Sequence record: PP658200.1
Source of the DNA: Escherichia phage HY126
Strand: one strand, 5' to 3'
DNA: 64,000 bases
In this document: positions 1-64,000 of the stretch, one piece after another
How positions within the stretch are numbered: the stretch's first letter is position 1
Layout: each line of letters begins with the position of its first letter
Notes under the pieces: generated by a model
What the model was told of the DNA's origin: nothing
The model's database searches: none
What the model saw: the letters and a program-made list of their open reading frames with translations, nothing else
Program-made: the position numbers and the translations under genes

Positions 1-9
1 AAGTCCATA

Positions 10-474
10 TTATTCACCGAGATAAAAACTAGCAGGTTCAGAGAATGTTTCTAGCGCTACACCTTTTGTCTTAAAAAATTTCCAAATAGCTCGTTGCAAA
101 TGGGTTAAATCTGCTAATGATGTAATAAAGTATTTTTTGGCAAAATACTTATGGTCTCGCTTTTCGAACAAGTCTAAACGCTTTTCAGGATTCACATAAA
201 CGGCATTTTCCGTAGATTCATAACCTAAGTCCTTTATGCCTTCTTCAAGACTAAACGGAGAATTTTTAGAACGAGTAATAGCTCCAACTCGCTCTACACG
301 AATTTTGTAACCTTTAGGAATCTGCAATTTACAGAATTCTTCTACGATATATTGCGGATTATTTAGACTTTTGTTAATGAGAATAGCTATTTCTAGTGGA
401 GTCTTATCTTCTACTGGTATATGTTTAAACGATTTGGCTTCAAGCAAATACATTTTAAATAACATAGCATCCAT
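10..474 (-). CDS. hypothetical protein (154 aa)
   Basis: Complete minus-strand ORF; ATG at 472-474 preceded by GAGGAAATTATA Shine-Dalgarno; start overlaps stop of upstream micro-ORF (TAATG). No motif recognised. Confidence 0.6.
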   Translation of the reverse strand: MDAMLFKMYLLEAKSFKHIPVEDKTPLEIAILINKSLNNPQYIVEEFCKLQIPKGYKIRVERVGAITRSKNSPFSLEEGIKDLGYESTENAVYVNPEKRLDLFEKRDHKYFAKKYFITSLADLTHLQRAIWKFFKTKGVALETFSEPASFYLGE

Positions 475-653
475 TATAATTTCCTCGATGGTTCACCCAT
501 ATAAAGTTTTACGATACGTTCGCCTTCATCTTCGACGAGCTTCTCTTCGTGTTTCTGGAATTCTTTAGCCATATTCTCTTCAAGAACATCCAACCAATCT
601 TCTGGTTCGACTCCATCATTCCAGCTTTTAAACCATTTTACTATTTTGTTCAT
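474..653 (-). CDS. small hypothetical protein (59 aa, below ORF-track cutoff)
   Basis: Translated by eye (MNKIVKWFKSWNDGVEPEDW...); ATGA overlap with upstream stop and TAATG overlap with downstream start indicate translational coupling. Confidence 0.35.
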   Translation of the reverse strand: MNKIVKWFKSWNDGVEPEDWLDVLEENMAKEFQKHEEKLVEDEGERIVKLYMGEPSRKL

Positions 654-898
654 TCACAGCTCCCTGAGCTTGAACCACAATCAGAATAACTTGACCCAGA
701 ATCACCAGGCCAAGACGATACGTATGAATGATTATAATCGGAAGAGCTTGAAGCATTAACCTGTTTTGTTTTTGGACGAACAACTTCTTCCATCATTCCG
801 TCGCCGATATATTCCCAACTTTTTTCGTGTGTATCAGGAATAGGCATCATACCTTCGCCTGGTTTAACAGCAAACAACTTCTTCAGTATCGTAAGCAT
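650..898 (-). CDS. hypothetical protein with Ser-rich C-terminus
   Basis: Minus ORF; chosen ATG (896-898) has GAGGAA SD; track ORF extends to 973 so start is uncertain; low-complexity SSSSDY...SGSSYSDCGSSSGSCE tail. Confidence 0.45.
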   Translation of the reverse strand: MLTILKKLFAVKPGEGMMPIPDTHEKSWEYIGDGMMEEVVRPKTKQVNASSSSDYNHSYVSSWPGDSGSSYSDCGSSSGSCE

Positions 899-1091
899 TA
901 ATTGTTCCTCGAACAAAACGAACACCGCCGTCATCCCAGCGGATTTCGGCATTAAATTTGACGTCTTCACCATCCATCATGAATGAGTGTACGACTACAT
1001 CATCATAATATCCAAGGCCGTATTTCAACGAAACTTCTTGAGCAATTAAAGCACCTAATGTGTTATTAGGTTTAATCCAACGATTTAACAT
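864..1091 (-). CDS. hypothetical protein (75 aa)
   Basis: Internal ATG with strong SD AAGAGGAGAACAAT; the longer track start at 1160 lacks an SD and would overlap the soc terminator. Confidence 0.5.
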   Translation of the reverse strand: MLNRWIKPNNTLGALIAQEVSLKYGLGYYDDVVVHSFMMDGEDVKFNAEIRWDDGGVRFVRGTINAYDTEEVVCC

Positions 1092-1119
1092 ATTGTTCTC
1101 CTCTTGAGTAAGTAAGAAT

Positions 1120-1151
1120 ATCTTAACACAGTTTTTAGTGGATGTAAACCG
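1120..1151 (-). promoter_or_regulatory. T4-early-like promoter (GTTTAC -35, A/T-rich -10)
   Basis: Minus-strand GTTTAC (revcomp gtaaac at 1145-1150), about 17 nt spacer, TAAGAT-like -10; sits between soc terminator and next gene. Confidence 0.4.
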
Positions 1152-1156
1152 TAGAA

Positions 1157-1185
1157 ACAAAAAAAAGGAATCCCGAAGGATTCCT
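1157..1185 (-). terminator. intrinsic terminator downstream of soc
   Basis: Minus-strand hairpin GGAATCC-UUCG-GGAUUCC (8-bp stem incl. flanking A-U) followed by U8 tract; 10 nt after soc stop. Confidence 0.7.
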
Positions 1186-1193
1186 TAAATTAT

Positions 1194-1430
1194 TTAACCG
1201 CTTACTGGTGTAGGGGTAAACATTGCAGCGTTCTTAGTTTTCCAATCAGCTGCATCAGAAACTACAGTAGAATATGCTGCCTTTTCTGATGGAAAGATTT
1301 GGTAATGAGAATCCGCAATTCGATGTTCGTTTGAATAAATCTCAAACGGTACAGAAACTTCCATACCTTTAACTTCTTTGCCTTCACCAGCCGGACGTGT
1401 AAAGGTTTTAATATTAACGTAACCACCCAT
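1194..1430 (-). CDS. soc: small outer capsid protein Soc
   Basis: 78 aa; GYVNIKTF...HYQ.FPSEKAAYSTV matches T4 Soc as I recall it; late promoter TATAAATA and AAAGGAG SD upstream. Confidence 0.85.
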   Translation of the reverse strand: MGGYVNIKTFTRPAGEGKEVKGMEVSVPFEIYSNEHRIADSHYQIFPSEKAAYSTVVSDAADWKTKNAAMFTPTPVSG

Positions 1431-1462
1431 AATTAACTCCTTTGTTGTTTAATTACAGGTGT

Positions 1463-1470
1463 ATTTATAA
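1463..1470 (-). promoter_or_regulatory. T4 late promoter TATAAATA (soc)
   Basis: Exact TATAAATA on minus strand (plus-strand tatttata) about 30 nt upstream of soc ATG. Confidence 0.7.
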
Positions 1471-1475
1471 CTTAA

Positions 1476-1997
1476 TCAGTAACCATTATCCTGGCGTTCA
1501 AAGTTGTGTTGGTTTTTCAAGTAGTAAAGTTTAAAGATTTCTTCAGCAGAAAGACCCAGACCTTGGAACATGTTCAGAACGAAGTGCAGAATATCAATCA
1601 TCTCAAATTTAATTTCAAGCTGGTCTTCAGGAGACAGTTCATCGATACGACGATTACGATATTCAGCATGTTGTGCTTTCCACGGCTTCCATACACTGCT
1701 GGCGGCTTTTTCACCATTGCTCATACCACCAAGTGAAGTCAGCAGTTCACGGAATTCATCATCAATATAATCTTTCTGATTACGCAGCCAATCAACAACG
1801 TCGCCTGCAGTGGCCAATTCATCAGGATGTTTGTTATGTTCAGGCTTGTCATTTGCCAAACGAACCTGTAAAGATTTCTGCATATCAAGCATTACCTGAA
1901 GTGGGTCTTTATCTTCGTGAATCAGAGCATTAAAATAAGCTTCTTCTGCTTTATCAACACCAGAAATAAGTTGTGAACATTCGTTAAAGTGTGCCAT
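1476..1997 (-). CDS. 56: dCTPase/dUTPase gp56 (dCTP pyrophosphatase, MazG-like)
   Basis: Strong similarity to T4 gp56 as recalled (MAHFNEC...DPLQVMLDMQ...FRELLTSLG...EDQLEIKFE..DI.HFVLNMF); start refined to MAHFNEC with AAAGGA SD. Confidence 0.85.
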   Translation of the reverse strand: MAHFNECSQLISGVDKAEEAYFNALIHEDKDPLQVMLDMQKSLQVRLANDKPEHNKHPDELATAGDVVDWLRNQKDYIDDEFRELLTSLGGMSNGEKAASSVWKPWKAQHAEYRNRRIDELSPEDQLEIKFEMIDILHFVLNMFQGLGLSAEEIFKLYYLKNQHNFERQDNGY

Positions 1998-2085
1998 TAT
2001 TTTTCCTTTCAATTCAGTATAAGAGAGTTAATTCTAACATTAATTTTATAAAGCGTAATAAATAATAGGTAACTAAGGAGATATT

Positions 2086-2283
2086 ATGTTTAAACTTCCA
2101 TCGTTAATCAATGCTATTAAAGGCAATAAAAAGAAAACTGCTATCGCCGCAATAGTTGTAGGTGGCATTATTTCATGGAACTTCGGTATCGCACCATTGT
2201 TAGTTGCCCATGGTGTTATGGTTCCTTCTGTTCCATTGGATACTGTAGTTGATTTGGCCTTTGCTATTATAGGGCTTGTTTAA
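2086..2283 (+). CDS. small predicted membrane protein (65 aa), plus strand
   Basis: Only convincing plus-strand ORF: strong SD AAGGAG 7 nt before ATG, two hydrophobic segments; lies in divergent gap between 56 and 61 (the position I recall dam occupying in T4); AATAAATA late-promoter-like box upstream. Confidence 0.4.
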   Translation: MFKLPSLINAIKGNKKKTAIAAIVVGGIISWNFGIAPLLVAHGVMVPSVPLDTVVDLAFAIIGLV

Positions 2284-3302
2284 ATCTTCGAATAACGAGA
2301 TAATCTCATTTTAGCATGCAACCCACTTGAAATATTCTGTTTCATATATTCTAAAATTTCTTGTGGTGTTGCATTTTCTTTCATTACCATATCATTCACA
2401 TCCTTTGATCTCCATGGAGCTCGATCCCAGAACATGACACGTTCGCCTGCATCAACTAATCGCTTCATGCGAGCTATAGTATCTGGATGCCTAGGTTCAT
2501 TATCCATTACCCATACCCGACGTTCTTTAAATGGTACCACATCTAAATCTATTGAGCCGCCTGTAATAGCGATTGCATTGGGTATGAATAAACTATCAAT
2601 AGGGCCTTCCATTACCCAGACGTCTCCTTCCTTAACACGTTCAACACCATAAATTTTTGTTGCAGACTCAAACGCTTTAATAGTGATATATTTCTGAGGA
2701 GCATCTTTACGAAGTGCACGTCCTTGGAATGACTCGGCCTTCCCGTCTTTATTAAAAATAGGAATCACTAAACGCGGTTCAGGAATCTCTTTCTTATATG
2801 TGCCGGGTTGAATCTTGTTGACCAATTTAGGCCATTCTAATGTGAACCATAATCTGTTCCATGATTCTTTAGGAATGCATCGAGACTTAACATATTTCAC
2901 AATAGGATGCTCTTCAGGCAGCTTGTCCAGACGAGAACAAGACGGCAAAGAATTTATAGTCTTTTTCTCCGGTTCTGGTTTATGTTCAGGAACCTTTTCA
3001 ATCTTTGGTTCCATTCTAGCTTTTTCTTTACGAACTTCCATTAGATATTCGCGATAAAGCTCTTCATCATACTCCTTTAAGTATCCGGAAATTGTATTGT
3101 GGTATTGACAGTTATAGCAATGTACATTACCAGGAGTACCGCCATAATACCAACCGCGAGCTTTCATTGCATCTGTCTGAGAGTCGCCACAAACTGGACA
3201 TCGAAATGTTAATTTAAATGTGCTTGAATTATTGATTTGTCTAAAACGAGGTAGGTGAGAAAACGCACGATAAGCAAATTCATTATCTATCCATTCAGCC
3301 AT
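2280..3302 (-). CDS. 61: DNA primase gp61
   Basis: 340 aa; zinc ribbon CPVCGD...CYNC and Toprim region closely match T4 gp61 as recalled. Confidence 0.95.
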   Translation of the reverse strand: MAEWIDNEFAYRAFSHLPRFRQINNSSTFKLTFRCPVCGDSQTDAMKARGWYYGGTPGNVHCYNCQYHNTISGYLKEYDEELYREYLMEVRKEKARMEPKIEKVPEHKPEPEKKTINSLPSCSRLDKLPEEHPIVKYVKSRCIPKESWNRLWFTLEWPKLVNKIQPGTYKKEIPEPRLVIPIFNKDGKAESFQGRALRKDAPQKYITIKAFESATKIYGVERVKEGDVWVMEGPIDSLFIPNAIAITGGSIDLDVVPFKERRVWVMDNEPRHPDTIARMKRLVDAGERVMFWDRAPWRSKDVNDMVMKENATPQEILEYMKQNISSGLHAKMRLSRYSKI

Positions 3303-3341
3303 AGTATTCTCCAGAGGCCTTAAATTAATAAGGCCATCTTA

Positions 3342-3809
3342 TCACAACTTATTAATATTTACTTTAATTCGCTTTCTTTTCTTGGAAGGAATTTGTTCGG
3401 GACCTTTATTTACGACTGCACCTGTAGTAGTTCCTGATGCAATAGCTTGAGGACTGCCACCTGAATCACCAGCAACCATATCCTCAAATAAAGGGAGTTC
3501 TTTAAATATTTCTTTCTGCTGTTCTTCGGTAATGTTATAGCGTGAAGCTACAGCACTCCAAGCAGACATCATTGAGGCCATTCCATTAAGACCTGGAACA
3601 GTGCTCATCATTCGCTTCATTGAACGAACTGAAGCATGAAAAGGTGTATAAGCCGCTTTCTCTTCGGGAGTAGAAGGACGTTTAAGAACACTTCCACGTT
3701 CATCGATGATTTTGGCTTCGTATGCTTTCCATTCGGTAAAAGGTTTTTGCATTAGTCGAATAAACTTATATGCGTAAACAGAATCTATTGCAGTGTTAAT
3801 AATACCCAT
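3342..3809 (-). CDS. hypothetical protein (T4 61.1 region)
   Basis: Minus ORF; start refined to MGIINTAID with AGGAGG SD; C-terminal basic KKRKRIK tail. Confidence 0.55.
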   Translation of the reverse strand: MGIINTAIDSVYAYKFIRLMQKPFTEWKAYEAKIIDERGSVLKRPSTPEEKAAYTPFHASVRSMKRMMSTVPGLNGMASMMSAWSAVASRYNITEEQQKEIFKELPLFEDMVAGDSGGSPQAIASGTTTGAVVNKGPEQIPSKKRKRIKVNINKL

Positions 3810-3828
3810 AGGTACCTCCTGAGTATAT

Positions 3829-4026
3829 TTAATCAATTACAAAGATTGCTTTGTCACCATTTATATCCGTGACTTCATATGTAGTGCCTTCATACTGTGG
3901 AATATTCCAAATTACACCATCATTAGCTTTTACGCTAATATGGCATTGGTGTTTTGAAACAACTTCGTAATCTTCAAAACTTGTAAAAACACTAATTTTA
4001 GAACCAGTGCAAATTGCAGTAGTCAT
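3829..4026 (-). CDS. hypothetical protein (65 aa)
   Basis: Minus ORF tiling between neighbours; no motif recognised. Confidence 0.5.
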   Translation of the reverse strand: MTTAICTGSKISVFTSFEDYEVVSKHQCHISVKANDGVIWNIPQYEGTTYEVTDINGDKAIFVID

Positions 4027-4027
4027 T

Positions 4028-4687
4028 TTAACCTCGATTCATAAATGCATTAAATATTTGGTCATCAACAGAAATTTCTAATTCAGCTTCAATTGTTTCA
4101 GCCTTTTCTTCAGGTGGTAATTCGTATCCACACACTACAATTTTTTCATCGATATCAAAATATACAGAAGCAATATGATTAATGTTATTTTCAGTTAAGT
4201 CTAAATCAACATCAACATCTTTTTGACCTACACTTAAAGGATAACTAATACGGGTTATTTTATTATCTTTAACAAAGAGTCCACCGACATACTCTGTACT
4301 ACGTTTGAAGTTTACACGTTTCCGAAATGAAAGATATGATGCATCTTTACCGTGAGCTCGGCTCATAGGACATAATGAATAGCTAGAATAAGAGATGTCA
4401 AATCCTACACCTTCAATATGAGCCAACGCGTCGTGATTAAACCAATTATAATCATATGCCAAATCCATTATATTGTAATATGTGAAAGGCACCGGATTAA
4501 CATCATACGTTGTACCTTTAAAATCTGCCCAGGCAACGATTTCGTTATCTTTAACAATTACAAAAATTACACCAATATGGTATCCGTTATTATTTTCATT
4601 CGGCGTTATATTATAACATTGTGCATTAGGAAATTTACCATATTTAAATGGCGCATTTTTGTGCATATAATAAATCATATTATTCAC
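4028..4687 (-). CDS. hypothetical protein (219 aa)
   Basis: Minus ORF, overlaps sp stop by a few nt (coupled); no motif recognised. Confidence 0.6.
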   Translation of the reverse strand: MNNMIYYMHKNAPFKYGKFPNAQCYNITPNENNNGYHIGVIFVIVKDNEIVAWADFKGTTYDVNPVPFTYYNIMDLAYDYNWFNHDALAHIEGVGFDISYSSYSLCPMSRAHGKDASYLSFRKRVNFKRSTEYVGGLFVKDNKITRISYPLSVGQKDVDVDLDLTENNINHIASVYFDIDEKIVVCGYELPPEEKAETIEAELEISVDDQIFNAFMNRG

Positions 4688-4973
4688 CTGTGATTTCGGT
4701 TACGATATCTTTGTTATCGAAATTAGGGTCACAATACAAAACATAATTGTACTGCATGATACCGCCAGACTTAAGTTGTTCAACAACTTTATTAACCATA
4801 TTAGGACGGTCTCGTTTAGTGATGTTCATGATATCAGAGAAGATTTGTTGTTCAACATCTTCTTGATTTGCAGTCATTGACCACTCGCAGAGGTCTTTAT
4901 CATAACCTGCCGTAACTGGAGCTGGTGCACATGATACTGCGAGTAAGATTGCTGCCAATGATAACTTTTTCAT
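4680..4973 (-). CDS. sp: spackle periplasmic protein (superinfection exclusion / lysozyme inhibitor)
   Basis: 97 aa with signal peptide; GYDKDLCEWSMTA...KSGG.MQYNYVLYCD matches T4 Sp as recalled. Confidence 0.85.
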   Translation of the reverse strand: MKKLSLAAILLAVSCAPAPVTAGYDKDLCEWSMTANQEDVEQQIFSDIMNITKRDRPNMVNKVVEQLKSGGIMQYNYVLYCDPNFDNKDIVTEITGE

Positions 4974-5002
4974 TTTAACTCCTTAGTTGATTTGATAGGA
5001 CT

Positions 5003-5032
5003 ACTATACTATAGTCCATCTATAATGTAAAC
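5003..5032 (-). promoter_or_regulatory. T4-early-like promoter upstream of sp
   Basis: Minus strand GTTTAC - 18 nt - TATAGT; spacer region carries the recurrent GATAGGACTA palindromic element. Confidence 0.5.
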
Positions 5033-5036
5033 AAGT

Positions 5037-5285
5037 TTATTCTTTTTCGCGAATAATAATTACTTGTTGAGGCTGCTGGGCAGATTTCTTTTCGGCAACG
5101 ATAGACCAAATTAAAGTTCCAATCCAACCAATCATCGTCCAGTTAAAAAGTAAAGATACAAAGAAGATTGCTGTTGTGCTTTTTGTGCCACGAATAAGTG
5201 CGATTACCCAAGGCAACATGTAAATGATGATTGAACCAATACCTGCGATTAAAACCGCTACTGAACTAGCTACGAATAATTCCAT
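5037..5285 (-). CDS. small inner-membrane protein (2 TM), possibly Imm-like
   Basis: 82 aa, two hydrophobic helices (…IRGTKSTTAIFFVSLLFNWTMIGWIGTLIW…); neighbour of sp; Imm-like assignment is only a guess. Confidence 0.6.
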   Translation of the reverse strand: MELFVASSVAVLIAGIGSIIIYMLPWVIALIRGTKSTTAIFFVSLLFNWTMIGWIGTLIWSIVAEKKSAQQPQQVIIIREKE

Positions 5286-5346
5286 GTTAATTTCCTCTTG
5301 ATTTGTTATGTTTATAATATCTTATTTTAACTTTGGTGTAAACCAA

Positions 5347-5715
5347 TTAGTTAAATTTGTTTAAACGTTCAATACACTGGACGTAGTTATTCGCGATTTG
5401 TTTCTGGGTAGGCTCATTACCAGTTGTTTCAACATAGCGAATGAATGCGATTTCAGTAGCCTGTAGACAATGTTCTTTAACGCGTTGTTCTTTTGACAAT
5501 GCTACAGTATCAGAGTCACGATAACGTTGAGCATGGGCATCAGCTTGAATCATTCGATTACCTACAGTAACCGGGTCTTCCACTTCAACTTTAGGTTGTT
5601 CATACTGTTTAACATTCGGATTGTAAATCAGTTGGCCGACGTTATTAGGAATAAAGCCATGGGCACCACATCCTGTTAATCCAAATACCATTGCTAAAGC
5701 GATTAATTTTTTCAT
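5347..5715 (-). CDS. predicted lipoprotein (122 aa)
   Basis: Signal peptide with lipobox LTGC (MKKLIALAMVFGLTGC). Confidence 0.7.
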   Translation of the reverse strand: MKKLIALAMVFGLTGCGAHGFIPNNVGQLIYNPNVKQYEQPKVEVEDPVTVGNRMIQADAHAQRYRDSDTVALSKEQRVKEHCLQATEIAFIRYVETTGNEPTQKQIANNYVQCIERLNKFN

Positions 5716-5743
5716 TTCAATTTCCTCTGTAGTTGATAGAAAG

Positions 5744-5773
5744 ATAGTAACACAGTATGTGGTGCTTGTAAAC
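5744..5773 (-). promoter_or_regulatory. T4-early-like promoter upstream of lipoprotein gene
   Basis: Minus strand GTTTAC - 17 nt - TACTAT-like -10; SD AGGAAATTGAA follows. Confidence 0.45.
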
Positions 5774-5775
5774 AG

Positions 5776-5988
5776 CTATTTTAAACTTTTGCGAAATTTG
5801 CGTTTTTCTTGACGAATCTGTCGTTTAGTCGGACGTACAGCAAATTTAACGAAGTCCACTTTGCCGTGTGGAAACTTTTCAGATGCTTCACAGTCCATCA
5901 TTAGTTCCCATCCTTCCAGAATAAGAGCTTTCCATTGTGTAGTTGATGCAAATTCGTATGTTGATGGTTTAAACACAGTTGAATACAT
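5776..5988 (-). CDS. small basic protein, VRPTKRQ-motif family (paralog c)
   Basis: Start refined to MYSTVF (GAGGAT SD); C-terminus FAVRPTKRQIRQEKRKFRK shared with two ORFs near 33790-34564. Confidence 0.5.
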   Translation of the reverse strand: MYSTVFKPSTYEFASTTQWKALILEGWELMMDCEASEKFPHGKVDFVKFAVRPTKRQIRQEKRKFRKSLK

Positions 5989-5989
5989 A

Positions 5990-6181
5990 TTATCCTCTGA
6001 AATCAGCTTCAAAAACTTTCTCGTCATTAACAAATGCTTTAACTAATGCTTTGTTCACTTCAGCAAGTTGTACCGCAACCCACTCGATTTCTTCACGGTC
6101 ACCTGATAACATGATATCTTTAGTGAACGTATTATCATTTTTAAACCAGCCAATAAAAGTAACTTTAGTTAATTTGCTCAT
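5990..6181 (-). CDS. hypothetical protein (about 63 aa)
   Basis: Start refined to MSKLTKV, ATGA-coupled to upstream gene; dmd-like position but not verified. Confidence 0.45.
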   Translation of the reverse strand: MSKLTKVTFIGWFKNDNTFTKDIMLSGDREEIEWVAVQLAEVNKALVKAFVNDEKVFEADFRG

Positions 6182-6495
6182 ATTTCCTCGCAAAATGCCC
6201 ATTCAGCGTGATAAACTGTAGCACCTTTAGTATTATTCATTTGAACTACGTCTACCGGAGAAATTACTCGATAGAGGCGTGGTTCACCTCCATAAGAGCG
6301 TGCAGCTCGTCCTGCATAAATCTTTGCTAAACCGATATCTTCAGTAAAGAATACACGATCCAAGTTTTTCTTACGTCCAGTTTCAGACAGAACTCCTGTT
6401 TCCTCAGGAGGACAAAGCATGTTTTCGATGTTAGCTGAACTACTTGAACCGTGATAAAAAATCTTAAATTCTGCTTTACAATCGATGGTTTTCAT
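6178..6495 (-). CDS. hypothetical protein (105 aa)
   Basis: Minus ORF with GGAGAA SD and own promoter; no reliable motif. Confidence 0.55.
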   Translation of the reverse strand: MKTIDCKAEFKIFYHGSSSSANIENMLCPPEETGVLSETGRKKNLDRVFFTEDIGLAKIYAGRAARSYGGEPRLYRVISPVDVVQMNNTKGATVYHAEWAFCEEI

Positions 6496-6499
6496 TTTG

Positions 6500-6550
6500 T
6501 TCTCCAGTAGTTGATAGGTCTATAATAACACAACTACTGGAGAAGTAAAC
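6500..6550 (-). promoter_or_regulatory. early promoter embedded in 14-bp inverted repeat that pairs with the SD
   Basis: Minus strand GTTTAC-TTCTCCAGTAGTTG-...TATTAT...-CAACTACTGGAGAA-CAAAATG; halves at 6500-6513 and 6531-6544 are perfect complements; downstream half contains the SD. Confidence 0.55.
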
Positions 6551-6925
6551 TTAAAAACGTAATTTAGATACATCTGCGTTGATTTCGGTTTGGTTTGCGT
6601 CGTATGCAATTAAACGAACCGCTTTAGATGGGTCATTCAATGCATAGAAATGATGAAACATTGCTCGAACGATATCACCATTTACGAGTTCTACCTGGAT
6701 AGGAGAACCTTTTTCAAGTTGGAAATGTTCATAAGCTTTGATGGTTCGCAGATAATCAAGTTTTTGATTTCCGGCTCCAACAATTTGTACGATACGTTTG
6801 CCTGTGTTTTCCATACGAGATACAATAGTTTTAGGAGCAAGAATAACGTAGGTTGCCAGCGGAGAAACTACTTCAACAGTTGTGTTTTCGGTGATTGCAG
6901 TAAAAATTGCTTGAGACATATTCAT
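6551..6925 (-). CDS. hypothetical protein (124 aa)
   Basis: Minus ORF with AAGAGGAAAA SD; no motif recognised. Confidence 0.6.
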   Translation of the reverse strand: MNMSQAIFTAITENTTVEVVSPLATYVILAPKTIVSRMENTGKRIVQIVGAGNQKLDYLRTIKAYEHFQLEKGSPIQVELVNGDIVRAMFHHFYALNDPSKAVRLIAYDANQTEINADVSKLRF

Positions 6926-6991
6926 AATGTTTTCCTCTTGGTTTGTGTAAGTACATCATATCATGCCTAGAGGAAGATGTAAACCCCGAAA

Positions 6992-7016
6992 GGAGACCGA
7001 AGTCTCCTTTTTATTA
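6992..7016 (+). terminator. plus-strand intrinsic terminator
   Basis: AGGAGAC-CGAA-GTCTCCT hairpin followed by TTTTATT on the plus strand; no U-tract on minus strand. Confidence 0.5.
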
Positions 7017-8456
7017 AAATTTTAACTCATTGGCTAAGCTATCTAGGTCAGCACGTGTTGCTTTGGCTTTACCTACGCGTTCCGTACGATTCACCTCTGC
7101 CTGACGCATCTGAGCACCTGCATTTTCATTTACTGTGTTAGATGTGTTCATGCCTTCTTGCTCAATCTCAATCCATTTCTGGTTGCCTTTACGTACACCC
7201 ATCAGGAATTTATTCCACTTATTCTTATCGCCGTATCGTGATTTGATTTGTTTGATAAGTTGTTGTTCAGCTTGTGCAAGTTCTTCGGTTTCAATTACAG
7301 CCAACATGAAATCTGCCGTTGCTGGTAAACCTGCTGATTCTGCGATATCACTCATGTTCATGTCTGAAGCATCCCATGCTGCACGTCCTACTTGAGCTGC
7401 AGTCCATAGAACTGTTTCAGATTCTACTGCTAATGCACGAAGTTCTTCTGCGATAGCTTTAACTAATGTGTAACTATTTTCAGTGTAAACTCTGATACGA
7501 CAAGACCCACAAATACCTAAGTAATCAACCATGATTACAGATGGCACAAAGTTCTTCTTAAGTTTTAACTCATTAAGCAATGCACGAAATGTATTAGCAT
7601 TAGCTCCACCAGTAGGATACTGCTTAACTACTAAACGTCCTAATGTGGATTTTGAACGCCATTTTTCCATCTTGGCTTTATATTCAGCATAAGATACGTT
7701 ACCATCATCGATATCGTCGAGCGATACGTCAAGCATGTTTGCATCTATACGCTTAGCACAAACTTCTTCAGCCATTTCCATAGAAATATAAAGAACATTA
7801 TGACCTGTTTGAAGATAATCTGCAGCAAGTGAACAAAGGCCTAAAGATTTACCAACGTTAACACCAGCCATTAAAACGTTTAGTGTACCTGTTTCAGCAC
7901 CACCTTTAGTGATTTTATTCAAAATGTTTAATTTGAACGGGACCTTACGTGCTTTGTTCAGATAAGAAAGCCAGCGTGCTTCATAGTCTTCCATCCAGTC
8001 ATGCCCAACATAACTATCAAACGAAATTGAAAGTGCTTGACGCATAATATCAGGAATAGCTCCTACGTCAGGCATTTTCTTGTTACGTTGTTCTGGAGGT
8101 AGTTCAGCATTAGACTGAATCTCAATGATTTTGGATGTAGCGTTATACATCGCTTTTTGCTGGACATATTTCTCAGTTTCTTTAACCAACCATTCATGGT
8201 CTTCAGGAGTATCAGCCAATTTTTCAATTAGATCTGAAGTTCCTTTATATTCGGCTTCAGTTAAAGAACTGTTATCTAAAGCCACCTTTAATGCATTGAT
8301 AGATGGCATTGCATTATATTCGTTAACGTGGCTCTTTATAATTTTAAAGACGTTTTTTGCCGGTCCACGCTCAAAATACTCAGAATCCATATAAGGCCAG
8401 ACCTTAGAAAAATAAGCCTGGTCATATACGAGATGAGACAAAATAATTTCTACCAC
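7014..8456 (-). CDS. 41: DNA primase-helicase gp41 (DnaB-like)
   Basis: 480 aa; near-identical to T4 gp41 as recalled (MVEIILSHL..., Walker A GVNVGKS, C-terminal ANELKF); start may be GTG. Confidence 0.95.
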   Translation of the reverse strand: MVEIILSHLVYDQAYFSKVWPYMDSEYFERGPAKNVFKIIKSHVNEYNAMPSINALKVALDNSSLTEAEYKGTSDLIEKLADTPEDHEWLVKETEKYVQQKAMYNATSKIIEIQSNAELPPEQRNKKMPDVGAIPDIMRQALSISFDSYVGHDWMEDYEARWLSYLNKARKVPFKLNILNKITKGGAETGTLNVLMAGVNVGKSLGLCSLAADYLQTGHNVLYISMEMAEEVCAKRIDANMLDVSLDDIDDGNVSYAEYKAKMEKWRSKSTLGRLVVKQYPTGGANANTFRALLNELKLKKNFVPSVIMVDYLGICGSCRIRVYTENSYTLVKAIAEELRALAVESETVLWTAAQVGRAAWDASDMNMSDIAESAGLPATADFMLAVIETEELAQAEQQLIKQIKSRYGDKNKWNKFLMGVRKGNQKWIEIEQEGMNTSNTVNENAGAQMRQAEVNRTERVGKAKATRADLDSLANELKF

Positions 8457-8465
8457 GATAACTCC

Positions 8466-8807
8466 TTAAAAGAATTTAAATTTTTTCTTGGTCCGTTCAT
8501 TAAAAGCTTGTTGTACTTGCATTGTAACACATTTTTCAACATGTGGCGCAAGTTCTGCTTTTCTGTCCTGGTCAAGAACTGCAAAGTCCATTACGATTTT
8601 ACCATCAACCCAGTCTAGTTTTGTAATATAGACTATATGATGGGAACCGTCTTCAAGTGTAATCAGAATCTCTTGAATGACATTTTCCATTGCTGAACGG
8701 ACAATTTTAAGAGATTCATTAAACACTCGTTCTTTGCGAATGTCCTCCCCTTCCAAAGAAGGGGATTCATCAACGATTTCTAGATTTAAATCATCGAGAT
8801 TATTCAT
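8466..8807 (-). CDS. 40: gp40-like head vertex assembly chaperone
   Basis: Position between uvsX and 41 as in T4; ATG at 8805-8807 with GGAAGA SD (track start 8828 is a TTG). Confidence 0.6.
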   Translation of the reverse strand: MNNLDDLNLEIVDESPSLEGEDIRKERVFNESLKIVRSAMENVIQEILITLEDGSHHIVYITKLDWVDGKIVMDFAVLDQDRKAELAPHVEKCVTMQVQQAFNERTKKKFKFF

Positions 8808-9972
8808 CGAAATCTTCCATTTCGTCAAGGTCGTTTTCTATATCTGCTGCAGACGGAGCATCAGAAGTTTTAACCGGAACTTTAGTTGTTGCTTTGCAAT
8901 TAATAAGGTCGTTAACAGCGTCATCAACTTCTTTAATAGAAGAGATAGCACCTAGTTTATATTTAGTTTCAATTGCATCTCGGAAAGGTTTGTGTTTAAA
9001 CAACGGTCCCCAGAATTCTACACAATCAGTAGCTTTAGCACGCCATGATTTTTCTTCACGAATCATTTCGCCTGTTTCTTCGTCAAGGAATTCTCGAGCA
9101 TACCACCCGGCTTTAGGCTTAACTACAAAACCGATTTCAGTTGCCATTTCTAACAAGCCACTGAATGGGTCAATACCGCCATCAAAATTAACCGTGATCG
9201 GGAAAGTAGATTTCTCTTTAACTGTACGAGATTTTTCTGCTTTCAACGTGAAGTCATAACCGGTCAATTCTGTACCTTCTTTAACCTGACGTTTAGAGAT
9301 AAAAAATACCGTGTTGGCAGAATAAAGAATACCTGTACCACCGCCCATAATCTCTTTAGGATATAGTCCGCCGATTTCCATTGCTGTATGGTTAATTGCA
9401 ACACACGGAATATCTTTAATAGTCAGATACGGGGTCACAATACGGAAAAGAGATTTAAGTGCCTTAGCACGAGACATATCACCTACGACTTTCTCGTTCA
9501 ACGCATCTTCGGTTTCTTTCTTAGATGCAGTATTACCGATTGAATCGATAAAGATAATAACTTTATCACCGCGTTCAATCGCGTCAAGCTGATTAGTCAT
9601 ATCAACTTTAAGTTGTTCGACAGATTGAATCGGAGTATGAACTACACGGTCTAAATCAACACCCATTGAACGAAAATAAGATTCTGAAGCACCAAATTCT
9701 GAATCATAGAACAAACAAATTGCATCTTTATATTTCTTCATATATGCTGCAACCATGGTCAGTCCAAACAACGTTTTAAAGTGTTTAGAAGGAGCAGCAA
9801 AAATAGTTAAGCCTGATTGCAACCCAGCATTCAGTGCACCACCTAATGCAATATTCAACATCGGAATACGAGTAGGGACTTCATCGCGATTATTAAACAA
9901 CTTAGACTTAGTCAAGTCTGCAGTCATTTTAGAAGTAGAAGCTTTAATCAGACGAGATTTTAAATCAGACAT
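8800..9972 (-). CDS. uvsX: recombinase UvsX (RecA-like)
   Basis: 390 aa; RecA-fold motifs and overall match to T4 UvsX as recalled. Confidence 0.95.
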   Translation of the reverse strand: MSDLKSRLIKASTSKMTADLTKSKLFNNRDEVPTRIPMLNIALGGALNAGLQSGLTIFAAPSKHFKTLFGLTMVAAYMKKYKDAICLFYDSEFGASESYFRSMGVDLDRVVHTPIQSVEQLKVDMTNQLDAIERGDKVIIFIDSIGNTASKKETEDALNEKVVGDMSRAKALKSLFRIVTPYLTIKDIPCVAINHTAMEIGGLYPKEIMGGGTGILYSANTVFFISKRQVKEGTELTGYDFTLKAEKSRTVKEKSTFPITVNFDGGIDPFSGLLEMATEIGFVVKPKAGWYAREFLDEETGEMIREEKSWRAKATDCVEFWGPLFKHKPFRDAIETKYKLGAISSIKEVDDAVNDLINCKATTKVPVKTSDAPSAADIENDLDEMEDFDE

Positions 9973-10071
9973 TGTATTTTTCCATAGGCATCATTATATT
10001 TTACTCATGTTTAAAAGATAAGACGATTATATACTAAGGGTTATACAGCATTTAAAACTTTAAACAGGCTC

Positions 10072-10620
10072 TTAACGAGCCCATTTGATAATTTCTGTAA
10101 TCAAATTATTACGTTCGCTTGCATTAAATCCTATAACTTTGTTAGCACCATCATGATTAAGTAATTGATACGTTTGGATTTCGTTATGAATTGCAAACTC
10201 TTCAAAATATGAAATGACTGTATTAAAACCGAACGAAGACAAAGTAATAAGGTCGTCTTCAAAACTTTCAGTCATTTCGTTACGTGTTAAAATAATTGTG
10301 AACACATCATGGTTTTGGCAAAGACGAACATAATCCTGTTCATAAACGTCAAGAACCGAGTCCGCATCTTGTCGAATACGTCCATAAACCCAGTTACTAA
10401 TATATCCACGGTCTAACAGATAAATCTTAGTAGGGTCTAAATAATTCAACATCGTTTCGAAACAGCCAACTTCATTTCGAGACTTAACATCGAAACGTCC
10501 ATCAACTGTTCGTTTAGGGAAATCAATCTTTACATATCTTTCACTAATTTCCATTATGTCATTAATGAAAGTTGTTTTACCAGCATTATCCGGGCCATCT
10601 ACTAAAATAATTTTAGCCAT
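10072..10620 (-). CDS. P-loop nucleoside/nucleotide kinase-like protein
   Basis: 182 aa; Walker A VDGPDNAGKTT and LLDRGYISNWVYG (DRxY lid-like) suggest dNK/dTMP-kinase fold; not present at this position in T4. Confidence 0.7.
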   Translation of the reverse strand: MAKIILVDGPDNAGKTTFINDIMEISERYVKIDFPKRTVDGRFDVKSRNEVGCFETMLNYLDPTKIYLLDRGYISNWVYGRIRQDADSVLDVYEQDYVRLCQNHDVFTIILTRNEMTESFEDDLITLSSFGFNTVISYFEEFAIHNEIQTYQLLNHDGANKVIGFNASERNNLITEIIKWAR

Positions 10621-10621
10621 T

Positions 10622-11521
10622 TTATTCCTCGATTACGACATCTTCATATTTAGGTATATTATACGGCGAAGAAATTAAAGCATTAAAGTAGATGAACTCG
10701 CCAAGACCTGGATGGAATACTTCTTCAGGATTTTCGAAATATTGAATCTTCGGACGTCCTTTAAGAATTTGATAGTACTCAGTTTTAGTTGGTTTAAAAA
10801 TTCGAATCAACGCTTCTTCAGGATACTTATTTCTGTCGAAGCTATTATTTGGATCGGTTATATAAAGCGGTTGGCCTAATTGAATTGCACATTCAACCAC
10901 TTGTTCAAAACGATAGCACGGGTCACTAATTCGAAATGGATGAAAAATACCATCTAGATGAATAGGAGCCAAATCACCTACAAGACGCTGCATGATGGAA
11001 GGACGTATAACTTTCTGCGTTACGATAATCTTATTACCATCTGCACCTGCGTTAACCAGCACTTCTTTTTGACGTTCATTCAACACAGTAGTTTGAAGTG
11101 AACGATTAACCGACAACATATCAGTTTTTAAGAATTCGTCAATATAAAAACGTGGTTTATTAGGGTCTGCAGTGATATTGAAATTGAATTCCACATCAAA
11201 AGTGCCGGCATATCCGGTGATATCTGTGATTAGAAAATCACAATCATAATAAGCAATTAATGAATCAACCACAAATTCATTTTCAGACCAGAAATATTTA
11301 CGAGTGTTATACGCGTTATCTTTATACCATAATGGAACAAACTTAAATTCTGGAAAAAGACGTTCGCATTCTTTAATATCAGATGCATTACGTGGATATG
11401 TAATCACATCACCCGGATTAGCACGGTGCAAATGAAGTTGGAAGTTGCCATCCTTAAGGATAGCATACTGTCCAGTTTCATAAGACCGCATACTCAAGAT
11501 AGGTACGCGGAAAATAGCCAT
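10622..11521 (-). CDS. hypothetical protein in the beta-glucosyltransferase syntenic position
   Basis: 299 aa between uvsX and 42, where T4 carries beta-gt; no resemblance to T4 beta-gt noticed; ATGA-coupled to gene 42. Confidence 0.65.
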   Translation of the reverse strand: MAIFRVPILSMRSYETGQYAILKDGNFQLHLHRANPGDVITYPRNASDIKECERLFPEFKFVPLWYKDNAYNTRKYFWSENEFVVDSLIAYYDCDFLITDITGYAGTFDVEFNFNITADPNKPRFYIDEFLKTDMLSVNRSLQTTVLNERQKEVLVNAGADGNKIIVTQKVIRPSIMQRLVGDLAPIHLDGIFHPFRISDPCYRFEQVVECAIQLGQPLYITDPNNSFDRNKYPEEALIRIFKPTKTEYYQILKGRPKIQYFENPEEVFHPGLGEFIYFNALISSPYNIPKYEDVVIEE

Positions 11522-12237
11522 TAGTCAAGGAATCCTTTAACATAATCAAAATCACGTTCAAACACATGGGCACTTACCATGGTATGAGTATAATCACCAA
11601 CTTCTACACCACATTCGTTAGCGATATAATGAAGTAATTTTCCTTGGAGATAAAAATCCAACTGCATAACAACAGCACAGTTCTGAGAACGCATATGACA
11701 GTGGGTATAAAGCTTACCATCACGAATATAATAAGTCACTGAGTCAGTACATGGATATTCAAGCGTTTCGTCTGAATCAAGCAAAGCCTGATCGGAACTT
11801 TCTAGAATTTGGAACACAACTCTTCGGGAGTTAGGCTTCTCTTTAAGTTCTTTTAGAAGAGCTGGTAATTGGGCCGCAATGCGAGGACCATAGAAAGTGT
11901 TGAAGTTTGCAGGCAAAGCGTCTGATTTAGGTTTAGAAATAAATTTAGCGACGTTAGGATATGCCTTAAATGCTTCTTTTGCATCAGTACCACCAGAAAT
12001 CATAAATTTCCAGAAATCTTCAGCATATTCATAAGAGATGCGATTAATACGTGGGTCGGTCATTTTGAATGATGAAGGGGTATCAACAACTACTGTCATA
12101 GACCCAATTTCATTACAACGTCCAATACGAGAATCAGTAACGAACTGTGGATTTTCTAAAATTTCACGATTGACAGCTTTAAATGCGGATTGAAAATCTG
12201 CGGCTTTAATATATTTCATTGTGTTATGTTTTCCCAT
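11521..12237 (-). CDS. 42: dCMP hydroxymethylase gp42 (thymidylate-synthase fold)
   Basis: 238 aa; TS-family core (…RRVVFQIL…PCTDSVTYYIRDGKL…MRSQN…QLDFY…); synteny with T4 gene 42. Confidence 0.85.
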   Translation of the reverse strand: MGKHNTMKYIKAADFQSAFKAVNREILENPQFVTDSRIGRCNEIGSMTVVVDTPSSFKMTDPRINRISYEYAEDFWKFMISGGTDAKEAFKAYPNVAKFISKPKSDALPANFNTFYGPRIAAQLPALLKELKEKPNSRRVVFQILESSDQALLDSDETLEYPCTDSVTYYIRDGKLYTHCHMRSQNCAVVMQLDFYLQGKLLHYIANECGVEVGDYTHTMVSAHVFERDFDYVKGFLD

Positions 12238-12255
12238 GTTTACCTCAATACAGTT

Positions 12256-12281
12256 ATTATATACTCAATTCATAAAGCTTA
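12256..12281 (-). promoter_or_regulatory. possible middle-type promoter for gene 42
   Basis: Minus strand TAAGCTTTA (MotA-box-like, one mismatch) - 11 nt - TATAAT; SD GAGGT follows. Confidence 0.35.
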
Positions 12282-12420
12282 TTTGAATTTCTTAGCGATG
12301 TTGATATAACGTAAAGCTTCAGCATCGATACTTCCAAGAACACTATGAAGAAATGCATCAGCATAGTATTCTAGTTGAACAGGTTTCTTTAATCACTTTA
12401 AGCCGCTTTGGTTTCAAACA

Positions 12421-12439
12421 GGCCCATAAGGGCCTTTTT
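12421..12439 (+). terminator. plus-strand intrinsic terminator in the 42 / U32 intergenic gap
   Basis: GGCCC-AUAA-GGGCC hairpin followed by U5 on plus strand; on minus strand the A-run precedes the hairpin. Confidence 0.5.
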
Positions 12440-12516
12440 AAGAATTTGTTCGTTGCTGTTAATTTTCATAGTCAAAATCTCTTCATTAAGTTGGTGGTTA
12501 AAAGTTTTTCTAGAAA

Positions 12517-13677
12517 TCATTCTGGGTACCTCAAAGCGTCGTCAGAGTTAGTTATATCAATAATAGATATAGAGTTTTCTGATAACCCATTTTTAGATAA
12601 TTGACGTTTATAATATCTTTCACAATATGTACACGTCGTCCCACAGATTTCATTAGCACAATCGAAATCTGGATGTCTGAACCACCTTTTTTCTAAAAAG
12701 CCATCTAACAAAGAGGTTTCAATATTTACCGTATGTGAAAACTCGGTCTCATTTTCAAGAGTGAAAATGGTCTCTAAAGGCTTCCACAATTCCAACAAAT
12801 TACCTTCAAATTTTTCGGAAGCATAAGCTTCAAGAACTTTCAAAATGTAGTCTGTGCTACCTGTACGTCCTGAAACTTTGAATTGAGTGATACCAATATC
12901 ATTATAAAGTTTCAAATCTTGAGGACGAACAAAACGAGTTCTCAACCAGTTAAATGGATCTGTATCACGAGCTTTAATGCAGTGTTGCATTGGATATCCA
13001 TTTAAGGATTTAGCATCATCAGCGGTAACATCAGTACTATGGAAAATATAGCAAGAGTCACGATAGCTACAATGTGTTGTATACCCTTTACCAGCATTAG
13101 AACAGAACTCATTTACAAGAACTTCAAATATTATATTGTTCTTATTGCAAAACTCTGCTGCACGCTTCAGGAAAGAAACCGAACGGTTCTTATGAATTCC
13201 ACAGCAGACCTTTTTGATATTATACTGGTCATGCAAGTATTTGATTTGAGTTACAGCATCGACATGTAGAATTGTTGAAACTTCAATCTCAATGTCTTTA
13301 TTGACTTCACGAACAATTTCCATAACAACAGGGTTAGCGATAGTAATACGCCATACGCCTATTGACCAAAGATACTGAACATAATCCTGAATAGCTTTCT
13401 TCTTCCACTCAACTAGTTCTCTTTTTGAACCAGGATTTATCGTGTTGAGTGTATAGTTAAAGCAAATACCTAATTCGTTACAACGTTTAACGTAATCTTC
13501 TAACATCTTTTTGTCAACGTCAGGAAGCCTAAAATCAGGTCTGGCTGCTACAAAAGCCATTTCTCTTGTAGAGCCGTATACTTCATTTATCAAGCTATTA
13601 GGATAAGTTTTATTGAGCTCTACGATTTTATCAAGAAGAGCTAAATCAAAATTCGTTCCGATTTTAAAAGTATTCAT
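12517..13677 (-). CDS. peptidase-U32-family-like protein (TIM-barrel, Cys-rich; possible Fe-S enzyme)
   Basis: 386 aa; N-terminal …EVYGSTREMAFVAAR… and …EVLVNEFCSNAG…C… resemble U32 signature regions; many C-terminal Cys; assignment from motif memory only. Confidence 0.65.
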   Translation of the reverse strand: MNTFKIGTNFDLALLDKIVELNKTYPNSLINEVYGSTREMAFVAARPDFRLPDVDKKMLEDYVKRCNELGICFNYTLNTINPGSKRELVEWKKKAIQDYVQYLWSIGVWRITIANPVVMEIVREVNKDIEIEVSTILHVDAVTQIKYLHDQYNIKKVCCGIHKNRSVSFLKRAAEFCNKNNIIFEVLVNEFCSNAGKGYTTHCSYRDSCYIFHSTDVTADDAKSLNGYPMQHCIKARDTDPFNWLRTRFVRPQDLKLYNDIGITQFKVSGRTGSTDYILKVLEAYASEKFEGNLLELWKPLETIFTLENETEFSHTVNIETSLLDGFLEKRWFRHPDFDCANEICGTTCTYCERYYKRQLSKNGLSENSISIIDITNSDDALRYPE

Positions 13678-13731
13678 TTTTACATCTCGCGTTAATTGAT
13701 GCGATGGTTTTTGCAGGTCTTACTTAAATTA

Positions 13732-14133
13732 TTATAGATTCGGTTTATATGATTTAAATGTTTCGAATTCGCCTTTATTCATAAGAGCTTTGAATTCGTC
13801 AGGACGCATAGCTTTGTCGTCGATAATCCAATCATATACTGGTTTATGTGTTAGCAAATTATGGTACTTCAAGCCAATGTTTGCCAAGTTCTGAATCAGA
13901 CTTGGGAGAATGTCAATTGCTATACGACCAGGACCTACTGACTTCATACCGCGAGCAGTGTAAAGCGTTATTGTATGCCCTGCATCATACAGGGCATTAA
14001 TGGCAGACACCATTTCGACGTCTGGTTTGAAGTTCACGTAATCACGATTGTTATTCCACTCGGTTATACAATCATCGACATCAAAACAAAGATTAAGCAT
14101 GTTTTCTACACGGTGCATTAGATTCGTTCCCAT
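13732..14133 (-). CDS. HAD-superfamily phosphatase (minimal, capless)
   Basis: 133 aa; motif I FDVDDCIT, conserved T (TLYTARG), K, and motif IV IIDDKA. Confidence 0.65.
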   Translation of the reverse strand: MGTNLMHRVENMLNLCFDVDDCITEWNNNRDYVNFKPDVEMVSAINALYDAGHTITLYTARGMKSVGPGRIAIDILPSLIQNLANIGLKYHNLLTHKPVYDWIIDDKAMRPDEFKALMNKGEFETFKSYKPNL

Positions 14134-15806
14134 TGATGAGTGATATCGCCACCGATTGGACGATAGGAAACACCAGTTTCTTTATCAGTTAGTACCCATT
14201 TACCAGGATTTTTTGTAATCAGAGTAGCCGTTACAGGTTCTGCTACGTCATAACTAATAGAGCCGTCCTGAAGTACACGGCCCATGTTACGTAATTGCTT
14301 AGTCAGAAGTTCCATACCTTTATAATATGCGGCTACCGCTTTAAGTGGATTATTCTTGAAATAACCACCTAATGCAATCCAGATAATTGCCACTGCCAAA
14401 TGATGATACTCGTTAAACGAACTCATCTTTCCATATTTGTAAACTAATGGATTGATGTTAATAGACACATTACAAGTTGTTTCATCAATAGTAAACTGTC
14501 CCCAAGTCGGATTAGCGTTGAATTCATCATAACCTGAAACAGCGTAAAGCACTTTAGCTTCATCATACAATTTTGGCCCATAAATCTTGGTTTCACCAAA
14601 ATATCCACGAGGGTCGATAAACTTGACTTCACAATTATCAGTAATCATAGTATTACTGAAGTTCGGGTCGCCATGAATAACAGAGTACTGTCCCTGAGAA
14701 CGGTTATGATAACGAATAAGGTGTTCTAAAGCTTGTTTCAACATTGGCTTCAGACGCCCAATCTTAGTGTAGTTCACATGTGTTATTTTACCAAATGAAT
14801 CAATCAATGGTTGAATACTTTCACAACGATCAATAACTTTAGTATAGAATTCTTTAGTGAAATCACGACGAACAGTTTCAGGACTTACAAAATAAGTGTC
14901 TGTGCTGAATTTCAGTGCATCTAAAATTGCATCAACAATTTGTGGACGAGCAAGACTTGATTTGGATTTAATATATTCAAATGCTGGCTTACCTTTAATA
15001 CGTTCCATAATAAAGTGGCCGCCAGGATGATAACTTACAATCCGTGGAACTGAATCTGATTTAACTTTCTTATACCAATTGACTTCATCTTTTTGAAGTG
15101 CAACGCCCTGTTCTGTTAAAGCAATCTTTGTTACCGTTTCTTCGCCAATTTCAACTGCATTAAAACTACGATTAAGTTCACGAACTTCATGAGCTTTTTC
15201 AAGTTTAGGCATATCACCAAGGTCGATGATATTCATAAGCTCTGATTTATTGAATGCGCTGCCGTAAAGGAATTCTACGAAATCACGTCCTTTGCAGTAT
15301 TCATGAATTTCCTCATCAGTAGAACCCATATAGAATTCCCAGTCTTTGAACTGATAAATTCCTACAACATTACCACCTGTTGAACCTACATTAGTGATAT
15401 TTTCACCGTCGAAATTATATCGACATTCGTCACCCTTAACATAGATTGCGTTAACATTCCAAGACCACGAACCAAAATCAGGAATAATATCACACCAGTT
15501 AACAATTACATTATGGCCGTCTAAATCTTTGTGCAATTTAGCAAGAGCATAAGCAGAACCATACGCTTCATCAACTGTACGAATAGTCACATTGAACCCT
15601 TCTTGCTCACAATAAGCTCGAACAGTTTCAGCAAATTTTGAATGAACTACTACAATAATTTCATCTGCGCCAAGGTCAGAATAAATTGTATACAAATTGC
15701 TCAGAATAGTGTCTTGTTTATAGTTAACAAGCACCTTAGGAATATGATGCGTTATTGGATACAAACGAGTTGCCAGTCCAGCACCAAGAATAACAGCTTT
15801 TTTCAT
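14118..15806 (-). CDS. bifunctional sugar-1-phosphate nucleotidyltransferase / APH-like sugar kinase
   Basis: 562 aa; N-terminus ILGAGLATRLYPIT..PKVLV (NDP-sugar pyrophosphorylase signature); C-terminus HGDPNFSN…FIDPRG (aminoglycoside/choline-kinase-like catalytic loop). Confidence 0.75.
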   Translation of the reverse strand: MKKAVILGAGLATRLYPITHHIPKVLVNYKQDTILSNLYTIYSDLGADEIIVVVHSKFAETVRAYCEQEGFNVTIRTVDEAYGSAYALAKLHKDLDGHNVIVNWCDIIPDFGSWSWNVNAIYVKGDECRYNFDGENITNVGSTGGNVVGIYQFKDWEFYMGSTDEEIHEYCKGRDFVEFLYGSAFNKSELMNIIDLGDMPKLEKAHEVRELNRSFNAVEIGEETVTKIALTEQGVALQKDEVNWYKKVKSDSVPRIVSYHPGGHFIMERIKGKPAFEYIKSKSSLARPQIVDAILDALKFSTDTYFVSPETVRRDFTKEFYTKVIDRCESIQPLIDSFGKITHVNYTKIGRLKPMLKQALEHLIRYHNRSQGQYSVIHGDPNFSNTMITDNCEVKFIDPRGYFGETKIYGPKLYDEAKVLYAVSGYDEFNANPTWGQFTIDETTCNVSININPLVYKYGKMSSFNEYHHLAVAIIWIALGGYFKNNPLKAVAAYYKGMELLTKQLRNMGRVLQDGSISYDVAEPVTATLITKNPGKWVLTDKETGVSYRPIGGDITHQWERI

Positions 15807-15847
15807 GTTGTGGTCCTCATTGGTAAGTAGGAGTATTGTACACTATT

Positions 15848-15991
15848 CTAGTTAAAGCATTCATACTTTGCTTGTAGTCCAATCATAATCCATCCGATTA
15901 TAAGAGTCGGAATCATTACTGGAGCCGTTAAGCTCCAGTAGATAGTCATGACAAGCATCAATAGTAAAAGTCCTATTGTTATTGCTTTCAT
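15848..15991 (-). CDS. small hydrophobic membrane protein (47 aa, below track cutoff)
   Basis: Translated by eye (MKAITIGLLLLMLVMTIYWSLTAPVMIPTLIIGWIMIGLQAKYECFN); ATGA overlap with stop of SIS isomerase gene. Confidence 0.35.
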   Translation of the reverse strand: MKAITIGLLLLMLVMTIYWSLTAPVMIPTLIIGWIMIGLQAKYECFN

Positions 15992-16623
15992 TGTTCGCCT
16001 CGTAACATGGCACCTAGTGCACCGCCAGGGTGGAACTTAAGGAAGTCATTAGAGGTAAATCCACGTTCAGACGAAAGGTTGATAGCAAACGTATCGATAA
16101 GCGCTAACAACAATGTAGTGGACATAGTCGGAGCCAGAGAATTCTCATCAACCTCTACTGCGATGCCTGTACAGAACGTATAATCAAAAAGAGCTTCGTA
16201 TTCTTGTGGAATGTCCGGGTTACAATGCAACAGAATCTGTTTGACGTTCGGACGAATCATTTTAAGATGCTTAGCCACGCCTATCATTTCTTCAGTTTTA
16301 CCAGAACGACTAATATGAATCAACACATCATTAGGCGCAATGAATCCTGCATCACCGTGAGAATAATGCCCAGTGTTCAAGTACATACTCGGGATACCGA
16401 GTGAAGCAAATGTCTCAGAAGCTTTAGTTGCAATATTAGCATTCTTACCAACACCTGTAATAATTACTCGGCTTTCATAATTACTAAGTCCTGGGCGTCG
16501 AAGAGTTTCTAGAATAGCATTATAACGAGCAGGGTTTTGACTAATTACTTTGGCCATAGCGGCCAAAGAAGAAGCTTGTTTTATGATTGCGTCAATAGCG
16601 ATAGTAATAGGAGTAGTTTTCAT
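15988..16623 (-). CDS. SIS-domain sugar-phosphate isomerase, KdsD/GutQ-like (arabinose-5-phosphate isomerase)
   Basis: 211 aa; GVGKNANIATKASETFASLGIPS, ISRSGKTEE, LAPTMSTT and FHPGGALG match the SIS domain of A5P isomerases; no CBS domains. Confidence 0.8.
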   Translation of the reverse strand: MKTTPITIAIDAIIKQASSLAAMAKVISQNPARYNAILETLRRPGLSNYESRVIITGVGKNANIATKASETFASLGIPSMYLNTGHYSHGDAGFIAPNDVLIHISRSGKTEEMIGVAKHLKMIRPNVKQILLHCNPDIPQEYEALFDYTFCTGIAVEVDENSLAPTMSTTLLLALIDTFAINLSSERGFTSNDFLKFHPGGALGAMLRGEQ

Positions 16624-16663
16624 ATTTCTCTCATTTAATTAGTTTACCGTCCATGACATTATA

Positions 16664-19375
16664 TCAAAAATCGAACATATCGAACAGAGATGCTTTCTTC
16701 TCATAATCGAGTTTCGCTGCTGATGTGAATCCTTCAAGTGGTTTAATAAATGTCTTCTCAAGGAGAACAGTGTAGTCCATCCAGTGAAGTACATCGTCTT
16801 TAATTAAATCTGTGATTTCAGTACCAGAAGGCCATGCGATACATTTATCACCGAATGGGTTTCCTTCACGTAAAGGCAGAACATATACTTTTTCACCTTC
16901 TACAACTTGCGGTGCATCGATATTACCTTTGATAGCACGGTTATACGTCAGAATTCCACGAATATGGAACGGGCATTTGGGACCAGGGAATCCACCTACA
17001 TCATATTTAGCAATGTTATTCGCAGAAGATACCGACGCGATGCTAATATAATTCAATTGACGGAATTCTTTTTCAAACTCTTTAAAATATTCTTGTAATG
17101 ATTCTTCACCTTCTTGAAGCATACGACGAATACATTCTTTAAGAGCTTTCTGTACTGCTTTAGGAGTCGAAGATTTCTGAGTCTCTAGACCCATGATTTT
17201 GAGTTTAGGCTCAGCGTAACGAGTACCTTCCATATCCCACACGTTTAATGCATAACGTTTCTTACCAGTCCAGAATCCACCAATACCTTTAGAACCGAGT
17301 GGAGGCCCAGCGATAGCTTCTCGGTCCATGAACATTAAGTGTTGTTTATTGTTCATGTATTCACACATTTCACGGAAACCTCTATCAATAGCTGGTTCCA
17401 TACGTTCACGTGCAAACTTATCTAAGAAGTCTACCCAATGGTTGGTATCACGGAATTTAGATTCACCAACCTTATCGATAATTTTATCAGCAGATACGTA
17501 AATAGAGTCTGTATCACCATAAAGAACGAAAGCTTCACCTTCTGTACCACAAACTTCATTCAGATATTCATTAACTTTACGTTCAATCCACTGTAAAGCC
17601 ATTTGCCCGAATGTTGTGATTGCAGTAGCATTACGCAAATCATAATAACGGAACCAAACGTTGCCAAGTGCACCATAAAGCGAGTTGATGAGCAATTTAC
17701 GGTTAATTTGGGCAGTCATACCTGCAACTTCAGTACGTTGAGCTCTAAACAACATTTCATTAAGAGATTTAGCAGACAACTTTTTAATCTTTTCTTTAAT
17801 CTCATCGCTGAAGTCGAAACGATAATCAACATCTAATGGTTCGTCAACAGAAAGATTAGGATTATGCAATGCCTCTTTAATTATTTCACCATTACGTTGA
17901 GCTGCAAGCATGTAACCTTTATGTTCTTTACGTTGATTAAAGACCTTAGTGATTTCAGTTGGAACTACACCATCACGGTCTTTATAATACATCATGCCGT
18001 TAGGAGAACAACTGTACACATCAGAAGGACGTTCAGCAACAGCGTTAATATAATCATGCAATGGAGCTACTTTAAACGTTCCTGCTATTGTTTCTGGGCT
18101 AATATTCACTTGGCGAATAATACTTGGATACAGAGATGTGAGGTCGAAGCTCATCACATATTTGTATCGATTTGGAATAGGTTCCTTAACAAAAGCACCA
18201 GGATAAGGTTGAACCGGATGAGAACGACCTTGTGGAATCACCTTGTTCTGCTCTTTAAGGCTATTAAAAATAATAGCATCCCATGTTTTAATTGGGCTAA
18301 ACACGGATTGAATCTGTATCTTAGCATAATAACCCATGTCCAAACTCAAGTTGATGAACTGACGCTTAGCATCAATTTGCAATACACGATACACGTCGAT
18401 AATGTTATAAGAAATATATCGTTGGTGATTGCTTTCACGAAGCTTAGAAATAGGGCCGTCATATTTCAGTTTACCAACGTTCAATTCAAATTCTGAAATG
18501 TAATCCAGAGAATACGACGGTTGATTGGTAAAAGAGAATTTTTTGTAAAGGTCAATGTAATCAAGAACAGAGATACCGAACAGTGTAATGATTTCACGAG
18601 AACCATACATGTTTTCGATAACTTTAACACGAGTTTTACGATGTGGTGATAAACGTTTCGCAGTAGATTCGCCAAAAATATTCTTGATTCGGTTATACAC
18701 ATATGGAATATCAAATGACTCAACGTTCCATCCAGTCAAAATGACAGGAGTTTTCTGTTGCCAGAAGTTGAGATATTCCATCAACAATTCTTTTTCGTTA
18801 TCGAACGGCATATAAATGATTTTATCGATAATTTCGGATGGAACTTCATCACCACCTTGTTCTTGAAGCTTAGCTGCAATTTCGATAGACCATTCTTCCA
18901 CATTACCATATGGAGAATTCAATAGATCAAATACGTAGAACCTGTCGTCAATTGAGTCATAATGAGTGATAGCATCAATAGGATGTTTTGCTTGTGACGG
19001 CTCAGGGAACCCATCCGGAGATGTTACTTCGATGTCGAAGTTAGCCACACGAATTTTTGTATGGTCGTATTTGATTTCATAGTTATAAGTGTCAGACAAA
19101 TACGCCAATTTGAAATCGTCCATGCCAAGTGCTTCAAGTCCGATATCTTCCATGCGTTTAATCCATTGTGAGGCATCACGCATATTAGCGAACAACTTAC
19201 GAGTACACGGCTTACCGTAGATATCGAAATATTTCGTAGCCTGACTTTCCGGACAATGAGCAAACAGTGATGGTTTATATTCTACTTCACGAGTACGTTC
19301 ACGGCCGTTAGAATCGATGTAACGTTCAAAAATTGAATCACCAATCTGTTCAACCGTTAAGTAAAATTCTTTCAT
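16664..19375 (-). CDS. 43: DNA polymerase gp43 (family B)
   Basis: 903 aa; sequence recognised as RB69-type gp43 (MKEFYLTVEQIGDSIFERYIDSNGRERTREVEYKPSLFAHCPESQ…; exo motifs, YGDTDS). Confidence 0.97.
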   Translation of the reverse strand: MKEFYLTVEQIGDSIFERYIDSNGRERTREVEYKPSLFAHCPESQATKYFDIYGKPCTRKLFANMRDASQWIKRMEDIGLEALGMDDFKLAYLSDTYNYEIKYDHTKIRVANFDIEVTSPDGFPEPSQAKHPIDAITHYDSIDDRFYVFDLLNSPYGNVEEWSIEIAAKLQEQGGDEVPSEIIDKIIYMPFDNEKELLMEYLNFWQQKTPVILTGWNVESFDIPYVYNRIKNIFGESTAKRLSPHRKTRVKVIENMYGSREIITLFGISVLDYIDLYKKFSFTNQPSYSLDYISEFELNVGKLKYDGPISKLRESNHQRYISYNIIDVYRVLQIDAKRQFINLSLDMGYYAKIQIQSVFSPIKTWDAIIFNSLKEQNKVIPQGRSHPVQPYPGAFVKEPIPNRYKYVMSFDLTSLYPSIIRQVNISPETIAGTFKVAPLHDYINAVAERPSDVYSCSPNGMMYYKDRDGVVPTEITKVFNQRKEHKGYMLAAQRNGEIIKEALHNPNLSVDEPLDVDYRFDFSDEIKEKIKKLSAKSLNEMLFRAQRTEVAGMTAQINRKLLINSLYGALGNVWFRYYDLRNATAITTFGQMALQWIERKVNEYLNEVCGTEGEAFVLYGDTDSIYVSADKIIDKVGESKFRDTNHWVDFLDKFARERMEPAIDRGFREMCEYMNNKQHLMFMDREAIAGPPLGSKGIGGFWTGKKRYALNVWDMEGTRYAEPKLKIMGLETQKSSTPKAVQKALKECIRRMLQEGEESLQEYFKEFEKEFRQLNYISIASVSSANNIAKYDVGGFPGPKCPFHIRGILTYNRAIKGNIDAPQVVEGEKVYVLPLREGNPFGDKCIAWPSGTEITDLIKDDVLHWMDYTVLLEKTFIKPLEGFTSAAKLDYEKKASLFDMFDF

Positions 19376-19379
19376 TTAA

Positions 19380-19403
19380 TTTCCTTTAGACGAGTTATTG
19401 TCT
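19380..19403 (-). promoter_or_regulatory. gp43 translational operator (hairpin + SD)
   Basis: 5' UTR hairpin AGAC-AAUAACUC-GUCU (8-nt loop) immediately upstream of SD AAGGAAA; T4-family gp43 is a known translational autorepressor binding such a hairpin. Confidence 0.55.
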
Positions 19404-19430
19404 TTTGTTTGTTGATGAACTTATTATACT

Positions 19431-19450
19431 CCAAATGGGACCGAAGTCCC
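19431..19450 (-). promoter_or_regulatory. UUCG-tetraloop hairpin between regA and 43
   Basis: Minus strand AAUGGGAC-UUCG-GUCCCAUU immediately after regA stop, followed by GGAGTATAAT (-10-like); no U-tract. Confidence 0.5.
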
Positions 19451-19456
19451 ATTGCT

Positions 19457-19825
19457 TTAATTACCAATTGTATATTTTGCTTTCAAAGTCCAGTCATCTT
19501 TCTGTTTAAAAGAGATAACACGGAAGTTATTAGTCAGGCCAAACAGATCTTCACGAGCAGAGTCTTCAATAACAATCAATCCCCATTCTTCAAGCAACTG
19601 AGCAATCGAATCACGTCGCTGATAGTCTTCACCGTCAATATCAACCTGACGTCCGTCCATACGCAACATTTCTTTAAAGTGGACGATATAGTATTTACCT
19701 TGCTTTTGGAGGATATGACAAGACTGGTAAAGGACTTTATCCTTGTTATTAGCGATGCCCATACGGGTCAAAGTCTCTTTGACTTTCAGAAAATCTTCAG
19801 GGTTCTTCAATTTAATTTCAATCAT
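19457..19825 (-). CDS. regA: translational repressor RegA
   Basis: Strong match to T4 RegA as recalled (…PEDFLKVKETLTRMGIANNKDKVLYQSCHILQK…TNNFRVISFKQK…); start refined to MIEIK. Confidence 0.9.
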   Translation of the reverse strand: MIEIKLKNPEDFLKVKETLTRMGIANNKDKVLYQSCHILQKQGKYYIVHFKEMLRMDGRQVDIDGEDYQRRDSIAQLLEEWGLIVIEDSAREDLFGLTNNFRVISFKQKDDWTLKAKYTIGN

Positions 19826-19827
19826 TT

Positions 19828-20391
19828 TTACCATTCCAATGCTAATTTTTTAAATTGTTTTTGTTCTTTCACATTTTTTGTAACTTCTTTGAGAAACTCA
19901 TCAGTGACCATGGCCTTCAGTTCTTTAAGGACTATTGGCAACTTGTTATTTTTTTCAAGGAGCCGCTTATACTCAGTAGCATCATTCATGTTGATTGTGT
20001 AATGTTTCATCAACAGTTTGATAACTAGTAACTCTGAAGTGTCTTCGACTAGTTTAGCCCATTTAGAGAATCGACGACCACGCGGAATTGCCGCCATCAT
20101 ATAGTTGAAGTGCGCTTCATCACTTAATTCAGAACCGACTAAGTTCATCATGTAAACAGCTGGCATACATTCTGGGAACTGGGATAATGAGTTCTCAACC
20201 ATAAATTTTGAGTAGTCAACCTGAGCAATTGACATAGATTTCTTTTCATTAATAGCATTAATGATTTTAAAGAATTCATTCTCAGGTTTTTCTTTAAACA
20301 TATCAGCACATTTTTGAATCGCATCAGCGTCATTAGACTTCCATGCAATTTGGTGCTCGTTAAGCTGGACGTCATCATCGAATAAGTTCAT
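19828..20391 (-). CDS. 62: clamp-loader subunit gp62
   Basis: 187 aa; synteny (regA-62-44-45) and size as in T4. Confidence 0.9.
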
Positions 20392-20392
20392 A

Positions 20393-21355
20393 TTATTTCC
20401 AAGTCAGTTCGCAGGTCAGTTGAAGAAGCATATACATAACATGTAATTCAATATTACTTGCTAATCCATGAAACTTATTATTTTCGCCTGCAATTTCGTA
20501 AAGCGAAATAATACTTTTACCAGGTGCAACTTGGTCATAACATTCTGAAACTAATTTATCGATGAACCATGAATAATCTGCAGCATATTTTGGAGCTAAT
20601 GCACGAAGTTGTTTGATATCTTTGTTCTTCATTGCTTCGATAACATCAGAGACTGTGCCACGGTCATTAGTTACGATAGACAGAATACCTGCGTCAAGAA
20701 CACCTTTAGACGAGTACTGGTCTAATTGGCCAATTGTACGACGAAAGTCTGGGAAGTTCTTTTTAACCAGAGCTGCAACAACTTTCATATCAGCGATTTC
20801 GATATTTTCGTTCTTACAGATTTCAACCATACGATGAATCATTTTCTTCATCATCGAGATTTTATCTTCTTCAGTCGGACGACCGAATTCGATAACTCGA
20901 CAACGGCTACGTAATGGTTCAATAATTCCATCAATATTGTTAGCAGTGATAATAATAGAGCAGTTACTAGAGAATTCTTCCATAAACGTACGAAGGTGAC
21001 GTTGTGATTCGGCGAGGCCACTACGGTCAAATTCATCAATAACAATAACTTTAGGCTTGCCTTCCATTGAGACTGAACGAGCGAATGCAGTTAACGGACC
21101 ACGCACAAAATCAATCTTACAATCAGAACCGTTGACGAACATCATTTCGGCATTGATATCATTACATAATGCTTTTGCTACGGTTGTTTTACCTGTACCA
21201 GGAGAAGGAGAGTGCAAAATAATATGAGGAAGTTTTCCTTTAGATACTAAAGACTTGAATGTTTCATGGTCATACGCAGGCAGAATACATTCGTCAATGG
21301 AAGAAGGACGATATTTCTGTTCTAGAATGTGTTCTTTGGAATTGATAGTAATCAT
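20393..21355 (-). CDS. 44: clamp-loader ATPase gp44 (RFC-like AAA+)
   Basis: 320 aa; Walker [11 protein letters not shown], Walker [12 protein letters not shown]-like motif. Confidence 0.95.
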
Positions 21356-21381
21356 GTAATTTTCCTCATTATCATTAAACT

Positions 21382-21397
21382 GGAGGATTTCTCCTCC
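21382..21397 (-). promoter_or_regulatory. intercistronic hairpin between genes 45 and 44
   Basis: GGAGGA-GAAA-UCCUCC (GNRA loop) on minus strand about 25 nt upstream of gene 44 SD; no U-tract. Confidence 0.4.
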
Positions 21398-21430
21398 ATA
21401 ATCGTACTACATTAAACGTAAAGCTTTGAC

Positions 21431-22117
21431 TTAGAAGTCGTGAGTAGAATCGGCTTCCATTGCAATAACATAACTTACTTGAGAGCTTTCAAACTTGGCT
21501 GCAACTTTATCACCAGCTCCCCACAACATTACTTTATAGTTACCCGGCTGGATTTTCATATTAGCCATATTGATTACGAAGTTAAAGTTGTTAGAACCAT
21601 CGTAATCGGTAAGAGTCAAAGAATACTTAGGACGAGTCAAGCCAGAATCTTCAACTTTATTATAGCCGTTGATAACAATTTTACCATCTTTATTTGTAAT
21701 AGCAATTGTATCAATCTGAAGACCACGTGAAACTCGAAGCAATTGTTGAAGGTCTTCAGCTTTAATTTCAGTAATCACAGAAGCCACTGGGAATTGAATT
21801 GGCTTATTAGGAAAAACAATGGTGCTCTTGTCAGCGGCAGGCCAATAAACCGTGGAACGTGTATCTGCAATTTTAATATTGCCATCGGTGTGCATCGAAA
21901 TTTCAGCATCATCAGACACTAGACTCAAAATGCTTAAGAAGCTATTCAAATCATAAAGTGCTACGTCAAAATCAATTTCATCAGAGATATTTGCTTCCGC
22001 ATAAGTGGTGCCATTAACTGCACGAGTCATAATAAATTTACCTTGACTCAGCAGAATGCCGGAGTTAATAGAGGCAAAGTTTTTCAGAATAGCGATAGTA
22101 TCTTTAGACAGTTTCAT
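21431..22117 (-). CDS. 45: sliding clamp gp45
   Basis: Near-identical to T4 gp45 as recalled (MKLSKDTIAILKNFASINSGI…); start refined to MKLSKDT. Confidence 0.95.
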   Translation of the reverse strand: MKLSKDTIAILKNFASINSGILLSQGKFIMTRAVNGTTYAEANISDEIDFDVALYDLNSFLSILSLVSDDAEISMHTDGNIKIADTRSTVYWPAADKSTIVFPNKPIQFPVASVITEIKAEDLQQLLRVSRGLQIDTIAITNKDGKIVINGYNKVEDSGLTRPKYSLTLTDYDGSNNFNFVINMANMKIQPGNYKVMLWGAGDKVAAKFESSQVSYVIAMEADSTHDF

Positions 22118-22157
22118 TTTATTTCCTTTCAAGACAATTCAAAGTTTAACAAATTTA

Positions 22158-22574
22158 TTATGCAGCAACCATCTGCTTTTTAATAGCTTCAGGCAGTGAT
22201 TCAATATATTCTGGAATTTTAGAAGCAACAATTTCACCAGCTGCAATTAGTTGTTCGTCGGCATCAACACAGTAGAGATCTTCCAGACGCTCAGAACCAT
22301 CTTTATCAAGAACGATTTTTCCGCCGGCTTCAATAGAATCTTTATAGTGCTTACGCATCAGATGAATCCACATATCAGATACATCGTTATCAATAAAACC
22401 ATAAATCATAAAACGAGTTTCTTGTGGCAAAGATTGGAGTTTTTTAGCACTTACGTCATCACAATGCAGGACCCATGCTTTACGAACACGATTATGGTTA
22501 TGTGGGTTAGCGTCAGTACGGATAGAAGTAACTTTCAGATCAGCAGCAGTGAAACCTTTAGCAGTAGTAAACAT
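22158..22574 (-). CDS. rpbA: RNA-polymerase-binding protein RpbA-like
   Basis: 138 aa in rpbA position between 46 and 45; assignment by synteny and size. Confidence 0.65.
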   Translation of the reverse strand: MFTTAKGFTAADLKVTSIRTDANPHNHNRVRKAWVLHCDDVSAKKLQSLPQETRFMIYGFIDNDVSDMWIHLMRKHYKDSIEAGGKIVLDKDGSERLEDLYCVDADEQLIAAGEIVASKIPEYIESLPEAIKKQMVAA

Positions 22575-22586
22575 ATTATTTCTCTC

Positions 22587-22787
22587 TTATTCGTAGAAGT
22601 CGGTAACTGTCCATGCGGAATTGCGATTAGACATTATTTTATTATACTCATCTTTAAAAGCAGATTTGAGCATTTGTTCAGTAACAATATGTTCTTCACC
22701 TGAAAACGTATTGGTCAAAACATATTTTTTAATTTCAGGGACAACGAGAAGATGTTGCCCGGTTGAATACTCCATGTTGTTCTCCAT
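22587..22787 (-). CDS. hypothetical protein (T4 45.2 position)
   Basis: 66-aa minus ORF tiling between 46 and rpbA. Confidence 0.5.
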   Translation of the reverse strand: MENNMEYSTGQHLLVVPEIKKYVLTNTFSGEEHIVTEQMLKSAFKDEYNKIMSNRNSAWTVTDFYE

Positions 22788-22829
22788 TTAATTTGATGTG
22801 GTCATTATAACCACATCATGTTAAAGCGT

Positions 22830-24518
22830 TTATGAAACAGTCATTACCGTAAATCGTCCAACTTTGCTCATCTGAAGATGTTGTCCATAAGCTTGTGGGT
22901 CATGGTCTCTATGACTAATTATAAACACGTTTGCATCGGTTAGAGAGTTAAGAATTGTTGAAATAGCTTTAATACCTTCAGAATCAGTAGCGGAATCCAT
23001 GACTTCGTCCATAATTAATGTATTGATTCTAACACCAGAGACCTTTTCAGCAATATCTCGCCATGTAAACAACAATGCGATATCGATACGTGCCTTTTCA
23101 CCTTGACTAAATGAAGCATAACTAAAATCTTCACGACCACGTGATTTTATAGATTCATTGAATTCTTCGTCAATAGAAAATACGTAATCAGCTTCCATGA
23201 TTTTAAGATAATGGTTAATCTGCTTGTTGAACAGAGGCACATATTTTTTAATGATAGCACCTTTAATACCAGAATCTTTTAACATATCTGTGATAATACC
23301 ACGATGGTATTTTTCAAGAACGATATCAGATTTTGTTTTAATGATTTTATCAAGTTCTTTTTGAAGCAAAGCTATCTCATCAGCATGGTCGATAAATTCC
23401 GCCGAGGCTTGTTCTATTGCAGCTTTAACTTTCTTAGCTTTATCAATAGTGGCAATCATTGCTTGTTTCTTGGTACGAATATCAGATGCAAGGTCCTGTT
23501 TAGTCTTAACATTAGCTCTATATTCGTCCACTAGGACACTCAGATTATCTCTGTGACATGTAAGTTGCTCGAATGAGTGATTACATTCATGAAGCTTATT
23601 GGTAATCTTAGAGACAATAGGATCACCCTGGTGCAACTGTGATGCACAAGTAGGACATGTACCACCATCATGATACATCTTAATAACTTTGTTATACGAG
23701 TCAATTTTAGATTTAATCAAGAATGCTTCTTGTCCTATCTTGTTGAATGCCTCAGTAGGGTCTTCATCAAGAACGATATTAAGTAGTCGCTCATTAGCTT
23801 CTTCGATTTCTGCTTTTAATGAACGAGCTTCTTTGGCTAGGTCGTCATACATATTCTGTAGACGCGCTACATTATCACCAGATAATTTCTTTTGACGTTC
23901 GATATTCTCGTTATAAATCTTAATTTGTTGGATAACACCATCTTTCTTGGCATCGAGAACTTGTCCCTGGGAATTAAGTTCTCGAACTTGAGACTTATTG
24001 ATTTTATCCATTTCAGCGAGTGTGCCGACTTCTAAAAGGTCTTCGACAAGTTTTCTGCGAGCAGGGGTGCTAAGAGCCATGAAAGGGGTATACCCTGCCG
24101 TCCCAAGCACAACGATTTGTTTAAAAGACGCGTATGACATTCCGATGCTGCGTTCAAATTCTTCTTGGAAGTCACGACTGCTGGCAGATTCATCAAGACG
24201 AACACCGTCAACGGAGATTTCGAAAATATTGGGCTTTTGGCCACGTTTAATGAAGTATTTTTTACCATCGAATTCCATCCAAAGCTCAACTAAGAGCTCT
24301 TTCTTGTTCGTGCTATTAATGATTTGCCCTTTCTTAACATCACGAAATGGTTTACCGAAAAGTCCGAAAGTAATGGCTTCTAACATCGTAGATTTACCAC
24401 CACCATTTTTACCAGTGATTAATGTCTTTTGGACTTTATCTAATTGGATGTCAATAGGATTCCCACCTACCGACATGATGTTTTGATAACGAACACGATT
24501 TAATTTAAATGATTTCAT
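22830..24518 (-). CDS. 46: recombination endonuclease subunit gp46 (SbcC/Rad50-like)
   Basis: 562 aa; Walker A GKNGGGKST, central coiled coil with CPTC zinc hook, C-terminal signature/D-loop region. Confidence 0.95.
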   Translation of the reverse strand: MKSFKLNRVRYQNIMSVGGNPIDIQLDKVQKTLITGKNGGGKSTMLEAITFGLFGKPFRDVKKGQIINSTNKKELLVELWMEFDGKKYFIKRGQKPNIFEISVDGVRLDESASSRDFQEEFERSIGMSYASFKQIVVLGTAGYTPFMALSTPARRKLVEDLLEVGTLAEMDKINKSQVRELNSQGQVLDAKKDGVIQQIKIYNENIERQKKLSGDNVARLQNMYDDLAKEARSLKAEIEEANERLLNIVLDEDPTEAFNKIGQEAFLIKSKIDSYNKVIKMYHDGGTCPTCASQLHQGDPIVSKITNKLHECNHSFEQLTCHRDNLSVLVDEYRANVKTKQDLASDIRTKKQAMIATIDKAKKVKAAIEQASAEFIDHADEIALLQKELDKIIKTKSDIVLEKYHRGIITDMLKDSGIKGAIIKKYVPLFNKQINHYLKIMEADYVFSIDEEFNESIKSRGREDFSYASFSQGEKARIDIALLFTWRDIAEKVSGVRINTLIMDEVMDSATDSEGIKAISTILNSLTDANVFIISHRDHDPQAYGQHLQMSKVGRFTVMTVS

Positions 24519-24769
24519 ATGTATTCTCTTCGAATGAAGTCCTCTACATATTTTAACATGTCATCTCTATCAGCAAAATATTCATCTAGTTCTGCATACA
24601 TAACAACACCTGGTGCGTACTCACAGGTAACATACATTGTTCCAAAGAAACGAGGAGTTGATTCCTCGTAATTCTCAGTCCATTCAACGATACCAATATA
24701 ACCGTCACCAATACTAAATTCGTGACGATGGATTTCATAGTCAGTCTTCGTCATTATACGCATCCTCAA
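24515..24769 (-). CDS. hypothetical protein (84 aa)
   Basis: Minus ORF, ATGA-coupled to gene 46. Confidence 0.5.
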   Translation of the reverse strand: MRMRIMTKTDYEIHRHEFSIGDGYIGIVEWTENYEESTPRFFGTMYVTCEYAPGVVMYAELDEYFADRDDMLKYVEDFIRREYI

Positions 24770-24998
24770 TACACGCTTCAGCCATTTTAAGAATAGAGCC
24801 AGGAGTATCGTTGTCCATTATATTAAAGCTAAATTCAATAGCCCAGTCGGTGCAGACATGAACTGCTTTAACTTCATTACCTTCAACGCGTAATGGCTCA
24901 ATCCAATACTTGATAGTGTTCTCGAATCCATCACCATCTTTAACGTCTATTTCAGCTTCAAGCCCGAGCCCAGCATTGTTAAATTCATCTAAAGTCAT
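24741..24998 (-). CDS. hypothetical acidic protein (85 aa)
   Basis: Minus ORF, coupled to gene 47 stop. Confidence 0.5.
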   Translation of the reverse strand: MTLDEFNNAGLGLEAEIDVKDGDGFENTIKYWIEPLRVEGNEVKAVHVCTDWAIEFSFNIMDNDTPGSILKMAEACIEDAYNDED

Positions 24999-26014
24999 TG
25001 TGTTGCCTCAATATAAAGTTCGTTAGAATATTTGACCAGCGCTTCTCTGTCTTCGTCTGAGATATCTGGAATCGCGTCAATATATTCTTTAATGATATCT
25101 TGAAGTGATTTAATCTCGATTTCCTGGTCGTCATCAGATTCAACACTGTTATCAACTTTAGAAACCATACGAAGAGAGTGTACTACTTTTTCAAGTTCAG
25201 ATTCAAACTTAGTCAACTCTGAATCAATTTCTGATACTATAACACGTAAGGCTAGATTAGTATAATCAGAATAATTGATTTTGCCTTTAAATGGATAAGT
25301 GATTCGTCGATGCCATGTTGTTTCATTAGGAATAAATTCCATACGTTCAACATCAGTGTCAAATACCCAGAATCCGCGCGGGTCGTTCTCATCGCCTGCA
25401 GTAAGTGTCCATGGTGTCCCAATATATTTGACGTTAGCAGCTTCAGAGATTGTGTGGAAGTGGCCGGACCAGACTTGTTTATAGGTCTTTAAGAAATCAG
25501 GTTCAAGCCCATGAGACTTCATTCCTTTATAGAAATAAAAGCCGTTCAGTTCCCAGTGCCCAACACAATACGCTGCGGAAGAAGTCTTGATGTGCTCTAA
25601 GATTTCACCTGTATTTTCTTCACACATCCATGGAACGATATCAATCAGACATCCGTCAAAATCTACAGTAGTTGGATGCTCGTAAATAGTAAAGTTTTCA
25701 AATTGAGTTAACAATTCAGAAACAGTGTTAGGTGTTATTGTATTCTTAAACGCCATGTCATGGTTTCCTATCGTGACATGAACGTGAATGCCTGCTTTAG
25801 AAATCATATCAACAATTTCACGATTGAATTCCATTGTACGATGTGTTATTGCTTTACGGACGTCAAACCAATCACCGTACTGAATCCAAGTTTTAATCCC
25901 GTGTTTCTTAGAGTATTCAATTGCTTGACGAATACCATCACGTTGAATATCTTGAACCCATGGGTCGTCTTGTTTGACTCCGATATGGAAGTCGCCTAAG
26001 TGCAAAATTTTCAT
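24995..26014 (-). CDS. 47: recombination nuclease subunit gp47 (SbcD/Mre11-like)
   Basis: 339 aa; calcineurin-like phosphoesterase motifs (LHLGDFH, GNHD, GHWE, GHFH). Confidence 0.95.
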   Translation of the reverse strand: MKILHLGDFHIGVKQDDPWVQDIQRDGIRQAIEYSKKHGIKTWIQYGDWFDVRKAITHRTMEFNREIVDMISKAGIHVHVTIGNHDMAFKNTITPNTVSELLTQFENFTIYEHPTTVDFDGCLIDIVPWMCEENTGEILEHIKTSSAAYCVGHWELNGFYFYKGMKSHGLEPDFLKTYKQVWSGHFHTISEAANVKYIGTPWTLTAGDENDPRGFWVFDTDVERMEFIPNETTWHRRITYPFKGKINYSDYTNLALRVIVSEIDSELTKFESELEKVVHSLRMVSKVDNSVESDDDQEIEIKSLQDIIKEYIDAIPDISDEDREALVKYSNELYIEATQ

Positions 26015-26037
26015 ATTATTTCCTCATTAGTTAATTC

Positions 26038-26063
26038 ATTCTATCATCCGTTTATAAAGCAAA
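26038..26063 (-). promoter_or_regulatory. T4 middle-type promoter (MotA box) for gene 47
   Basis: Minus strand TTTGCTTTA (MotA box) - 11 nt - TAGAAT, placed right after a terminator and before the SD GAGGAAATAAT. Confidence 0.5.
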
Positions 26064-26085
26064 AAAAGGAACTCCGAAGAGTTCC
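26061..26085 (-). terminator. intrinsic terminator
   Basis: Minus strand GGAACUC-UUCG-GAGUUCC hairpin followed by U7; overlaps stop of the small upstream ORF. Confidence 0.7.
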
Positions 26086-26258
26086 TATCCACATAGTACA
26101 CCGTACAGAGGCTCATTTGAACTTTTAAATCGAATGGGCTTGTATGTAATAGTTCCTTCGGCTTTAGCTTTATCATAAGACTCTTTAAAACGTCTCATTC
26201 TTTCTGCTTTGCCTTTACGGATTTTATCGAAATTTTCAGAGGTCAGGTCGTTCGTCAT
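26085..26258 (-). CDS. small basic protein (57 aa, below track cutoff)
   Basis: Translated by eye (MTNDLTSENFDKIRKGKAERMRRFKESYDKAKAEG…); GAGGTG SD; ends at terminator. Confidence 0.35.
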   Translation of the reverse strand: MTNDLTSENFDKIRKGKAERMRRFKESYDKAKAEGTITYKPIRFKSSNEPLYGVLCG

Positions 26259-26297
26259 GCATAATCACCTCTCAGAAAATACCTAAATCGATTTCTC

Positions 26298-26519
26298 TCA
26301 TCGTTTCCACCATTTCTTAACTTGAAATGAATCAACCCACACGAGTTGTTTTGGGTCTGCCTTTACAATAGGCGGACAAATTTCTGTAATAGAACCGTCG
26401 TGATATTCCTTTTCGGAAATTTTAACACAAAGAGGACCTCCCAATTTAAGGGTGAACCCTGCGTTCAGCTTCAGACGTTTAAACTTTGTTTGAACTAGCG
26501 CCATTAATGATGTCCTCAA
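26298..26519 (-). CDS. hypothetical protein (73 aa)
   Basis: Minus ORF in region where T4 carries alpha-gt; no GT-size ORF present. Confidence 0.45.
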   Translation of the reverse strand: MRTSLMALVQTKFKRLKLNAGFTLKLGGPLCVKISEKEYHDGSITEICPPIVKADPKQLVWVDSFQVKKWWKR

Positions 26520-26802
26520 TAGCCTGACGAGTAGTAACCCACTGGATTTTAATTAACTTGTCATTATATGGTTGTCGTAGAATATCCCGAGATTTCTTAA
26601 TAGCATATTCGTAAGCTTCGAAGTTGTTTTGAATTGCTGCTTCTTGAGCATGAGCATAAAGACGGTTTAGCTCAAAACGATTCTTTTTAAGAATCTTTTC
26701 GGATTTTTTACGTGCTTCAGCTTCATTTTTCTTTTGGATTTCTTGTAGCATTTTAGCTACTGCATCTTCTGCTTCTTTATTTTCAATAATCTCGGTAGTC
26801 AT
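26479..26802 (-). CDS. hypothetical protein (107 aa)
   Basis: Minus ORF; overlaps neighbour by about 40 nt so start or stop context uncertain. Confidence 0.5.
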   Translation of the reverse strand: MTTEIIENKEAEDAVAKMLQEIQKKNEAEARKKSEKILKKNRFELNRLYAHAQEAAIQNNFEAYEYAIKKSRDILRQPYNDKLIKIQWVTTRQAIEDIINGASSNKV

Positions 26803-26803
26803 A

Positions 26804-27006
26804 TTATCTCATTAAATTAAAATAAAAACGTCCATCCTCTTCAATACAGAACTCATACTCAACCGGAGTCCCATTTATCGAAAATGACACGTCATGTGGG
26901 TTCAAAGGGTCGATGTCAAAATTAATTTTAAATTCACGACCCAACAGTTTTACCAAATAAGGGATTGCTTCGTCAAAAGGTTCTTCTAAGTAGTTAGAGA
27001 TGTCAA
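26804..27006 (-). CDS. hypothetical protein (about 67 aa)
   Basis: Start refined to ATG that overlaps gene 55 stop (ATGA). Confidence 0.45.
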
Positions 27007-27560
27007 TTGTCATCCTCATATAAAAAATCCAAACTAGGCGAATCGCTAACAACTTCCTTCTTTTCAGCCCCAGGAGCTTTATAAGCGGATTCTTCATAAT
27101 GCGTCATTTTATCGTAGATGTCTTGAATAAACGTTTCATCTACCAACGCTACCATATCATCGTCATGACTGTCGTAGACGTTATGAACGAAGTAACTATA
27201 TTTCTTTGCAACTTCCTTACGCTCTTTTTTGATACGTTGGACAAAAGCATTAAAACAAGCTCGAGTTATGTATGCATGTGGGTTATTGTACTTAGTTTCG
27301 TCGAAATTATGAAGTCCCTTAATAGAGGCTTCAATCCCATCTGCAATCATCTCCTGCTTCCAAGACTGGGTATATCCTGAAAAGTTGAAACGTTTGGACA
27401 GGCCTTCGGCGATAAGCATAATTGCTAAACCGATGGTATCATTCTGACGAATAATTTTGTTTGGGTCTTTATTATTTAAGAGCTCCTTTTTCCACTCGAT
27501 TATAGCGGCGAGAAGCTCTTTATTATTCACATAGTTATTTTTAGGTTTTTGTTCAGTCAT
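27003..27560 (-). CDS. 55: late sigma factor gp55
   Basis: 185 aa; matches T4 gp55 as recalled (…[14 protein letters not shown]…[16 protein letters not shown]…). Confidence 0.9.
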
Positions 27561-27632
27561 AAGTACCTCTTAGCTCAATTCATAGGTCTATTATATCATA
27601 ATATTTAGAGACCTATCTTAAAGCACGAGATA

Positions 27633-27902
27633 CTATCGGAGCAAACAATAAGCCTGAAACACTTTTTCCATTAAACGTTTGAACTCATGGATATCGATAT
27701 AAAGCTCAGTAAGACCGGCATTATAAAGAAAATCTAAAAAGTTCTCATGTGTTTCGTTATAGTCGCCTTCGTTTAATTGAGACACATGAGTTTCCCAAAA
27801 ACCAACACCTTTAACGAATGGAAAATACGTGACTTTCATGTATTCGTCAACATAAAATTCGCCCAGCTTTTCTTCAGTTATACTGATTCGAGTTAATTTC
27901 AT
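27633..27902 (-). CDS. hypothetical protein (89 aa)
   Basis: Minus ORF in tiling; no motif. Confidence 0.5.
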   Translation of the reverse strand: MKLTRISITEEKLGEFYVDEYMKVTYFPFVKGVGFWETHVSQLNEGDYNETHENFLDFLYNAGLTELYIDIHEFKRLMEKVFQAYCLLR

Positions 27903-28126
27903 TCTAGTTCCTTTGCTGCTTCAAGAGCAGCATCTAACGAATCAAATTGGTCAACGAAATCGATATTCAACGCATCGTCAGCCGTAGCATATAGCCACCA
28001 TTGTTTGAATTCATATTCTAGGATAAATCCAAGCCCTTCAATCTGAGAAAGACCTAGACTATTTGTACCAACTTCGTAACCGGCTAGACGCAGGTCATTA
28101 ATCAAAGTTTCTGTTAATACGCTCAT
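27899..28126 (-). CDS. hypothetical acidic protein (75 aa)
   Basis: Minus ORF, ATGA-coupled. Confidence 0.5.
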   Translation of the reverse strand: MSVLTETLINDLRLAGYEVGTNSLGLSQIEGLGFILEYEFKQWWLYATADDALNIDFVDQFDSLDAALEAAKELE

Positions 28127-28455
28127 TTTACCGCCTTAACAATTTTCAGGTCAACGAATTTTTTCTTACGTTGATTTTTCATACGACGGATAGTCTTTTC
28201 AGAGATTTCATGTTTCTGATAAGCTTTAGATTCAACACCAAATGCAGCAACGTCAAATTCAGAAAGAATATATTGTACTAGAATTTCACGAATAGAATTA
28301 CGTCCAATTTTCTGGTCGTGTTTTTGCATGATTTCATAAAGACGGAATTCCCATGCGTCAAGAACTTGAGGAGTAACAATATTGCCGGATTCCAGAAGAG
28401 CAACAACTTTATCGAAAGCGAAAGAATTAACTACGTTTTTGATTTTAGTAGACAT
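28123..28455 (-). CDS. hypothetical protein (about 110 aa)
   Basis: Start refined to MSTKIK with GAGGAAAATAAT SD; basic C-terminus. Confidence 0.5.
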   Translation of the reverse strand: MSTKIKNVVNSFAFDKVVALLESGNIVTPQVLDAWEFRLYEIMQKHDQKIGRNSIREILVQYILSEFDVAAFGVESKAYQKHEISEKTIRRMKNQRKKKFVDLKIVKAVK

Positions 28456-28492
28456 ATTATTTTCCTCGGTTATTTTATTATCCAATGATAGA

Positions 28493-28521
28493 ATTATACT
28501 CTGCTCTCAAGAGTTTATATA
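28493..28521 (-). promoter_or_regulatory. T4-early-like promoter; member of a 45-bp repeat pair
   Basis: TATAAT -10 with A/T-rich -35 region; about 45 bp nearly identical to the promoter at 58914-58942. Confidence 0.4.
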
Positions 28522-28761
28522 CTATTTTTTAAGCATGAAAAGTAAGTAATTTGTATCACGTGGAGTAATATCAACACCCATATCAAAGATGCCTTTATAG
28601 ATTGGGTATTTGTTTTCGGTTGTATCGAAGCTGAAACTATTTCCATCACAACTAACAGTAATAGCATCTGTTAAAATGTCATACTCAATCCTAACAATTG
28701 AATCCCCAATTTTAACGTCGAGGTGTTTTTTGAATTTGATAAAATCTAATTCTTGGGCCAT
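28522..28761 (-). CDS. hypothetical protein (79 aa)
   Basis: Minus ORF; no motif. Confidence 0.5.
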   Translation of the reverse strand: MAQELDFIKFKKHLDVKIGDSIVRIEYDILTDAITVSCDGNSFSFDTTENKYPIYKGIFDMGVDITPRDTNYLLFMLKK

Positions 28762-28824
28762 GATATTTTCCTCATTTTAAGACGATAGGAAGATAATAAC
28801 ATGTCTTCCTATCGTTGTACATTA

Positions 28825-29025
28825 TTAACCGAACTTTTTAGCGCCTTTCCAGCCTTCATACATAGCTGCGCAAGTCAATAGCACAGCGTGTTGGCATTCT
28901 TTGTATTTGTAAATCCAGAACCAACGTAAAAAGTCTTCGTCCTCAACACCGTTGAGTTTCATATTGGCAAAGAATTCGGCACGTTCTTCACGAAGTTGCC
29001 ATGACACAATATTTTCAGGATTCAT
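28825..29025 (-). CDS. hypothetical protein
   Basis: Minus ORF; start refined to MNPENIVSW (ATGA-coupled). Confidence 0.45.
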   Translation of the reverse strand: MNPENIVSWQLREERAEFFANMKLNGVEDEDFLRWFWIYKYKECQHAVLLTCAAMYEGWKGAKKFG

Positions 29026-29156
29026 TTTGTGTTCCACGCCCCATTTTCATCGATGAACTTAATCCAGTCATTTACGGACCATTTAGTTGTATCACCCTTT
29101 GGATTAACATTTAAAGTATATAATCCCTGCTTAAAAAGCATTCGTTTGATATTCAT
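29022..29156 (-). CDS. small hypothetical protein (about 44 aa)
   Basis: Start refined to MNIKRM with GAGGAAAT SD; the longer track ORF overlaps the upstream gene. Confidence 0.35.
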   Translation of the reverse strand: MNIKRMLFKQGLYTLNVNPKGDTTKWSVNDWIKFIDENGAWNTK

Positions 29157-29163
29157 AATTTCC

Positions 29164-29457
29164 TCAACTGTAACGATAACATTCATTAGCTTTACGTTTG
29201 GCTTCAGTATGAGAAGTATTATAATCATAATCTTCTTTACTGTAAACATCTTTTTTCAACTTACGAACTTCTTTGCGGAGTTGTCGATTCATTTCGTTCT
29301 TGACTTCAGAATCAACGCCTTTCATACGTTTCCATTTATCTGAGCGGAATATGTTTTCAACCATGTCTTTGTGGCTAACACCGTCAGGAGCTTTACGTTT
29401 ACCAAAATAGTCATAATCACGAACTTTCAAATCTTTACGACGATACGTTTTACCCAT
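29164..29457 (-). CDS. hypothetical basic protein
   Basis: Start refined to MGKTYRRKD with GAGGTA SD; Lys/Arg-rich. Confidence 0.5.
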   Translation of the reverse strand: MGKTYRRKDLKVRDYDYFGKRKAPDGVSHKDMVENIFRSDKWKRMKGVDSEVKNEMNRQLRKEVRKLKKDVYSKEDYDYNTSHTEAKRKANECYRYS

Positions 29458-29464
29458 AAGTACC

Positions 29465-29713
29465 TCAGAGGTTGATTGATACAATACGTTTGATAAAATT
29501 CACTTCACTTACTGAAAGGTCTTTAAGACCGATTGATTCTAAACGCTGAGTAAGAGTCAACATTGGGATATAGTCCCATTGTGTTTTAGACGTTTGATAA
29601 GTACGGACGCCATTAGCAATTTCAACATGCAAATCGGAAATGGTAACGAATACTGGACGTTCGTTGTTTACATTAAGAGTTAGAACAACTTTCTTTGAAT
29701 CTAAACTAATCAT
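29465..29713 (-). CDS. hypothetical protein (82 aa)
   Basis: Minus ORF in tiling. Confidence 0.5.
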   Translation of the reverse strand: MISLDSKKVVLTLNVNNERPVFVTISDLHVEIANGVRTYQTSKTQWDYIPMLTLTQRLESIGLKDLSVSEVNFIKRIVSINL

Positions 29714-30012
29714 GGCTTAATTTCCTTCGCAATTGAACAGAAGATACCACGGTCACAAAGCATTTCACCAATTTCTGGATATTTGATTGAACGGTACCAA
29801 ACATCCAGGCTTGAAACTCTGGTTATCTGTATTGCATTACCATTGACAGAATAGTACTGGTCGACCTTAATTTCTTTATCTTCAATTGTCATTTTATTTT
29901 CCTCTATAGTAGATGGTTTAATCTTAACACATCTATTGAGGATGTAAACTGTTTTATGAAAATATTTTCGATTTGAGAGGGGCACAAGGAGATAGTGAAG
30001 TGAAGATTCCAA
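29710..30012 (-). CDS. hypothetical protein (100 aa)
   Basis: Minus ORF, ATGA-coupled. Confidence 0.5.
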   Translation of the reverse strand: MESSLHYLLVPLSNRKYFHKTVYILNRCVKIKPSTIEENKMTIEDKEIKVDQYYSVNGNAIQITRVSSLDVWYRSIKYPEIGEMLCDRGIFCSIAKEIKP

Positions 30013-30057
30013 TGGATTATATTAGAAATGAGATAAAGAAGACCAGGCGGCACCTGG

Positions 30058-30393
30058 TCAATCTTCTATGATATCAGAGTCGTATCCTAATGAAATCAAG
30101 GACTTTTTAAACTCTGCAATATTCTTTTGTTTCTTATCATTTAAAAATATGACAGGATAACGAATATTAAGTGAAGTGAATCCTGCACGTTTAGCAAGAG
30201 ATACGATTAAAGGACGGTCATATTCAATCTTACCATTATTAGTGAGGACTTTATAAAATGTATAAGGAGCATTGAGCTCCTTTAAAAGTTTTGTAACAGT
30301 ATAACATCCCGGACAACGTCCTACTTCTTCAGGGATGCCATAAATTTCAATCTTGTTCTTTAAGTTCGAGTTTTGTTCCACGAGAAATAATTC
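30058..30393 (-). CDS. nrdH: NrdH-like glutaredoxin
   Basis: Redox motif CPGCY in a glutaredoxin-size core; adjacent to nrdG/nrdD; true start probably a GTG near 30390 (the long N-terminal extension in the track ORF is not credible). Confidence 0.6.
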   Translation of the reverse strand, partial: ELFLVEQNSNLKNKIEIYGIPEEVGRCPGCYTVTKLLKELNAPYTFYKVLTNNGKIEYDRPLIVSLAKRAGFTSLNIRYPVIFLNDKKQKNIAEFKKSLISLGYDSDIIED

Positions 30394-30664
30394 CTTGGTA
30401 AGCCCAATAAGGAGGATTAACAGAATCCTCGCCAGAGTTTTCTTCAGGAAAATAAACCTGGATAACAAATCCAGATGCATCAAAGGTAAAATAAACCGTA
30501 GGCAGTTCACCTAACAATTCGGCGCGAGCATTAATTTCTTCGAGATCTCGTTCACGTCCAGCCCAAAAACTAGGATTTAGACTACATTCATAGAAATAAT
30601 AGTCATTACCGAACATATCAAAACCTTTCCAATTCTCTACCACATACCGCTCAAAACTAATCAT
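30347..30664 (-). CDS. hypothetical protein (105 aa)
   Basis: Minus ORF; overlaps nrdH-like start region in another frame. Confidence 0.5.
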   Translation of the reverse strand: MISFERYVVENWKGFDMFGNDYYFYECSLNPSFWAGRERDLEEINARAELLGELPTVYFTFDASGFVIQVYFPEENSGEDSVNPPYWAYQGIISRGTKLELKEQD

Positions 30665-30666
30665 AA

Positions 30667-30906
30667 TTAAGCCTTTTTATCAAGAACAGAATTCAGTTTA
30701 TTAGTAATTTTGTCCAAACGTTCATTGAATTCGCTGGAGGATAAACCCTTTTCCGGAGAAATTAAACTAATCACGAAAAATACACCAGTAAAAGGAATAA
30801 GAAAAATAGCTCCAACTGCCATAAACAAAAAGAACGTTACAGTTGTAAGAAAATCAGCTAAACCTTTACGAAATTTATACATATTTACCCTTAATTGATT
30901 AACCAA
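30667..30906 (-). CDS. small membrane protein (79 aa)
   Basis: Hydrophobic core (…FFLFMAVGAIFLIPFTGVFFVISLI…). Confidence 0.5.
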   Translation of the reverse strand: MVNQLRVNMYKFRKGLADFLTTVTFFLFMAVGAIFLIPFTGVFFVISLISPEKGLSSSEFNERLDKITNKLNSVLDKKA

Positions 30907-30996
30907 ACATTGATAAACACTAAACTATATTGCGAATAAAATTCTGGACCAAAACGAAAAATCATATCATTTATAGTATCCATAGTGTAATTCAAT

Positions 30997-31467
30997 TTAA
31001 TCATGTTTCCACACCCCATCGGTATTTGACCAAAGTCGCTGATTATCTGATCCTCGCCACAGTTTTTTGGTCGGAAGATTTTTCTCATACTTCCCATCAA
31101 TAATAACATCAACATATTTAAGCATTTCTAGTTGTTTAATATCTTCAAACTTGTACCCTGTCCACAACCAAATGCTTTTATTGGGATAAAGATTTTTTAC
31201 TGTTTGAGCAATGCAATGAACAACATCTCTGTTATCAGGATAAAGAGGGTCTCCTCCAGTTATAGTTAATCCTTCTATATAATCATTATTCAAACATTCA
31301 ATTAATTGCTCTAGTGTTTCACCAGTGAATGGAACGCCATTTCTAGCATTCCACGTTGATTTATTATAACACCCTTCGCATTTATGCAAACAACCTGTAA
31401 CGAAAAGAACGACCCTGCATCCAGGGCCATTCACAAAATCACAGGGATAAAATCTATCATAATTCAT
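30997..31467 (-). CDS. nrdG: anaerobic ribonucleotide reductase activating protein NrdG (radical SAM)
   Basis: 156 aa; radical-SAM-like cysteine cluster (…GCLHKCEGCYN…) and ATGA-coupling to nrdD. Confidence 0.9.
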   Translation of the reverse strand: MNYDRFYPCDFVNGPGCRVVLFVTGCLHKCEGCYNKSTWNARNGVPFTGETLEQLIECLNNDYIEGLTITGGDPLYPDNRDVVHCIAQTVKNLYPNKSIWLWTGYKFEDIKQLEMLKYVDVIIDGKYEKNLPTKKLWRGSDNQRLWSNTDGVWKHD

Positions 31468-33281
31468 TGGTGTTTAACCCTATGCATGATTTCTTTATTT
31501 TTGCCGAGATTAAATCCGCGTTCGTTAGGATTTCCCAAATAACCACAAGTTCTTCTTATTGTGTTCATCTTTTTAGGGTCAGTTTCTCCACAAATAGAAC
31601 AAACAAATCCGTTTTCAGTAGGAGTCATTTCATGGGTACTTCCACATGTAAAACATTTATCTACTGGCATATTAACACCAAAATAATCTAAATGTTGTGC
31701 AGCATAATCCCACACGGCCTCAAGACCTTTTAGGTTATTTTTCATATCAGGAAGTTCAACATAAGAAATGTGACCGCCTGTCGCAATGAAATGATATGGG
31801 GCTTCGCGAGAAATCTTTTCAAACGGAGTAATATTTTCTTCTACTGAAACATGGAAACTATTAGTGTACCAGCCTTTATCAGTAACATCTTTTACACTTC
31901 CATATTTTTCGGTATCAAGTTTACAGAAGCGATAACAAAGGTTTTCAGCAGGAGTAGAATACAAACTAAAAGCAAAACCAGTTCTTTCAGTCCACTGCTT
32001 AAGACGAGCATTCATTTTAGTCAAAATTTCTTGCCCAATATCACGACCGACAAGAATATTCAATTCGTGAATACCAATGTATCCTAAGGACACTGAACTT
32101 CTGCCGTTTTTAAATAACTCAATTATATCGTCATCAGGTTTAAGACGAACCCCGAATGCACCTTCTTGGTAAAGAATAGGAGCAACAGTAGCTTTAACTC
32201 CTTTTAAGGAACTAATTCTACACATCAATGCTTCAAAACATAAATCCATTCGCTCATTGAATAATTCAGTAAATTTCTGTTCATTGAACTGTGTTCCAAT
32301 ATAAGAATCTAGCGCAATACGAGGAAGATTCAGTGTTACAACACCAAGATTATTACGTCCATCAAGAATTTCATTACCAGTCGAATCTTTCCATACGCTC
32401 AAGAAACTACGGCAGCCCATTGGAGAAACTGGAACTGAAGAACCGGTGATAGCTTTATTATTCTTAACTGAAATAATATCAGGATACATTCTTTTGCTTG
32501 CACATTCTAAAGCAAGCTGCTTAATATCATAATTCGGATCGTCTTTATAAAGATTAACACCTTCTTCAACGAACATAACAAGTTTAGGGAAAATAGGAGT
32601 TATCCCATCACGACCGAGACCTTTAATACGTTTTTTCAGAATTGCTTTCTGAATCATTCGTTCAGTCCAGTCAGTTCCCGTGCCAAATGTAATTGTTACA
32701 AAAGGCGTTTGCCCGTTTGAACTAAAGAGAGTATTTACTTCATACTCATAAGCTTGGAATGCATCGTATACGTCTTTTTCTGTTTTAGATTGAGCATAAT
32801 TCGGTGCATCGGTGATTTGCCATTTTTCTGCATCCTCGATATGTTTTGCATAGGTGCGTTTAACATAAGGAGAAAGTACTTTATCTACATTCGCAAAAGT
32901 CGTTCCACCATATTGATGAGAAGCAACTTGTGCAGTAATTTGCGCCATAATTGCAGTAGCAACACCAATTGATTTAGGTGTTTCGATCTGCGCATTACCA
33001 AGCTTAAACCCGTTCTCAAGCATTCCTTTTAAATCTACTAAACAGCAATTAGTAAATGGAAGAGCAGGGGAATAATCAATATCATGAAAATGGATAATTC
33101 CACTTTCATGCGCTTTCATAATAAAAGACGGGACCATATTTTTGGCAATGTGCTTAGACACAATACCAGCCATAAGGTCCCGTTGAGTTGGAAAAACACG
33201 AGAATCTTTATTAGCATTCTCGTTCAAAAGATCTTTATTAGTTTTACGAATTAATCCTTCAATTTCTTTTTCAATTTTCAT
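31464..33281 (-). CDS. nrdD: anaerobic ribonucleoside-triphosphate reductase NrdD
   Basis: 605 aa; C-terminal zinc ribbon CFTCG…CSICG and glycyl-radical motif RTCGYLG. Confidence 0.95.
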   Translation of the reverse strand: MKIEKEIEGLIRKTNKDLLNENANKDSRVFPTQRDLMAGIVSKHIAKNMVPSFIMKAHESGIIHFHDIDYSPALPFTNCCLVDLKGMLENGFKLGNAQIETPKSIGVATAIMAQITAQVASHQYGGTTFANVDKVLSPYVKRTYAKHIEDAEKWQITDAPNYAQSKTEKDVYDAFQAYEYEVNTLFSSNGQTPFVTITFGTGTDWTERMIQKAILKKRIKGLGRDGITPIFPKLVMFVEEGVNLYKDDPNYDIKQLALECASKRMYPDIISVKNNKAITGSSVPVSPMGCRSFLSVWKDSTGNEILDGRNNLGVVTLNLPRIALDSYIGTQFNEQKFTELFNERMDLCFEALMCRISSLKGVKATVAPILYQEGAFGVRLKPDDDIIELFKNGRSSVSLGYIGIHELNILVGRDIGQEILTKMNARLKQWTERTGFAFSLYSTPAENLCYRFCKLDTEKYGSVKDVTDKGWYTNSFHVSVEENITPFEKISREAPYHFIATGGHISYVELPDMKNNLKGLEAVWDYAAQHLDYFGVNMPVDKCFTCGSTHEMTPTENGFVCSICGETDPKKMNTIRRTCGYLGNPNERGFNLGKNKEIMHRVKHQ

Positions 33282-33751
33282 TTTAAACTCTTTCTAAGCT
33301 GCTTTTTGAATGAAGCTATTAATTGTGTTTTAGTATCAGATTCATTATATTCAAATCCTCTTTGAAGCATCTCGGCCATCATTTCCTCTTTACCTAGTCT
33401 TGAGAACTCTTTAGTTTTGTCTGGAACAAAATTAGGATGGATATTATTATCAGAATAATCTTGTTTCAAATAAGCAAGAAGAGCTTCAAGCCATTCGAGG
33501 TAGTTGACATCACGGCCTTTAAGACCGGAACGGTTGAACTTATGCTTCATTTGACCTTCTGCTGCGTTGCACAGATTACAGAGTAACCCACGAACTCTAC
33601 CTGCTTTTGGCCCGTTTAATTCGTGGTCGTGGTCAAGATGGTTACCTTGAACATCAGGGTCTAATTCACGGTGGCAAATAGGACACTTACCATTCTGTGC
33701 ATCATAAAATTTTTGTTTTTCTTCTTTGTATAATTTGCCAGATAATAACAT
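33278..33751 (-). CDS. 49: endonuclease VII gp49 (Holliday junction resolvase)
   Basis: 157 aa; near-identical to T4 gp49 as recalled (MLLSGKLYKEEKQKFYDAQNGKCPIC…HLDHDHELNGPKAGRVRGLLCNLCN…). Confidence 0.9.
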   Translation of the reverse strand: MLLSGKLYKEEKQKFYDAQNGKCPICHRELDPDVQGNHLDHDHELNGPKAGRVRGLLCNLCNAAEGQMKHKFNRSGLKGRDVNYLEWLEALLAYLKQDYSDNNIHPNFVPDKTKEFSRLGKEEMMAEMLQRGFEYNESDTKTQLIASFKKQLRKSLK

Positions 33752-33779
33752 AATAAACCCTTACCATATTAGATAAGGG

Positions 33780-33787
33780 TATTTATA
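33780..33787 (-). promoter_or_regulatory. T4 late promoter TATAAATA (gene 49)
   Basis: Exact TATAAATA on minus strand about 30 nt upstream of gene 49 ATG. Confidence 0.6.
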
Positions 33788-33789
33788 AT

Positions 33790-33969
33790 TTAATAAATGT
33801 TATAAAAGTCACGATGGAAACGTTTGTATTGGCGAATCATTCTTTTAGTAGGACGTGTTACCGAAATGATTGAAGTCCTCATGTTCGGATTGTTTGGAGC
33901 ACCAATTATAACAAATTTCCAAGATTTTTGACCGTTTGTTCTTTCGCCAAAAAATAATGCAGTTTTCAT
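33790..33969 (-). CDS. small basic protein, VRPTKR-motif family (paralog a; 59 aa)
   Basis: Translated by eye: …SWKFVIIGAPNNPNMRTSIISVTRPTKRMIRQYKRFHRDFYNIY; shares the C-terminal motif with ORFs at 34394-34564 and 5776-5988. Confidence 0.4.
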   Translation of the reverse strand: MKTALFFGERTNGQKSWKFVIIGAPNNPNMRTSIISVTRPTKRMIRQYKRFHRDFYNIY

Positions 33970-33978
33970 AATAAGCCC

Positions 33979-34392
33979 TTAACTTAAACGTCTTTCTAAA
34001 TATTCAATGTATTCCGCTGCGGCTTGCATCAGATTACCTTCATAACCGTCATTATTTTCTTGGGCGGCTAATTTAGCTAAAGCATAAGAAATACGTTCAC
34101 CTTCGAATTCGCCAAGTTCACCATCACAAACTACTTGGTCAATTTCTTCGAGTTCATCTATTGAATGGGATTCCCAGAAGCACCAAAGAGAAGTATCACG
34201 GTCATAGATGCAAAGTTTCTCACCTGTGTTCAACATCACTTCGATAATGCCATGGTCGCCATAACCATCTTCGGTAGTAGTACCAATTACCTTGATGATC
34301 GTATCTTTCTTTAATTCAGGAAACTTATCTTGGAGTTCTTCGTCTTCTTTAACAATCTTGAACCATTTACCGCGAGTTTCAGAAATATTCAT
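33979..34392 (-). CDS. hypothetical acidic protein (pin region)
   Basis: Start refined to MNISETRGKW; lies where T4 carries pin but identity not verified. Confidence 0.5.
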   Translation of the reverse strand: MNISETRGKWFKIVKEDEELQDKFPELKKDTIIKVIGTTTEDGYGDHGIIEVMLNTGEKLCIYDRDTSLWCFWESHSIDELEEIDQVVCDGELGEFEGERISYALAKLAAQENNDGYEGNLMQAAAEYIEYLERRLS

Positions 34393-34393
34393 A

Positions 34394-34564
34394 TCAATAT
34401 TCTCTATAAAAGTTACGATGGGAACGTTTAGCTTTGCGAAGCTGACGTTTAGTAGGACGAACTGTAAATGGTTGTCCAGAGAAAAAATTCGGATCGGTTT
34501 TAATAAGCAAATACCAATCATGCTTGCCATTTTTTAATAAACGGTACAATAATTTAACTTGCAT
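34394..34564 (-). CDS. small basic protein, VRPTKRQ-motif family (paralog b)
   Basis: Start refined to MQVKLLYRL; C-terminus FTVRPTKRQLRKAKRSHRNFYREY. Confidence 0.45.
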   Translation of the reverse strand: MQVKLLYRLLKNGKHDWYLLIKTDPNFFSGQPFTVRPTKRQLRKAKRSHRNFYREY

Positions 34565-34692
34565 AATAATCTCTTCCCATTTCCATATCAATTAATTCAT
34601 TTATTGAAGGTTCATCATAACACGTTTCTTCGTCATTGTAAACTGTTTCGACGTCTGGCTCGACTGTCTCCCATCGAGCCGAATACCACGGT

Positions 34693-35049
34693 TTAACCCC
34701 GGAGTTTATTGAGCTCTTCATAATCAATCCAGGATTCTAGTCCGGATGGCAGGTCACATTCAATGTTCCACAGAAGCTCTTCAATGGCTTGCAGGCGATT
34801 ATATTCTTCAACGGTAATGGTAACCATTGGTGCAACCGGTTCTGCCTTTTTAACCATCATATCGTTCATCAGGACGTAAAGGTCATCACGAACGACAGTG
34901 TCGTTCCAACCCCATGATTTGGCTTCGTAAGCTAATGATGAAGGGAGCACATTTAAAACTTCAATAATAGTTGGAGCATCAGGACCAAGTTCATTGGCAC
35001 AAACTTCGTATACATCTTGGAAATCTTTAAGATTTAATGAATATGTCAT
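34693..35049 (-). CDS. hypothetical acidic protein (118 aa)
   Basis: Minus ORF, ATGA-coupled to nrdC. Confidence 0.55.
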   Translation of the reverse strand: MTYSLNLKDFQDVYEVCANELGPDAPTIIEVLNVLPSSLAYEAKSWGWNDTVVRDDLYVLMNDMMVKKAEPVAPMVTITVEEYNRLQAIEELLWNIECDLPSGLESWIDYEELNKLRG

Positions 35050-35309
35050 TTAAAATATTCTCGTAGTTGGTCAAAGCCACCGATCGAAGTTCCATCAGGA
35101 GCAAACACTTGAGGCATAGTCAATCCAACTTGTGATTCACGACCAAGCTTAACCAGAAGCTCAGCAATTTTCTCATCATCGAACACACCTTTTTCTGGCA
35201 TAACATTAATGAATTCGAATGGTTGTTTCTTAACAGTCAGCAATCGTTTCGCATTATCGCAATAAATGCATTTATGAATAGTAGAGTCATACCCGTACAC
35301 TTTAAACAT
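35046..35309 (-). CDS. nrdC: thioredoxin/glutaredoxin NrdC
   Basis: Near-identical to T4 NrdC as recalled (MFKVYGYDS.IHKC.YCDNAKRLL…); start refined to MFKVYGYD. Confidence 0.9.
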   Translation of the reverse strand: MFKVYGYDSTIHKCIYCDNAKRLLTVKKQPFEFINVMPEKGVFDDEKIAELLVKLGRESQVGLTMPQVFAPDGTSIGGFDQLREYFK

Positions 35310-35715
35310 TATTTTTCCTTTCATCGATTAAATATGCAATGCCAAATACAATACATGTAATAAAACCTGTGATACAGATAGAAACCAACAACACTGTACC
35401 AAAGAACCAAATCAAGTTATCTTTAGTAGTTTGTTTGATATCCATCTCACGAATTTCTATAGCTATCGTATCACCTTTATTCAGAAGCGTATAAAACGAT
35501 GGCGATACACGCCTGTCAAAAACTCGTCCTTGCTCATCTTTATAGACTGCAATAAATTCTAATTTAGAATATTTTCCTGTAGATTGGCCTGAGATTAATT
35601 CCACTACCTCCACAGGAATTACTTTAGTTTCCATGTAAGTATTCTGGCTGTTCCAAATGAATGGAATAATAGCAAAAACTAAAGCTGCGATAAAACAACG
35701 AAGGCTATATCTCAT
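35302..35715 (-). CDS. membrane protein (137 aa)
   Basis: N- and C-terminal hydrophobic helices. Confidence 0.55.
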   Translation of the reverse strand: MRYSLRCFIAALVFAIIPFIWNSQNTYMETKVIPVEVVELISGQSTGKYSKLEFIAVYKDEQGRVFDRRVSPSFYTLLNKGDTIAIEIREMDIKQTTKDNLIWFFGTVLLVSICITGFITCIVFGIAYLIDERKNNV

Positions 35716-36020
35716 TATAATGTTCTCTCAAATTTGTGGAAGCATTTACGGCATTTCAATTTCAAGTTATCAGTGGTCCAGTTAACCAGTTGGACTTGGA
35801 TAGTTCCACATTCCGGGCACGGATGTTTTGCTGCCGATTTGGCAGCATTTTCACGTCGTTCAACCATTTTCATTATTTCGTTCCATGCCGGAGGAACGAA
35901 CTCTTCTTCACCGTGGATTTTATCTCGCTGAACAAATTCAATCTTTGAACTATCGTCAATAAACTTAACCAAGCCGTGATTAGTGCTCATATCAATATCC
36001 TCTAAAAGACGTAGTTTCAT
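35715..36020 (-). CDS. zinc-ribbon protein (101 aa)
   Basis: CPECG…CRKC four-Cys motif. Confidence 0.55.
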   Translation of the reverse strand: MKLRLLEDIDMSTNHGLVKFIDDSSKIEFVQRDKIHGEEEFVPPAWNEIMKMVERRENAAKSAAKHPCPECGTIQVQLVNWTTDNLKLKCRKCFHKFERTL

Positions 36021-36694
36021 TATAAAACCTCAATGGCATTTCGTAAACCATCAGCTTTTGCATTCAGAGCTTTTAATGATTTAGTTTGTTCTGCAATCTG
36101 GGCTTCGACTTCTTTCAGGCGAGATTTGAGATATTCGCGTTCTTCTCTTAAGTTATCAACTTTTTCTGCTTTAGGCTCTTTAATAGGCTTATACTCGTTA
36201 GGGTTCTTCAACTTAATTTGAATGCGAGAACTGTATAACATTGAACCATTATCTTCGGTTTCATCATACATTTCTACCACGTCCATGATTCTTAACATCA
36301 TGCGAAGTTTATAAGACAGCGAACGAATGGTTTTGTTGTGCTTATTAATTTCTTCGGCTTTCATGGTACCGAGATTACGTGAGTAGTAATAAGGAACCTG
36401 GATATCAATTGATAATGATGCGGTACCATTACCTGTTGGTTTGAACACTGCAGTAACCCAATCTTTAGCATGAACTGTATTTGTACGATCATCGCCACCT
36501 GTGAATAATTTACGTGAATGTTTAAAAAGCATATTCACTTGGTTATTGAATTCACAAGCAAATTTATCAGCAAATTTAGTTTCAGGAATGGTAGATAACC
36601 AATCAGCCAAATGAGTCTTTTTAACATCATTAACAATAGTGAATTCAACCAAATCAGTTTTAGATGTCACAGATTTAATAAAGCTCGGCTTCAT
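36020..36694 (-). CDS. coiled-coil protein, first of three tandem paralogs (possibly N-terminally longer)
   Basis: Track ORF from first ATG; reading frame stays open upstream to about 36966 where SD GAGGAAAATATT is followed by ACG rather than ATG; C-terminal coiled coil. Confidence 0.55.
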   Translation of the reverse strand: MKPSFIKSVTSKTDLVEFTIVNDVKKTHLADWLSTIPETKFADKFACEFNNQVNMLFKHSRKLFTGGDDRTNTVHAKDWVTAVFKPTGNGTASLSIDIQVPYYYSRNLGTMKAEEINKHNKTIRSLSYKLRMMLRIMDVVEMYDETEDNGSMLYSSRIQIKLKNPNEYKPIKEPKAEKVDNLREEREYLKSRLKEVEAQIAEQTKSLKALNAKADGLRNAIEVL

Positions 36695-36992
36695 AAAGTT
36701 TTTAATGTTATCGCGAGCTACAGTAGAAGATAATAAACGAGAACGTTTGAACCAATGAAGCAGTGTCCCTAATGAATGAGAATACGCATTCTGAGTATCT
36801 TTACAGATATGATTTTCTTGGCCTGTGTATGTACCAAAATCGCGAAGAATACCACTTACTACAACTCGGTGTGGAACATCAAATCCTAATGAACCAGAAG
36901 CACGTTGGGCATGAACGTTAGCGATAAGACCTGCAAAATAATCAATGTAATGTGAACGTGTCGTAATATTTTCCTCTCGTTAAGATAGAAAG

Positions 36993-37022
36993 ATTATACT
37001 CCAACCATCCTTGGTTGTAAAC
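36993..37022 (-). promoter_or_regulatory. conserved hairpin-promoter element (copy 1)
   Basis: Minus strand GTTTAC-AACCA-AGGA-TGGTT-GGAG-TATAAT; 27-bp identical to the copy at 37989. Confidence 0.5.
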
Positions 37023-37026
37023 TGAT

Positions 37027-37962
37027 TTATGATTTTAATGCATTCATTGCGTTAAAAAGTTTAGAGTACTGCAACTGGAGCTTGGTAACTACTTGTTGAG
37101 CATCACGAAGCTTAGCTTGTGCTTTGTCAAGTTCAACAGACAGTTGGTCCACAGTGGCTTTGATTTGATTATAATAGTAATCTTCGGCAGGAAGAAGACC
37201 GTTAGAGATTTCCAGTTTAGTCGACGGTGAAGTGTATATAGATGGAGCAGTAAAATATGCACCTTGAACTTCAGCATTGCCAATTGGGGTTGTAGTAATT
37301 GACGCTTCGAACGTTGCATTTTCCTTTTTAAGATTTTGATAGTATTCAGAGTCTTTGTGCCACCATGGCGCAGGAACCTTTTTACCAATAGATACACGAG
37401 CCTGGATAGCGATATGGCCCTTATTCTTGATAGGGTTGATAATATTAAGCTCACGAGAATAAATTGCTTTAATCTGGTGGATATTATCACCTAAAACTTC
37501 CAACGCTTGATGGAATACACGAGCAACGTTATCATTCTTAGGTTTATACGTAAGAGTGAACTCGTTCTCACTGATAACCATGATTTCTAACTTATCGTAA
37601 GTATATTTCAAATGTTTCATGTTAATTGCTTGAGGACGAATACGAGAAGCAATGGCCATCAGATTGTTAAGGTTATTCCTGAACTGCTTAGCGAAATATT
37701 GCCCTTCACCGCCAATACAAAAATTACGAAGTTTCTGTTTGGCTAATAAACGGCTGAACTCACCATTTTTAATGAACTCTTTAACGGGTGTGTTAGTAAC
37801 GCATTCAAATTGAGTAAACTTACGAGAATTAATCCCATAATATGAACAGATTTCCTCAATCTCTTCAGGAGTCTTTACAGGCATACGGATAGGATTAGGT
37901 CCTGGGGTATATGCGTTCGAGGTAAATTCTTTGATAAGTTCTCTACGTGTAATAGAAGCCAT
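37027..37962 (-). CDS. coiled-coil protein, second tandem paralog (311 aa)
   Basis: Minus ORF starting MASITRR with GAGGAA SD; C-terminal coiled coil; same upstream element as its neighbours. Confidence 0.6.
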   Translation of the reverse strand: MASITRRELIKEFTSNAYTPGPNPIRMPVKTPEEIEEICSYYGINSRKFTQFECVTNTPVKEFIKNGEFSRLLAKQKLRNFCIGGEGQYFAKQFRNNLNNLMAIASRIRPQAINMKHLKYTYDKLEIMVISENEFTLTYKPKNDNVARVFHQALEVLGDNIHQIKAIYSRELNIINPIKNKGHIAIQARVSIGKKVPAPWWHKDSEYYQNLKKENATFEASITTTPIGNAEVQGAYFTAPSIYTSPSTKLEISNGLLPAEDYYYNQIKATVDQLSVELDKAQAKLRDAQQVVTKLQLQYSKLFNAMNALKS

Positions 37963-37988
37963 TTTATATTCCTCATGTTGAAAAATTT

Positions 37989-38018
37989 ATTATACTCCAA
38001 CCATCCTTGGTTGTACAT
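37989..38018 (-). promoter_or_regulatory. conserved hairpin-promoter element (copy 2)
   Basis: Identical 27-mer (…ACAACCAAGGATGGTTGGAGTATAAT) upstream of 37027-37962. Confidence 0.5.
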
Positions 38019-39013
38019 CATTCCTTAAGAAGTTTTACTACCTGAATAAGATTAGCTCGTTCTGTTTTATTTTTACTGTTTAAGCCTGCTAATCGTGAGA
38101 TTTCATCGTCAGTCTGTTGAATAGTTACATTAAGTTCGTTAATCAAAGCTTCAAAGTATTTGATTTGCTCAGCATGTTTTGATTCGAATTTCTGAACCGG
38201 AATAACGTCTTGGTTTAGTTCATCAATAAGGTCTTTAAGAGCATCTTCTTGGTTGATATCATATTCAACTTCTTTTATTTCTTCAACGAGCTCGTCTTTA
38301 TATCTAACGTCTTTTAGTCCTGGTGCTGGTCCTGAAATCTCTTCTTTAAGAGTACAAACATATCCAATACGGTATCCAATGCTGTCTCGCTTGATATCAA
38401 CTTCGTCAATAAATCCACAATGTTTAAGACCAGAGCCGATTAGGTCAAAATATCCTTGACGTCGTCCTTCAAACGTTACACGAACTACTAAGACAGTTTT
38501 ACCTGCGACCTTTTGAAGCTCACATTTATAAAAGTCTGTTGAACCTGAATAACGTGGATGAGTTTTAAAGTTCATCTGACGATCTAGGCCCATTTGTAAG
38601 CGTGCTGATACGGCCATAAAACGTGTTTGGTTCTCGTTAAGATGTGCAACAATCCATTTCAAAGGCATTTTACACTGTTCACGGCCGAACAAATCAGTAC
38701 GTCCTAGATTACGCAGGATGTTGTTAGAGTTAATCATCGACAGAACGTTAAGTTTATTCAGCGCGCTGAAGATTCCATCAGCCATTGATTTTCCGTAACC
38801 TTTACACGCTTTAATAAGCGCTCGCGGTAGATTAGTATAGATTTCAGATGGCATATGAAAATCAAATTTACTAGTCAGTAATTGATGAACTTGGATAGCA
38901 ATTTGCTCATAATTAAGTGCTCTGCGATCATTATGGTCTTTAAACCACACTTTAATCTGTGAAGCACATAAACCGTTAATTTCATGTTTTACCGCATCAG
39001 ATGTAATGCTCAT
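38018..39013 (-). CDS. coiled-coil protein, third tandem paralog (331 aa)
   Basis: Minus ORF starting MSITSD; C-terminal coiled coil; upstream variant element ACCCA-AGGA-TGGGT with compensatory base changes. Confidence 0.6.
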   Translation of the reverse strand: MSITSDAVKHEINGLCASQIKVWFKDHNDRRALNYEQIAIQVHQLLTSKFDFHMPSEIYTNLPRALIKACKGYGKSMADGIFSALNKLNVLSMINSNNILRNLGRTDLFGREQCKMPLKWIVAHLNENQTRFMAVSARLQMGLDRQMNFKTHPRYSGSTDFYKCELQKVAGKTVLVVRVTFEGRRQGYFDLIGSGLKHCGFIDEVDIKRDSIGYRIGYVCTLKEEISGPAPGLKDVRYKDELVEEIKEVEYDINQEDALKDLIDELNQDVIPVQKFESKHAEQIKYFEALINELNVTIQQTDDEISRLAGLNSKNKTERANLIQVVKLLKE

Positions 39014-39075
39014 AACTATTTCCTCAGATTGAATTGGAACTCAAAACCATTATAACCCATCCTTGGGTAAAGCGT

Positions 39076-39603
39076 TTATGCGTGAACCGTCTTTAAACGT
39101 TCTTCAAATTTCCGAAGAGTACTAATACGTTCTGATTTCTGTTTTGTATAGTTTGCAATACGTTCTGAAGTGAGAGCGTATCGTTCATTTACTGTTTCTT
39201 TCATGAAGTCAGGGATTTCACGAGAAGCTTTAATTTCATCAAACTTATCGAGTACTGCCTGGTCTTCAGCGATTAAATTTTCGTACATCTCGATATCTTT
39301 CTTGATAAACTCGATATCTTCCTGGGTTACTTTGGATAAACGAGATGCTTTATCCTTTTTGTACTGCTCGTTAGTTTCACGAGACCAGAATAATGTACGT
39401 TTTTTGTTAGTGTTTTTATAGACTTCCACAATTCCAACTGAATCGATGATAGCAATCCAATTCCAGCGAGATTTGAAAATCTGACCTCCGTCCACGGTAA
39501 TCTCGTTACCATAAGCAACGTCATTAAAGAACTTGCTTTGTGCTTCAGATTTAAATTTACCGTCGTTATAATTTACCAGGTTGAAAATATCTTTAGCGTT
39601 CAT
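39076..39603 (-). CDS. hypothetical protein (175 aa)
   Basis: Minus ORF with GGAGGTAAAAC SD and upstream early promoter. Confidence 0.55.
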   Translation of the reverse strand: MNAKDIFNLVNYNDGKFKSEAQSKFFNDVAYGNEITVDGGQIFKSRWNWIAIIDSVGIVEVYKNTNKKRTLFWSRETNEQYKKDKASRLSKVTQEDIEFIKKDIEMYENLIAEDQAVLDKFDEIKASREIPDFMKETVNERYALTSERIANYTKQKSERISTLRKFEERLKTVHA

Positions 39604-39629
39604 GTTTTACCTCCAGTAGTTGATAGGTC

Positions 39630-39659
39630 TATAATATCATAACCATAGACCTTGTAAAC
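39630..39659 (-). promoter_or_regulatory. T4-early-like promoter
   Basis: Minus strand GTTTAC - 17 nt - TATTAT; -10 flanked by inverted repeat AGGTCTAT / ATAGACCT. Confidence 0.5.
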
Positions 39660-39661
39660 AA

Positions 39662-39949
39662 CTAAAAGAAACTTTTTTCGGTATTTTTTCCACTGAACCA
39701 AACAGACTTCGGGATTTTTTGTAATTTTTCAGATTTAAGTTTCTCTTCCTGTTCTTTCTTATATACAGCCTTGTCGTACTGGAGCATCTCTATGGCATTC
39801 TTTTGTAGACGGTCTAAGGTAATTAAGGCTTTAGTTTTTCCTTTCAAGGAAGAGTCCTGGCGAACCTCCTCGCTATATTGCATTGTAGAACTAACCATAC
39901 GATGAGCATAGAGTTCTACTGCGGCTTTAATTTTTTGCATAAAATCCAT
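39662..39949 (-). CDS. hypothetical basic coiled-coil protein (95 aa)
   Basis: Minus ORF; no motif. Confidence 0.5.
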   Translation of the reverse strand: MDFMQKIKAAVELYAHRMVSSTMQYSEEVRQDSSLKGKTKALITLDRLQKNAIEMLQYDKAVYKKEQEEKLKSEKLQKIPKSVWFSGKNTEKSFF

Positions 39950-40087
39950 AACATATCCTCTTTGATTTGTACATCATTATTTTTAAATATTTCTATGCCC
40001 TCAGTAGGTTCCTGGTGTCCTTCTTTGAGGTAAGCCATATGATTATTCATCTTTATGGCTTTTGTTACCTCAGAACTTCCTATAAGC

Positions 40088-41089
40088 TTATTTCAGTAAA
40101 GTTACTTCGGAGATTTCTTCCCAACCATCTTTATCAGTTGAAATAAAATCTGCTACATAAAGAGCCGTACGTAACGATACATTGCGAAGACGAGATACGT
40201 TAGCCTTCATCCAGGACAATGCTTTATACGTTTCTGCATCCGTCAGACCACGTTTCTGCATCATGTCAGTAGATAATATTACATCTTCAACTCGAACCAT
40301 AATCTCTTCATTAGAGTGTACTCCAAGGTCGAGATACACTGAACGAGATACTAAAGCTTGAAGGTGTGGGGCAAGTTTCGAACCGCGTTCTAACTCTTTA
40401 TCGATATCAACGTTTGTAATGAAAACGATAGTACCTTCAAACTCAAATTCTTTATCAATACCCTTATCATCGAGATAAGATGACGCAGTGCTCCAGCAAA
40501 CTTTGCGTTTATCTCCAGTATCTAATGCTGCTTTAAGAAGGTTCAAGATGTCCATATCCGAGAATACGTCAACGTCGTCGATTAAGAGAACGCTGTCTGC
40601 ATCACGGTTGAGCCAAAGTTGTTCGTAAAGGCCAATACCGGAGATTTTACCATTAATGCTTTTGTATTTGATGAAACCGTTATCATTAGCATTATTAAGT
40701 GCTTTATCCAGAGAATACGTCTTACCAATACCAGCTGCACCTGAAATAATGAGTGAACGAATTTTGCCATCGATAATGCCATTCGTCATCATGTTCATTA
40801 CTTTAAAGCGTTTGTTGATACGAGTTTTCATATCTTCAGTGCTTTCAACAACTGCAACTGGTGACGTCTCAACTCCTTCCATTACGATGTCTGATTTGAA
40901 GACCCATACTCCACGTTCAGAACCATCAATCATAACGAAAATTTTACCATCACCTAAGTGGGAACATTCAGGATTAAGCTTTGCCGGGAACCAGGTCTTT
41001 GTGGCAACATAAGAACCAGAGATTTCGTTATTACGATAGATACCTTTTTTGATTTGAACGTTGAACATTTTATTCTCCAATTTACTCAT
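40088..41089 (-). CDS. P-loop ATPase (333 aa)
   Basis: Walker A SGAAGIGKT and Walker B-like LLIDDVD. Confidence 0.65.
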   Translation of the reverse strand: MSKLENKMFNVQIKKGIYRNNEISGSYVATKTWFPAKLNPECSHLGDGKIFVMIDGSERGVWVFKSDIVMEGVETSPVAVVESTEDMKTRINKRFKVMNMMTNGIIDGKIRSLIISGAAGIGKTYSLDKALNNANDNGFIKYKSINGKISGIGLYEQLWLNRDADSVLLIDDVDVFSDMDILNLLKAALDTGDKRKVCWSTASSYLDDKGIDKEFEFEGTIVFITNVDIDKELERGSKLAPHLQALVSRSVYLDLGVHSNEEIMVRVEDVILSTDMMQKRGLTDAETYKALSWMKANVSRLRNVSLRTALYVADFISTDKDGWEEISEVTLLK

Positions 41090-41185
41090 TTCGTTTCGAT
41101 AGGTCTATAATAACATATCCTAAAAGCATGTACACCACTTTTTTAAATATTTTAACCCCCTAAAGGGACCCGAAGGTCCCCACAT

Positions 41186-41467
41186 TTACTTATCGCACTT
41201 AGCAACATAATTAGGCATATCACAGAATACGGAGCGAGTAACTACTCGGCCCTTTGACCATGCTTCAGTTGCTTGTCCGGCGGTGCTATTAATATAGCTT
41301 GATCTAATGTTCTCAATACCCTGAGAATGTGATGCATTTACCGAACCATTAGAAGGCCCAGAAGACTGGTTACCACCAGCTCCTGCACTACCGCCAGCAG
41401 CACCCGTGGTAGCACCAACAGAGAACGCCATCATTACTGCGAATAAACCAATTACTAATTTTTTCAT
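41186..41467 (-). CDS. secreted Gly/Ser-rich protein (93 aa)
   Basis: Signal peptide, low-complexity Gly/Ser region, two C-terminal Cys; TATAAATA late promoter upstream. Confidence 0.55.
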   Translation of the reverse strand: MKKLVIGLFAVMMAFSVGATTGAAGGSAGAGGNQSSGPSNGSVNASHSQGIENIRSSYINSTAGQATEAWSKGRVVTRSVFCDMPNYVAKCDK

Positions 41468-41498
41468 ATTTACCTCAAGTTAATGGTTATTTATCTAC

Positions 41499-42488
41499 TT
41501 ATTTATAGTAAGAATTATGATTTTCGAGATAGACTTGTTCAAGGAAGTCATCCCAGAAACTCATATCTACTTTTTGTTGCATACCGTTCTTGGCAGCTTG
41601 TTCTGACGCATGTTCAACTTGGTCAACGATATCTTCTAGGAATTCTTGTACAGTTTTAAACGTATGTTTACCAAGCTTAACATCGAGAATAAATGGAGCA
41701 TCCTGAAGTGGGTAAACCAGGTCGCCGGTTTTGTAAATTTCCAATAATTGAAGTCCACCACGACATGCATGACTCAATGCTTTCCAGTCAATACCTTCGT
41801 TAGCTTCTGCCTTACGAGCACGTTCGCCATAGTTCTCTTCCAGTTTAACCAGGATGGCATTGAACTCTTTATTGGTTAACGTATCTTGGAATTTACGGTC
41901 TAACAGATTATAGAATGTTTGCTTACCTGTTTTCTCGTTTTCGGTTTCAACCCATGAAGCAAATTCACCTACAGGCAGAACATTCTTCATATGTGATAAA
42001 CGAATTACTGCACCGTTATCAAAGTATTGTCCCCATTCATTAGAACGTTTAAGGGCTTGACGAAGAACAGCCAGTCGAGAACCCTTGACACCATATTTAG
42101 AAGCTTGCTTACGGACATACCCTAAATAAGATTTCATGTTAGTAGTATAGAAACGAGACCTGTTATCTTGAATATACTTCCATACATCAGGCAAATCAGA
42201 TTTAACTACTAGACTTTGTGGAGTGTGAAGCATATCTAATGCGACGGTTTCACCGTCTGCAGCTAGTTTAAAGAAATATTTGAGACTATACAACTCATGG
42301 TCCACGTCGTCTTTTGTGTTCTTAGAAGCAGTGTTGTTAGTGTTCTTGCTCATGTGTTCTTTAACGTTACCGGTCAAGATATCACGAGCATGAGGGACAT
42401 AAATTTCTTTAAAATCGACGTCAGATTCAGGAGTAGACGTTCCATAAAGGTGGCTACCAAAGTAAGCCTTAACAATCGTTTTCATCAT
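41499..42488 (-). CDS. polymerase-beta-superfamily nucleotidyltransferase-fold protein
   Basis: N-terminal GSHLYGTSTPESDVDF resembles the GS…DxD minimal nucleotidyltransferase motif; substrate unknown. Confidence 0.65.
   Translation of the reverse strand: MMKTIVKAYFGSHLYGTSTPESDVDFKEIYVPHARDILTGNVKEHMSKNTNNTASKNTKDDVDHELYSLKYFFKLAADGETVALDMLHTPQSLVVKSDLPDVWKYIQDNRSRFYTTNMKSYLGYVRKQASKYGVKGSRLAVLRQALKRSNEWGQYFDNGAVIRLSHMKNVLPVGEFASWVETENEKTGKQTFYNLLDRKFQDTLTNKEFNAILVKLEENYGERARKAEANEGIDWKALSHACRGGLQLLEIYKTGDLVYPLQDAPFILDVKLGKHTFKTVQEFLEDIVDQVEHASEQAAKNGMQQKVDMSFWDDFLEQVYLENHNSYYK
41500..41507 (-). promoter_or_regulatory. T4 late promoter TATAAATA
   Basis: Exact TATAAATA on minus strand about 33 nt upstream of ATG at 41467, inside the 3' end of the preceding gene. 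Confidence 0.5.
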
Positions 42489-42958
42489 TTAGCCTTATAT
42501 TCAAGAGTAGGACAGACTTTTTCTTTACGAGCTTTAAGGTATTCACCTATTAATGATTTCTTACGTTCAATAGGCTCAAGTCCATTTTTAATTCGTTCTT
42601 GGTTTTGCGCAATGAGCTCAATTTCTTTATAATATTTTCTGTCGTTATATTTGTCTAACAACCAAGACGGACCAATTACCGCCCCGACAGCAATAAGAAC
42701 CATTACTGATATTGTTAAAATGCCTATACCAATTGAAGCAGGAACTAATGTCCATAAACTACTAAAGACAAAGAATTTAGTTAAAATTTCTTGGCCAATG
42801 ATTGCGGCACCTGCTAAAGTTGCAAATCCAACAATTGAAACAGCTAATACCGGAATAAACGTTTTCCAAAAATAAGCACATAGCGTTTTTGGACGATTCC
42901 ACGTACTATTGAACGCGGCATAAATTTTAAAGTGCCAAGAGTTTTCATTGATAATCAT
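42485..42958 (-). CDS. membrane protein (157 aa)
   Basis: Multiple hydrophobic helices; ATGA-coupled to downstream gene. Confidence 0.55.
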   Translation of the reverse strand: MIINENSWHFKIYAAFNSTWNRPKTLCAYFWKTFIPVLAVSIVGFATLAGAAIIGQEILTKFFVFSSLWTLVPASIGIGILTISVMVLIAVGAVIGPSWLLDKYNDRKYYKEIELIAQNQERIKNGLEPIERKKSLIGEYLKARKEKVCPTLEYKAK

Positions 42959-42967
42959 AATAATTCC

Positions 42968-43498
42968 TTATTTCAAAGTCGGGATAATAGAATCAAGATA
43001 AGCTTTAAGAGCAACTGCTTCATCTTTGTCTAATGTAATGATATGTTGACGAAGGTCATCAATTTGACGAATAACTACGACATCACCATCTTCATAAGAA
43101 GGATTAACGCTCAGGACTGTTGTATAGTCAGGGCGGTCCTGATTTGTAATAAAAGCATTACGACATTTAGCCCATTGAAGTTTGGCCTTTTTGACTGTTT
43201 CAGATTCCATGAATTCTTTCACTTTAGTGACGAATGTTTTCCAATTATTAATAGAAAAACATTCGTCTTCAGTTTCGATATTAACCCCACTATAAAGTCC
43301 GTGATAAAAACGAACTTGAAGGTCTTCATCAATGTTAATTACAGATGCATGGCCTGGCGGATTGAGTTTCAAAATCTTGTCTAGTTCCATAGGAAGAATA
43401 GTAACAGCATCATCTTCTTGCGTCAGAACGTAAGCATAACCGCGTTTTTCAATACATAAATCACCGAACAACTCTGTTGTTTCAATTACAGTTTTCAT
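42968..43498 (-). CDS. hypothetical protein (about 176 aa)
   Basis: Start refined to MKTVIETTEL (track start is a TTG). Confidence 0.55.
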   Translation of the reverse strand: MKTVIETTELFGDLCIEKRGYAYVLTQEDDAVTILPMELDKILKLNPPGHASVINIDEDLQVRFYHGLYSGVNIETEDECFSINNWKTFVTKVKEFMESETVKKAKLQWAKCRNAFITNQDRPDYTTVLSVNPSYEDGDVVVIRQIDDLRQHIITLDKDEAVALKAYLDSIIPTLK

Positions 43499-43499
43499 A

Positions 43500-43679
43500 T
43501 TATTCACCAATTAAAGTTTCAACAAAATTCACCAAAGCATTCTGGCAAGCGTCAACCTGATTTTCATAAAAGTCTTCGTTATCATTTACCGCATGATAAG
43601 CGACATCATTCAAATCTGAATCGGCTTCACGTAAGTCACGGATAAGGTCCATCAATTTATTAGCTTGTTCACGTGTCAT
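43500..43679 (-). CDS. small acidic protein (59 aa, below track cutoff)
   Basis: Translated by eye (MTREQANKLMDLIRDLREADSDLNDVAYHAVNDNEDFYEN…); preceded by a 36-aa ORF with GGAGAA SD and AATGA coupling. Confidence 0.35.
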   Translation of the reverse strand: MTREQANKLMDLIRDLREADSDLNDVAYHAVNDNEDFYENQVDACQNALVNFVETLIGE

Positions 43680-43813
43680 TTTACCATACTCGTTTCAATA
43701 AGATTCACTATGCCGTTTACCATGTTATAAGTAAACATCGGATAATTGTATTGTACTACAACATAAGCGATAAGCAAAAGTTTCATTTTGTTCTCCGTTT
43801 GTTTTGATAGGAC

Positions 43814-43844
43814 TACTATAACATAGTCCTACCAAGATGTAAAC
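43814..43844 (-). promoter_or_regulatory. T4-early-like promoter with palindromic GATAGGACTA element
   Basis: Minus strand GTTTAC - 18 nt - TATAGT; -10 flanked by TAGGACTA / TAGTCCTA. Confidence 0.5.
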
Positions 43845-44080
43845 TACCGATTGTGTTTTAAATGTTGATAAAGTTCTTCAACTTGTTTAGGGTCCAAAAC
43901 AATTAAGTCATTTTCTTGACGAAGATAAATCCATCCCTTATCCCCAGGGCCATTTTTACAAAACATCACCGTCGTCATATCGTCATCTTCAGCGCTTTCA
44001 GGTAAAAGTTCAAGTACACCGTCTTCAGATTTTCCAGTATAATCGTAAAGCATAATATCCTCACATAATCTCGTTAACAT
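43844..44080 (-). CDS. hypothetical protein (78 aa)
   Basis: Minus ORF; no motif. Confidence 0.5.
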   Translation of the reverse strand: MLTRLCEDIMLYDYTGKSEDGVLELLPESAEDDDMTTVMFCKNGPGDKGWIYLRQENDLIVLDPKQVEELYQHLKHNR

Positions 44081-44240
44081 ACATTTGCAATTCGGTGTGG
44101 GCTTCAGCCATCTTTTTCATAGCTCTGTTAATGTCGATGTCTCTATCTTCGCAACCATGAGCATTTTCCCAATCAGATACCGCATTAGCGTACTCTTCAA
44201 TCAAAAACATTAACTTAGAAATTTTTTCTTTACGTGTCAT
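44061..44240 (-). CDS. hypothetical protein (about 59 aa)
   Basis: Start refined to MTRKEKISKL with GAGGAGAA SD. Confidence 0.45.
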   Translation of the reverse strand: MTRKEKISKLMFLIEEYANAVSDWENAHGCEDRDIDINRAMKKMAEAHTELQMYVNEIM

Positions 44241-44267
44241 AACGTTCTCCTCTAGTAAGTAAGGACT

Positions 44268-44296
44268 ACTATAACACAACCTGAGGAGAAGTAAAC
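44268..44296 (-). promoter_or_regulatory. early promoter with SD-complementary -35-proximal box
   Basis: GTTTAC-TTCTCCTC-…TATAGT…-GAGGAGAA-CGTTATG; the 8-nt box after -35 is the exact complement of the SD. Confidence 0.55.
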
Positions 44297-44309
44297 TGCT
44301 AAATGCCAA

Positions 44310-44336
44310 AAAGCCCCAACCATAAGGAAGGGGCTA
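44310..44336 (-). terminator. intrinsic terminator downstream of rI
   Basis: Minus strand GCCCC…GGGGC hairpin followed by U5; near-duplicate of the terminator at 60725-60752. Confidence 0.65.
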
Positions 44337-44341
44337 GTAAA

Positions 44342-44644
44342 TTAGATAGATGTAGGCTCTAATTTTATTTTCATGAACTCGGCAAATTGTCTGGCGGTTT
44401 TTATGCCTTGTTCATGACATTCAAATGCATCATCACAGGGGCTATTTTTGTAATGCTTTGCCATATACTTATAGAATTTTTCAGAATTCTCGACATTTTG
44501 AATTTCAAACAAAGTATATACGTTTTTAATCCCTGATTCCATAAAGTTATCAAAATATGGGTCGATATGTGCAGTACCAACGATAGGAGTTGTTGCTGCA
44601 AAAAACCCCAGCATCGCTATGACAGCTATCGCTCTTAAGGCCAT
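44342..44644 (-). CDS. rI: lysis-inhibition regulator RI (antiholin)
   Basis: 100 aa; signal-anchor plus …D.FMESGI..VY.LFE…S.FEC… matches T4 RI as recalled. Confidence 0.85.
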   Translation of the reverse strand: MALRAIAVIAMLGFFAATTPIVGTAHIDPYFDNFMESGIKNVYTLFEIQNVENSEKFYKYMAKHYKNSPCDDAFECHEQGIKTARQFAEFMKIKLEPTSI

Positions 44645-44656
44645 ATAGGCCTCCTG

Positions 44657-44869
44657 TTAATTTTGGCCAGTATTTATTTTTCGCCTTTGGACGGCCTTAA
44701 CATCTGTGAGGTATTTTTCCAGCTTGCGCTTGCGTGTATAATCAGCTTTAGAACCAGTTTGACGGATATCCTCGTTTAAATGAGAAATAGAATGTCCTAA
44801 TTCTCTTCGGATTTCATCCAATTGGGTTACAGTAAGATTACGAAGTTGTCTTTCGTTTAATTGCTGCAT
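44657..44869 (-). CDS. hypothetical protein (70 aa, rI.1 position)
   Basis: Minus ORF between tk and rI. Confidence 0.5.
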
Positions 44870-44896
44870 ATATACCTCTTGGTTAGATATTAGTAT

Positions 44897-45478
44897 TTAT
44901 AACAACCCTGTCAAATCATTCCAATGCTTCCGGCATAATGACACATATCTATCAGTATCACCAATTTCAATTTGACTGCCATCTGTAATTGGAAGTCCGT
45001 CTTCCGTGACTCTAGCTACCATTGTGGCCTTTTTACCACAATGACAGACACCTTTAAGTTCAACAAGCTTATCGGCAATAGCCATTAATGCTTGAGAACC
45101 TTCAAATAGATTACCTTTAAAATCTGTTCGTAGTCCATATGCCATTACCGGCACATTGTATACGTCAACAATACGACTAAGTTGATACACCTTTTCAGTA
45201 GTTAAGAATTGAGCTTCGTCAACAAATACACAATGAATATCCTTTTGTGCTGCAGCCCATTTATAGAATTCAAAGATATCCATGTCTTTTGTAATTATAT
45301 TGGCGTCCTGACGAATACCAATACGAGAGACTATTTCACCTTTTGAATCGCGAGTATCAATAGCAGGTTTAAGAACTAATACACCCATTCCGCGTTCTTT
45401 ATAATTATGCGCAGCAGTCAAAAGAGAAGCAGATTTTCCAGCATTCATTGCTGCATAAGTAAAAATTAAACTCGCCAT
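44897..45478 (-). CDS. tk: thymidine kinase
   Basis: 193 aa; Walker A AMNAGKS, VDEAQF, C-terminal zinc motif CHCG…CRKH. Confidence 0.95.
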   Translation of the reverse strand: MASLIFTYAAMNAGKSASLLTAAHNYKERGMGVLVLKPAIDTRDSKGEIVSRIGIRQDANIITKDMDIFEFYKWAAAQKDIHCVFVDEAQFLTTEKVYQLSRIVDVYNVPVMAYGLRTDFKGNLFEGSQALMAIADKLVELKGVCHCGKKATMVARVTEDGLPITDGSQIEIGDTDRYVSLCRKHWNDLTGLL

Positions 45479-45479
45479 C

Positions 45480-45668
45480 TTAGTCCTTAGTTAAATTTTC
45501 TAAATATGTTTCTAAATCATTTTCAGCTTTATCGATAGATTTTACTAATTCGTAGTATGTTTCAGCATCTCCATAATCCGAAGCCAATTCAAAAGATAAA
45601 TCTCGTTCTAAACTAATAATTTCGCTGATTAAAAATCGTATTTCATTCTTTTGTTCGCGAGTAATCAT
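45480..45668 (-). CDS. hypothetical acidic protein (62 aa)
   Basis: Minus ORF. Confidence 0.45.
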   Translation of the reverse strand: MITREQKNEIRFLISEIISLERDLSFELASDYGDAETYYELVKSIDKAENDLETYLENLTKD

Positions 45669-45871
45669 AAGGAATTTATATAATCAATAAGTTCTTGTTC
45701 TTTATCGTCGAAATCTTTACACAGTTCTTCGTATTCGTCGGTATTAAAAGGACCGCATTCATCGCAAACTTTTTCCAATTCACTATTTTTATCCATAACT
45801 TCGTGAATAAGAGAAAACAGTCTGTCTTTTTGTTCTTTACTTAAACTCATAACCATGTAACCTTTAAGCAA
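45665..45871 (-). CDS. hypothetical acidic protein (68 aa)
   Basis: Minus ORF, ATGA-coupled. Confidence 0.45.
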   Translation of the reverse strand: MLKGYMVMSLSKEQKDRLFSLIHEVMDKNSELEKVCDECGPFNTDEYEELCKDFDDKEQELIDYINSL

Positions 45872-46074
45872 TATTCTTCTACATGTTGTTTACGACCTTT
45901 CTTATCAATAAAGGTATATTCAACGAATGTTCCAATATAGTCTTTATCTACATCATGTGGACTATTAATTGGGCATTTAGTACGGCAAATGCGTTCCCAT
46001 TGACGAATAATTACTGCCTTATTCTTTGGGTCATACGGATGTGGATAATGTATATTCATAATAATGGTTCCCAA
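45847..46074 (-). CDS. hypothetical protein (75 aa)
   Basis: Minus ORF; start context uncertain (overlap). Confidence 0.45.
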   Translation of the reverse strand: MGTIIMNIHYPHPYDPKNKAVIIRQWERICRTKCPINSPHDVDKDYIGTFVEYTFIDKKGRKQHVEEYCLKVTWL

Positions 46075-46553
46075 TCAACAATCACAATTTCTAGTTTAGT
46101 GGAATACGTATCTAAAATCTCTTCAATGACATCCCAGTTTCCACCACCGATACCTGCACCAATTCTTGGCATATAAATTACAGGCTTTGTTATCTTATTC
46201 TTTCCGAATTCATTTAATTCTATTATACAATTCATTAAAGCAGAGTACTCAAAATTAGGTCCCGGCTCAAACTGTGTATAAAGATTAAAGCAATAAGCTT
46301 TATGGGTCTTAAAATATTTTTCATAAACCGAATAAGTCCCGAGTTTAGACTCGTCTCCGAATTCGGTTTGAAGTTTATCGGCTTCCAGAATTTTTGGATA
46401 AGCCTTTGCTAATTGTCCTGCTACACCGGCGCCCATTGTATGAAAACAATTACACCCATGAGCAATATTATTACCTTTAGAAAACAGGGCGACAATATCG
46501 CCCTTGATATAGTTTTTAATCACTTGCTGCAAGTCCTCTAGTATAAGAGTCAA
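46056..46553 (-). CDS. macro-domain protein (ADP-ribose binding / hydrolase)
   Basis: 165 aa; …IAHGCNCFHTMGAGVAGQLAK… and …IGAGIGGG… resemble macro-domain signatures. Confidence 0.7.
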   Translation of the reverse strand: MTLILEDLQQVIKNYIKGDIVALFSKGNNIAHGCNCFHTMGAGVAGQLAKAYPKILEADKLQTEFGDESKLGTYSVYEKYFKTHKAYCFNLYTQFEPGPNFEYSALMNCIIELNEFGKNKITKPVIYMPRIGAGIGGGNWDVIEEILDTYSTKLEIVIVDWEPLL

Positions 46554-46863
46554 CTAGACGGTCCACCATAGAATTGCATGCTGCCTTATCTTTAGGTTCC
46601 GCCACCGAGCATTCTAATATTTGCCATTTTTTATAGTATCTTTTAATTAAGGTAGACGCCTTGAACCTACTAGACGCCCCATCTTTTTCTCCGTCTTTAT
46701 ACGCATATAACAATTTTTGTGAAAAATCTACTTTACACTCTTGACTTTTACCACAATAATCAGACGCCGTTCTGTTTGTATACTCCGTTACATCAGTATA
46801 TGTAGTATTAGCAAGAGCGCTAAATGAAACCAAGCCAACTATTAAAGCCAACATTTTGGTCAT
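46516..46863 (-). CDS. periplasmic protein with signal peptide (115 aa)
   Basis: Signal peptide MTKMLALIVGLVSFSALA, four Cys; T4 vs position but identity unverified. Confidence 0.55.
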   Translation of the reverse strand: MTKMLALIVGLVSFSALANTTYTDVTEYTNRTASDYCGKSQECKVDFSQKLLYAYKDGEKDGASSRFKASTLIKRYYKKWQILECSVAEPKDKAACNSMVDRLVDSYTRGLAASD

Positions 46864-47402
46864 TCTTTTATTTCCAGTAGTTTATTTGATTTAAGGTAAT
46901 TAGCCTTTTCTAGGACTTCAGAAGCATATTTACTTCCAGCACTTGTCTTCCATCCCGCGTTATATGAGGATATAGCTTTTCTTATATCCCCGTTATGTAT
47001 ATTTAACCAATAAGAAAATTCGATATAAGCCCATCTGGCTGAATTAGACCGCTTAGATAGCATTTTCTTAATTTGGGCATCAGTCATATTATAACCAAGC
47101 TGGTTAATTCTTGCCCTCATTGTTGGTAGATAATTTTGGAACATTCCATACGCATGGTGACCTTTCTTATCTTTAAGATTAATACCGGCAGATGATTCCT
47201 GCCATAGTATTGCGGCCATTATGTATCCAAGTCCTTTCTTATGCATATTTTCATGCGTTTTAAATTTTCCATCCTTAGAAAACTGTTCCCCAAACTGATA
47301 AGCATAATTCAAGTTATCGAGTTGGACATTACTAAAAGTATGCTCGGAGCTATGTGCTGATAATGAAAGAGCAAATAGACCAGCGAGTAGTGCTTTTCTC
47401 AT
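46860..47402 (-). CDS. soluble lytic transglycosylase-like protein (periplasmic)
   Basis: Signal peptide plus SLT motifs: LWQESSAG (catalytic E-S), YGMFQ, SSYNAGW. Confidence 0.7.
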   Translation of the reverse strand: MRKALLAGLFALSLSAHSSEHTFSNVQLDNLNYAYQFGEQFSKDGKFKTHENMHKKGLGYIMAAILWQESSAGINLKDKKGHHAYGMFQNYLPTMRARINQLGYNMTDAQIKKMLSKRSNSARWAYIEFSYWLNIHNGDIRKAISSYNAGWKTSAGSKYASEVLEKANYLKSNKLLEIKE

Positions 47403-47410
47403 GTTTACCT

Positions 47411-47869
47411 CTAGATTTTAATCACTGCTTTAGAAGCTTTTCCTGGTAGTCGTTTACTGTTAATAATAGCCATTCTGCATTGAAGAGTCTTCATTTTGAA
47501 TGCTGGATTTTCGCGACAAACTGTAAGTCCTAACCAAAGATTTCCATCAGTTATTTCTAAACGGCCTGGGCGATATTCGACACCTTCGACAAAATCTTCA
47601 TCAACATCTGGACGTGCTGGCATTGATAAAAATTCTGCAACTTCTTTAACATGATTTTTTACTTTACGAAATAATTCAAAAACGTAATTCTCATCTATTT
47701 CTCTCTGGATGGCACGATCTAAGAGATGTTGAGAATACTTGATATGAAAGCCTGGTAGTCCAAGAGACTTTGCAGCATCTTTTATACTGGCATTTATTTT
47801 GCGGAACTCCGTTTCAAAGATTCGACGGAGTTTATTACGGCGGATAAAAACGTCTGAATTGATAGTCAT
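47411..47869 (-). CDS. regB: endoribonuclease RegB
   Basis: 152 aa; good match to T4 RegB as recalled (MTIN…FIRRNKLRR…KYSQHLLDRAIQREID…RLPGKASKAVIK). Confidence 0.8.
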   Translation of the reverse strand: MTINSDVFIRRNKLRRIFETEFRKINASIKDAAKSLGLPGFHIKYSQHLLDRAIQREIDENYVFELFRKVKNHVKEVAEFLSMPARPDVDEDFVEGVEYRPGRLEITDGNLWLGLTVCRENPAFKMKTLQCRMAIINSKRLPGKASKAVIKI

Positions 47870-47896
47870 TTTGATTTCTCCTCTAGTTGACAGGTC

Positions 47897-47926
47897 TATA
47901 GTAACACAACTAGAGGAGAAGTAAAC
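47897..47926 (-). promoter_or_regulatory. early promoter with SD-sequestering inverted repeat (regB)
   Basis: GTTTAC-TTCTCCTCTAGTTG-…TACTAT…-CAACTAGAGGAGAA-ATCAAAATG; 14-nt halves are perfect complements. Confidence 0.55.
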
Positions 47927-48224
47927 TACTCTTTGAAAGGAATTAACTTTTTAACTGCTTTAGATACTTCGTCACGAACCTGGTGGAAGTTCTTGAGCTG
48001 TTCAAGGCGTTGTTCGTAATACGCAATCTCATCTTCTTCAAGACAATCGTCAGCGTCTTCTTTCAGATATGCCTTGTACTCATTAAAGAGGGCCCATAGG
48101 CGATTCTCAAAGTCATCAAGGCTTTGAATTTTCTTGTGCTTCGGAACAAGGCCAAAAGGATTGCTTTCAGTTATGCGTCGAGATGCTTCATAATGAGTTC
48201 CAAAGCCTGATAGGATTTGAGCCA
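47926..48224 (-). CDS. hypothetical protein (about 99 aa)
   Basis: Start refined to MAQILSGFG with GAGGAAAAA SD. Confidence 0.5.
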
Positions 48225-48480
48225 TTAGTATTTTTCCTCTGGTTGAAATACCGCACGACAAGCCCACATACTAGCTTCCTTTAGGCGTTCTTTAGCACAG
48301 TTCAATTGGGACAAAGCCGTCAGAGCTTCAGGAGTATTTGCTGATAATGCTTCTTCTGCCAGGGCGTCTAGAATAAGTCCTAAACGAACTTCGGCATCTT
48401 TAATAGCGTTCACTTTACCGATTTTATCATCGGTATGCGGCTTGTAGCCTTTGATGTCTTCAATCGACATAAGGAATTTC
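48225..48480 (-). CDS. hypothetical protein (about 85 aa)
   Basis: Start refined to [10 protein letters not shown] with GAGGAAA SD; overlaps upstream ORF by about 20 nt. Confidence 0.4.
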
Positions 48481-48684
48481 CTCATCTGTGGCAAGGTCAT
48501 ATTCGACCAATTGGATAGGCTCATTAATACCATATCCACGTACAGTGATATCAGTTGCCGGATAGTTTCCAGTAATATCACCCGTTCTAAATGCTTCAAT
48601 GAATGATTGCTCGCCTGAGCAACTAAACCAGGCGGCAAAACATTTTAAAACATCTTCAGACCCTTCTATAATCAATTTAGCCAT
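48460..48684 (-). CDS. hypothetical acidic protein (74 aa)
   Basis: Minus ORF starting at the stop of the GrcA-like gene. Confidence 0.4.
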   Translation of the reverse strand: MAKLIIEGSEDVLKCFAAWFSCSGEQSFIEAFRTGDITGNYPATDITVRGYGINEPIQLVEYDLATDEEIPYVD

Positions 48685-49046
48685 TATAGACTCTCAGTAA
48701 AGGTACGAGCGATAACGTCACGCTGCTGTTCCGGAGTCAGAGAGTTAAAGCGAACTGCATAACCGGATACACGGATGGTCAACTGCGGATATTTTTCTGG
48801 ATGCTTAACTGCATCTTCCAGAGTTTCACGACGCAGAACATTAACGTTCAGGTGTTGACCACCTTCAATTTTAACTTTAGGTTGATGTTCAATTTCAATT
48901 TCACGGGCATTCAAACCGTAGAAAATTTCCGGGTCTACAATAGCGTCTTCTTTAAAAGTCTTAGAGACAATAATCCGGGCTTGAGTACCGTCTTCAAAAT
49001 AAATAGTGCCTTTGTGTGTGCCTTCAAGAATTTGATATGCTTTCAT
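48684..49046 (-). CDS. autonomous glycyl-radical cofactor GrcA/YfiD-like protein
   Basis: 120 aa; C-terminal about 60 aa (…[60 protein letters not shown]) appears identical to E. coli GrcA as I recall it, including glycyl-radical motif RVSGY; N-terminus differs. Confidence 0.85.
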
Positions 49047-49052
49047 ATAACC

Positions 49053-49361
49053 TCAATTAGAAAATAAATTTATCCAAGTTTTTTCTTTAATCAAAAATGG
49101 GACGGAATTAAACGCCATTAAACTTTGAGTGATTAATCCCTTAAATGGCCCATCAATAAATTCCATTTTGAAATGTGGAATACTAGTCATCAGTCGTGCA
49201 TTAGGAGCAGTACAAAGAACCTGCTGCCCTGCGAACGGACCTTTAGTTAAACGATATCGTTTAGGTTTAAAATGGTAAATCTCGTAATTTTCTACAAGCG
49301 CCCTTTTATTGCATACTGGACTGTTATAACAATATTCAAAAACTTCAATAGTGGTCATCAT
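49053..49361 (-). CDS. hypothetical protein (102 aa)
   Basis: Minus ORF. Confidence 0.5.
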   Translation of the reverse strand: MMTTIEVFEYCYNSPVCNKRALVENYEIYHFKPKRYRLTKGPFAGQQVLCTAPNARLMTSIPHFKMEFIDGPFKGLITQSLMAFNSVPFLIKEKTWINLFSN

Positions 49362-49897
49362 TGCATTCCAATCACAAAAAATTGAGGACGAGCATTACCG
49401 CCGATGCAATATTTGCTTTTACAGCAGTACTGTACTGTTTTAATATGGACATTGTAAATCTTATCCATATCAGGAGCTTTAATAGGCTCGTCAATTATAT
49501 ACAGAATACGAGAAAGCGTTAATCCACGGAATTTAGAACCTTCATTGCCAATAAAACTACGAACAGAATCAGTAAATAAACGGAATCGAATATCGTCGCT
49601 AGAATAACGAGAAAATTCTTTTTCAATGTTGCCAGCAGAAATTTTAGCATAAGCTGAAGTATTAGAAAGAACAATAACCGTTCCACCATCATACAGCCAA
49701 TTAGCAGCAAAGTTAGTCACAGCAATTGATTTACCTGATTGTCGGCCGCCGTCTAAACGAAGTGTACAGTACTGCTTGAGTACGTCTTCAAATGGTGGGA
49801 CATATCCGTTCTTACAAATTTCTTCTACTCTAGCATCAGAATGGTGTGTAAAAGCATTCATCAGGGATAGATAAGGTCCAGTTAAAAATGTTCTCAT
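49358..49897 (-). CDS. hypothetical protein (about 179 aa)
   Basis: Start refined to MRTFLTG with AAGAGAAATAAT SD. Confidence 0.55.
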   Translation of the reverse strand: MRTFLTGPYLSLMNAFTHHSDARVEEICKNGYVPPFEDVLKQYCTLRLDGGRQSGKSIAVTNFAANWLYDGGTVIVLSNTSAYAKISAGNIEKEFSRYSSDDIRFRLFTDSVRSFIGNEGSKFRGLTLSRILYIIDEPIKAPDMDKIYNVHIKTVQYCCKSKYCIGGNARPQFFVIGMQ

Positions 49898-50069
49898 ATT
49901 ATTTCTCTTAAGGTTTGGGCCATTCCGTGGCACATGTTAGGTCCTTCGACTCGCTATGTAAACCCATTACCGCATTGCGCTCGACCTTATTACAGGTTGG
50001 AAAAGGTACATCACTCAGAGGACTCGACGTTCATGAGGAGAGGTTGCGTTTCCCTTTATTAGGCAAGAA

Positions 50070-50399
50070 TTATACTCTAGGCTTTTGAGCTTGTTTGGTA
50101 TTGGATTCCCATGCAGCTTTGGTAATTTTGTTAGCGGCATAACCAAAGGCATTAGATAGAACACCTTTAGAGTTGAATACATCCAATCCAATAAGTACAC
50201 CGGCTGCGTTAAATTTAGGAGCAAAGTATGCATTAGTTTTAGAAAGAGCTTTTTTCAATTCAGGGTCTTGAACCAAACCATCAAAAACGCCTTTACTATT
50301 TACTTTATATGTTACTTTGGGATTTTTACCTTCTTCGATAGCAGCTTTCTGTTCCGCAGATAATGTAACTTCAGTGATAAACTCTTGATACGTTTTCAT
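50070..50399 (-). CDS. internal head protein (IPII/IPIII-like)
   Basis: N-terminal capsid-targeting-sequence-like MKTYQEFITE as in T4 internal proteins. Confidence 0.7.
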   Translation of the reverse strand: MKTYQEFITEVTLSAEQKAAIEEGKNPKVTYKVNSKGVFDGLVQDPELKKALSKTNAYFAPKFNAAGVLIGLDVFNSKGVLSNAFGYAANKITKAAWESNTKQAQKPRV

Positions 50400-50424
50400 T
50401 TTGTTCCTATTGTTTTAATTTATG

Positions 50425-50739
50425 TTATTCTTTAGGGAAGTTTTTAGAGTATGCATCATAAAGTTTATTACCGATGCGACGGAAGACTTTAGCTGCAAAA
50501 CGGTTTTCAGGGTTTTTAATCATGATTTGCATCATGTAAGTTCCTGCATCCGAAAGAGCTTCTTCATAGTACCCATTAATTTCTTTAAGAGTCCTACGTT
50601 TACCACCAGGACCATCAACAGTAATTTTCCATTTACCTGTAGAAGTGCGGCTAGGTGGCTCAACTTGTTCAATCCAAATATAACCACCTTCAACGCGTTG
50701 GTTGGCGGATTCTGCAATAAATTCTTTATACGTTTTCAT
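50425..50739 (-). CDS. internal head protein (IP-like)
   Basis: N-terminal MKTYKEFIAE capsid targeting sequence. Confidence 0.7.
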   Translation of the reverse strand: MKTYKEFIAESANQRVEGGYIWIEQVEPPSRTSTGKWKITVDGPGGKRRTLKEINGYYEEALSDAGTYMMQIMIKNPENRFAAKVFRRIGNKLYDAYSKNFPKE

Positions 50740-50802
50740 TTTTGTTTCCTTGGTTGTTTTGATAGAGTAATTATACCATATTAATACTTAAGCGTAAACA
50801 AT

Positions 50803-51063
50803 TTAAGCTTTACCGCCAGAAATAATTCCGAAGTTGTTAAAATCGTATCCAATATCGTCAACATCTACTTTAGGGCTTGCTACAACATAAGCAATTTCAC
50901 TACGTTTTGCATAGGTGTTGATTTCTTTACCATCGCCACCTAAGAAAAAATACCCATTACGTTTTAATGAGCCAAAGTCTTCCGCATCACCAATGAAAGC
51001 TTTAACTTTAAATTTAGGACCTTTGGCATCTGCTTCAGCGATAAATTCTTGATACATTTTCAT
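50803..51063 (-). CDS. internal head protein (IP-like)
   Basis: N-terminal MKMYQEFIAE capsid targeting sequence. Confidence 0.7.
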   Translation of the reverse strand: MKMYQEFIAEADAKGPKFKVKAFIGDAEDFGSLKRNGYFFLGGDGKEINTYAKRSEIAYVVASPKVDVDDIGYDFNNFGIISGGKA

Positions 51064-51069
51064 TTTTCC

Positions 51070-51483
51070 TTAGTAAATTGATTTACCATAGTATTTGTAC
51101 CAAGTAGGGCGTTGAGCAATTTTTTCATCTAAGCGAGCTTGACTTATCGCAATGGACGCTTCGGACGGGACATAATTATTACGAAATTCGGCAGGGATGT
51201 CGGAAATATCCTGGACAGTCGTGTCCTTGATTTTGAAACCACGTTTCAAGCATTCGGCGATTAGCTCGATTTGACGTAAACGTAAAAATTCGAGTTTGTC
51301 GTAAAAGAATGTTACGTGACCTGTGCCTAAGATAAATGTTGGAGAGATTTTAAAATCCTTTACACGTTTACCGTTTTGAACATGTTTACGGACTGCACCA
51401 AATACGCGTGGTAATTCACGATACTCAGCCATAAGATGTTGGTCAGTCAGTTCAGAAACAAGTGTTAAATTGATACGAGTCAT
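51070..51483 (-). CDS. denV: endonuclease V (pyrimidine-dimer DNA glycosylase) DenV
   Basis: Near-identical to T4 DenV as recalled ([34 protein letters not shown]…); start refined to MTRINL. Confidence 0.95.
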
Positions 51484-51510
51484 AATTTCCTCCAAGTAGT
51501 TGATGAATGT

Positions 51511-51540
51511 ATAGTATCAAAACCCTTGGAGGAAGTAAAC
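51511..51540 (-). promoter_or_regulatory. early promoter with SD-sequestering inverted repeat (denV)
   Basis: GTTTAC-TTCCTCCAAG-…TACTAT…-CTTGGAGGAA-ATTATG; 10-nt halves complementary, downstream half contains SD GGAGGAA. Confidence 0.55.
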
Positions 51541-51541
51541 A

Positions 51542-51823
51542 CTATTTTTCTGAAGCGCCTGAAATATATTTTTCAAGACGTTGTTTCATCAGCGAGCCGT
51601 TCTTAGCGATTTCTTCCGGTTTATCGCACATACGTAACAAGGCTTCAAGCTTAGCGATATCGCTGGTACGTTCAAATTTGCGAGTATCTATCTTACTAGC
51701 AAGTTCAGAAATACGTGCTAGTAGACTTTCGGCTTCAACCAAAGCTGCACCTAGCTTAGTTGCAAATGTGTCAGTAGCTTCGTTAAGAATAGATTCTGAT
51801 AAAAATTCACTATAGGTTTTCAT
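51542..51823 (-). CDS. internal head protein (IP-like)
   Basis: Start refined to [10 protein letters not shown] (CTS-like); ATGA-coupled to lysozyme gene. Confidence 0.6.
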
Positions 51824-52308
51824 ATATACGCTTTCCAAGTTCCTGTTTTAAATGTTGAGATTACACGTTTCGCGCGATTAGGTGTCTGACGATACCATTT
51901 AGATTGGGCTAGATTTACTGCCGCTTCATCCCAACGTTTCTGTTGAAGCATACGAAGAGAATTAGTAAAACCAGCGACGCCTGCTACACCCATTTGGAAG
52001 ACCATATTGACCAATGCACAACGACGAACCGCATCTAAAGAATCATATACAGGTTTAAGTTTAGCATTACCTAAGATTCCGCGAACGGCTTTATCAACGT
52101 CTTCATTAAATAGCTTTTCAGCCTCATCAAGGGTAATTGTACCGTTGCATTTACGACCGATCATTCTGTCAAGTTCAGCTTTAGCTACGGCTAAAGACGG
52201 GTTCTTTGTTACTAAATGGCCTATGCCAATCGTCCAAAAGCCTTCAGTGTCTTTGTATAAAGTCAGTCTAAGACCTTCGTCATTACGAAGCATTTCAAAT
52301 ATATTCAT
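51820..52308 (-). CDS. e: lysozyme (endolysin) e
   Basis: Near-identical to T4 lysozyme as recalled ([27 protein letters not shown]…); start refined to MNIFEML. Confidence 0.95.
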
Positions 52309-52310
52309 AA

Positions 52311-52334
52311 TACCTCCCACGTTTATAGGAGGTA
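52311..52334 (-). promoter_or_regulatory. RBS-sequestering hairpin of gene e
   Basis: Minus strand UACCUCC-(10 nt loop UAUAAACGUG)-GGAGGUA; 3' half is the e SD; loop has late-promoter-like TATAAAC. Confidence 0.5.
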
Positions 52335-52342
52335 TTTATTAC

Positions 52343-52801
52343 TTATAGGAGTGTAGTGAGCACCTTATATAATGATTTGCCCATTACATATTCCCATTGA
52401 GAAGGTTTAATTAAAGCGAATGCATCAAATTCAGGAATCTGTCGTCCGTCTGGGAATGTATGATATGAATTACAAACACTGTTTCTGAATTGCTCGTGCT
52501 CTACAGGGATGGTATATAGGAACAGATGAATATTCTTATTGTCTGAGTAATGATGTTCGCCTAGGTCTTTCAGGAAGGCAGGGTCATATTGTGTAAACCC
52601 AGTTTCTTCTTCGCATTCACGAATAGCGGCTTCAATAGGAGATTCACCAGGCTCGACACGTCCTTTAGGAATATCCCAGCGATGAGCTAATGCACCTTTA
52701 GGACGAGAACCAGTTACACGCCCCATGAATAATTCTTTATCTTCGGTAAGGAAAATAATACCAGCTGATAATTCTTTCACTTTATTTTTCTTACTCATCA
52801 T
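52343..52801 (-). CDS. nudE: Nudix hydrolase NudE
   Basis: Nudix box …GRVEPGESPIEAAIRECEEETG…; position next to e as T4 e.1. Confidence 0.8.
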   Translation of the reverse strand: MMSKKNKVKELSAGIIFLTEDKELFMGRVTGSRPKGALAHRWDIPKGRVEPGESPIEAAIRECEEETGFTQYDPAFLKDLGEHHYSDNKNIHLFLYTIPVEHEQFRNSVCNSYHTFPDGRQIPEFDAFALIKPSQWEYVMGKSLYKVLTTLL

Positions 52802-53042
52802 CTCGGTCCCATGATTTGGCCATTAATTCGGACATAAATTCTTCAATGCGCGTTTCTTTAGATGGACTTTCACTATTAGAGACCGCAAGTTTGTAATCTG
52901 CAATAGGACAGAACATATCAAGGTCCATATTAAGGTCGTCTTTGATTTTTTCTTCTGACACATCTTTATCGTATGTGTACAGATAACTATCACATGATTC
53001 TGATTTAATGTAAATTGCTATACTCATCTCAAATTCCTGCAT
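52791..53042 (-). CDS. hypothetical acidic protein (83 aa)
   Basis: Minus ORF. Confidence 0.5.
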   Translation of the reverse strand: MQEFEMSIAIYIKSESCDSYLYTYDKDVSEEKIKDDLNMDLDMFCPIADYKLAVSNSESPSKETRIEEFMSELMAKSWDRDDE

Positions 53043-53515
53043 TCGGTAATAAAACGTTCAACTTCATTATTCTTGGCTTTTATCTTGTCTTTATGTTCTT
53101 GTAAACTACTTTTAATAAGATTAATAATGATGCCTACAGTACCTCCACCAATTATACCGCCAATTATACTTACGATAGTAGATGCTAATAAGATAGCAAT
53201 AATATCAACAAAACCGAAAGAACTCACCTTAGTACTAAAAAACCACACTGATGGTACAAATATAATCCATCCTGTTATCCATTGACACTTATTGAAAAAC
53301 TTTTCAAGCTCAGCTTGAGTTGTTCGTATTACTTCATCGATAGGTTGATAACCATTAATATGTCTGTTCACGATAATACCTGCTGGCTGGTCGATTTTAA
53401 ATTCTTGGCAAATACGTTTCACTAAGTAGGATGGACATCCTGTCCAATCCACTGAATAGTACGAAATACCTTCATTGCCGTCGTCAATATTAGACCAATA
53501 TGTTTTGTTAATCAT
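53024..53515 (-). CDS. membrane protein with Gly-zipper segment (163 aa)
   Basis: Hydrophobic/Gly-rich helix (…IVSIIGGIIGGGTVGIIINLI…). Confidence 0.5.
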   Translation of the reverse strand: MINKTYWSNIDDGNEGISYYSVDWTGCPSYLVKRICQEFKIDQPAGIIVNRHINGYQPIDEVIRTTQAELEKFFNKCQWITGWIIFVPSVWFFSTKVSSFGFVDIIAILLASTIVSIIGGIIGGGTVGIIINLIKSSLQEHKDKIKAKNNEVERFITECRNLR

Positions 53516-54201
53516 TACCAGCCTTCCATAGGGAATTCCAGATAAACTTGAGCGTTGACACGAATTTCGTTGGTAATCTTTTTAACTCGGTCTGTATTAC
53601 GAGATACACGTCCGAACCAACGCCATCCATTACTAATTGCACGAGAACCAGTGTGCCATGTTTGCCAATCAAACTGAAGAAGAGTACGGTCTGGAGCTTC
53701 CCATTTCTCTAGTTCGCCTTTTTCGATTTTTTCGAGGACTTCTTTGTGCCACTGGCGATAGATAAGTTCGCCATCAGGAATCTGACTGAACTCTGCAGTT
53801 CCTGTTGCAAAATGAGTAGGACACACATCAGCGTTAACAAGACCAAGAATATGTTCAGAATGGTAACGAGGGTTGTCATAATCAGGTTGTCCTGCAGTAA
53901 TAAAGTGTTGACCAACCGGAATATCCGGGCGTGGTACATCATCATGGTGATAACCTGGGATAGCAGGGTACCAACCAGGCATCAGCATGTGGACTCGTGA
54001 ATCAAATACAACCTGGTCGGTGTTCCAATCATCAGGCAAGTTCATGATGAAGCTGCGAGTAATAGGACCACCGTTATTATAAGCAAATTCTAAACTACAG
54101 TTGAAGAACATAGGCTCGTTTTTAATCTGGTCATTTTTAATCGCATGAGCAAAACCACCTACTGCACGAGCTTGACTATTAAACACTTTAGAACTATTCA
54201 T
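53515..54201 (-). CDS. hypothetical protein (about 228 aa)
   Basis: Start refined to MNSSKVF with GAGGAAAATAAT SD. Confidence 0.55.
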   Translation of the reverse strand: MNSSKVFNSQARAVGGFAHAIKNDQIKNEPMFFNCSLEFAYNNGGPITRSFIMNLPDDWNTDQVVFDSRVHMLMPGWYPAIPGYHHDDVPRPDIPVGQHFITAGQPDYDNPRYHSEHILGLVNADVCPTHFATGTAEFSQIPDGELIYRQWHKEVLEKIEKGELEKWEAPDRTLLQFDWQTWHTGSRAISNGWRWFGRVSRNTDRVKKITNEIRVNAQVYLEFPMEGW

Positions 54202-54202
54202 A

Positions 54203-54508
54203 TTATTTTCCTCGACATTCTTTAACAAAATTTTCTAAATCTGTTGATTCAATAGCTTTTTTACGAGCTTCAGCGTGTTCTTCTTCAGTTAATCTACGTT
54301 TAAACTTGACCCAAACATTATGGTCGAAACCTGTTGTCGCGTATAATAACAGAGCACCAACGAATAACAAAAACGGTGATAAAAATACACAACCAGGAAC
54401 ACCGTCCATGCCATAGGCCTTTTGTAATACTGCAACAGAAAGCACAGCATAAAAAGGTGATGTAAGTATCGTTAAAAGGCCAATTCGGTTGGTTTCGGAT
54501 AATTTCAT
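54203..54508 (-). CDS. membrane protein (about 101 aa)
   Basis: Start refined to MKLSETNRIG with GAGGAGAA SD; hydrophobic helices. Confidence 0.5.
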   Translation of the reverse strand: MKLSETNRIGLLTILTSPFYAVLSVAVLQKAYGMDGVPGCVFLSPFLLFVGALLLYATTGFDHNVWVKFKRRLTEEEHAEARKKAIESTDLENFVKECRGK

Positions 54509-54565
54509 AATATTCTCCTCATGTTTAATAGGACTACTATAACATAGTCCTATCAGTTTGTACAC

Positions 54566-54784
54566 TTATTTTGACATTTCTTCGATGTCACGACGATACC
54601 CATCACGAACTTCACGAAGAGCTTCAAGGCCACACATAGGCTCGATACCAGTAATGTGAACTTGATTAATCTGATACTCTACATCTTCTAACTGAGCGAA
54701 AACATAACGACGTTCTGCTGCACAACCAGGTTTAGCTTTACCGAAACGTTTATTCAAAGTAGTCATTTTTATATCTCCATTCAC
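54566..54784 (-). CDS. hypothetical protein (72 aa)
   Basis: Minus ORF with own promoter. Confidence 0.5.
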   Translation of the reverse strand: MNGDIKMTTLNKRFGKAKPGCAAERRYVFAQLEDVEYQINQVHITGIEPMCGLEALREVRDGYRRDIEEMSK

Positions 54785-54803
54785 TCATTTGTTTTGATAG
54801 GTC

Positions 54804-54833
54804 TATAGTATCAACAACTACAGACCTTGTAAA
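54804..54833 (-). promoter_or_regulatory. T4-early-like promoter
   Basis: GTTTAC - 18 nt - TACTAT; -10 flanked by AGGTCTGTAG / CTATAGACCT. Confidence 0.5.
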
Positions 54834-54846
54834 CAGTTTTGCGAAA

Positions 54847-55803
54847 TTATTTGAAAGGTTTTACCATATGGAAATTTTGTTTGAAACGTTTGACGTAATC
54901 GTCATGTCCTAAGCTTTGGTACATACTTACTACTTTGCTGTAGTTTTCCCAGGCATACTCACGGAACCAACCAGAGGTGATGCTTGTACAGACTTTTTCC
55001 AATGCCATCATGAAACTGACTTCAGGATTAATTTTAAAGTCATTAGGAATTTGAGAACGTTCTAATGCTAGTACACATGATTCTTCGTATACACCGGCCA
55101 ATTTGACCATTTCTGGTAATGATTCAAACTTCTCGCGTGAGGTCATGACTTCAGAACCATCTTTCATATAAAATGTATACGCTGGACGGTCTGTTAGTGC
55201 AATGGCTTCATGAATAGTATCATGGTCATACGTATAGATGTCATCTTTAAAGAACGCACTTTTAGAAGTGTCAAGAACTGGGTGAGCATAGTTCAAGGTT
55301 TCTTTCTGGCGTTTCAGCATAATTTCAGTAAGTTCATCGTTCAGTGTAACACCTTTACCACGAAGATACTGAATATGGTTCATAGTCTTTAAAAAGAATG
55401 GATTATTTTTCTTGAAACGATGAGACATCTTAATTGCAAGACATAACTCAGGAGTTGCCCAATAAAACCCGTTCAAACGGTCTTTAGACAAATTTTTCTT
55501 GGCGTATTTTAAAAGGTCATAAGAAGACGTGAAATCTTCAGGAGTGAGTTCACCGACTAATTCACGGACATTAGTGATTGCCGGAACAATATATGCTTCA
55601 AAATGAGTTTCGCGTCCATTATGGAAGCATTTGAAAACTTGGACATCAGGGTTATCTTGTTGAACATATACACCCATCATTTGATTTTTGAATGCATTCC
55701 AAGAACCTTGGTCTGCAATAAAGTCCCAGTCACTATTTTTGATAGCGTTAGAATCAATAAGACCATGATAGTGAAGTGCACGAGAACCAATAACTAACAT
55801 CAT
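54847..55803 (-). CDS. hypothetical protein (318 aa)
   Basis: Minus ORF; no motif. Confidence 0.6.
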   Translation of the reverse strand: MMLVIGSRALHYHGLIDSNAIKNSDWDFIADQGSWNAFKNQMMGVYVQQDNPDVQVFKCFHNGRETHFEAYIVPAITNVRELVGELTPEDFTSSYDLLKYAKKNLSKDRLNGFYWATPELCLAIKMSHRFKKNNPFFLKTMNHIQYLRGKGVTLNDELTEIMLKRQKETLNYAHPVLDTSKSAFFKDDIYTYDHDTIHEAIALTDRPAYTFYMKDGSEVMTSREKFESLPEMVKLAGVYEESCVLALERSQIPNDFKINPEVSFMMALEKVCTSITSGWFREYAWENYSKVVSMYQSLGHDDYVKRFKQNFHMVKPFK

Positions 55804-55831
55804 AATATTTTCCTCGGATTAATTCATTAAC

Positions 55832-56083
55832 TTAAATTTCACGACATGCGATATCATATTCATCCCAGAGGTCATCGTGTGAAGCCTCTACCAATGGAAC
55901 GATTGTACCATTTATGTCTTCATTATAAGGGCAAATTGTACAGTGTGCGTCTTCGAATCGGATACCTTTGTGTTCAGATTTTTTATAACGCATATCGAAT
56001 ATCTTTGCAAATTTTTCACGAGTAATGGTTTTACCAACCACTTTGGTTCCGATACTTTCGTAATAAATCATTGTGGACTCCAT
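55832..56083 (-). CDS. hypothetical protein (83 aa)
   Basis: Minus ORF; HCTICPY cysteine pair. Confidence 0.5.
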   Translation of the reverse strand: MESTMIYYESIGTKVVGKTITREKFAKIFDMRYKKSEHKGIRFEDAHCTICPYNEDINGTIVPLVEASHDDLWDEYDIACREI

Positions 56084-56099
56084 TTAATTTGATAGGACT

Positions 56100-56129
56100 A
56101 CTATAACATAGCCCTATCTTGTTGTAAAC
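56100..56129 (-). promoter_or_regulatory. T4-early-like promoter with palindromic GATAGGACTA element
   Basis: GTTTAC - 18 nt - TATAGT; palindrome gataggactactataacatagccctatc. Confidence 0.5.
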
Positions 56130-56133
56130 TGTT

Positions 56134-56331
56134 TTAGCAAGAATAACTAGACGATACCCAGCCTTGAACAGTGATACTATTGTGGGATAATGAGATCGCG
56201 TCCTGGAGATTCAGACCTGCGTTATCTTCAATCCATAACGTAACTTCTTCGCGTTCTTCTGTTGCAATTTGGAACAGGTTTTCCAGAGCAGCTACTGCCG
56301 TACGTACAGCACAATCTAATTCACGAGACAT
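56134..56331 (-). CDS. small protein, C-terminal W-x-SS-x-x-C family (paralog 1)
   Basis: 65 aa ending QGWVSSSYSC; two similar ORFs follow in tandem. Confidence 0.45.
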   Translation of the reverse strand: MSRELDCAVRTAVAALENLFQIATEEREEVTLWIEDNAGLNLQDAISLSHNSITVQGWVSSSYSC

Positions 56332-56340
56332 ATGGTTTCC

Positions 56341-56613
56341 TTAGCAAGTGTGAGAAGATGCGATCCAACCACCAGTTTCGAGGCTTAGGTTGTAGTCGTA
56401 TTGGTAAACGTCGGCCCATTCAGCATAGCCGTTTTTTGTACAACGTTCAAGGTCGGCTTTAAGCTGTCCGGGTGAATGATATGTTCCACCCATACCATAA
56501 GCTGGATACAAGTCGAATGTTGTGTTTTGTTTATCAGCAATTTCTTTGGCAGCCTCAATAGCTGCATAGATTTTTGCTACAGCTTCAGCCAGTTCGGTTT
56601 GTTCTTTAGACAT
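56341..56613 (-). CDS. small protein, C-terminal W-x-SS-x-x-C family (paralog 2)
   Basis: 90 aa ending GGWIASSHTC. Confidence 0.5.
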   Translation of the reverse strand: MSKEQTELAEAVAKIYAAIEAAKEIADKQNTTFDLYPAYGMGGTYHSPGQLKADLERCTKNGYAEWADVYQYDYNLSLETGGWIASSHTC

Positions 56614-56622
56614 AGTGATTCC

Positions 56623-56928
56623 TTAGCACAACGCAGAAGACGAAACCCAAGCACCTTCAGTAATAACGTAACCATTACCTTCACGCTTAACATCGCCACC
56701 ATTATTTTCAATTTCATTTTTCATCCACTGGGATACGATTTCACCCTTAGGATAATAAGTACGACCGCTACCATAATCACCTACAGAAAATGATACGGCA
56801 TATTGGTCTGCGATCTTTGTTGCTTCTTCTTCGATACGTTCAGCTTGATTCAGAAGTTTATAAATTGCATCTGAAGCGGATTTGGCATCATTAAACTCTG
56901 GTACTTTAATTTCAATAATCTTACTCAT
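56623..56928 (-). CDS. small protein, C-terminal W-x-SS-x-x-C family (paralog 3)
   Basis: 101 aa ending GAWVSSSALC. Confidence 0.5.
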   Translation of the reverse strand: MSKIIEIKVPEFNDAKSASDAIYKLLNQAERIEEEATKIADQYAVSFSVGDYGSGRTYYPKGEIVSQWMKNEIENNGGDVKREGNGYVITEGAWVSSSALC

Positions 56929-57284
56929 TTTCTACATTCCTTAATAAAGTTTTCGATTGTTTCATTTTCACGTCTAGCTAGGAGTTCATTATAACTAATC
57001 ATTTGAGAAGCGTAAACCTTTTTATTTTTCTTGTTGTGGTTTATAAAATCGTAGTAAAAATAGACTACAGTACAAAATGATGCGATGGATGCAAAGGCTT
57101 GGGTATACCGTAAGTCCTGCCATTGGTCTGTGAATCCACCAGTGTTCCCTATAAATCCTAACACAACGCCGTCAATAAGAAATCCAACTAATCCAAAGGC
57201 AAATCCCATGCCAATACTCATAATAAAAATTAGAATGTTCTCACCAAGAGAAGGCCATACGGTTAAGAGTTGAGGCTTTTGCAT
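56925..57284 (-). CDS. membrane protein (119 aa)
   Basis: Hydrophobic helices; ATGA-coupled. Confidence 0.5.
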   Translation of the reverse strand: MQKPQLLTVWPSLGENILIFIMSIGMGFAFGLVGFLIDGVVLGFIGNTGGFTDQWQDLRYTQAFASIASFCTVVYFYYDFINHNKKNKKVYASQMISYNELLARRENETIENFIKECRK

Positions 57285-57658
57285 CTTATTTCCTTAACGA
57301 ATTCCATAGCTTCTTCATATTCATACTTTTTAACAGCTTCATCATACTGAGCTTGGGCTTTTGCGCACTGAACTTTCCATTCTCTTAATCGGGCTCTGTG
57401 ATGACGGCCTTGGTGCCAATATCCTACCCAATTAATAGGCATTAATAAAAACGGTACAATAAGTGGTGCGACGAACATTAATGAAAATGCTGCATCAGAC
57501 GATATAACTTCACTAGAATCTAAAACAGCTCCTATAATCATAAAGATTAAAAATGCTAAAGCCAAAATAGGGCCAAATAGTACTTCGTTTGGGATTAATT
57601 TACGTTTGTATTCGTATGCCCAGGGCTTAATTGGCATGTACAGGGTTGGCTTTGACAT
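57263..57658 (-). CDS. membrane protein
   Basis: Hydrophobic helices; start uncertain (track ORF to 57688 overlaps upstream gene by 60 nt). Confidence 0.45.
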   Translation of the reverse strand: MSKPTLYMPIKPWAYEYKRKLIPNEVLFGPILALAFLIFMIIGAVLDSSEVISSDAAFSLMFVAPLIVPFLLMPINWVGYWHQGRHHRARLREWKVQCAKAQAQYDEAVKKYEYEEAMEFVKEIRCKSLNS

Positions 57659-58239
57659 ATTCTCTACATTCCATAATAAATTGCTCAAGGATTAAATTGT
57701 TAGTGAAATTAGGACTAACAACCATAGTTTCATAAAGCGCATCAATAGCACTTAAAGCATCAACTCTTTTAAGCAAAAGCTTGCCTTCATACATAGTTTC
57801 AGAATCGACGATTAACGTAAAGTAATATTTTTTATTATCGACTAGAACTTCTGTATCGATATAAAACATATTAGACCTCAGAAGCTTATCTCTAAAACCA
57901 TAATAATCTTCTGAATGTTCACTGATATATTCCCATTCAGTGTTTAAACAACAAACAGACCACGTAGGAGCGACGAAATCAGTGAATCTAATATCATGGT
58001 CTGCAACTAGTTTAGCAATAGCTCCGATATCATGAATCATAATACCTGGGGCTAATAAAGATTTTCTGCTATGGCTAGCCGTTTTCTCGGTGGTCTCATA
58101 AGAAGCTGACCAGTACCATTTACGTCCGGTTGCAACATATCGTAATGAATCAACTAAAGACGTAGGTGGATTTACCTTATCTCGGAACTCTTCGAACATT
58201 GAGTCAATATCATTATTTTGGTTTCGCATGTTAACTCCT
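57627..58239 (-). CDS. hypothetical protein
   Basis: Start refined to MRNQNNDID with AAAGGAG SD. Confidence 0.55.
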
Positions 58240-58248
58240 TTATTATCC

Positions 58249-58270
58249 AAAAGGAGGACCGGAGTCCTCC
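58249..58270 (-). terminator. possible intrinsic terminator
   Basis: Minus strand GGAGGAC-UCCG-GUCCUCC hairpin followed by UUUUGG; short U-tract. Confidence 0.4.
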
Positions 58271-58278
58271 GTATTATT

Positions 58279-58872
58279 TTATTTCAAAGAGTTAATATAT
58301 TCTTGTACATCAGCAGAAGTGGTTTCGACACCGGCTGGAGTACCATTGAACGTTTCAACACGAGTCAGAGTGTCTTCGATATCAACCTTAGTCAGCGCAG
58401 CGATTTCAATTACATCATCGGCCGTAGAGATACCAAGGGCATTGGCTGCTCGAGTTTCACGAATGTATTCGAGTTTGATTGCCAGATTCTGACGAGCATC
58501 ATCAAGTTCAACCACCTTACGAGCAATTTCAATTCGCATAGCGGCATACCCGTCAGCTTTTGTATTAAGTTGTTCGGCAGTTCGACGATACAGAAGACCA
58601 AGCTTAGCATGCATGGTAACATCTTGTCCTTCAGCCAGGAGCTTACGAATTTCACGTTCCTTAGAAGCGGCTTGCTTATTCTTTTCAATAACAAGTTCGC
58701 GAATACGTTTTTCTTCATTAATAGATTTAACAGAAGCCGTTTTTAGTTCTTTGATTTGGGTAATCAACTTATCTGCAGCTGCGTTATACTGTTCTTCGAC
58801 AGTCAGATTTTTAGCCATAGCAGTACCCAGTTTAGTGCGGATGAATTCAACAAGTTTCTTCAGTGTGTTCAT
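58279..58872 (-). CDS. coiled-coil protein, possibly PspA/IM30-like
   Basis: About 200 aa all-helical heptad-rich sequence; loose resemblance to PspA from memory only; start refined to MNTLKK. Confidence 0.55.
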
Positions 58873-58913
58873 ATTATTACCTTTCAATTGGTGGTTTATT
58901 ATCCAATGAGAGC

Positions 58914-58942
58914 ATTATACTCTGCTCTCAAGAGTTTGTAAA
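58914..58942 (-). promoter_or_regulatory. T4-early-like promoter; member of a 45-bp repeat pair
   Basis: TTTACA - 17 nt - TATAAT with -10 flanked by GAGAGCA / TGCTCTC; about 45 bp nearly identical to 28493-28521 region. Confidence 0.5.
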
Positions 58943-59170
58943 TTATTTTTTAATCAAATTGACATAAAACTTGGCGTCTTCGGGGTGCATGCCTTCACAG
59001 TATTCTTCAACCATGAACTTCTTAACAGCTTCATAAGGACCGCTCAGATTAAGCTCAGTTGTCCAGAACTTGGAATCTTGGACTGAATCGATACGAACTT
59101 CAGGGTGTCGGTTGCGAATAACTTCTTCGGTGTATTCATAATCAACGACATCAATACTAACTTTAGCCAT
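58943..59170 (-). CDS. hypothetical protein (75 aa)
   Basis: Minus ORF. Confidence 0.5.
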   Translation of the reverse strand: MAKVSIDVVDYEYTEEVIRNRHPEVRIDSVQDSKFWTTELNLSGPYEAVKKFMVEEYCEGMHPEDAKFYVNLIKK

Positions 59171-59216
59171 TTTGTTTTCCTCTTGATTTGATAGGACTAC
59201 TATAACATAAACTTAC

Positions 59217-59381
59217 TTAGATGTAAATTATTTCAACGTCACCTTTAGCTGCTTTATAACCTTCAGCCCAAGATACAACAGAGTTTTTATCTGAGGATTC
59301 AAATTCAGGCATTGGGCTTTCGCCAATGTTCACACAGTATGTTTCTTCATTTTCGTCAAACCAAATAATTAAAGTAGTCAT
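59217..59381 (-). CDS. hypothetical protein (about 54 aa)
   Basis: Start refined to MTTLIIWFDE with GGAGTAAACAAA SD. Confidence 0.45.
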   Translation of the reverse strand: MTTLIIWFDENEETYCVNIGESPMPEFESSDKNSVVSWAEGYKAAKGDVEIIYI

Positions 59382-59440
59382 TTTGTTTACTCCTCTGTAG
59401 TTGATAAGTCTATAGTAACACCGTCCTTGGCGTTTGTACA

Positions 59441-59944
59441 TCATTTATTTTTAATTTTGCAAATTTTTTCTGCTTCAGCAATTGCAGCGTCAATGATGCT
59501 TTGTGCAATTTTATTACTAGTTGACCTGGCAATCACACTAAGAACAATTTCTTTTTCTTCACCACCCCAACCCCAAGTCCTTTGTTCGTGGGTACCTTTA
59601 ACTACAGCTGAAACTTCAACAGAACGTCCACCATCAGAAGTTTTAACATCTACAACCCAATCACCATCTTTCTCTTCTACCCTTGATTTATCCCAAGAAA
59701 TACTAATATATGATTCGCTGTCAATAGAAGTCGCCGGGTTTTTCTCTACCGTAAGACCTTCACTTTCCAGCCATTCAATAGTATTTGCGCATAAATCAGA
59801 AGAACACCTCATCGGAAACCTGCAAGATTTTTCACCTTTAGCTGCAGTGTTATACATCTTTTCTAAAATACGCTTTTGCACGTTTTTAAAAATAGTTTCA
59901 GCAGATTCTTCAGATTTTTTATTCAGTTCGGTATAAAGACTCAT
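59441..59944 (-). CDS. hypothetical protein (167 aa)
   Basis: Minus ORF with own promoter. Confidence 0.55.
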   Translation of the reverse strand: MSLYTELNKKSEESAETIFKNVQKRILEKMYNTAAKGEKSCRFPMRCSSDLCANTIEWLESEGLTVEKNPATSIDSESYISISWDKSRVEEKDGDWVVDVKTSDGGRSVEVSAVVKGTHEQRTWGWGGEEKEIVLSVIARSTSNKIAQSIIDAAIAEAEKICKIKNK

Positions 59945-59972
59945 AACATTTTCCTCATGTTTTTATAGGTCT

Positions 59973-60001
59973 ATAGTAACACATCTAGGGAAGAAGTAAA
60001 C
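59973..60001 (-). promoter_or_regulatory. T4-early-like promoter
   Basis: GTTTAC - 17 nt - TACTAT; SD GAGGAAAA follows. Confidence 0.5.
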
Positions 60002-60032
60002 AACTTTTTCAGTAAGTTATAGACCCCCTAAT

Positions 60033-60052
60033 GGGGACCGAAGTCCCCATTC
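60033..60052 (-). promoter_or_regulatory. UUCG-tetraloop hairpin after gene end
   Basis: Minus strand AAUGGGGAC-UUCG-GUCCCCAUU directly after the stop of the upstream gene; no U-tract; near-copy of the hairpin at 19431. Confidence 0.45.
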
Positions 60053-60053
60053 T

Positions 60054-60680
60054 TTACTTACGAGTTTTTGCATACTGAGCAGCGTCAGCAGCCAAACGAC
60101 CTGCCTGACGAAGTTTTTCTTTAATCGCATCGTGAAGTGGTTGAGTATACTTCAAACCTTCGATAGTCAAATAAAGACGATAAAGGTCTGGGGTATCAAG
60201 GTTGTTGATATGTTGGCCATTACGAAGACTGTTGAATTCACGAACGAGTGAAGATGTATCGGATTCAATATCACGAACAAGCGAAGATAGTTGTTTATAT
60301 TTTTTTTCCAGGCTAGAAGTATCAAACTTAAGAGCAGGAGCTTTAGGAGTTGCTTTTACTTCCGGCTTAGGCTCAGGTTTTGCTATTGCTTTAGGGGTCG
60401 CAGGTTTAGGAACGGTAGGAGCAGGTTTTACTTTAGGCGAACCCGATTTAGCAGAAACACCGCCACTAACAATATCTTTGAATGCTTTAGAAGCTCTGTA
60501 ATATTCTTTTTGGCTGGAAGTGTCGATACCATACATGGCTTGAACGTTTTTGAAAAACTCTGTACTAGTTTTTGTACCAGAAATAGCATCGTAAGCAGCT
60601 TGCCATTTCTCTTTTGTCATACGTACACCGGCTTCGGTGATTACTTCCGTTTCGGCTAAAAATTCATTAAAAGTATACAT
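60054..60680 (-). CDS. internal-protein-like protein with Pro/Lys-rich linker
   Basis: 208 aa; N-terminus MYTFNEFLAE resembles IP capsid targeting sequences; central PKVKPAPTVPKPATPKAIAKPEPKPEVKATPKAP repeat. Confidence 0.55.
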   Translation of the reverse strand: MYTFNEFLAETEVITEAGVRMTKEKWQAAYDAISGTKTSTEFFKNVQAMYGIDTSSQKEYYRASKAFKDIVSGGVSAKSGSPKVKPAPTVPKPATPKAIAKPEPKPEVKATPKAPALKFDTSSLEKKYKQLSSLVRDIESDTSSLVREFNSLRNGQHINNLDTPDLYRLYLTIEGLKYTQPLHDAIKEKLRQAGRLAADAAQYAKTRK

Positions 60681-60724
60681 TGATGGTCCTTAGAAAGTAG
60701 GTTTATTGTTTACTATATTTATAC

Positions 60725-60752
60725 AAAAAAGCCCCAACCTTTCGGAAGGGGC
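60725..60752 (-). terminator. intrinsic terminator (downstream of tRNA/small-RNA region)
   Basis: Minus strand GCCCC-UU-CC-GAAA-GG-UU-GGGGC hairpin followed by U6. Confidence 0.7.
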
Positions 60753-60780
60753 TATATACCTTGTCGGGGTTTCCACCTAC

Positions 60781-61056
60781 TAAGGCAAGTGTTTGTACGA
60801 AACGCCGGGATTCGAACCCGGTTATTAAGCAGTTGACGCTACTCAATATTTTTAAAAGGCCATATCTCGACCATATCCGAACGTTCCGTCAAAAACGCTA
60901 CTCGGCTTACGGCAAAGATATTTCCTCGAATCGATAATTCTTTGCGCCGTTTCTGCTGTGATGTAAGGGGATATTAACAAATCATAAAGATTTATTAAGA
61001 CCAGTCCTTACTCAGGGAACATCAGTCCGACGACTTGCCGGTAGCGACCCGGCTTC
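60781..61056 (-). ncRNA. candidate structured stable RNA / degenerate tRNA region
   Basis: No credible ORF; canonical T-arm CCGGG-TTCGAAT-CCCGG (about 60814-60830) with partial acceptor pairing but no clean anticodon arm; separate 11-bp stem hairpin at about 60921-60962. Confidence 0.3.
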
Positions 61057-61401
61057 TTATTTTGACATATCATCAATTTGTTCTCTACGTCTACGCCATA
61101 GATTAATTACTTCATCAACACATTCAGCATTTGGTATATGACGACAATAGTATAGTGATTCGCGTTTCTGGAACCGATGTTGTAATGGAATTTCGTTTAA
61201 AAGGTCTTTACGGTCAAAGTATTCAAAACTAGTTAACCCGGAACGGTTTTTAAGAAACTTCCAATGTCCGAATTCATTTTGAAAATAGACATAATCAGCA
61301 TGCTGATACAGCGAATTAATTAACCTATCGGAAATAACTGTTTCACGTTCGTTAAAATAAAACGTTAAGTCATGAACTACCAGATAAATATTGCCTTTCA
61401 T
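61057..61401 (-). CDS. hypothetical protein (about 114 aa)
   Basis: Start refined to MKGNIYLVV with GAGGAAAAT SD. Confidence 0.5.
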   Translation of the reverse strand: MKGNIYLVVHDLTFYFNERETVISDRLINSLYQHADYVYFQNEFGHWKFLKNRSGLTSFEYFDRKDLLNEIPLQHRFQKRESLYYCRHIPNAECVDEVINLWRRRREQIDDMSK

Positions 61402-61480
61402 ATTTTCCTCACTTAAAGTTGGTGCCTCTAGAAAGATTTGAACTCTCACCATTAACCTTAGAACGATTATATGCTATCCA

Positions 61481-62146
61481 TTACACTATAGAGGCAATTA
61501 AATTATTTACAATATCTTCTTTATAAACTTCAGCATAATGAAGTTCATATATTTCCCATCCTAATGATTTTATAATATCATGGCGTTCTTTATAATAAGG
61601 GGCCAAAATCTTTTTCTTAGGATTGGAGTAATGTTGGTTTCCATTAACTTCAATAATAATCTTTTTATCTATTAAAGCAATATCCGTGCAATACGCTCGG
61701 TTTTTAACCGGTTGGTATTCTTCAATAAATGAAATTCCGTTTTCTATTAATTTAGATTTCAAAAATTCACAAGGCACAGATTTAAATTTTGTATTTTTCT
61801 TCCAAGGATGTTTATCAGGGTTTTCATTCAACCATTTTTTCCGAGCATTAGATATTTTTATTCTAGATTCCTCAGAGTGTTCTCTACCTAATGAAGCGGC
61901 TGACAATTTTTGTCTAGTCTCTTCCGAAATTACTACAGGGACACCAGTCTTTTTAGATACAACATACTGGTTTAAATTACCTGAAGCTATACGTGCTTTA
62001 TTCATTGCTGCAATGGCTGATTTAGAACTTTCTTTATACAATTCCAATTTAGGGTTGGATTTACACCATCTAGTGTGGTTAGCCATCCATCCTTTAGGTT
62101 TATTAGAAATATCAAATTCCATATTACAATGTTTACAAATGCTCAT
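61481..62146 (-). CDS. homing-endonuclease-like protein (NUMOD3 motifs + Vsr/DUF559-like nuclease domain)
   Basis: Two NUMOD3-like repeats (SEETRQKLSAA, SEESRIKISNA), N-terminal Cys/His cluster, C-terminal …IIIEVNGNQH…KERHDIIKSLGWEIYEL… like DUF559/Vsr endonucleases; start refined to MSICKH. Confidence 0.65.
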   Translation of the reverse strand: MSICKHCNMEFDISNKPKGWMANHTRWCKSNPKLELYKESSKSAIAAMNKARIASGNLNQYVVSKKTGVPVVISEETRQKLSAASLGREHSEESRIKISNARKKWLNENPDKHPWKKNTKFKSVPCEFLKSKLIENGISFIEEYQPVKNRAYCTDIALIDKKIIIEVNGNQHYSNPKKKILAPYYKERHDIIKSLGWEIYELHYAEVYKEDIVNNLIASIV

Positions 62147-62220
62147 TACCAATTATCTCCTATAAAATATAGGAGTATTTATTATTTGGATAGAGCACTT
62201 AATTTACTTCGTTTAAATTA

Positions 62221-62292
62221 CTGGCGCACTTGGACTCGAACCAAGATAAAGGAGTTAACAGCTCCCCGTAATAACCTTTATACGATGCACCA
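62221..62292 (-). tRNA. tRNA, anticodon GUU (Asn); CCA not encoded
   Basis: Folded by eye: 7-bp acceptor (one G-U), U8, A14, GG in D-loop, anticodon loop CUGUUAA, T-arm CUUGG-UUCGAGU-CCAAG. Confidence 0.55.
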
Positions 62293-62298
62293 TTTGTT

Positions 62299-62373
62299 TG
62301 GTGACCCTGGCTGGTTTCGATCCAGCTACCTATCAGTTATGAGCTGACAGCTCTCCCATTGAGCTACAGGGCC
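62299..62373 (-). tRNA. tRNA, anticodon CAU (Met or Ile2), encoded CCA
   Basis: Folded by eye: GGCCCUG acceptor, D-arm GCUC/GAGC, anticodon loop CUCAUAA, T-arm GCUGG…CCAGC, 3' ACCA. Confidence 0.75.
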
Positions 62374-62452
62374 TAAATAACTTTCTATTATGAAAGGCAC
62401 TTTAGAGCACCTTTGGTAATAGAGGGTATGAATTAATAATAACACATAATTC

Positions 62453-62968
62453 TTAAAGCAAATCAATCATTTTAACAGTCGGCAAAACAATTTCTTCTTC
62501 AATATAAGCGAATTCAACACGTTCAACTACACGCAAGAAATCATAGTCGTAGTATTCAGAAGCATAGCCAAGAATATCAATAAGGCCTTGGGATATCTCA
62601 TCGCCTTTCACAAAGAACAGGTCGAATACACGCGATTCGTCTTCTTCAGATTTATTACCAAGGTCGACTTCAATATCAAAGACCTTTTTAATGAATTCTG
62701 GATAAAGCTGGTCTGAGAACAGTCCTTCAACCAAGTATTCATAGATTAAAAGCGAGCAATCACTGAATGGTGTATTACCACAGTAACGTTCAGCTTTAGT
62801 GCTAGAATGACGACTCTTAAATTTCTTCAAGAGATATTTAAACTGTTGGAGCTCATGCTCTTCTACACCAAATAATGTTTTGGTTTTATAGTTGTCGCCG
62901 TCATTTTCCCAAGTAGTGACATCAATTACGTAACCTTTAGGAATTGTACTGCCTAAACAAATATTCAT
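62453..62968 (-). CDS. hypothetical protein (171 aa)
   Basis: Minus ORF; acidic. Confidence 0.55.
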   Translation of the reverse strand: MNICLGSTIPKGYVIDVTTWENDGDNYKTKTLFGVEEHELQQFKYLLKKFKSRHSSTKAERYCGNTPFSDCSLLIYEYLVEGLFSDQLYPEFIKKVFDIEVDLGNKSEEDESRVFDLFFVKGDEISQGLIDILGYASEYYDYDFLRVVERVEFAYIEEEIVLPTVKMIDLL

Positions 62969-62972
62969 TTAC

Positions 62973-63263
62973 TCACCGTACCATATTAATGTAATTATAT
63001 TCAATGCAACATAATTTCAAAGGATTCTTGAAAATATCATATTCAAGAGGACCTTTTTCTGTTTCAATAAAGAAATCAAAGTTCACACTATTAAATTTGC
63101 GGTCTTCCCAAAGTAATTTAACCTGTGAAGATGAACGGTCGACGTAAACCTTTTCAACTTCAAAGTGGGTCAAAATACCATAGTAATCGACTAGTGCTTT
63201 AGCTGCAGCTCGGTCGCTTTCATATCCATTCTCAACGGATTTTACCTTAGCATAAAGAATCAT
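62973..63263 (-). CDS. hypothetical protein (96 aa)
   Basis: Minus ORF. Confidence 0.5.
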   Translation of the reverse strand: MILYAKVKSVENGYESDRAAAKALVDYYGILTHFEVEKVYVDRSSSQVKLLWEDRKFNSVNFDFFIETEKGPLEYDIFKNPLKLCCIEYNYINMVR

Positions 63264-63622
63264 GAATGTTCCACCATTTCAAAGGTATGAGCATCAACAA
63301 TATGATACCAGTCAAAATTTTCTTCTGCGTTTTTACAAATTTCGCGAAGAGCCTCAACAGTTTTTCCTGTAGCAACAAGGTCGTCAATACCGCCAAGAGG
63401 ATAACAGTCGTAACCGGCAAACAGAAGGAAATTAATAGTTTCTGTAGGGGCCGGATGCAGTGTACCATTGTCATCGACTACTTCAAAGAACATATAACCA
63501 GGCGATTTAGATTTAATCCAAGCCCATGCTTGAGCTGCTGAATCAAATGGTCTGCGTATCAAACGACAATCAGGGTCTTTAGAAGGATTTGCTTCAAAAT
63601 CCGCATATACGTGATATTTCAT
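63260..63622 (-). CDS. hypothetical protein (about 120 aa)
   Basis: Start refined to MKYHVYADFE. Confidence 0.55.
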   Translation of the reverse strand: MKYHVYADFEANPSKDPDCRLIRRPFDSAAQAWAWIKSKSPGYMFFEVVDDNGTLHPAPTETINFLLFAGYDCYPLGGIDDLVATGKTVEALREICKNAEENFDWYHIVDAHTFEMVEHS

Positions 63623-63623
63623 T

Positions 63624-63830
63624 TTACTCACCTTTTGCAATTTTATCCATAACGATAGCGATTAAGCCGATTAGAAATGCTACTACCAATGAGATAGAAT
63701 TTTCTGTTGTTGTCAGTAGTCCACAAATGAATCCTACAAACATCGAAAAACTAAAAGCCATTGAAGCAATTACTACAGCAACATTACGAATCAGTTCAGC
63801 GCGTTTCATTTTATTTCTCCATTTACTCAT
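63624..63830 (-). CDS. small membrane protein (68 aa)
   Basis: Two hydrophobic helices; GGAGAAATAAA SD. Confidence 0.5.
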   Translation of the reverse strand: MSKWRNKMKRAELIRNVAVVIASMAFSFSMFVGFICGLLTTTENSISLVVAFLIGLIAIVMDKIAKGE

Positions 63831-63847
63831 TTTGTTTTGATAGGACT

Positions 63848-63877
63848 ACTATAACATAGTCCTATCAGCGTGTAAAC
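63848..63877 (-). promoter_or_regulatory. T4-early-like promoter with palindromic GATAGGACTA element
   Basis: GTTTAC - 18 nt - TATAGT; palindrome gataggactactataacatagtcctatc. Confidence 0.5.
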
Positions 63878-63880
63878 TAC

Positions 63881-64000
63881 TTACAGAAGAGTTTTTGCAA
63901 TAATTTTAAGCTGAGCTACAGAAATGTGCTTAGCTTTAAACAGTGCAGTCTCTTCAGCCGGAGAGATAACAATAGTAGCGCCATCTTTCTTAGCGGACCA
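63881..64000 (-). CDS. 3' end of a gene truncated by the window edge
   Basis: Open minus-strand frame running off the window end (…AKKDGATIVISPAEETALFKAKHISVAQLKIIAKTLL*), stop at 63881-63883. Confidence 0.5.
   Translation of the reverse strand, partial: WSAKKDGATIVISPAEETALFKAKHISVAQLKIIAKTLL

Follow-up and report, generated by a model that had tools for sequence, protein, structure and literature searches.

Early promoters of T4-type phages that encode an anti-Shine-Dalgarno segment for the next gene: a candidate case of promoter-gated translation

For the T4 genes e and I-TevI, the combination of a hairpin over the ribosome-binding site (RBS) with an internal late promoter has been demonstrated experimentally, and RBS sequestration with an internal late promoter has been reported for soc, 49, segB, and Aeh1 mobE as well (PMC3014915, PMC2988022); an earlier note on this DNA had likewise named e and soc. 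In the account of Edgell et al. 2010, the genes regulated in this manner were all late genes (PMC2988022). A second group of elements, the promoter-early stem-loops (PeSL) and IP-locus elements reported by Krisch and colleagues, are repeated intergenic units consisting of an early promoter, a stem-loop, and the Shine-Dalgarno sequence (SD) and ATG of the next gene (Arbiol 2010, PMC2839356; Comeau 2014, PMC4122927), and promoter/stem-loop elements are also attributed to Repoila 1994, as cited in these two papers. There, the stem-loops are read as terminators or recombination sites, the SD is drawn apart from them, and neither SD pairing nor an effect on translation is proposed (PMC2839356, PMC4122927). 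Nolan et al. 2006 predicted 57 early promoters in RB69, with hairpins going unmentioned. A search of the full-text literature returned no account of anti-SD pairing by early promoters, older T4 papers being outside its coverage, and an earlier mention is possible. Finally, fold-back inhibition in IS10 and IS50, reportedly the work of Davis, Simons, and Kleckner in 1985 and of Krebs/Schulz and Reznikoff, is said to involve pairing of outside transcripts with the transposase RBS.

The window, by which we mean the entire 64-kb stretch of DNA analyzed here, represents the early region of a phage of the T4 type, in the genus Mosigvirus (RB69-like); it shares about 98% identity with vB_Eco_F27 and its relatives, and it is not T4. 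Almost all of its genes are carried on the minus strand. We defined an early-promoter cassette as an exact GTTTAC followed by 16-18 nt, a TAnnnT hexamer, and a gene, and found 19 of these in the window; the promoters at the SD-pairing sites described below fit the T4-type early promoter consensus, GTTTAC-N17/18-TGnTAnnAT. A generic sigma-70 scan of the 43.5-52 kb stretch recovered 30 sites as opposed to 29.7 in shuffled sequences, which is no excess; hence, promoters were called from the T4 early consensus and the literature. The T4 record AF158101 is devoid of promoter features, and +1 was predicted throughout from the position of the -10. Matches to Rfam 15 at the gathering threshold in the window are limited to three tRNAs, none of them at the repeats described below. 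Several cassettes of the window have the core TATAGACCTATCAACTAC in common, the cassettes at 6550 and regB (the two 14-bp examples below) are paralogous, and in relatives the ortholog of the 6550 gene is preceded by a chimeric cassette with a denV-type left half. The cassettes are thus both repeated and recombining, and sites inside a single genome are not independent of each other.

The earlier note had singled out four inverted repeats as directly following GTTTAC and as complementary to the SD region downstream, and all four are present in the window. Each shows the same order along the minus strand, namely, GTTTAC (-35), anti-SD arm, TGn-extended -10, SD arm, and ATG, the last of these 3-6 nt after the 3′ arm. 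The 6550 site precedes a 105-aa open reading frame (ORF) with no family assigned (ATG 6495-6493). Its -35 GTTTAC (6545-6550, minus strand) comes right after the TAA stop of the upstream ORF (6553-6551, minus strand), and the 5′ anti-SD arm TTCTCCAGTAGTTG (6531-6544, minus strand) occupies the spacer right after the -35; the TGT-extended -10, TATTAT (6522-6527, minus strand), falls in the loop of the read-through hairpin, and the 3′ arm CAACTACTGGAGAA (6500-6513, minus strand), with the SD GGAG inside it, completes a perfect 14-bp helix. The regB site, also on the minus strand, comprises a -35 GTTTAC (47921-47926) overlapped by the upstream stop codon TAG, the 5′ arm TTCTCCTCTAGTTG (47907-47920), a TGT-extended -10, TACTAT (47898-47903), and the SD-bearing 3′ arm CAACTAGAGGAGAA (47876-47889), again in a perfect 14-bp helix, ahead of the ATG at 47869-47867. 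Relative to the 6550 arm, the regB 5′ arm has a double change of AG to TC that is compensated in its 3′ arm. At denV, on the same strand, a -35 GTTTAC (51535-51540), the 5′ arm TTCCTCCAAG (51525-51534), a -10 TACTAT (51511-51516), and the 3′ arm CTTGGAGGAA with the SD (51487-51496) form a 10-bp repeat ahead of the ATG at 51483-51481. The range originally given for this repeat, 51497-51545, begins just inside the left arm, a minor discrepancy. The fourth site, at 44296 (44245), has its -35 GTTTAC at 44291-44296, the 5′ arm TTCTCCTC at 44283-44290, and the SD-bearing 3′ arm GAGGAGAA at 44245-44252, all on the minus strand, giving 8 bp before a DUF7438 gene (ATG 44240). The proteins encoded downstream of two of these sites are RegB (PF10715, E 3e-69) and DenV (PF03013), bearing out the gene names that had been assigned from the sequence alone.

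The pairing potential of the spacers far exceeds that of shuffled counterparts. When each spacer was paired against the sequence running from the -10 as far as the ATG, the duplex energy summed over the 19 cassettes was -225.8 kcal/mol; shuffling the spacers gave -108.7 ± 9.3 kcal/mol, and the strongest total among 500 shuffles was -143.6 kcal/mol. The contrast in folding that had been foreseen between read-through and promoter-proximal 5′ leaders is also recovered upon computation. Folded with ViennaRNA from the -35 through the start codon, the read-through RNAs yield -21.7 kcal/mol at 6550 (z -5.4), -21.6 kcal/mol at regB (z -4.1), and -19.1 kcal/mol at denV (z -3.7), with none of 200 shuffles as good at any of the three, whereas the corresponding promoter-proximal RNAs, taken from the predicted +1 onward, are unstructured at 0 to -2.5 kcal/mol. 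The probability that the SD through AUG region is unpaired is 0.16 on read-through RNA versus 0.68 on proximal RNA at 6550, and 0.35 versus 0.72 at denV. Thus, three of the four hairpins first named stand, with z of -3.7 to -5.4; the fourth, at 44245, has a terminator upstream and falls short of significance when taken alone (z -0.87).

Among the 99 called minus-strand genes of the window, SD-covering helices of at least 7 bp are found at 6 of the 18 early-promoter genes and at 5 of the 81 others (Fisher p=0.004). This count supersedes a comparison of SD accessibility in long versus short sequence context over the same 99 genes, in which the promoter genes were not separated (p=0.075). Two SD-pairing sites were found beyond the four named ones. 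The first has a -35 GTTTAC at 6979-6984 with the 5′ arm TTCCTCT (6969-6975) and the 3′ arm AGAGGAA containing the SD (6932-6938), a 7-bp pairing on the minus strand ahead of a 124-aa ORF (ATG 6925). A hairpin with a UUCG loop is situated upstream of this promoter. The second, also on the minus strand, with its -35 at 29944-29949 in the range 29900-29949, has an interrupted helix, TCCTC..TAGATG / CATCTA..GAGGA, that covers the SD of a 60-aa ORF (ATG 29892); between 29900 and 29942 its duplex energy is -12.3 kcal/mol, with p(E)=0.002. Where the 5′ arm comes after the -35, at five sites, its start falls within a narrow interval, -49 to -51 from the ATG.

The excess of spacer pairing resolves into two classes, with about six promoters pairing with the SD and about six others pairing with the segment from -8 to +4. 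In this second class (63877, 56129, 54834, 43844, 39659, and 5032; e.g., TAGGACTA / TAGTCCTA), the hairpin encloses the -10 and the SD stays accessible. Its members, all on the minus strand, are AGGTCTAT / ATAGACCT at 39625-39659, where the spacer arm pairs with -8 to +1 and not with the SD of the ortholog of T4 nrdC.8; TTGGTAGGACTAT / GTAGTCCTATCAA at 43804-43844; TGATAGGACTAT / GTAGTCCTATCA at 63838-63877; GATAGGGCTAT / GTAGTCCTATC, with 2 G.U pairs, at 56091-56129; AGGTCTGT / ATAGACCT at 54799-54834; and GGACTAT / GTAGTCC at 4998-5032. These SD-free hairpins also covary, and they occur at about as many promoters as the SD-pairing ones, indicating that promoter hairpins serve another purpose as well.

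Whether the two arms can occur together on one RNA depends on where transcripts start and stop. At the SD-pairing sites, the 5′ arm is located entirely upstream of the predicted +1, and local transcripts would therefore be free of it, in agreement with the earlier proposal that they start past the first arm; their leaders are the ones that fold at only 0 to -2.5 kcal/mol. At 6550, regB, and denV, the upstream ORF ends with a stop codon that adjoins or overlaps the -35 (TAA|GTTTAC, or an overlapping TAG), a scan from the upstream ORF to the promoter found nothing terminator-like, and the next early promoter lies a few hundred bases upstream. With no intervening terminator and the stop codon adjoining the -35, RNA reading through from upstream would carry both arms, as had been suggested. 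The 44296 site is immediately preceded by an intrinsic terminator, and wherever a terminator, as called with folding, lies just upstream (44296 and the 6550-gene orthologs L103-L110), the core helix is of 5-8 bp only. The mean SD helix is 6.3 with an upstream terminator versus 10.4 without one (p=0.008), a comparison that rests on 2-3 independent loci. The repeats were also considered as intrinsic terminators in their own right, a reading that we rejected, as the U tract is missing after the 3′ arm, where CAAAATG, ATCAAAATG, or ATTATG is found instead, and the terminator scan was negative. A function on the antisense strand was likewise set aside, since on the plus strand the hairpin is followed by GTAAAC with no T run.

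Evidence that the pairing itself is under selection comes from orthologous loci in IMG/VR, which were retrieved via RegB, DenV, and three other downstream proteins. At the regB, denV, and nrdC.8-like loci, the arm sequences are wholly different among lineages and yet complementary within each. The regB arms are CTAGTTG / CAACTAG in Mosigvirus; TTTTCCTCTTGACTG / CAGTTAAGAGGAGAA in T4 and other members of Tequatrovirus, a 15-bp helix with two G.U pairs that was confirmed in AF158101; and TTTCTCCTCTTTATG / CATAAAGAGGAGAAA or TCTCCTGTAAG / CTTACAGGAGA in other lineages. At denV, T4 has TCTCCTGTAG / CTACAGGAGA and further lineages have CTCCGTTTG / CAAACGGAG and TCTCCTGTG / CACAGGAGA. Several lineages show an alternative denV layout in which the 5′ arm overlaps the -10 and runs to -1 (TAGTAGTCT / AGACTACTA and ATGTCCTCCTA / TAGGAGGACAT); in one pair with this layout, TATGATGTCTTC / GAGGACATCATG, the AUG is buried too. 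For the nrdC.8 ortholog, whose hairpin at 39659 in the window leaves the SD free, arms that pair with the SD were found in T4-like phages (GTTCCTCTGTGGT / ACTACGGAGGAAC) as well as in a third lineage (ATCTCCAGTAG / CTACTGGAGGT). The orthologs of the 44296 gene are near-uniform and offer no variation in their arms.

To compare pairing in cis with that in trans, we anchored the arms by motif only, i.e., by the anti-SD core and the SD core. Among 22 unique elements with 21 distinct arms, contiguous pairing extends beyond the SD core by 4.4 nt in cis and by 0.8 nt in trans. In an ungapped alignment of the 14 distinct spacer-type elements, paired cells make up 79.1% of the total versus 65.2 ± 2.2 in shuffles, cells changed on both sides, i.e., compensatory ones, number 31 versus 15.2, and the covariation score is 0.417 versus 0.185, with 0/500 shuffles reaching any of these values; registers slid out of place score only 0.075-0.135. 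SD pairing is thus selected and is kept by compensatory change across lineages. T4 is known for mutation templated by quasi-palindromes, and this process could be the source of some of the apparent compensatory changes without selection.

The mismatches tolerated in the helices point to the molecule in which the pairing takes place. The strong unique helices number 33 and cover the SD in 24 cases, with the 5′ arm in the spacer in 17 of the latter and over the segment from the -10 to -1 in the remaining 7. Permitting G.U pairs lengthens 10 strong helices by 2 bp or more; permitting A.C, the sense-strand counterpart of G.U on the other strand, lengthens 1 to that extent. This asymmetry indicates that the pairing is selected in the sense-strand RNA and not in DNA or antisense RNA, and it speaks against a DNA cruciform or a protein-binding site, both of which were considered and rejected. 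The common denominator of the two SD-pairing layouts is that sequence preceding the start of transcription pairs with the SD, and not that the -10 lies in a loop.

The same arrangement is also present in T4 itself, in which we found 34 early-promoter cassettes. In nine of these, a helix of 7 bp or more covers the SD (modB, nrdC.8, regB, denV, e.8, alt.-3, 30.8, alc, and ndd.4), and in 12 an SD-free helix encloses the -10, a class that includes ipI, ipII, dmd, and mobD.2. Taken with the 6 of 18 promoter genes in the window, these numbers bear out the suggestion that the design is a reused one: about a quarter to a third of the early promoters of this phage and of T4 encode the anti-SD of the next gene.

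The best explanation for these observations, and in our assessment a probable one, is that translation of a subset of early genes in T4-type phages is gated by the promoter from which the RNA originates. The RNA of a gene's own promoter would start 3′ of the anti-SD segment and have an unstructured leader of about 22 nt in which the SD is free. RNA from a promoter further upstream (an extended early, a delayed-early, or a middle transcript) would hold both halves, namely, the SD, sometimes along with the AUG, and the complementary anti-SD segment placed either in the spacer, where it directly follows GTTTAC, or across the stretch -10 to -1. The predicted fold of the two halves is a helix of 8-15 bp, with an energy of about -15 to -22 kcal/mol, in which the SD is hidden, and 30S binding and translation of the cistron on read-through RNA would be strongly reduced as a result. 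If only the locally started RNA is translated, translation would be confined to the time when the gene's own early promoter is active, essentially the first minutes of infection. Such gating would be appropriate for functions that are kept under strict limits, for example RegB and, in T4, Alc and ModB. Indeed, regB is an early gene; its promoter falls silent after 2-3 minutes, and tight control of its product is said to be necessary (PMC3014915). Secondarily, read-through RNA that goes untranslated might be subject to Rho-dependent polarity, and its GGAG might be shielded from RegB. The stronger formulation is that of a maintained, genome-wide rule, whereby the promoter encodes the anti-SD and about a quarter of the early genes are translated only from their own immediate-early RNA and are silent on read-through RNA, which might additionally be Rho-sensitive and protected from RegB; we consider the case for and against this formulation to be evenly balanced.

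Seen in this light, the SD-gating early promoters are an early version of the known late-gene mechanism, their novelty being subject to the older T4 literature. As in e, soc, 49, and I-TevI, RNA started upstream has its SD and/or AUG buried, here in predicted helices of -19 to -22 kcal/mol, and the transcripts of the internal promoter lack the 5′ arm, here by the predicted +1. However, the internal promoter of those genes is a gp55 late promoter (TATAAATA), whereas a sigma-70 early promoter takes its place here, and regB belongs to the early genes. The consequences would also be reversed: genes of the e/soc type are silent early and translated late, whereas those described here are proposed to be translated only from their own immediate-early promoter. 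Further, unlike in the e/soc type, it is the promoter spacer or the -10 to -1 segment itself that constitutes the anti-SD. Since neither a late promoter nor a late gene is involved, we class the early sites as a variant, rather than a member, of the e/soc/49/I-TevI type. The IS10/IS50 systems reportedly share with these sites a sigma-70 promoter inside a potential hairpin, with the RNA from the element's own promoter lacking the upstream pairing segment; however, they are said to concern a single gene and its insulation from host promoters, in contrast to the reused, multigene design with the anti-SD in the spacer that is seen here.

An alternative to gating is suggested by the action of RegB, which cuts GGAG in early SDs and is inhibited by RNA secondary structure (PMC1702504, PMC3014915): the pairing might shield GGAG from RegB, or else block exonucleases, and thereby stabilize the long transcripts with no gating. 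GGAG does lie within the helix at 4/6 SD-pairing sites of the window, yet it is no commoner in these cassettes than in the other promoter cassettes (7/11), and SDs without GGAG are also covered, such as AGAGGAA at 6932. The T4 denV SD is RegB-resistant in vivo, a property ascribed by Durand et al. to downstream sequence, with the graft of an A-rich tract making it cleavable in vivo (PMC1702504). RNA protection is thus unlikely as the sole account, and it is compatible with promoter gating, not exclusive of it.

Nor does the similarity to PeSLs by itself account for the SD-pairing sites, though it is a close one. Like PeSLs, the sites combine an early promoter of the sigma-70 type and a stem-loop that adjoins or overlaps it, and they occupy an intergenic position just 5′ of the SD/ATG; PeSLs are known from T4-type phages, where the stem-loop lies between or overlaps the -35/-10 boxes and is tied to indels (PMC2839356, PMC4122927), and the shared core TATAGACCTATCAACTAC and the chimeric cassette at the 6550-gene ortholog would be expected of a mobile cassette maintained by recombinational shuffling and/or upstream attenuation, in which SD pairing is incidental. 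However, the absence of a U tract after the SD-pairing helices means that these are not intrinsic terminators, though attenuation that needs no such tract is conceivable, and the tolerance of G.U but not of A.C is contrary to a DNA-level cruciform or protein site. Recombination needs identity, whereas the arms covary with the SD without their sequence being conserved, and the 7 strong helices with an arm over -10 to -1 that pair with the SD/AUG are sensible only if the SD is the target. Moreover, the stem-loops of PST/T4 are placed upstream of the promoter in the PeSL papers, with the SD drawn separately (PMC4122927). We accordingly regard this reading as quite unlikely for the SD-pairing class. 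Recombination or attenuation of the PeSL type fits the SD-free class better: the -10-enclosing hairpins of the window, along with T4 ipI and ipII, match the PeSL/IP-locus description, and this class is PeSL-like. The gating reading, therefore, does not cover every promoter-embedded repeat.

The position of the upstream stop codon raises a further alternative, translational coupling, in which the hairpin would be opened only by a ribosome terminating at the adjacent stop, rendering the read-through RNA coupled and not silent. At 6550, regB, denV, and most orthologs, this stop adjoins or overlaps the -35 and precedes the 5′ arm by 6-9 nt, and the SD is in the base of the helix, the part nearest to the stop codon. 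The mRNA channel lets a ribosome whose A site holds the stop codon extend about 5-7 nt further. Its reach would accordingly end within GTTTAC and barely touch the 10-15 bp helix, and an arm over the -10 to -1 segment sits more than 25 nt from the stop codon, which makes coupling very improbable. Least tenable, to the point of being hardly credible, is the absence of any function, i.e., chance complementarity of a pyrimidine-rich spacer and a purine-rich SD, spread by duplication and tidied by quasi-palindrome-templated mutation: while the two 14-bp examples of the window are paralogous cassettes and all SDs are alike, such that any anti-SD-like spacer pairs with any SD, the pairing continues past the SD core in cis (4.4 nt versus 0.8 nt in trans), the arms are of 21 distinct kinds with a covariation matched by 0/500 shuffles, shuffled spacers come nowhere near the observed energies, and G.U pairs persist where correction would have given perfect DNA palindromes.

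If promoter gating holds, it would constitute an unrecognized post-transcriptional layer on the distinction between immediate-early and delayed-early genes in a 70-year-old model system, and RNA abundance would overestimate expression after the first minutes, such that transcriptome-based maps would mislead for the gated genes. Were it to be confirmed, it would be the promoter of origin, and not RNA abundance alone, that sets the timing of a group of early proteins including RegB and, in T4, the host-shutoff factors Alc and ModB. A mechanism thought to be exclusive to late genes would extend to the sigma-70 early class, and the promoter spacer, usually deemed almost free sequence, would be under selection at the RNA level. 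It would likewise refine the PeSL concept by separating SD-occluding from -10-enclosing hairpins, and the combination of promoter and anti-RBS in about 55 bp would offer compact insulation from upstream transcription in synthetic operons. As for the late-gene type from which these early sites differ, the window also contains a classical, soc-like example of RBS sequestration, at ATG 1430.

Some early genes have a promoter cassette with a -35 hexamer, GTTTAC, and a spacer arm able to pair with the downstream Shine-Dalgarno (SD) sequence. The upstream ORF ends in a stop codon that adjoins or overlaps the -35 hexamer at the 105-aa ORF (6551-6553, TAA|GTTTAC), regB (47926-47928, a TAG whose G is common to GTTTAC), and denV (51542-51544, TAG-T-GTTTAC), and such abutment or overlap recurs at most orthologous loci. 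The cassette thus occupies the entire intergenic gap of about 55 bp. In orthologs of the 105-aa ORF (loci L103-L108, approximately positions 340-400), it is chimeric: a denV-type left half, TCTCCTGTAGGC, is fused at the common core, TATAGACCTATCAACT, with the gene's own right half. Here, the SD pairing is reduced to 5-6 bp, and a UUCG-loop terminator lies upstream of the cassette. This composition suggests that cassettes have recombined with each other inside the conserved core.

A second class of hairpins at early promoters leaves the SD unpaired; instead, the segment from -8 to +4 pairs with the spacer, placing the -10 element inside or beside a loop of 6-13 nt. Such hairpins are found on the minus strand of the window at 63838-63867, 56091-56118, 54799-54827, 43804-43835, 39625-39652, and 4998-5017, and in T4 (L171-L173) at dmd, mobD.2, ipI, ipII, 30.7, and motB. 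Their arms covary across lineages (GGACTA/TAGTCC, GGGATAAT/ATTATCCC, AAGGCCAT/ATGGCCTT, and GGGCCAT/ATGGCCC), and G.U pairs are tolerated. They match PeSL-like stem-loops, PeSL being the promoter-early stem-loop cassettes of T4-type phages.

The minus-strand gene with its ATG at 58229 is a predicted case of SD occlusion in which an early promoter is absent between the arms. Its SD region, AAAGGAGTTAA, is paired with TTAACTCTTT, 66 nt upstream (approximately 58232-58300); the loop of this helix harbors a nested UCCG-loop intrinsic terminator (GGAGGACUCCGGUCCUCC followed by UUUU), and the entire region has a predicted fold of -24.2 kcal/mol. At the minus-strand soc-like gene (ATG 1430; approximately 1430-1480), a late-promoter motif, TATAAATA, stands immediately 5' of a 13-bp helix, CACCTGTAATTAA/TTAATTATGGGTG, which spans the SD to the AUG. 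This is the classical late-gene form of the mechanism, as previously described.

Two further long inverted repeats, at 44362-44426 and 43229-43267, show no association with a GTTTAC promoter; one has 23-nt arms (78% complementary) and a 19-nt loop, and the other 19-nt arms (89%) and a 1-nt loop. Three minus-strand tRNA genes, at 61423-61495, 62221-62292, and 62302-62373, were recovered with Rfam at the gathering threshold.

Follow-up and report, generated by a model that had tools for sequence, protein, structure and literature searches.

Sugar-donor genes and a U32-family protein in the arabinosyl-5-hydroxycytosine cluster of the RB69-like phage HY126

Phage T4 has only imm.1 and imm between its genes 43 and 42. 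The corresponding place in Escherichia phage HY126 is occupied by a block of co-oriented genes, and the question is what a phage of this kind would do with them. A reading made from the DNA letters alone (the sequence-only reading), which described the T4 arrangement correctly, proposed that the block makes an activated arabinose donor from ribulose-5-phosphate. We followed up this proposal in a window of 64,000 nucleotides (record PP658200.1; position 1 is its first letter), whose source is an RB69-like Mosigvirus.

The gene 43-to-uvsX region

All five ORFs of the cassette are present on the minus strand exactly where the sequence-only reading had placed them (Table 1). It also described them as translationally coupled, which fits the overlaps between the SIS gene and the micro-ORF (4 nt), the fusion and HAD genes (16 nt) and the U32 gene and the next ORF (4 nt); it does not fit the fusion and U32 genes, which are separated from the preceding ORF by 41 nt and 54 nt, respectively. 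The block recurs in 155 records of RB69-like phages, with 95-99% identity at the DNA level. Gene set and order are identical to RB69 gp45-gp55, and a direct comparison with RB69, confined to the gp49 region, gave 96.5% DNA identity. The imm and imm.1 homologs of HY126 are relocated to window positions 5040-5709.

Table 1. Features of the cluster, with window coordinates.
Feature	Coordinates	Strand	Evidence
SIS-only arabinose-5-phosphate isomerase, 211 aa, RB69 gp55 equivalent	15988..16623	-	Pfam, NCBIfam, PHROG, PDB, PMC13326640
Hydrophobic micro-ORF, 47 aa, RB69 gp54 equivalent	15848..15991	-	phrog_3610, conservation
AfhE-type nucleotidyltransferase-kinase fusion, 562 aa	14118..15806	-	Pfam, NCBIfam, phrog_4098, motifs, PMC13326640
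AfhF-type minimal HAD phosphatase, 133 aa	13732..14133	-	TIGR01689, PDB, PMC13326640
Divergent U32-family protein, 386 aa, RB69 gp50 equivalent	12517..13677	-	Pfam, fold, hhalign, context
RB69 gp49 homolog remnant	12279..12520	-	RB69 comparison, phrog_8601
ThyA-homolog 5-hydroxy-dCMP synthase, T4 gene 42 position	11521..12237	-	PDB 9iqc/9ir2, Pfam
DNA arabinosyltransferase candidate, 299 aa, RB69 gp46:47 equivalent, T4 beta-gt position	10622..11521	-	phrog_3891, PMC13326640
Thymidylate-kinase-like P-loop nucleotide kinase, RB69 gp45 equivalent	10072..10620	-	phrog_761, P-loop, PMC13326640

The gene 43-to-uvsX interval is a known gene-turnover hotspot of T4-like phages (PMC6024577). We conclude that in HY126 it is the arabinosyl-5-hydroxycytosine DNA-modification cluster known from the literature and that the cassette is its sugar-donor half (probability roughly 0.85, a joint figure for the explanation as a whole). 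Clusters with the same proposed chemistry are those of RB69, HY126 itself, Bas46/47, Serratia LC53, Acinetobacter DLP3 and Maestro (Lee 2026 NAR; He 2026 Nat Chem Biol; Mahler 2025 Cell Host Microbe), and the sugar-donor genes of HY126 are essentially without difference. The proposed donor role is thus right, but it was already in the literature between 2018 and 2026: the arabinose module was flagged by Thomas 2018, and Lee 2026 (NAR; PMC13326640) credits the pathway to Mahler 2025 and He 2026.

The sugar-donor genes and their pathway

Profile searches upheld the family assignments of the sequence-only reading (SIS, nucleotidyltransferase/kinase, HAD and U32). The SIS protein matches Pfam SIS (1.7e-10), the KpsF/GutQ model TIGR00393 (kpsF; 2e-32) and the KdsD model NF008141 (1e-30), the last two only in the SIS part of those models, as well as phrog_5670 'arabinose 5-phosphate isomerase' (2e-116) and the structures 3etn (5.5e-25) and 2xhz (6.5e-19). 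The fusion protein matches NTP_transferase at residues 3-99 (9.6e-10), many sugar-1-phosphate nucleotidyltransferase models of NCBIfam, phrog_4098 (1e-293) and, weakly, EcKL kinase at residues 309-397; it carries the motifs GAGLATRL (GxGxR of nucleotidyltransferases) and HGDPNFSN (the HxDxxxxN kinase loop). Its gene is intact here but is split by a sequencing error in the RB69 reference record. The HAD protein matches the capsule biosynthesis phosphatase model TIGR01689 (4e-13) and PDB 1xpj (5e-10), and is nearly identical to the solved structure 9iqw (7.8e-88 over residues 5-133). As judged from its conservation, the 47-aa membrane micro-ORF is a real gene, as had been proposed: it matches phrog_3610 over its full length (4.5e-27) and is kept in Enterobacter phage Entb_45 and in Serratia phage LC53, whose copy is 62% identical and carries a transmembrane annotation.

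PMC13326640 assigns the isomerase, kinase/pyrophosphorylase fusion and HAD roles to RB69 gp55, gp52:53 and gp51, in agreement with the proposed synthesis of an arabinose donor. Published work on near-identical proteins establishes the following route. The SIS isomerase converts host ribulose-5-phosphate to arabinose-5-phosphate, which the C-terminal APH/choline-kinase-like domain of the fusion phosphorylates to arabinose-1,5-bisphosphate; the HAD phosphatase then yields arabinose-1-phosphate, and the N-terminal nucleotidyltransferase domain of the fusion makes UDP-arabinofuranose. According to He 2026, as cited in PMC13326640, HY126 AfhE phosphorylates arabinose-5-phosphate to the 1,5-bisphosphate, AfhF removes the 5-phosphate to leave arabinose-1-phosphate, and the AfhE N-domain is a uridylyltransferase whose product is UDP-arabinofuranose. 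On this account the kinase precedes the phosphatase and free arabinose is no intermediate, which reverses the order of phosphatase and kinase given in the sequence-only reading. Its remark that the pathway had not been worked out is overtaken by the same biochemistry.

The route resembles the Kdo pathway of E. coli (KdsD/GutQ, KdsC, KdsB), which also begins with the conversion of ribulose-5-phosphate to arabinose-5-phosphate by an SIS isomerase and also uses a HAD phosphatase and a nucleotidyltransferase. However, the phage isomerase is SIS-only, the KDO8P synthase step is absent, and the product is UDP-arabinofuranose, reached through the 1,5-bisphosphate, rather than CMP-Kdo.

The hydroxylase, glycosyltransferase and kinase genes

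The protein at the gene 42 position is a flavin- and O2-dependent 5-hydroxy-dCMP synthase and not a dCMP hydroxymethylase. This ThyA homolog (Thymidylat_synt, 2e-15) matches PDB 9iqc/9ir2 with 100% identity over 238 aa and T4 gp42 with only 25% identity. The RSND of T4 is replaced in it by RSQN, the D169N signature described in PMC13326640, which also reports 18O2 labelling and flavin evidence for the synthase. The modified base in the literature is likewise arabinosyl-5-hydroxycytosine, with arabinose ether-linked to C5, and not the arabinosyl-hydroxymethylcytosine that had been suggested.

As the sequence-only reading noted, T4 alpha-gt and beta-gt homologs are not detectable anywhere in the window. 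The beta-gt position is, however, occupied by a glycosyltransferase candidate of 299 aa that matches phrog_3891 (6e-156), has no Pfam match and shows no sequence similarity to T4 beta-gt. PMC13326640 assigns its RB69 equivalent a fold of the GT-B type and names it 'arabinosyltransferase 1'; the gene is split in the RB69 reference record and intact here, and several viral contigs have a homolog immediately upstream of U32. The next gene encodes a nucleotide kinase (phrog_761 'thymidylate kinase', 5e-45; P-loop GPDNAGKTT), a role also given to its RB69 equivalent in PMC13326640.

In this scheme the ThyA homolog hydroxylates C5 of dCMP with flavin and O2, kinases bring the product to the triphosphate, the polymerase incorporates it, and glycosyltransferases arabinosylate the 5-hydroxyl on the DNA. 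The logic is that of T4, in which the genes have the same positions, with the ThyA homolog acting on dCMP before replication and the glycosyltransferase on DNA afterwards. The two systems differ in that gp42 adds CH2OH and the HY126 enzyme OH, and in that T4 uses host UDP-glucose and HY126 uses UDP-arabinofuranose of its own making.

The gp49 homolog, which has 79 aa in RB69, is broken in HY126 into a 40-aa ORF and an out-of-frame tail: two insertions of one base each, as compared with RB69, create a TAA stop. The 40-aa ORF corresponds to the first 40 of the 79 positions of phrog_8601. In other genera the slot of the remnant is taken by a chorismate mutase. The remnant itself was considered as a chorismate mutase and rejected (hhalign probability 0.1%, no Pfam match).

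The U32-family protein

The sequence-only reading assigned no role to the U32 protein. It matches Pfam PF01136 (Peptidase_U32) at 7e-11, and hhalign relates it to TrhP, RlhA, UbiU and UbiV (95% probability, E 3e-8); pairwise BLAST against TrhP and RlhA was not significant. Its AlphaFold2 model (pLDDT 90.3) has the U32 protein 5d88 as top PDB fold match. Judged by profiles and model, it is a member of the U32 family, with the TIM-barrel fold of these four proteins, their conserved glutamate and cysteines, and a C-terminal cysteine cluster like that of RlhA. Invariant across a 26-sequence family are E185 and ten cysteines, including C192, C203, C209, C233 and a C-terminal CX4CX3CX2C. E185 aligns with E162 of TrhP, an essential residue, and the cysteine set parallels that of RlhA, whose U32-motif and C-terminal cysteines are both essential. 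The phage protein is nevertheless very divergent: its U32 motif does not keep the canonical GxLC-x6-C spacing, and it has neither DUF3656 nor the C-terminal domains of RlhA and TrhP.

Many record annotations contain 'peptidase' or 'collagenase', and a collagenase-like peptidase unrelated to DNA modification might simply be carried in the turnover hotspot noted above. We find this very improbable, since all four E. coli proteins of the family have been annotated as, or found to be, hydroxylation factors and not peptidases, and since the phage gene is embedded among nucleotide and DNA-modification genes in many unrelated viral contigs, with translational coupling to them, and is better conserved than the genes around it (identity of 81-89% between genera, against 43-73% for AfhE in the same genera).

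Among the E. coli proteins, RlhA makes 5-hydroxycytidine (ho5C2501 of 23S rRNA), TrhP makes 5-hydroxyuridine (ho5U34 of tRNA), both with a need for prephenate, and UbiU and UbiV act in anaerobic ubiquinone synthesis. Anaerobic growth leaves the TrhP-dependent modification unaffected. The phage U32 family is genomically linked to prephenate supply. A search for chorismate mutase detects it in 56 phage records, compared with 68 non-Mosigvirus records that have U32, and in the eight loci read it always adjoins U32 or follows it at a distance of one or two small ORFs. The two genes are still paired in Thanatos-1, away from ThyA. The phage mutase passes Pfam CM_2, and has invariant Arg, Lys, Glu, Ser and Gln, which we take, by comparison with E. 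coli chorismate mutase, to be the catalytic residues. No chorismate mutase was found in the window. A further 32 viral contigs with U32 are more distant. Six of them have chorismate mutase next to U32 and five have DAHP synthase there (2.6e-70; KDO8P synthase scores 3e-17); 15 carry a member of the 299-aa glycosyltransferase family and 16 carry AfhE. Only one of the 32 has a ThyA-family gene within 10 kb of U32, the distance searched, although others could sit beyond it, and the precomputed Pfam tables of six further U32 loci contain no ThyA.

These neighbours bear on two other readings. Prephenate-pathway genes are compatible with any U32 hydroxylase, including one that acts during infection on host quinone (like UbiU/V) or on tRNA or rRNA (like TrhP/RlhA), the precedents of the family, and the sole NCBIfam match is a weak one to UbiU (8.9e-4). 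We give this only a slim chance, because the conserved partners are the 5-hydroxycytosine glycosyltransferase family, a Tmk-like kinase, dCMP deaminase, dUTPase/DCD and the genes for arabinose, and the neighbour families found include neither quinone nor RNA-modification genes; the protein also has no UbiT/UbiV partner, and the host already has all four enzymes.

A reductase or other enzyme on the sugar side, in the synthesis or remodelling of UDP-arabinose, is also unlikely in our view. Table 1 of PMC13326640 (Lee 2026) tentatively lists a 'sugar or heterocycle reductase', the record of phage ChristianSchoenbein (BASEL) a 'putative enzyme involved in UDP-arabinose biosynthesis', the gene sits between the phosphatase and hydroxylase genes, and SIS and AfhE genes often accompany U32 in viral contigs. 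However, the published route from arabinose-5-phosphate to UDP-arabinofuranose is already complete without U32, and it is not obvious what chorismate mutase or DAHP synthase would do in pentose activation. Several contigs (L042, L046, L047, L053, L056 and L067) have U32, glycosyltransferase and kinase but neither SIS nor AfhE. To our knowledge, none of the U32 proteins characterised so far is a sugar reductase. U32 is also absent from the clusters of Acinetobacter phage Maestro, whose DNA is given as carrying arabinosylated 5-hydroxy-dC (PMC13326640), and of E. coli Dhakaviruses such as WG01.

The reading that we prefer, at about even odds, is that the U32 protein is a prephenate-dependent, O2-independent Fe-S enzyme that would hydroxylate C5 of a pyrimidine deoxynucleotide, outside sugar activation. 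Sequence, model, genomic context and analogy to RlhA and TrhP point to it, as does the distribution of the gene: every genus listed across the 221 records with U32 belongs to the Enterobacterales or is Shewanella, and none is Acinetobacter, of which 57 records carry AfhE. On the other side, the Dhakavirus clusters imply that the phage can do without U32, at least under aerobic conditions. The reading departs from the known members of the family, although only in substrate, which would be a deoxynucleotide destined for DNA instead of RNA or quinone; the RNA hydroxylases of the family known to us work on polymers, not on mononucleotides. He 2026 or Mahler 2025 may already assign or exclude such a role. 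The U32 protein would make the same 5-hydroxypyrimidine nucleotide as the ThyA homolog when O2 is lacking, for example in the gut. If so, the phage would have two hydroxylation routes, like the TrhO/TrhP pair of E. coli in which TrhP is partnered by an O2-dependent enzyme, and U32 would back up the O2- and flavin-dependent enzyme.

The arabinose cassette and its published role

HY126 is an RB69-like Mosigvirus, and about 7 kb around its cassette is shared by 155 phage records at 95-99% identity. The sequence-only reading had placed five ORFs in the cassette, and all five are present on the minus strand at the coordinates claimed (table). The family assignments also stand: the SIS protein matches KpsF/GutQ and KdsD profiles, the HAD protein is of the capsule-phosphatase type, and the last gene belongs to the U32 family. 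The fusion protein has an N-terminal sugar-1-phosphate nucleotidyltransferase and a kinase-like C-terminal half, with GxGxR and HxDxxxxN motifs in the sequence; in RB69, ORF053c and ORF052c are a single 561-residue gene (Thomas et al., PMC6024577). Translational coupling, which had been proposed for the whole block, is seen at three junctions that overlap, but the other two are gapped by 41 and 54 nt. A scan for promoters and terminators found sites no more frequent than in shuffled sequence.

Coordinates of the features in the window and of U32 loci on other contigs
Feature	Location	Strand	Remark
DNA polymerase ORF, presumably RB69 gene 43	window 19375-16664		
Five-ORF cassette	window 12517-16623	minus	SIS, 47-aa ORF, AfhE-type fusion, AfhF-type HAD, U32
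47-aa ORF	window 15848-15991	minus	phrog_3610, 4.5e-27
U32 protein (386 aa)	window 13677-12517	minus	equivalent of RB69 gp50
Homolog of RB69 gp49 (79 aa)	window 12279-12520	minus	two single-base insertions 15 nt apart
ThyA homolog	window 12237-11521		at the position of T4 gene 42
299-aa glycosyltransferase	window 11521-10622		phrog_3891, 6e-156
Homologs of T4 imm and imm.1	window 5040-5709		65% and 32% identity
DAHP synthase beside U32	L039 9384-10130		248 aa
DAHP synthase beside U32	L020 8145-8891		248 aa; likewise in L051, L052, L054 and L055
U32 locus of a viral contig	L021 4777-13179		
U32 locus of a bacterial-looking contig	L007 8001-15428		same as L008
U32 locus of a jumbo-phage-sized contig	L062 9962-14008		same type of order in L057, L059, L063, L065 and L071
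Shewanella phage Thanatos-1	L014 1-3240		

As the earlier comparison held, imm.1 and imm are the only genes that separate 43 from 42 in T4. Homologs of both are found elsewhere in the window, not between genes 43 and 42; the immunity genes were moved, not lost, when the arabinose cassette took the imm slot of T4.

The phage isomerase differs from KdsD and GutQ in that it lacks the tandem CBS domains. Its SIS residues 48-207 match positions 47-202 of the 328-position KdsD model, its scores against the KdsD and GutQ models are far under the equivalog cut-offs, and it resembles the SIS-only isomerase 3etn. Judged from its sequence, the protein is probably KdsD-like in function, not a full-length member of that family.

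The 47-aa ORF is a real conserved gene, not noise, and it recurs in Serratia and Enterobacter phages with the 4-nt start/stop overlap retained. Two stretches of the predicted protein are hydrophobic, and K-x-E/N-C-F-N at its C-terminus is strictly conserved. Its place, after the isomerase gene and before the fusion gene, is retained in three genera; in the RB69 record the annotated form is truncated, with just 36 aa.

RB69 DNA contains mono- and di-arabinosylated 5-hydroxycytosine, not the hydroxymethylcytosine assumed in the sequence-only reading (Lee et al. 2026, PMC13326640). The RB69 ThyA homolog gp48 binds flavin and makes 5-hydroxy-dCMP with oxygen that comes from 18O2, and NDP-arabinofuranose synthesis is assigned to gp55, gp52:53 and gp51 (PMC13326640). 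As told in the same paper, He et al. 2026 reconstituted the HY126 steps: AfhE converts arabinose-5-P to arabinose-1,5-bisphosphate, AfhF strips the 5-phosphate, and AfhE then makes UDP-arabinose. This kinase-first route, in the form in which PMC13326640 relates it, supersedes the proposed order of phosphatase before kinase via free arabinose. The paper also cites arabinosylated 5-hydroxycytosine in HY126 virion DNA.

The window fits this published Afh cluster. The SIS isomerase, the AfhE-type fusion and the AfhF-type HAD protein occur together in the order of RB69 gp55-gp51, and the HAD protein matches PDB 9iqw at 7.8e-88. Over 238 residues the ThyA homolog and PDB 9iqc/9ir2 are 100% identical, and the homolog carries the D169N signature of the cluster (RSQN vs RSND in T4 gp42), a signature of 5-hydroxy-dCMP synthase described in PMC13326640. 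Beside this hydroxylase is a transferase of the RB69 gp46:47 type, the 299-aa ORF, which is syntenic with RB69p046/047; the fold of its RB69 counterpart and the name arabinosyltransferase 1 are from PMC13326640. Searches of the whole window by tblastn with T4 a-gt and b-gt gave no significant match (best for a-gt, E 0.029 over 69 aa), so that neither homolog is detectable, as claimed, but the b-gt slot is filled by arabinosyltransferase 1. The latter has no similarity to T4 b-gt (BLASTP E 3.6). The second transferase, of the RB69 gp3 type, is encoded outside the window.

The core of the sequence-only reading, a cassette that supplies an activated arabinose donor, agrees with the RB69 and HY126 assignments. 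It is right but not new, because of the papers on these two phages and because two of the cluster proteins have solved structures. The role of the cassette in UDP-arabinofuranose synthesis for arabinosyl-5-hydroxycytosine DNA is already known, contrary to the statement that the pathway had not been worked out, and the cassette as first flagged is now of little importance. The published UDP-arabinofuranose route is complete without the U32 protein, which Lee et al. 2026 list merely as a 'sugar or heterocycle reductase' (PMC13326640). The remaining value is in this protein as a lead to how gut phages hydroxylate cytosine without oxygen, which is directly testable.

The U32 protein and its relatives

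The U32 protein scores 42.2 bits against PF01136 (curated cut-off 22.4). Profile-profile comparison with TrhP, RlhA, UbiU and UbiV (hhalign) gives 95% probability at E 3e-8, and a model built on a 26-sequence alignment (pLDDT 90.3) has as its best PDB fold match the U32 protein Mk0906 (5d88, TM 0.73 on target). The sequence has no match in the PDB even at E 1, and E. coli TrhP and RlhA give no significant match in pairwise BLAST; the protein is linked to these two by profile and fold methods only.

In E. coli, RlhA is required for 5-hydroxycytidine in 23S rRNA and TrhP for 5-hydroxyuridine in tRNA, and both need prephenate (PMC5727448, PMC6599085). RlhA also depends on Fe-S cluster biogenesis, on the U32-motif cysteines and on C-terminal cysteines, whereas the TrhP-dependent modification, for which TrhP partners the O2-dependent TrhO, is unchanged in anaerobic growth (PMC5727448, PMC6599085). 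The simplest reading, to which we give about an even chance (roughly 0.5), is that the phage protein is a putative prephenate-dependent, O2-independent C5 hydroxylase of a pyrimidine deoxynucleotide. We are somewhat less inclined to hold that this is both true and unpublished. A literature search for phage U32 proteins, or for prephenate together with DNA modification or hydroxylation, with coverage that did not include He 2026 and Mahler 2025, found nothing relevant.

Glu185 and ten cysteines (C158, C177, C192, C203, C209, C233 and C340-x4-C345-x3-C349-x2-C352) are invariant in 26 phage-type family members. All four E. coli proteins share an invariant Glu and an invariant Cys, with which E185 and C192 align; the U32-motif residues essential in TrhP and RlhA are E162, C170 and C177 (PMC5727448, PMC6599085). 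Hhalign pairs C203 and C209 with motif cysteines, and another alignment assigns the cysteines differently. Two points here speak against the hydroxylase reading: the spacing of the motif is non-canonical, and the known pyrimidine hydroxylases of the family work on RNA polymers.

Gene neighbourhoods and hosts

Serratia phage LC53 and Enterobacter phage Entb_45 have a chorismate mutase gene right after U32, which it overlaps by 4 nt; next comes the ThyA homolog. Chorismate mutase was detected in 56 phage records, compared with 68 non-Mosigvirus records that have U32. In six further loci it adjoins U32 or lies downstream at a distance of one or two small ORFs. Thanatos-1, a Shewanella phage, still has the two genes as a pair, even though both have moved away from the ThyA homolog. 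The phage chorismate mutases exceed the Pfam CM_2 threshold and have invariant Arg, Lys, Glu, Ser and Gln, which we take to be the catalytic residues of the E. coli enzyme. The gene order in Thanatos-1 (ThyA homolog, glycosyltransferase, kinase, U32, chorismate mutase) is unlike that of the enterobacterial phages; the study of this phage reports a pentose on cytosine and does not discuss the U32 and chorismate mutase genes (PMC12838424).

A further point against the hydroxylase reading is that Mosigviruses, including HY126, lack a chorismate mutase; none was found in the whole window. They have instead an unrelated 79-aa gene, the gp49 gene of RB69, which is broken in HY126. The possibility that gp49 or its broken copy is a diverged chorismate mutase was rejected, with no Pfam hit (E up to 1) and an hhalign probability of 0.1% for RB69 gp49, and no tblastn similarity. 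Because of the insertions, the HY126 copy runs into a TAA stop after codon 40, beyond which the original frame is regained. Either a genuine pseudogene or two sequencing errors in homopolymers could account for this. In most related phages the gene still has its 79-aa form (phrog_8601).

U32 is present in 221 records, and every genus listed for them belongs to the Enterobacterales or is Shewanella. Acinetobacter is not among these genera, yet the AfhE fusion is present in 57 Acinetobacter records, and in the cluster of Acinetobacter phage Maestro the phosphatase is directly followed by the ThyA homolog. Acinetobacter is a strict aerobe. Across genera U32 is 81-89% identical, compared with 43-73% for AfhE. 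However, the E. coli Dhakaviruses hold the cluster without U32, which counts against the hydroxylase reading, and one of them, WG01, breaks the rule that a facultatively anaerobic host always goes with U32. The correlation between U32 and host oxygen is one-way only.

Homologs of the U32 protein at 45-58% identity are common in metagenomes. An IMG/VR scan gave 47 U32 loci, 15 Straboviridae-like and 32 others, and a census was made with HMMs from the cluster proteins. The cluster is complete in all 15 Straboviridae-like loci. Of the 32 other contigs, whose near-duplicates make the counts overstate independence, 16 have AfhE, 15 the 299-aa glycosyltransferase family (in many cases immediately upstream of U32) and nine SIS. 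Chorismate mutase directly follows U32 in six (one passes Pfam CM_2 at 9e-15), DAHP synthase adjoins U32 in five, and a Tmk-like kinase, dCMP deaminase and dUTPase/DCD occur in five or six each. A dedicated nucleotide kinase thus recurs and therefore action of U32 at the mononucleotide level is favoured. Within 10 kb on each side, just one of the 32 has a ThyA-family gene. In six further loci with precomputed Pfam tables, L021 among them, the neighbours are nucleotide-metabolism and glycosyltransferase genes, and no thymidylate synthase family member is in these tables. The U32 protein may replace the ThyA-like enzyme in many uncultivated phages, but ThyA homologs possibly lie beyond the stretches of the contigs that were examined.

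Several of these loci have features of their own. The short DAHP synthase directly beside U32 catalyses the first step of the shikimate pathway, and its gene is an unusual auxiliary metabolic gene in a virus. These neighbours were also considered as KDO8P synthases, which would tie them to arabinose-5-P; this was rejected, since DAHP synthase is by far the better match (237 bits, 2.6e-70, vs 63 bits, 3e-17). Viral contig L021 has, in order, a DXD-motif glycosyltransferase, a Tmk-like kinase, a gp46:47-type glycosyltransferase, U32, a TET-associated glycosyltransferase (TAGT) and dUTPase/DCD, with a UDP-galactopyranose mutase farther along. This locus showed neither a ThyA nor a TET homolog, and it has the appearance of a distinct glycosylated-hydroxypyrimidine system based on U32. 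In the L062 type of locus, on contigs of 190-295 kb, U32 is followed by chorismate mutase, a 399-aa protein and an AfhE-like nucleotidyltransferase-kinase fusion of reduced length (490 aa); neither a SIS isomerase nor a ThyA homolog turned up within 10 kb. L007 encodes a dockerin-bearing GH43, MarR and glutamate-cysteine ligase, and its U32 neighbours are a 5'(3')-deoxyribonucleotidase, a PnuC-like transporter, a deoxynucleoside kinase, a radical SAM/SPASM protein and a nucleoside deoxyribosyltransferase; a second, distant U32 paralog (22% identity) is also present.

Possible meaning of the U32 gene

We tentatively predict that the U32 gene founds a widespread viral subfamily of prephenate-dependent, O2-independent pyrimidine C5-hydroxylases that act on DNA precursors. 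In RB69-like phages the protein would be the anaerobic twin of the O2- and flavin-dependent ThyA-like 5-hydroxy-dCMP synthase, and in many uncultivated phages with no nearby ThyA homolog it alone would supply the hydroxyl handle that DNA glycosylation needs. The chorismate mutase or DAHP synthase of some such phages would feed it, and the position of these genes beside U32 in relatives is indirect support for the putative need for prephenate.

To our knowledge, the sole known phage route to 5-hydroxycytosine requires molecular oxygen. The hosts of these phages are gut bacteria, which often grow anaerobically. If the hydroxylase reading is true, it would explain how the modification is kept up under anaerobic conditions and would account for the shikimate-pathway genes in some phages. 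Prephenate-dependent U32 chemistry would then reach from RNA and quinones to DNA precursors, and U32 would be a marker for glycosylated-hydroxypyrimidine DNA in uncultivated phages that have no ThyA homolog. The U32 lead is relevant to phage therapy too, since in the oxygen-poor gut it is DNA modification that decides how sensitive phages are to glycosylase, restriction and CRISPR defences.

Follow-up and report, generated by a model that had tools for sequence, protein, structure and literature searches.

The DNA of bacteriophage RB69 carries arabinosyl-5-hydroxycytosine, and cytosine in the virion DNA is completely replaced. Experiments published in 2026 identified RB69 gp48 as a 5-hydroxy-dCMP synthase that depends on O2 and flavin and takes its oxygen from O2, as established by 18O2 labeling, and gp48 plus a kinase is sufficient in E. 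coli (PMC13326640). The whole route from ribulose-5-P to UDP-arabinofuranose has been assigned, to gp55, gp52:53, and gp51, and the homologs of these three proteins in Escherichia phage HY126 were tested biochemically (PMC13326640). This published route to 5-hydroxycytosine DNA needs molecular oxygen. The gut bacteria attacked by phages of this kind often live in the absence of oxygen, and the phages destroy the normal dCTP pool. RB69p050 has been annotated only as a “sugar or heterocycle reductase” (Lee et al. Table 1), with no mention of U32, chorismate, prephenate, or anaerobiosis in this context, and the Thanatos paper offers no hypothesis on the origin of the hydroxyl.

U32 oxidases bind a [4Fe-4S] cluster through a four-cysteine CX6CX15CX3/4C-type motif (PMC6747719), and prephenate is the oxygen donor or a requirement for UbiUV, RlhA, and TrhP (PMC10990095, PMC5727448). 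TrhP and TrhO together keep tRNA ho5U34 available across the whole O2 range (PMC6599085). To our knowledge, in vitro reconstitution has not been achieved for any U32 oxidase, none of these enzymes is known to use a deoxynucleotide or DNA as substrate, and no U32 structure other than 5D88 has been solved. The chemistry of the family and oxygen donation by prephenate remain unresolved because the known substrates are ribosomes, tRNAs, or lipids. In the literature we searched, nothing ties U32, prephenate, or chorismate mutase to phage DNA modification, though a prior assignment or exclusion elsewhere is possible.

The window analyzed here is a stretch of 64,000 nucleotides from HY126 (PP658200.1), an RB69-like Mosigvirus. 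An arabinosyl-5-hydroxycytosine cluster is complete at 10072–16623 (synthase, glycosyltransferase, kinase, isomerase, AfhE-like, and AfhF-like proteins), and the RB69 genes checked against it are 99% identical. The features are:

10072..10620, minus strand: thymidylate-kinase-like P-loop protein, ortholog of RB69 gp45 (phrog_761)
10622..11521, minus strand: DNA glycosyltransferase, ortholog of RB69 gp46:47 (arabinosyltransferase 1, acting on 5hoC)
11521..12237, minus strand: thymidylate synthase homolog, O2-/flavin-dependent 5-hydroxy-dCMP synthase, ortholog of RB69 gp48 (PF00303, E 2.4e-15)
12281..12520, minus strand: remnant of an RB69p049 homolog, in the slot occupied by chorismate mutase in other genera
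12517..13677, minus strand: U32-family protein, putatively Fe-S binding, ortholog of RB69p050 (ORF, PF01136, identity to RB69p050, fold, cysteines)
13732..14133, minus strand: HAD-type phosphatase, RB69 gp51/AfhF-like, a step of UDP-arabinose synthesis (phrog_1238; PMC13326640)
14118..15806, minus strand: bifunctional nucleotidyltransferase/kinase, RB69 gp52:53/AfhE-like, UDP-arabinose synthesis (PF00483, E 9.6e-10; PMC13326640)
15988..16623, minus strand: SIS-domain arabinose-5-phosphate isomerase, ortholog of RB69 gp55 (PF01380, E 1.7e-10; phrog_5670)

The gp52:53 homolog is a single ORF in the window and its kinase-family matches are weak. Promoter and terminator scans of the window were uninformative, with fewer promoter-like sites than in shuffled sequences.

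We hypothesize that the product of 12517..13677 (minus strand) is an O2-independent, prephenate-dependent cytosine C5 hydroxylase. This function is inferred and untested, and we give it a probability of roughly 0.58. A stand-alone Fe-S U32 “oxidase” would hydroxylate cytosine at C5 without O2, with the oxygen atom coming from prephenate. Free dCMP would be the most likely substrate, and cytosine already in DNA a less likely one. The enzyme would thereby provide an additional, anaerobic source of 5-hydroxy-dC, the base on which the phage glycosyltransferases build arabinosyl-5-hydroxycytosine DNA, as a back-up to the first route through the O2-/flavin-dependent 5hodCMP synthase.

Membership of this ORF in the U32 family is confirmed. 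The original prediction, made from the sequence alone, placed a 386-aa U32-like ORF at 12517–13677 with two signature strings and a Cys-rich C-terminal half, and all of this held. The ORF starts with ATG on the minus strand, carries INEVYGSTREMAFVAARPDF close to the N-terminus and EVLVNEFCSNAGKGYTTHC in the center, and has a Cys-rich C-terminal half. Both checks proposed with that prediction, a profile search and structure prediction, were positive. Pfam PF01136 (Peptidase_U32) matches residues 94–286 with an E-value of 7.3e-11 and 42.2 bits, above the curated gathering cut-off of 22.4 bits, and PHROG 5757 gives a full-length match (E 6e-267). RB69p050 is identical at 385 of 386 residues, copies at least 99% identical occur in 151 phage records, and hundreds of metagenomic homologs share 45–58% identity. 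The ORF is a genuine conserved gene. A confident AlphaFold2 model (pLDDT 87.7, pTM 0.88) shows alternating strands and helices and meets the criterion of a (beta/alpha)8 barrel as in 5D88, which is also its top Foldseek match among solved structures (E 1.1e-7, TM 0.69 on target). Weaker matches of the same TIM-barrel fold include aldolases and glycosidases. A sequence search of the PDB returned no match at E up to 1.

Most records with this gene are labeled “peptidase” or “collagenase-like protease” in GenBank. A genuine collagenase-like peptidase can be very nearly ruled out; these database names are its only support. The family name is historical, characterized members are Fe-S hydroxylases (PMC11574389, PMC6747719), and the ten invariant cysteines and the nucleotide-metabolism context point away from a protease.

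Those ten cysteines, invariant across the phage U32 family, are C158, C177, C192, C203, C209, C233, C340, C345, C349, and C352. When the phage protein is aligned jointly with E. coli RlhA, TrhP, UbiU, and UbiV, its C203, C209, and C233 share columns with Fe-S cysteines 1–3, as seen for RlhA, TrhP, and UbiU, and a K-x-x-G-R motif is common to the phage protein and the E. coli oxidases. The phage spacing, C203-X5-C209-X23-C233, keeps the canonical CX6CX15CX3/4C only in part, and the fourth Fe-S cysteine has no counterpart in the phage protein in this alignment. Invariant C192, C158, or C177 could take its place; conservation of the cysteines is observed directly, and Fe-S binding is itself an inference.

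Among the four E. coli proteins, RlhA gave the best match to the phage family profile in hhalign (E 1.9e-5; 204 columns aligned, the Cys region among them), followed by TrhP (E 0.0066, N-terminal part only), UbiU (E 0.0094), and UbiV (0.09). The RlhA match is weak (probability 78%) and comes from a profile compared to single sequences. The phage protein does not qualify for any described subfamily against which it was judged. The RlhA subfamily has a U32 domain followed by DUF3656 and acts on a 50S precursor, and the phage protein fails this definition, with ~19% identity. It fails the TrhP definition (U32 domain plus Peptidase_U32_C extension) and the UbiU equivalog model (NCBIfam NF047963, 18.5 bits vs a cut-off of 440). 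No UbiV/UbiT-like partner was found, in that the cluster of the window has no second U32 gene or SCP2 gene. Pfam found neither DUF3656 nor Peptidase_U32_C in the phage protein, and no second domain at E up to 0.1. We infer that the absence of an RNA-binding extension fits a small-molecule substrate.

An RNA target was considered as an alternative. The phage enzyme might hydroxylate host or phage RNA (tRNA U34 or an rRNA C2501-like position) to tune translation, with its position in the cluster due to chance. In its favor, the only characterized pyrimidine-hydroxylating U32 enzymes are prephenate-needing RNA enzymes (PMC11574389, PMC5727448), and T4-like phages carry their own tRNAs. Against it, the gene adjoins DNA glycosyltransferase, nucleotide kinase, and polymerase genes across unrelated phage lineages, the protein has no RNA-binding extension, and the host already encodes RlhA and TrhP. 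We regard this explanation as very improbable.

The proposed prephenate dependence of the C5 hydroxylase is an inference from gene linkage, evidence that is indirect, though strong. The U32 gene is followed directly by one for chorismate mutase in most other Straboviridae genera (13/15 Straboviridae loci). Enterobacter phage Entb_45 encodes, between U32 and the ThyA homolog, a chorismate mutase of 79 aa (PF01817 above cut-off, E 2.4e-10) whose gene overlaps each of these two neighbors by 4 nt. All 51 phage records with this chorismate mutase in a 50,697-record collection have the gene inside the modification cluster. In unrelated uncultured phages, the genes next to U32 encode stand-alone chorismate mutase, DAHP synthase, or proteins that fuse the two, an arrangement found in at least 12 unrelated loci. 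The DAHP synthase-type neighbors score 114–237 bits on DAHP synthase models and 30–63 on KDO8P synthase models. A Kdo pathway was considered for these PF00793 neighbors together with SIS and KdsC-like genes, and was rejected on the DAHP-favoring scores and the several chorismate mutase domains. The link between phage U32 genes and prephenate-making genes is new evidence from the present analysis.

The lineage of the window itself has no chorismate mutase, which counts against the prephenate reading. Prephenate in this Mosigvirus would have to come from host PheA/TyrA, because the phage lacks a chorismate mutase of its own. The corresponding slot holds the RB69p049 homolog, which is 79 aa long in RB69 and phiE142 and is disrupted in the window by two 1-nt insertions that leave just a 40-aa ORF (12398–12520). 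RB69p049 was considered as a divergent chorismate mutase and rejected, since hhalign against the phage chorismate mutase profile gave a probability of 0.07%. No remnant of a decayed chorismate mutase was detected by tblastn in the 280-bp gap.

On the far side of this gap, 280 bp downstream of the U32 gene, the ThyA homolog is identical to RB69 gp48 at 235 of 238 residues. The original prediction had named this neighbor as dCMP hydroxymethylase (gene 42), and here it failed. The neighbor is the 5-hydroxy-dCMP synthase, so the DNA base is 5-hydroxycytosine and not hmC.

Gene neighborhoods outside the Straboviridae also associate U32 with DNA modification. Across 47 such loci, gp46:47 glycosyltransferase homologs lie within 4.6 kb of the U32 gene in 26 and directly adjoin it in nine, thymidylate-kinase-like (RB69 gp45) homologs are nearby in 27, and genes of the dUTPase_2, dCTP/dCMP deaminase, and UDG types are often present. 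The U32 gene also travels with dUTPase/dCTPase-type, dCMP deaminase, NT5C, and dNK genes. No gp48-type synthase was found within 10 kb of U32 in any of the 47 loci. The sole ThyA-family gene among them is a canonical ThyA (locus L035), and the jackhmmer profile built from it for this search joins canonical and gp48-type proteins. A ThyA-like synthase could sit elsewhere in these uncultured genomes because the search extended no more than 10 kb to either side of U32.

Six loci (L006, L036, L040, L045, L049, and L057) share the order dUTPase_2, kinase, glycosyltransferase, U32, DNA polymerase III alpha, and sugar-activation genes are absent from this architecture. We infer that it follows the logic of T4, with U32 in the slot expected for a base-modifying enzyme. 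Many other U32 genes of uncultured phages end operons of SIS isomerase, AfhE-like kinase/nucleotidyltransferase, and HAD phosphatase genes. A further cassette runs GP88, methyltransferase, a 265-aa protein with a faint DNA-glycosylase-like match, and U32. Its methyltransferase is a generic class I enzyme and was not recognizable as CmoA or CmoB.

These arrangements bear on a second alternative, a sugar-pathway enzyme that alters the pentose or nucleotide-sugar before transfer, as the “sugar or heterocycle reductase” label of Lee et al. would have it. The U32 gene lies between the phosphatase gene and the base genes, its place at the end of sugar-activation operons in many uncultured phages allows a sugar role, and the TIM-barrel fold also weakly matches aldolases and glycosidases. 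However, every step to UDP-arabinofuranose already has its enzyme in gp55, gp52:53, and gp51 (PMC13326640), DLP3 and JS10 have the sugar genes without U32, and the dUTPase_2 architecture has U32 without the sugar genes. This reading would leave unexplained why chorismate mutase and DAHP synthase genes recur beside U32, and sugars are not known as substrates of any U32 enzyme. We consider the sugar-pathway role unlikely. The “base or sugar” alternative of the original prediction can be narrowed toward the base: the sugar pathway is assigned elsewhere (PMC13326640), and one locus family has U32 without sugar-activation genes. Its suggestion of kinship with O2-independent hydroxylases and of a base-modification role is supported, at the level of inference, and is strengthened by the RlhA match, by linkage to chorismate mutase/DAHP synthase, and by the association, in unrelated phages, with genes for nucleotide kinases and 5hoC-type glycosyltransferases.

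A third alternative retains the same prephenate-dependent C5 chemistry but places it after replication, on cytosine in DNA rather than on dCMP. This is possible but less likely. The nucleic-acid U32 oxidases characterized so far all modify polymers (PMC5727448, PMC11574389), RlhA is the closest E. coli relative of the phage protein, and the 265-aa protein of the GP88 cassette bears its faint resemblance to DNA glycosylases. Conversely, complete replacement of cytosine in virion DNA is normally reached at the nucleotide level, U32 travels with genes for nucleotide kinases, dUTPase/dCTPase-type enzymes, dCMP deaminase, NT5C, and dNK, and the phage protein does not have the C-terminal extensions of RlhA and TrhP.

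The distribution of the gene bears on the anaerobic role we infer for the proposed hydroxylase. The U32 family comprises about 450–1100 clusters, mostly phage-borne and often from anaerobe microbiomes. Among 221 cultured carriers, the ten most frequent host genera all belong to the Enterobacterales, and the gene is also found in Shewanella phages. Genome-bin matches are almost all to strict anaerobes (for example Oscillospiraceae, Romboutsia, Tannerella, Phocaeicola, and Clostridium). The gp48-type synthase also occurs in phages of Acinetobacter (57 records) and Rhizobium (20 records), and neither U32 nor chorismate mutase is present in the Acinetobacter clusters examined; this contrast with Enterobacterales is confounded by phage phylogeny. 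No U32 gene is present in DLP3, Lazarus, or coliphage JS10 (Dhakavirus); U32 is an accessory member of the arabinosyl-5-hydroxycytosine cluster. DLP3 and JS10 have the same sugar genes. Since JS10 infects E. coli, absence of U32 is not confined to phages of aerobes. That gp48 and a kinase suffice, and that these three phages do without U32, indicates that the protein is dispensable for the pathway in air. O2-free hydroxylation by the phage enzyme is likewise inferred.

If the proposed function is correct, an oxygen-free second enzyme would explain how these phages replicate in anoxic gut hosts, and the rule of paired aerobic and anaerobic enzymes known from ribonucleotide reduction, ubiquinone, and tRNA would extend to viral DNA hypermodification. 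Provision of a co-substrate, and not of amino acids, would then be the role of phage genes for DAHP synthase and chorismate mutase. A nucleotide substrate would also make the chemistry of U32 enzymes directly testable and, being soluble and commercially available, would serve in vitro reconstitution. The family is widespread in uncultured phages of anaerobic habitats and may therefore be a marker of hypermodified genomes resistant to restriction and CRISPR, which would be relevant to phage therapy and sequencing-based viromics.

A bolder reading, which we would not yet back over its negation, is that this is both the first U32/prephenate hydroxylase of a free deoxynucleotide and a signature gene of 5-hydroxypyrimidines in phages of anaerobes. 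In that case, U32 would replace the O2-dependent thymidylate-synthase-like enzyme, some phages would feed it by means of DAHP synthase/chorismate mutase, and phages of strict anaerobes would hold a large, so far unrecognized class of DNA hypermodifications based on 5-hydroxypyrimidines.

One known counterpart is gp48, with DLP3 gp80 and the HY126 homolog, which has the product and pathway proposed for U32 and is encoded 280 bp away. It belongs to the thymidylate synthase superfamily and uses flavin and O2, a fold and cofactor unrelated to U32, and its function has been shown experimentally whereas that of phage U32 has not. RlhA (YdcP), the E. coli 23S rRNA 5-hydroxycytidine C2501 synthase, shares with the phage protein the U32 domain, a local C-Y-I-x-H motif, and the proposed product base, 5-hydroxycytosine, and depends on Fe-S biogenesis and on prephenate from the chorismate mutase reaction (PMC5727448). 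RlhA is a 653-aa protein with DUF3656 that modifies one residue of a ribosomal precursor, whereas the phage protein has 386 aa without DUF3656, an 11-residue insert with the extra invariant C192, a C-terminal CX4CX3CX2C cluster, and, we infer, a deoxynucleotide or DNA as substrate.

Pairs of O2-dependent and U32/prephenate hydroxylases in E. coli, TrhO/TrhP for tRNA and UbiIHF/UbiUV for ubiquinone, parallel the arrangement we propose. UbiU and UbiV are U32 proteins that each hold a [4Fe-4S] cluster on four cysteines (PMC6747719), take oxygen from prephenate (PMC10990095), and back up flavin monooxygenases that require O2. They form a heterodimer with the lipid-binding accessory UbiT and act on a lipid, whereas the phage U32 gene is single. 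TrhP (YegQ) and TrhO, enzymes of unrelated fold, make one 5-hydroxypyrimidine product by the U32/prephenate and O2-dependent routes. TrhP differs from the phage protein in its RNA substrate, its Peptidase_U32_C extension, and the marginal similarity (E 0.0066), and TrhO is rhodanese-like whereas the O2-dependent partner in the phage is a thymidylate synthase homolog. T4-like phages carry both aerobic NrdAB and anaerobic NrdDG ribonucleotide reductases, and nrdD is mentioned in RB69 (PMC13390438). The gp48/U32 pair would resemble NrdAB/NrdDG in devoting an O2-dependent and an O2-independent enzyme to one essential nucleotide step, through different chemistry and different protein families.

We hypothesize, with a probability of roughly 0.58, that the following ORF encodes an O2-independent, prephenate-dependent Fe-S hydroxylase making 5-hydroxycytosine for phage DNA. 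Its family membership, fold, cysteine conservation, gene linkage and distribution are shown by the analysis; cluster binding, prephenate use, substrate and physiological role are all inferred.

12517–13677, minus strand: U32-family ORF, 386 aa, matching PF01136 and PHROG 5757

The original prediction of a U32-family ORF here held. Residues 94–286 match PF01136 (Peptidase_U32; E 7.3e-11, 42.2 bits versus a curated cut-off of 22.4), and PHROG 5757 aligns over the full length. Structure prediction also upheld membership: an AlphaFold2 model with 22 homologs as input was confident (pLDDT 87.7, pTM 0.88), and its top solved-structure match was 5D88, the sole known U32 structure, the other matches being generic TIM barrels. 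The protein is identical to its RB69 ortholog, RB69p050, at 385 of 386 residues, and the surrounding region shares 97–98.5% identity with many RB69-like coliphages (genus Mosigvirus).

A word-indexed protein search recovered 268 homologs. Those of other Straboviridae genera (Pectobacterium, Enterobacter, Yersinia, Proteus, Providencia and Shewanella phages) were 76–87% identical, and a large metagenomic set of ~360-aa proteins was 45–58% identical. Scanned in full with HMMER, 1.84 billion cluster representatives yielded 450 clusters at E ≤1e-30, 1114 at 1e-10 and 1647 at 1e-3. The family is a distinct, medium-sized branch rather than part of mainstream U32. Conservation is unusually high, with a mean column identity of 59% and ten invariant cysteines, plus many invariant arginines and lysines, across 22 diverse members.

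The DNA base of RB69 is arabinosylated 5-hydroxycytosine, not hydroxymethylcytosine (Lee et al., Nucleic Acids Res 2026, PMC13326640). In that study the thymidylate-synthase homolog gp48 was shown to be a 5-hydroxy-dCMP synthase, associated with flavin, that needs O2 and takes its oxygen atom from 18O2; UDP-arabinofuranose synthesis is assigned to gp55, gp52:53 and gp51, gp46:47 is the first arabinosyltransferase, and the role given to gp45 is that of a nucleotide kinase. RB69p050 is confined to a table, where its label is "sugar or heterocycle reductase" and its structural match 5D88; the text does not discuss it, and U32, prephenate, chorismate and anaerobiosis are absent in that context. 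Acinetobacter phage DLP3 has the same base without a U32-type gene (PMC13326640).

11521–12237, downstream of the U32 gene: gp48 ortholog, 235/238 residues identical to RB69 gp48

The original prediction took this neighbour for a "gene 42" dCMP hydroxymethylase, which failed, as it is a hydroxylase. Also in the window, the glycosyltransferase ORF (10622–11521, minus strand, 299 aa) and the AfhE-like bifunctional enzyme ORF (14118–15806, minus strand, 562 aa) are each single and intact, supporting the published claim that the p046/p047 and p052/p053 splits in the RB69 reference are a sequencing artefact.

The strongest argument for a prephenate-dependent oxidase is the repeated, independent linkage of the U32 family to prephenate-making genes. 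DAHP synthase catalyzes the first reaction of the shikimate pathway, and prephenate is the product of chorismate mutase. Isotope labelling identified prephenate as the oxygen donor of the E. coli U32 oxidase UbiU-UbiV (PMC10990095), and RlhA and TrhP require it genetically (PMC5727448 for RlhA). We fetched 62 loci around U32 homologs (12 from species genomes and 44 from IMG/VR, together with contigs that encode chosen homologs), called and clustered their ORFs, and searched these with the window's cluster proteins as queries. A tblastn search of the phage collection placed the U32 gene beside ORFs annotated as chorismate mutase. In Enterobacter phage Entb_45 a 79-aa ORF sits between the U32 gene and the gp48 homolog, shares 4 nt with each, and matches Pfam CM_2 (E 2.4e-10, 40.9 bits versus a cut-off of 27). 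Phage chorismate mutases share twelve invariant positions (R8, D15, L21, R25, I32, G33, K36, N45, K52, L53, S71 and Q75), five of which, by analogy with E. coli chorismate mutase, probably correspond to catalytic residues. Searched iteratively, the fetched loci showed the gene directly 3' of U32 in 13/15 Straboviridae loci and standing alone in unrelated uncultured phages (L007, L012, L013, L050). Other unrelated uncultured phages carry it as the C-terminal domain of a 320–351-aa protein (L010, L044, L046–L048), of which 248–261-aa relatives lack that domain (L004, L033; L018 by clustering only). These fusions and shorter relatives are B. subtilis-type DAHP synthases, scoring 114–237 bits on DAHP synthase models versus 30–63 on KDO8P synthase models (L004, L010, L033, L047 and L048 scored).

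Type I-beta DAHP synthase genes beside U32, alone or with C-terminal chorismate mutase:
L004, 10145–10891
L033, 9384–10130
L010, 8931–9959
also L044 and L046–L048

Chorismate mutase occurs in 51 records of the 50,697-record phage collection, inside the U32 cluster in every listed case. Shikimate-entry enzymes in phages are normally taken for amino-acid auxiliary genes; here the linkage itself is shown, and supply of a co-substrate is the more likely role.

The 280-bp gap 3' of the window's U32 gene holds a different gene.

12281–12520, minus strand: RB69p049 homolog (79 aa, phrog_8601, unknown function), in the slot of chorismate mutase in other genera

Tested as a chorismate mutase, the RB69p049 homolog proved unrelated, and no chorismate mutase remnant was detectable in the gap. 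Without its own enzyme, the phage would have to obtain prephenate from the host. Compared with phiE142 and RB69, the window's copy has gained two 1-nt insertions, and only a 40-aa ORF (12398–12520) remains; this reflects either a pseudogene or homopolymer sequencing errors.

Gene neighborhoods link the family to the DNA base. Among 47 non-Straboviridae loci, a homolog of the gp46:47 glycosyltransferase, sharing the motif IPIxSMRSYETGxY..DGN, lies within 4.6 kb of U32 in 26 and abuts or overlaps it in nine. Thymidylate-kinase-like genes occur in 27/47, AfhE-like genes in 15, SIS isomerase genes in 12, and dUTPase_2, dUTPase/dCTP-deaminase, dCMP deaminase or UDG-type genes in many. No gp48-type synthase was found within 10 kb of U32 in any of the 47. 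A profile spanning canonical ThyA and gp48-type proteins detected one ThyA-family gene, with the Asn and Asp typical of the dUMP-specific enzyme.

L035 (230-kb phage contig), 5509–6360: canonical thymidylate synthase (ThyA), 3.6 kb upstream of the U32 gene

Several phage contigs of roughly 41–49 kb share the order dUTPase_2, kinase, glycosyltransferase, U32, DNA polymerase III alpha (L006, L036, L040, L045, L049, L057). Compared with the T4 scheme, this architecture has pool editing, a kinase and a transferase but no base-modifying enzyme, and no sugar-activation genes; U32 is the sole conserved gene remaining that could fill the base-modifying slot. Within Straboviridae, phage JS10 and Acinetobacter phage Lazarus have complete arabinosyl-5-hydroxycytosine clusters in which the stretch from the phosphatase gene to the ThyA homolog encodes no U32 protein and no chorismate mutase; the phosphatase gene and the ThyA homolog adjoin in Lazarus, and in JS10 a kinase gene alone lies between them. 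U32 and chorismate mutase thus behave as an insertable accessory pair.

A role in the sugar pathway remains possible, as many U32 homologs close sugar-activation operons. However, it leaves unexplained both the chorismate mutase/DAHP synthase linkage and the architecture that lacks sugar genes, and the published sugar pathway is already complete in the absence of this protein (PMC13326640). Of the base and sugar roles originally proposed, base is favored. RNA hydroxylation and true peptidase activity are each improbable given the conserved DNA-modification context. For the favored base hydroxylase, dCMP would be the probable substrate because kinases and pool-editing enzymes co-travel with the gene and a nucleic-acid-binding extension is absent; the same chemistry acting on DNA is a less likely variant.

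Other neighborhoods were also observed. A cassette of GP88-like protein (PF17338), class I SAM methyltransferase (414–443 aa) and a 265-aa protein whose DNA-glycosylase-like match is faint lies just upstream of U32 in L002, L003, L008, L014–L017 and L055, in genome bins of Tannerella, Phocaeicola, BRC1, Woesearchaeota and others. Its function is unknown; it could be a hydroxylate-then-methylate base modification system. Beside it, L002 9116–15428 holds a 5'(3')-deoxyribonucleotidase, PnuC-type transporter, deoxynucleoside kinase, AlaX-like protein, radical SAM/SPASM enzyme (also near U32 in L001 and L058), nucleoside deoxyribosyltransferase-like gene and another U32-like protein, divergent and 377 aa long, that falls just short of the PF01136 cut-off; the region resembles a deoxynucleoside salvage or modification island. 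In L001 7447–9086, on a very large phage-like contig (466 kb), U32 directly follows dCMP deaminase, with genes for DNA polymerase III alpha, a UDG-like protein and thymidylate kinase close by; dCMP deaminase likewise adjoins U32 in L056. The substrate in the L001 lineage might be dUMP, giving 5-hydroxyuracil, rather than dCMP.

The U32 gene occurs in 221 cultured-phage records, whose ten commonest genera are all Enterobacterales, with Shewanella phages as well. The gp48-type synthase occurs in 373, including 57 Acinetobacter and 20 Rhizobium phages; Acinetobacter clusters, inspected or published, lack U32. Genome-bin matches come nearly all from strict anaerobes or anoxic habitats (Erysipelotrichales, Oscillospiraceae, Romboutsia, Gastranaerophilaceae, Tannerella, Phocaeicola, Clostridium, Woesearchaeota). 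This distribution may reflect an O2-independent alternative on which phages of anaerobes rely entirely and which serves phages of facultative anaerobes as a back-up, though phage phylogeny confounds the pattern and JS10 infects E. coli yet lacks U32.

The gene is already annotated in hundreds of genomes and tabulated in PMC13326640, and U32 oxidases are a known kind of enzyme. In the literature searched, coverage of which was incomplete, the protein's function is unassigned; its assignment to DNA hypermodification, a dedicated prephenate supply, the wide occurrence of the family among uncultured phages and the concept of paired aerobic and anaerobic routes appear new.

We compared the family profile with the four characterized U32 oxidases of E. 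coli MG1655.

Family profile matches to E. coli U32 oxidases
RlhA: E 1.9e-5, 204 aligned columns including the Cys region, best of four
TrhP: E 0.0066, N-terminal part only
UbiU: E 0.0094
UbiV: E 0.09

RlhA makes 5-hydroxycytidine at C2501 of 23S rRNA and requires Fe-S biogenesis and prephenate, which PheA or TyrA supplies through its chorismate mutase domain (PMC5727448). This best match and the prephenate-gene linkage support the originally proposed affinity to O2-independent hydroxylases; activity is inferred. A CX6CX15CX3/4C motif binds a [4Fe-4S] cluster in the U32 family (PMC6747719); when the sequences are aligned together, phage C203, C209 and C233 share columns with its first three cysteines, and the fourth has no aligned counterpart. 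The phage family has an 11-residue insert bearing invariant C192 and a C-terminal CX4CX3CX2C group. Because it lacks the C-terminal extensions of RlhA and TrhP and scores far under the NCBIfam UbiU model cut-off, the protein belongs to the U32 superfamily but lies outside every characterized subfamily.
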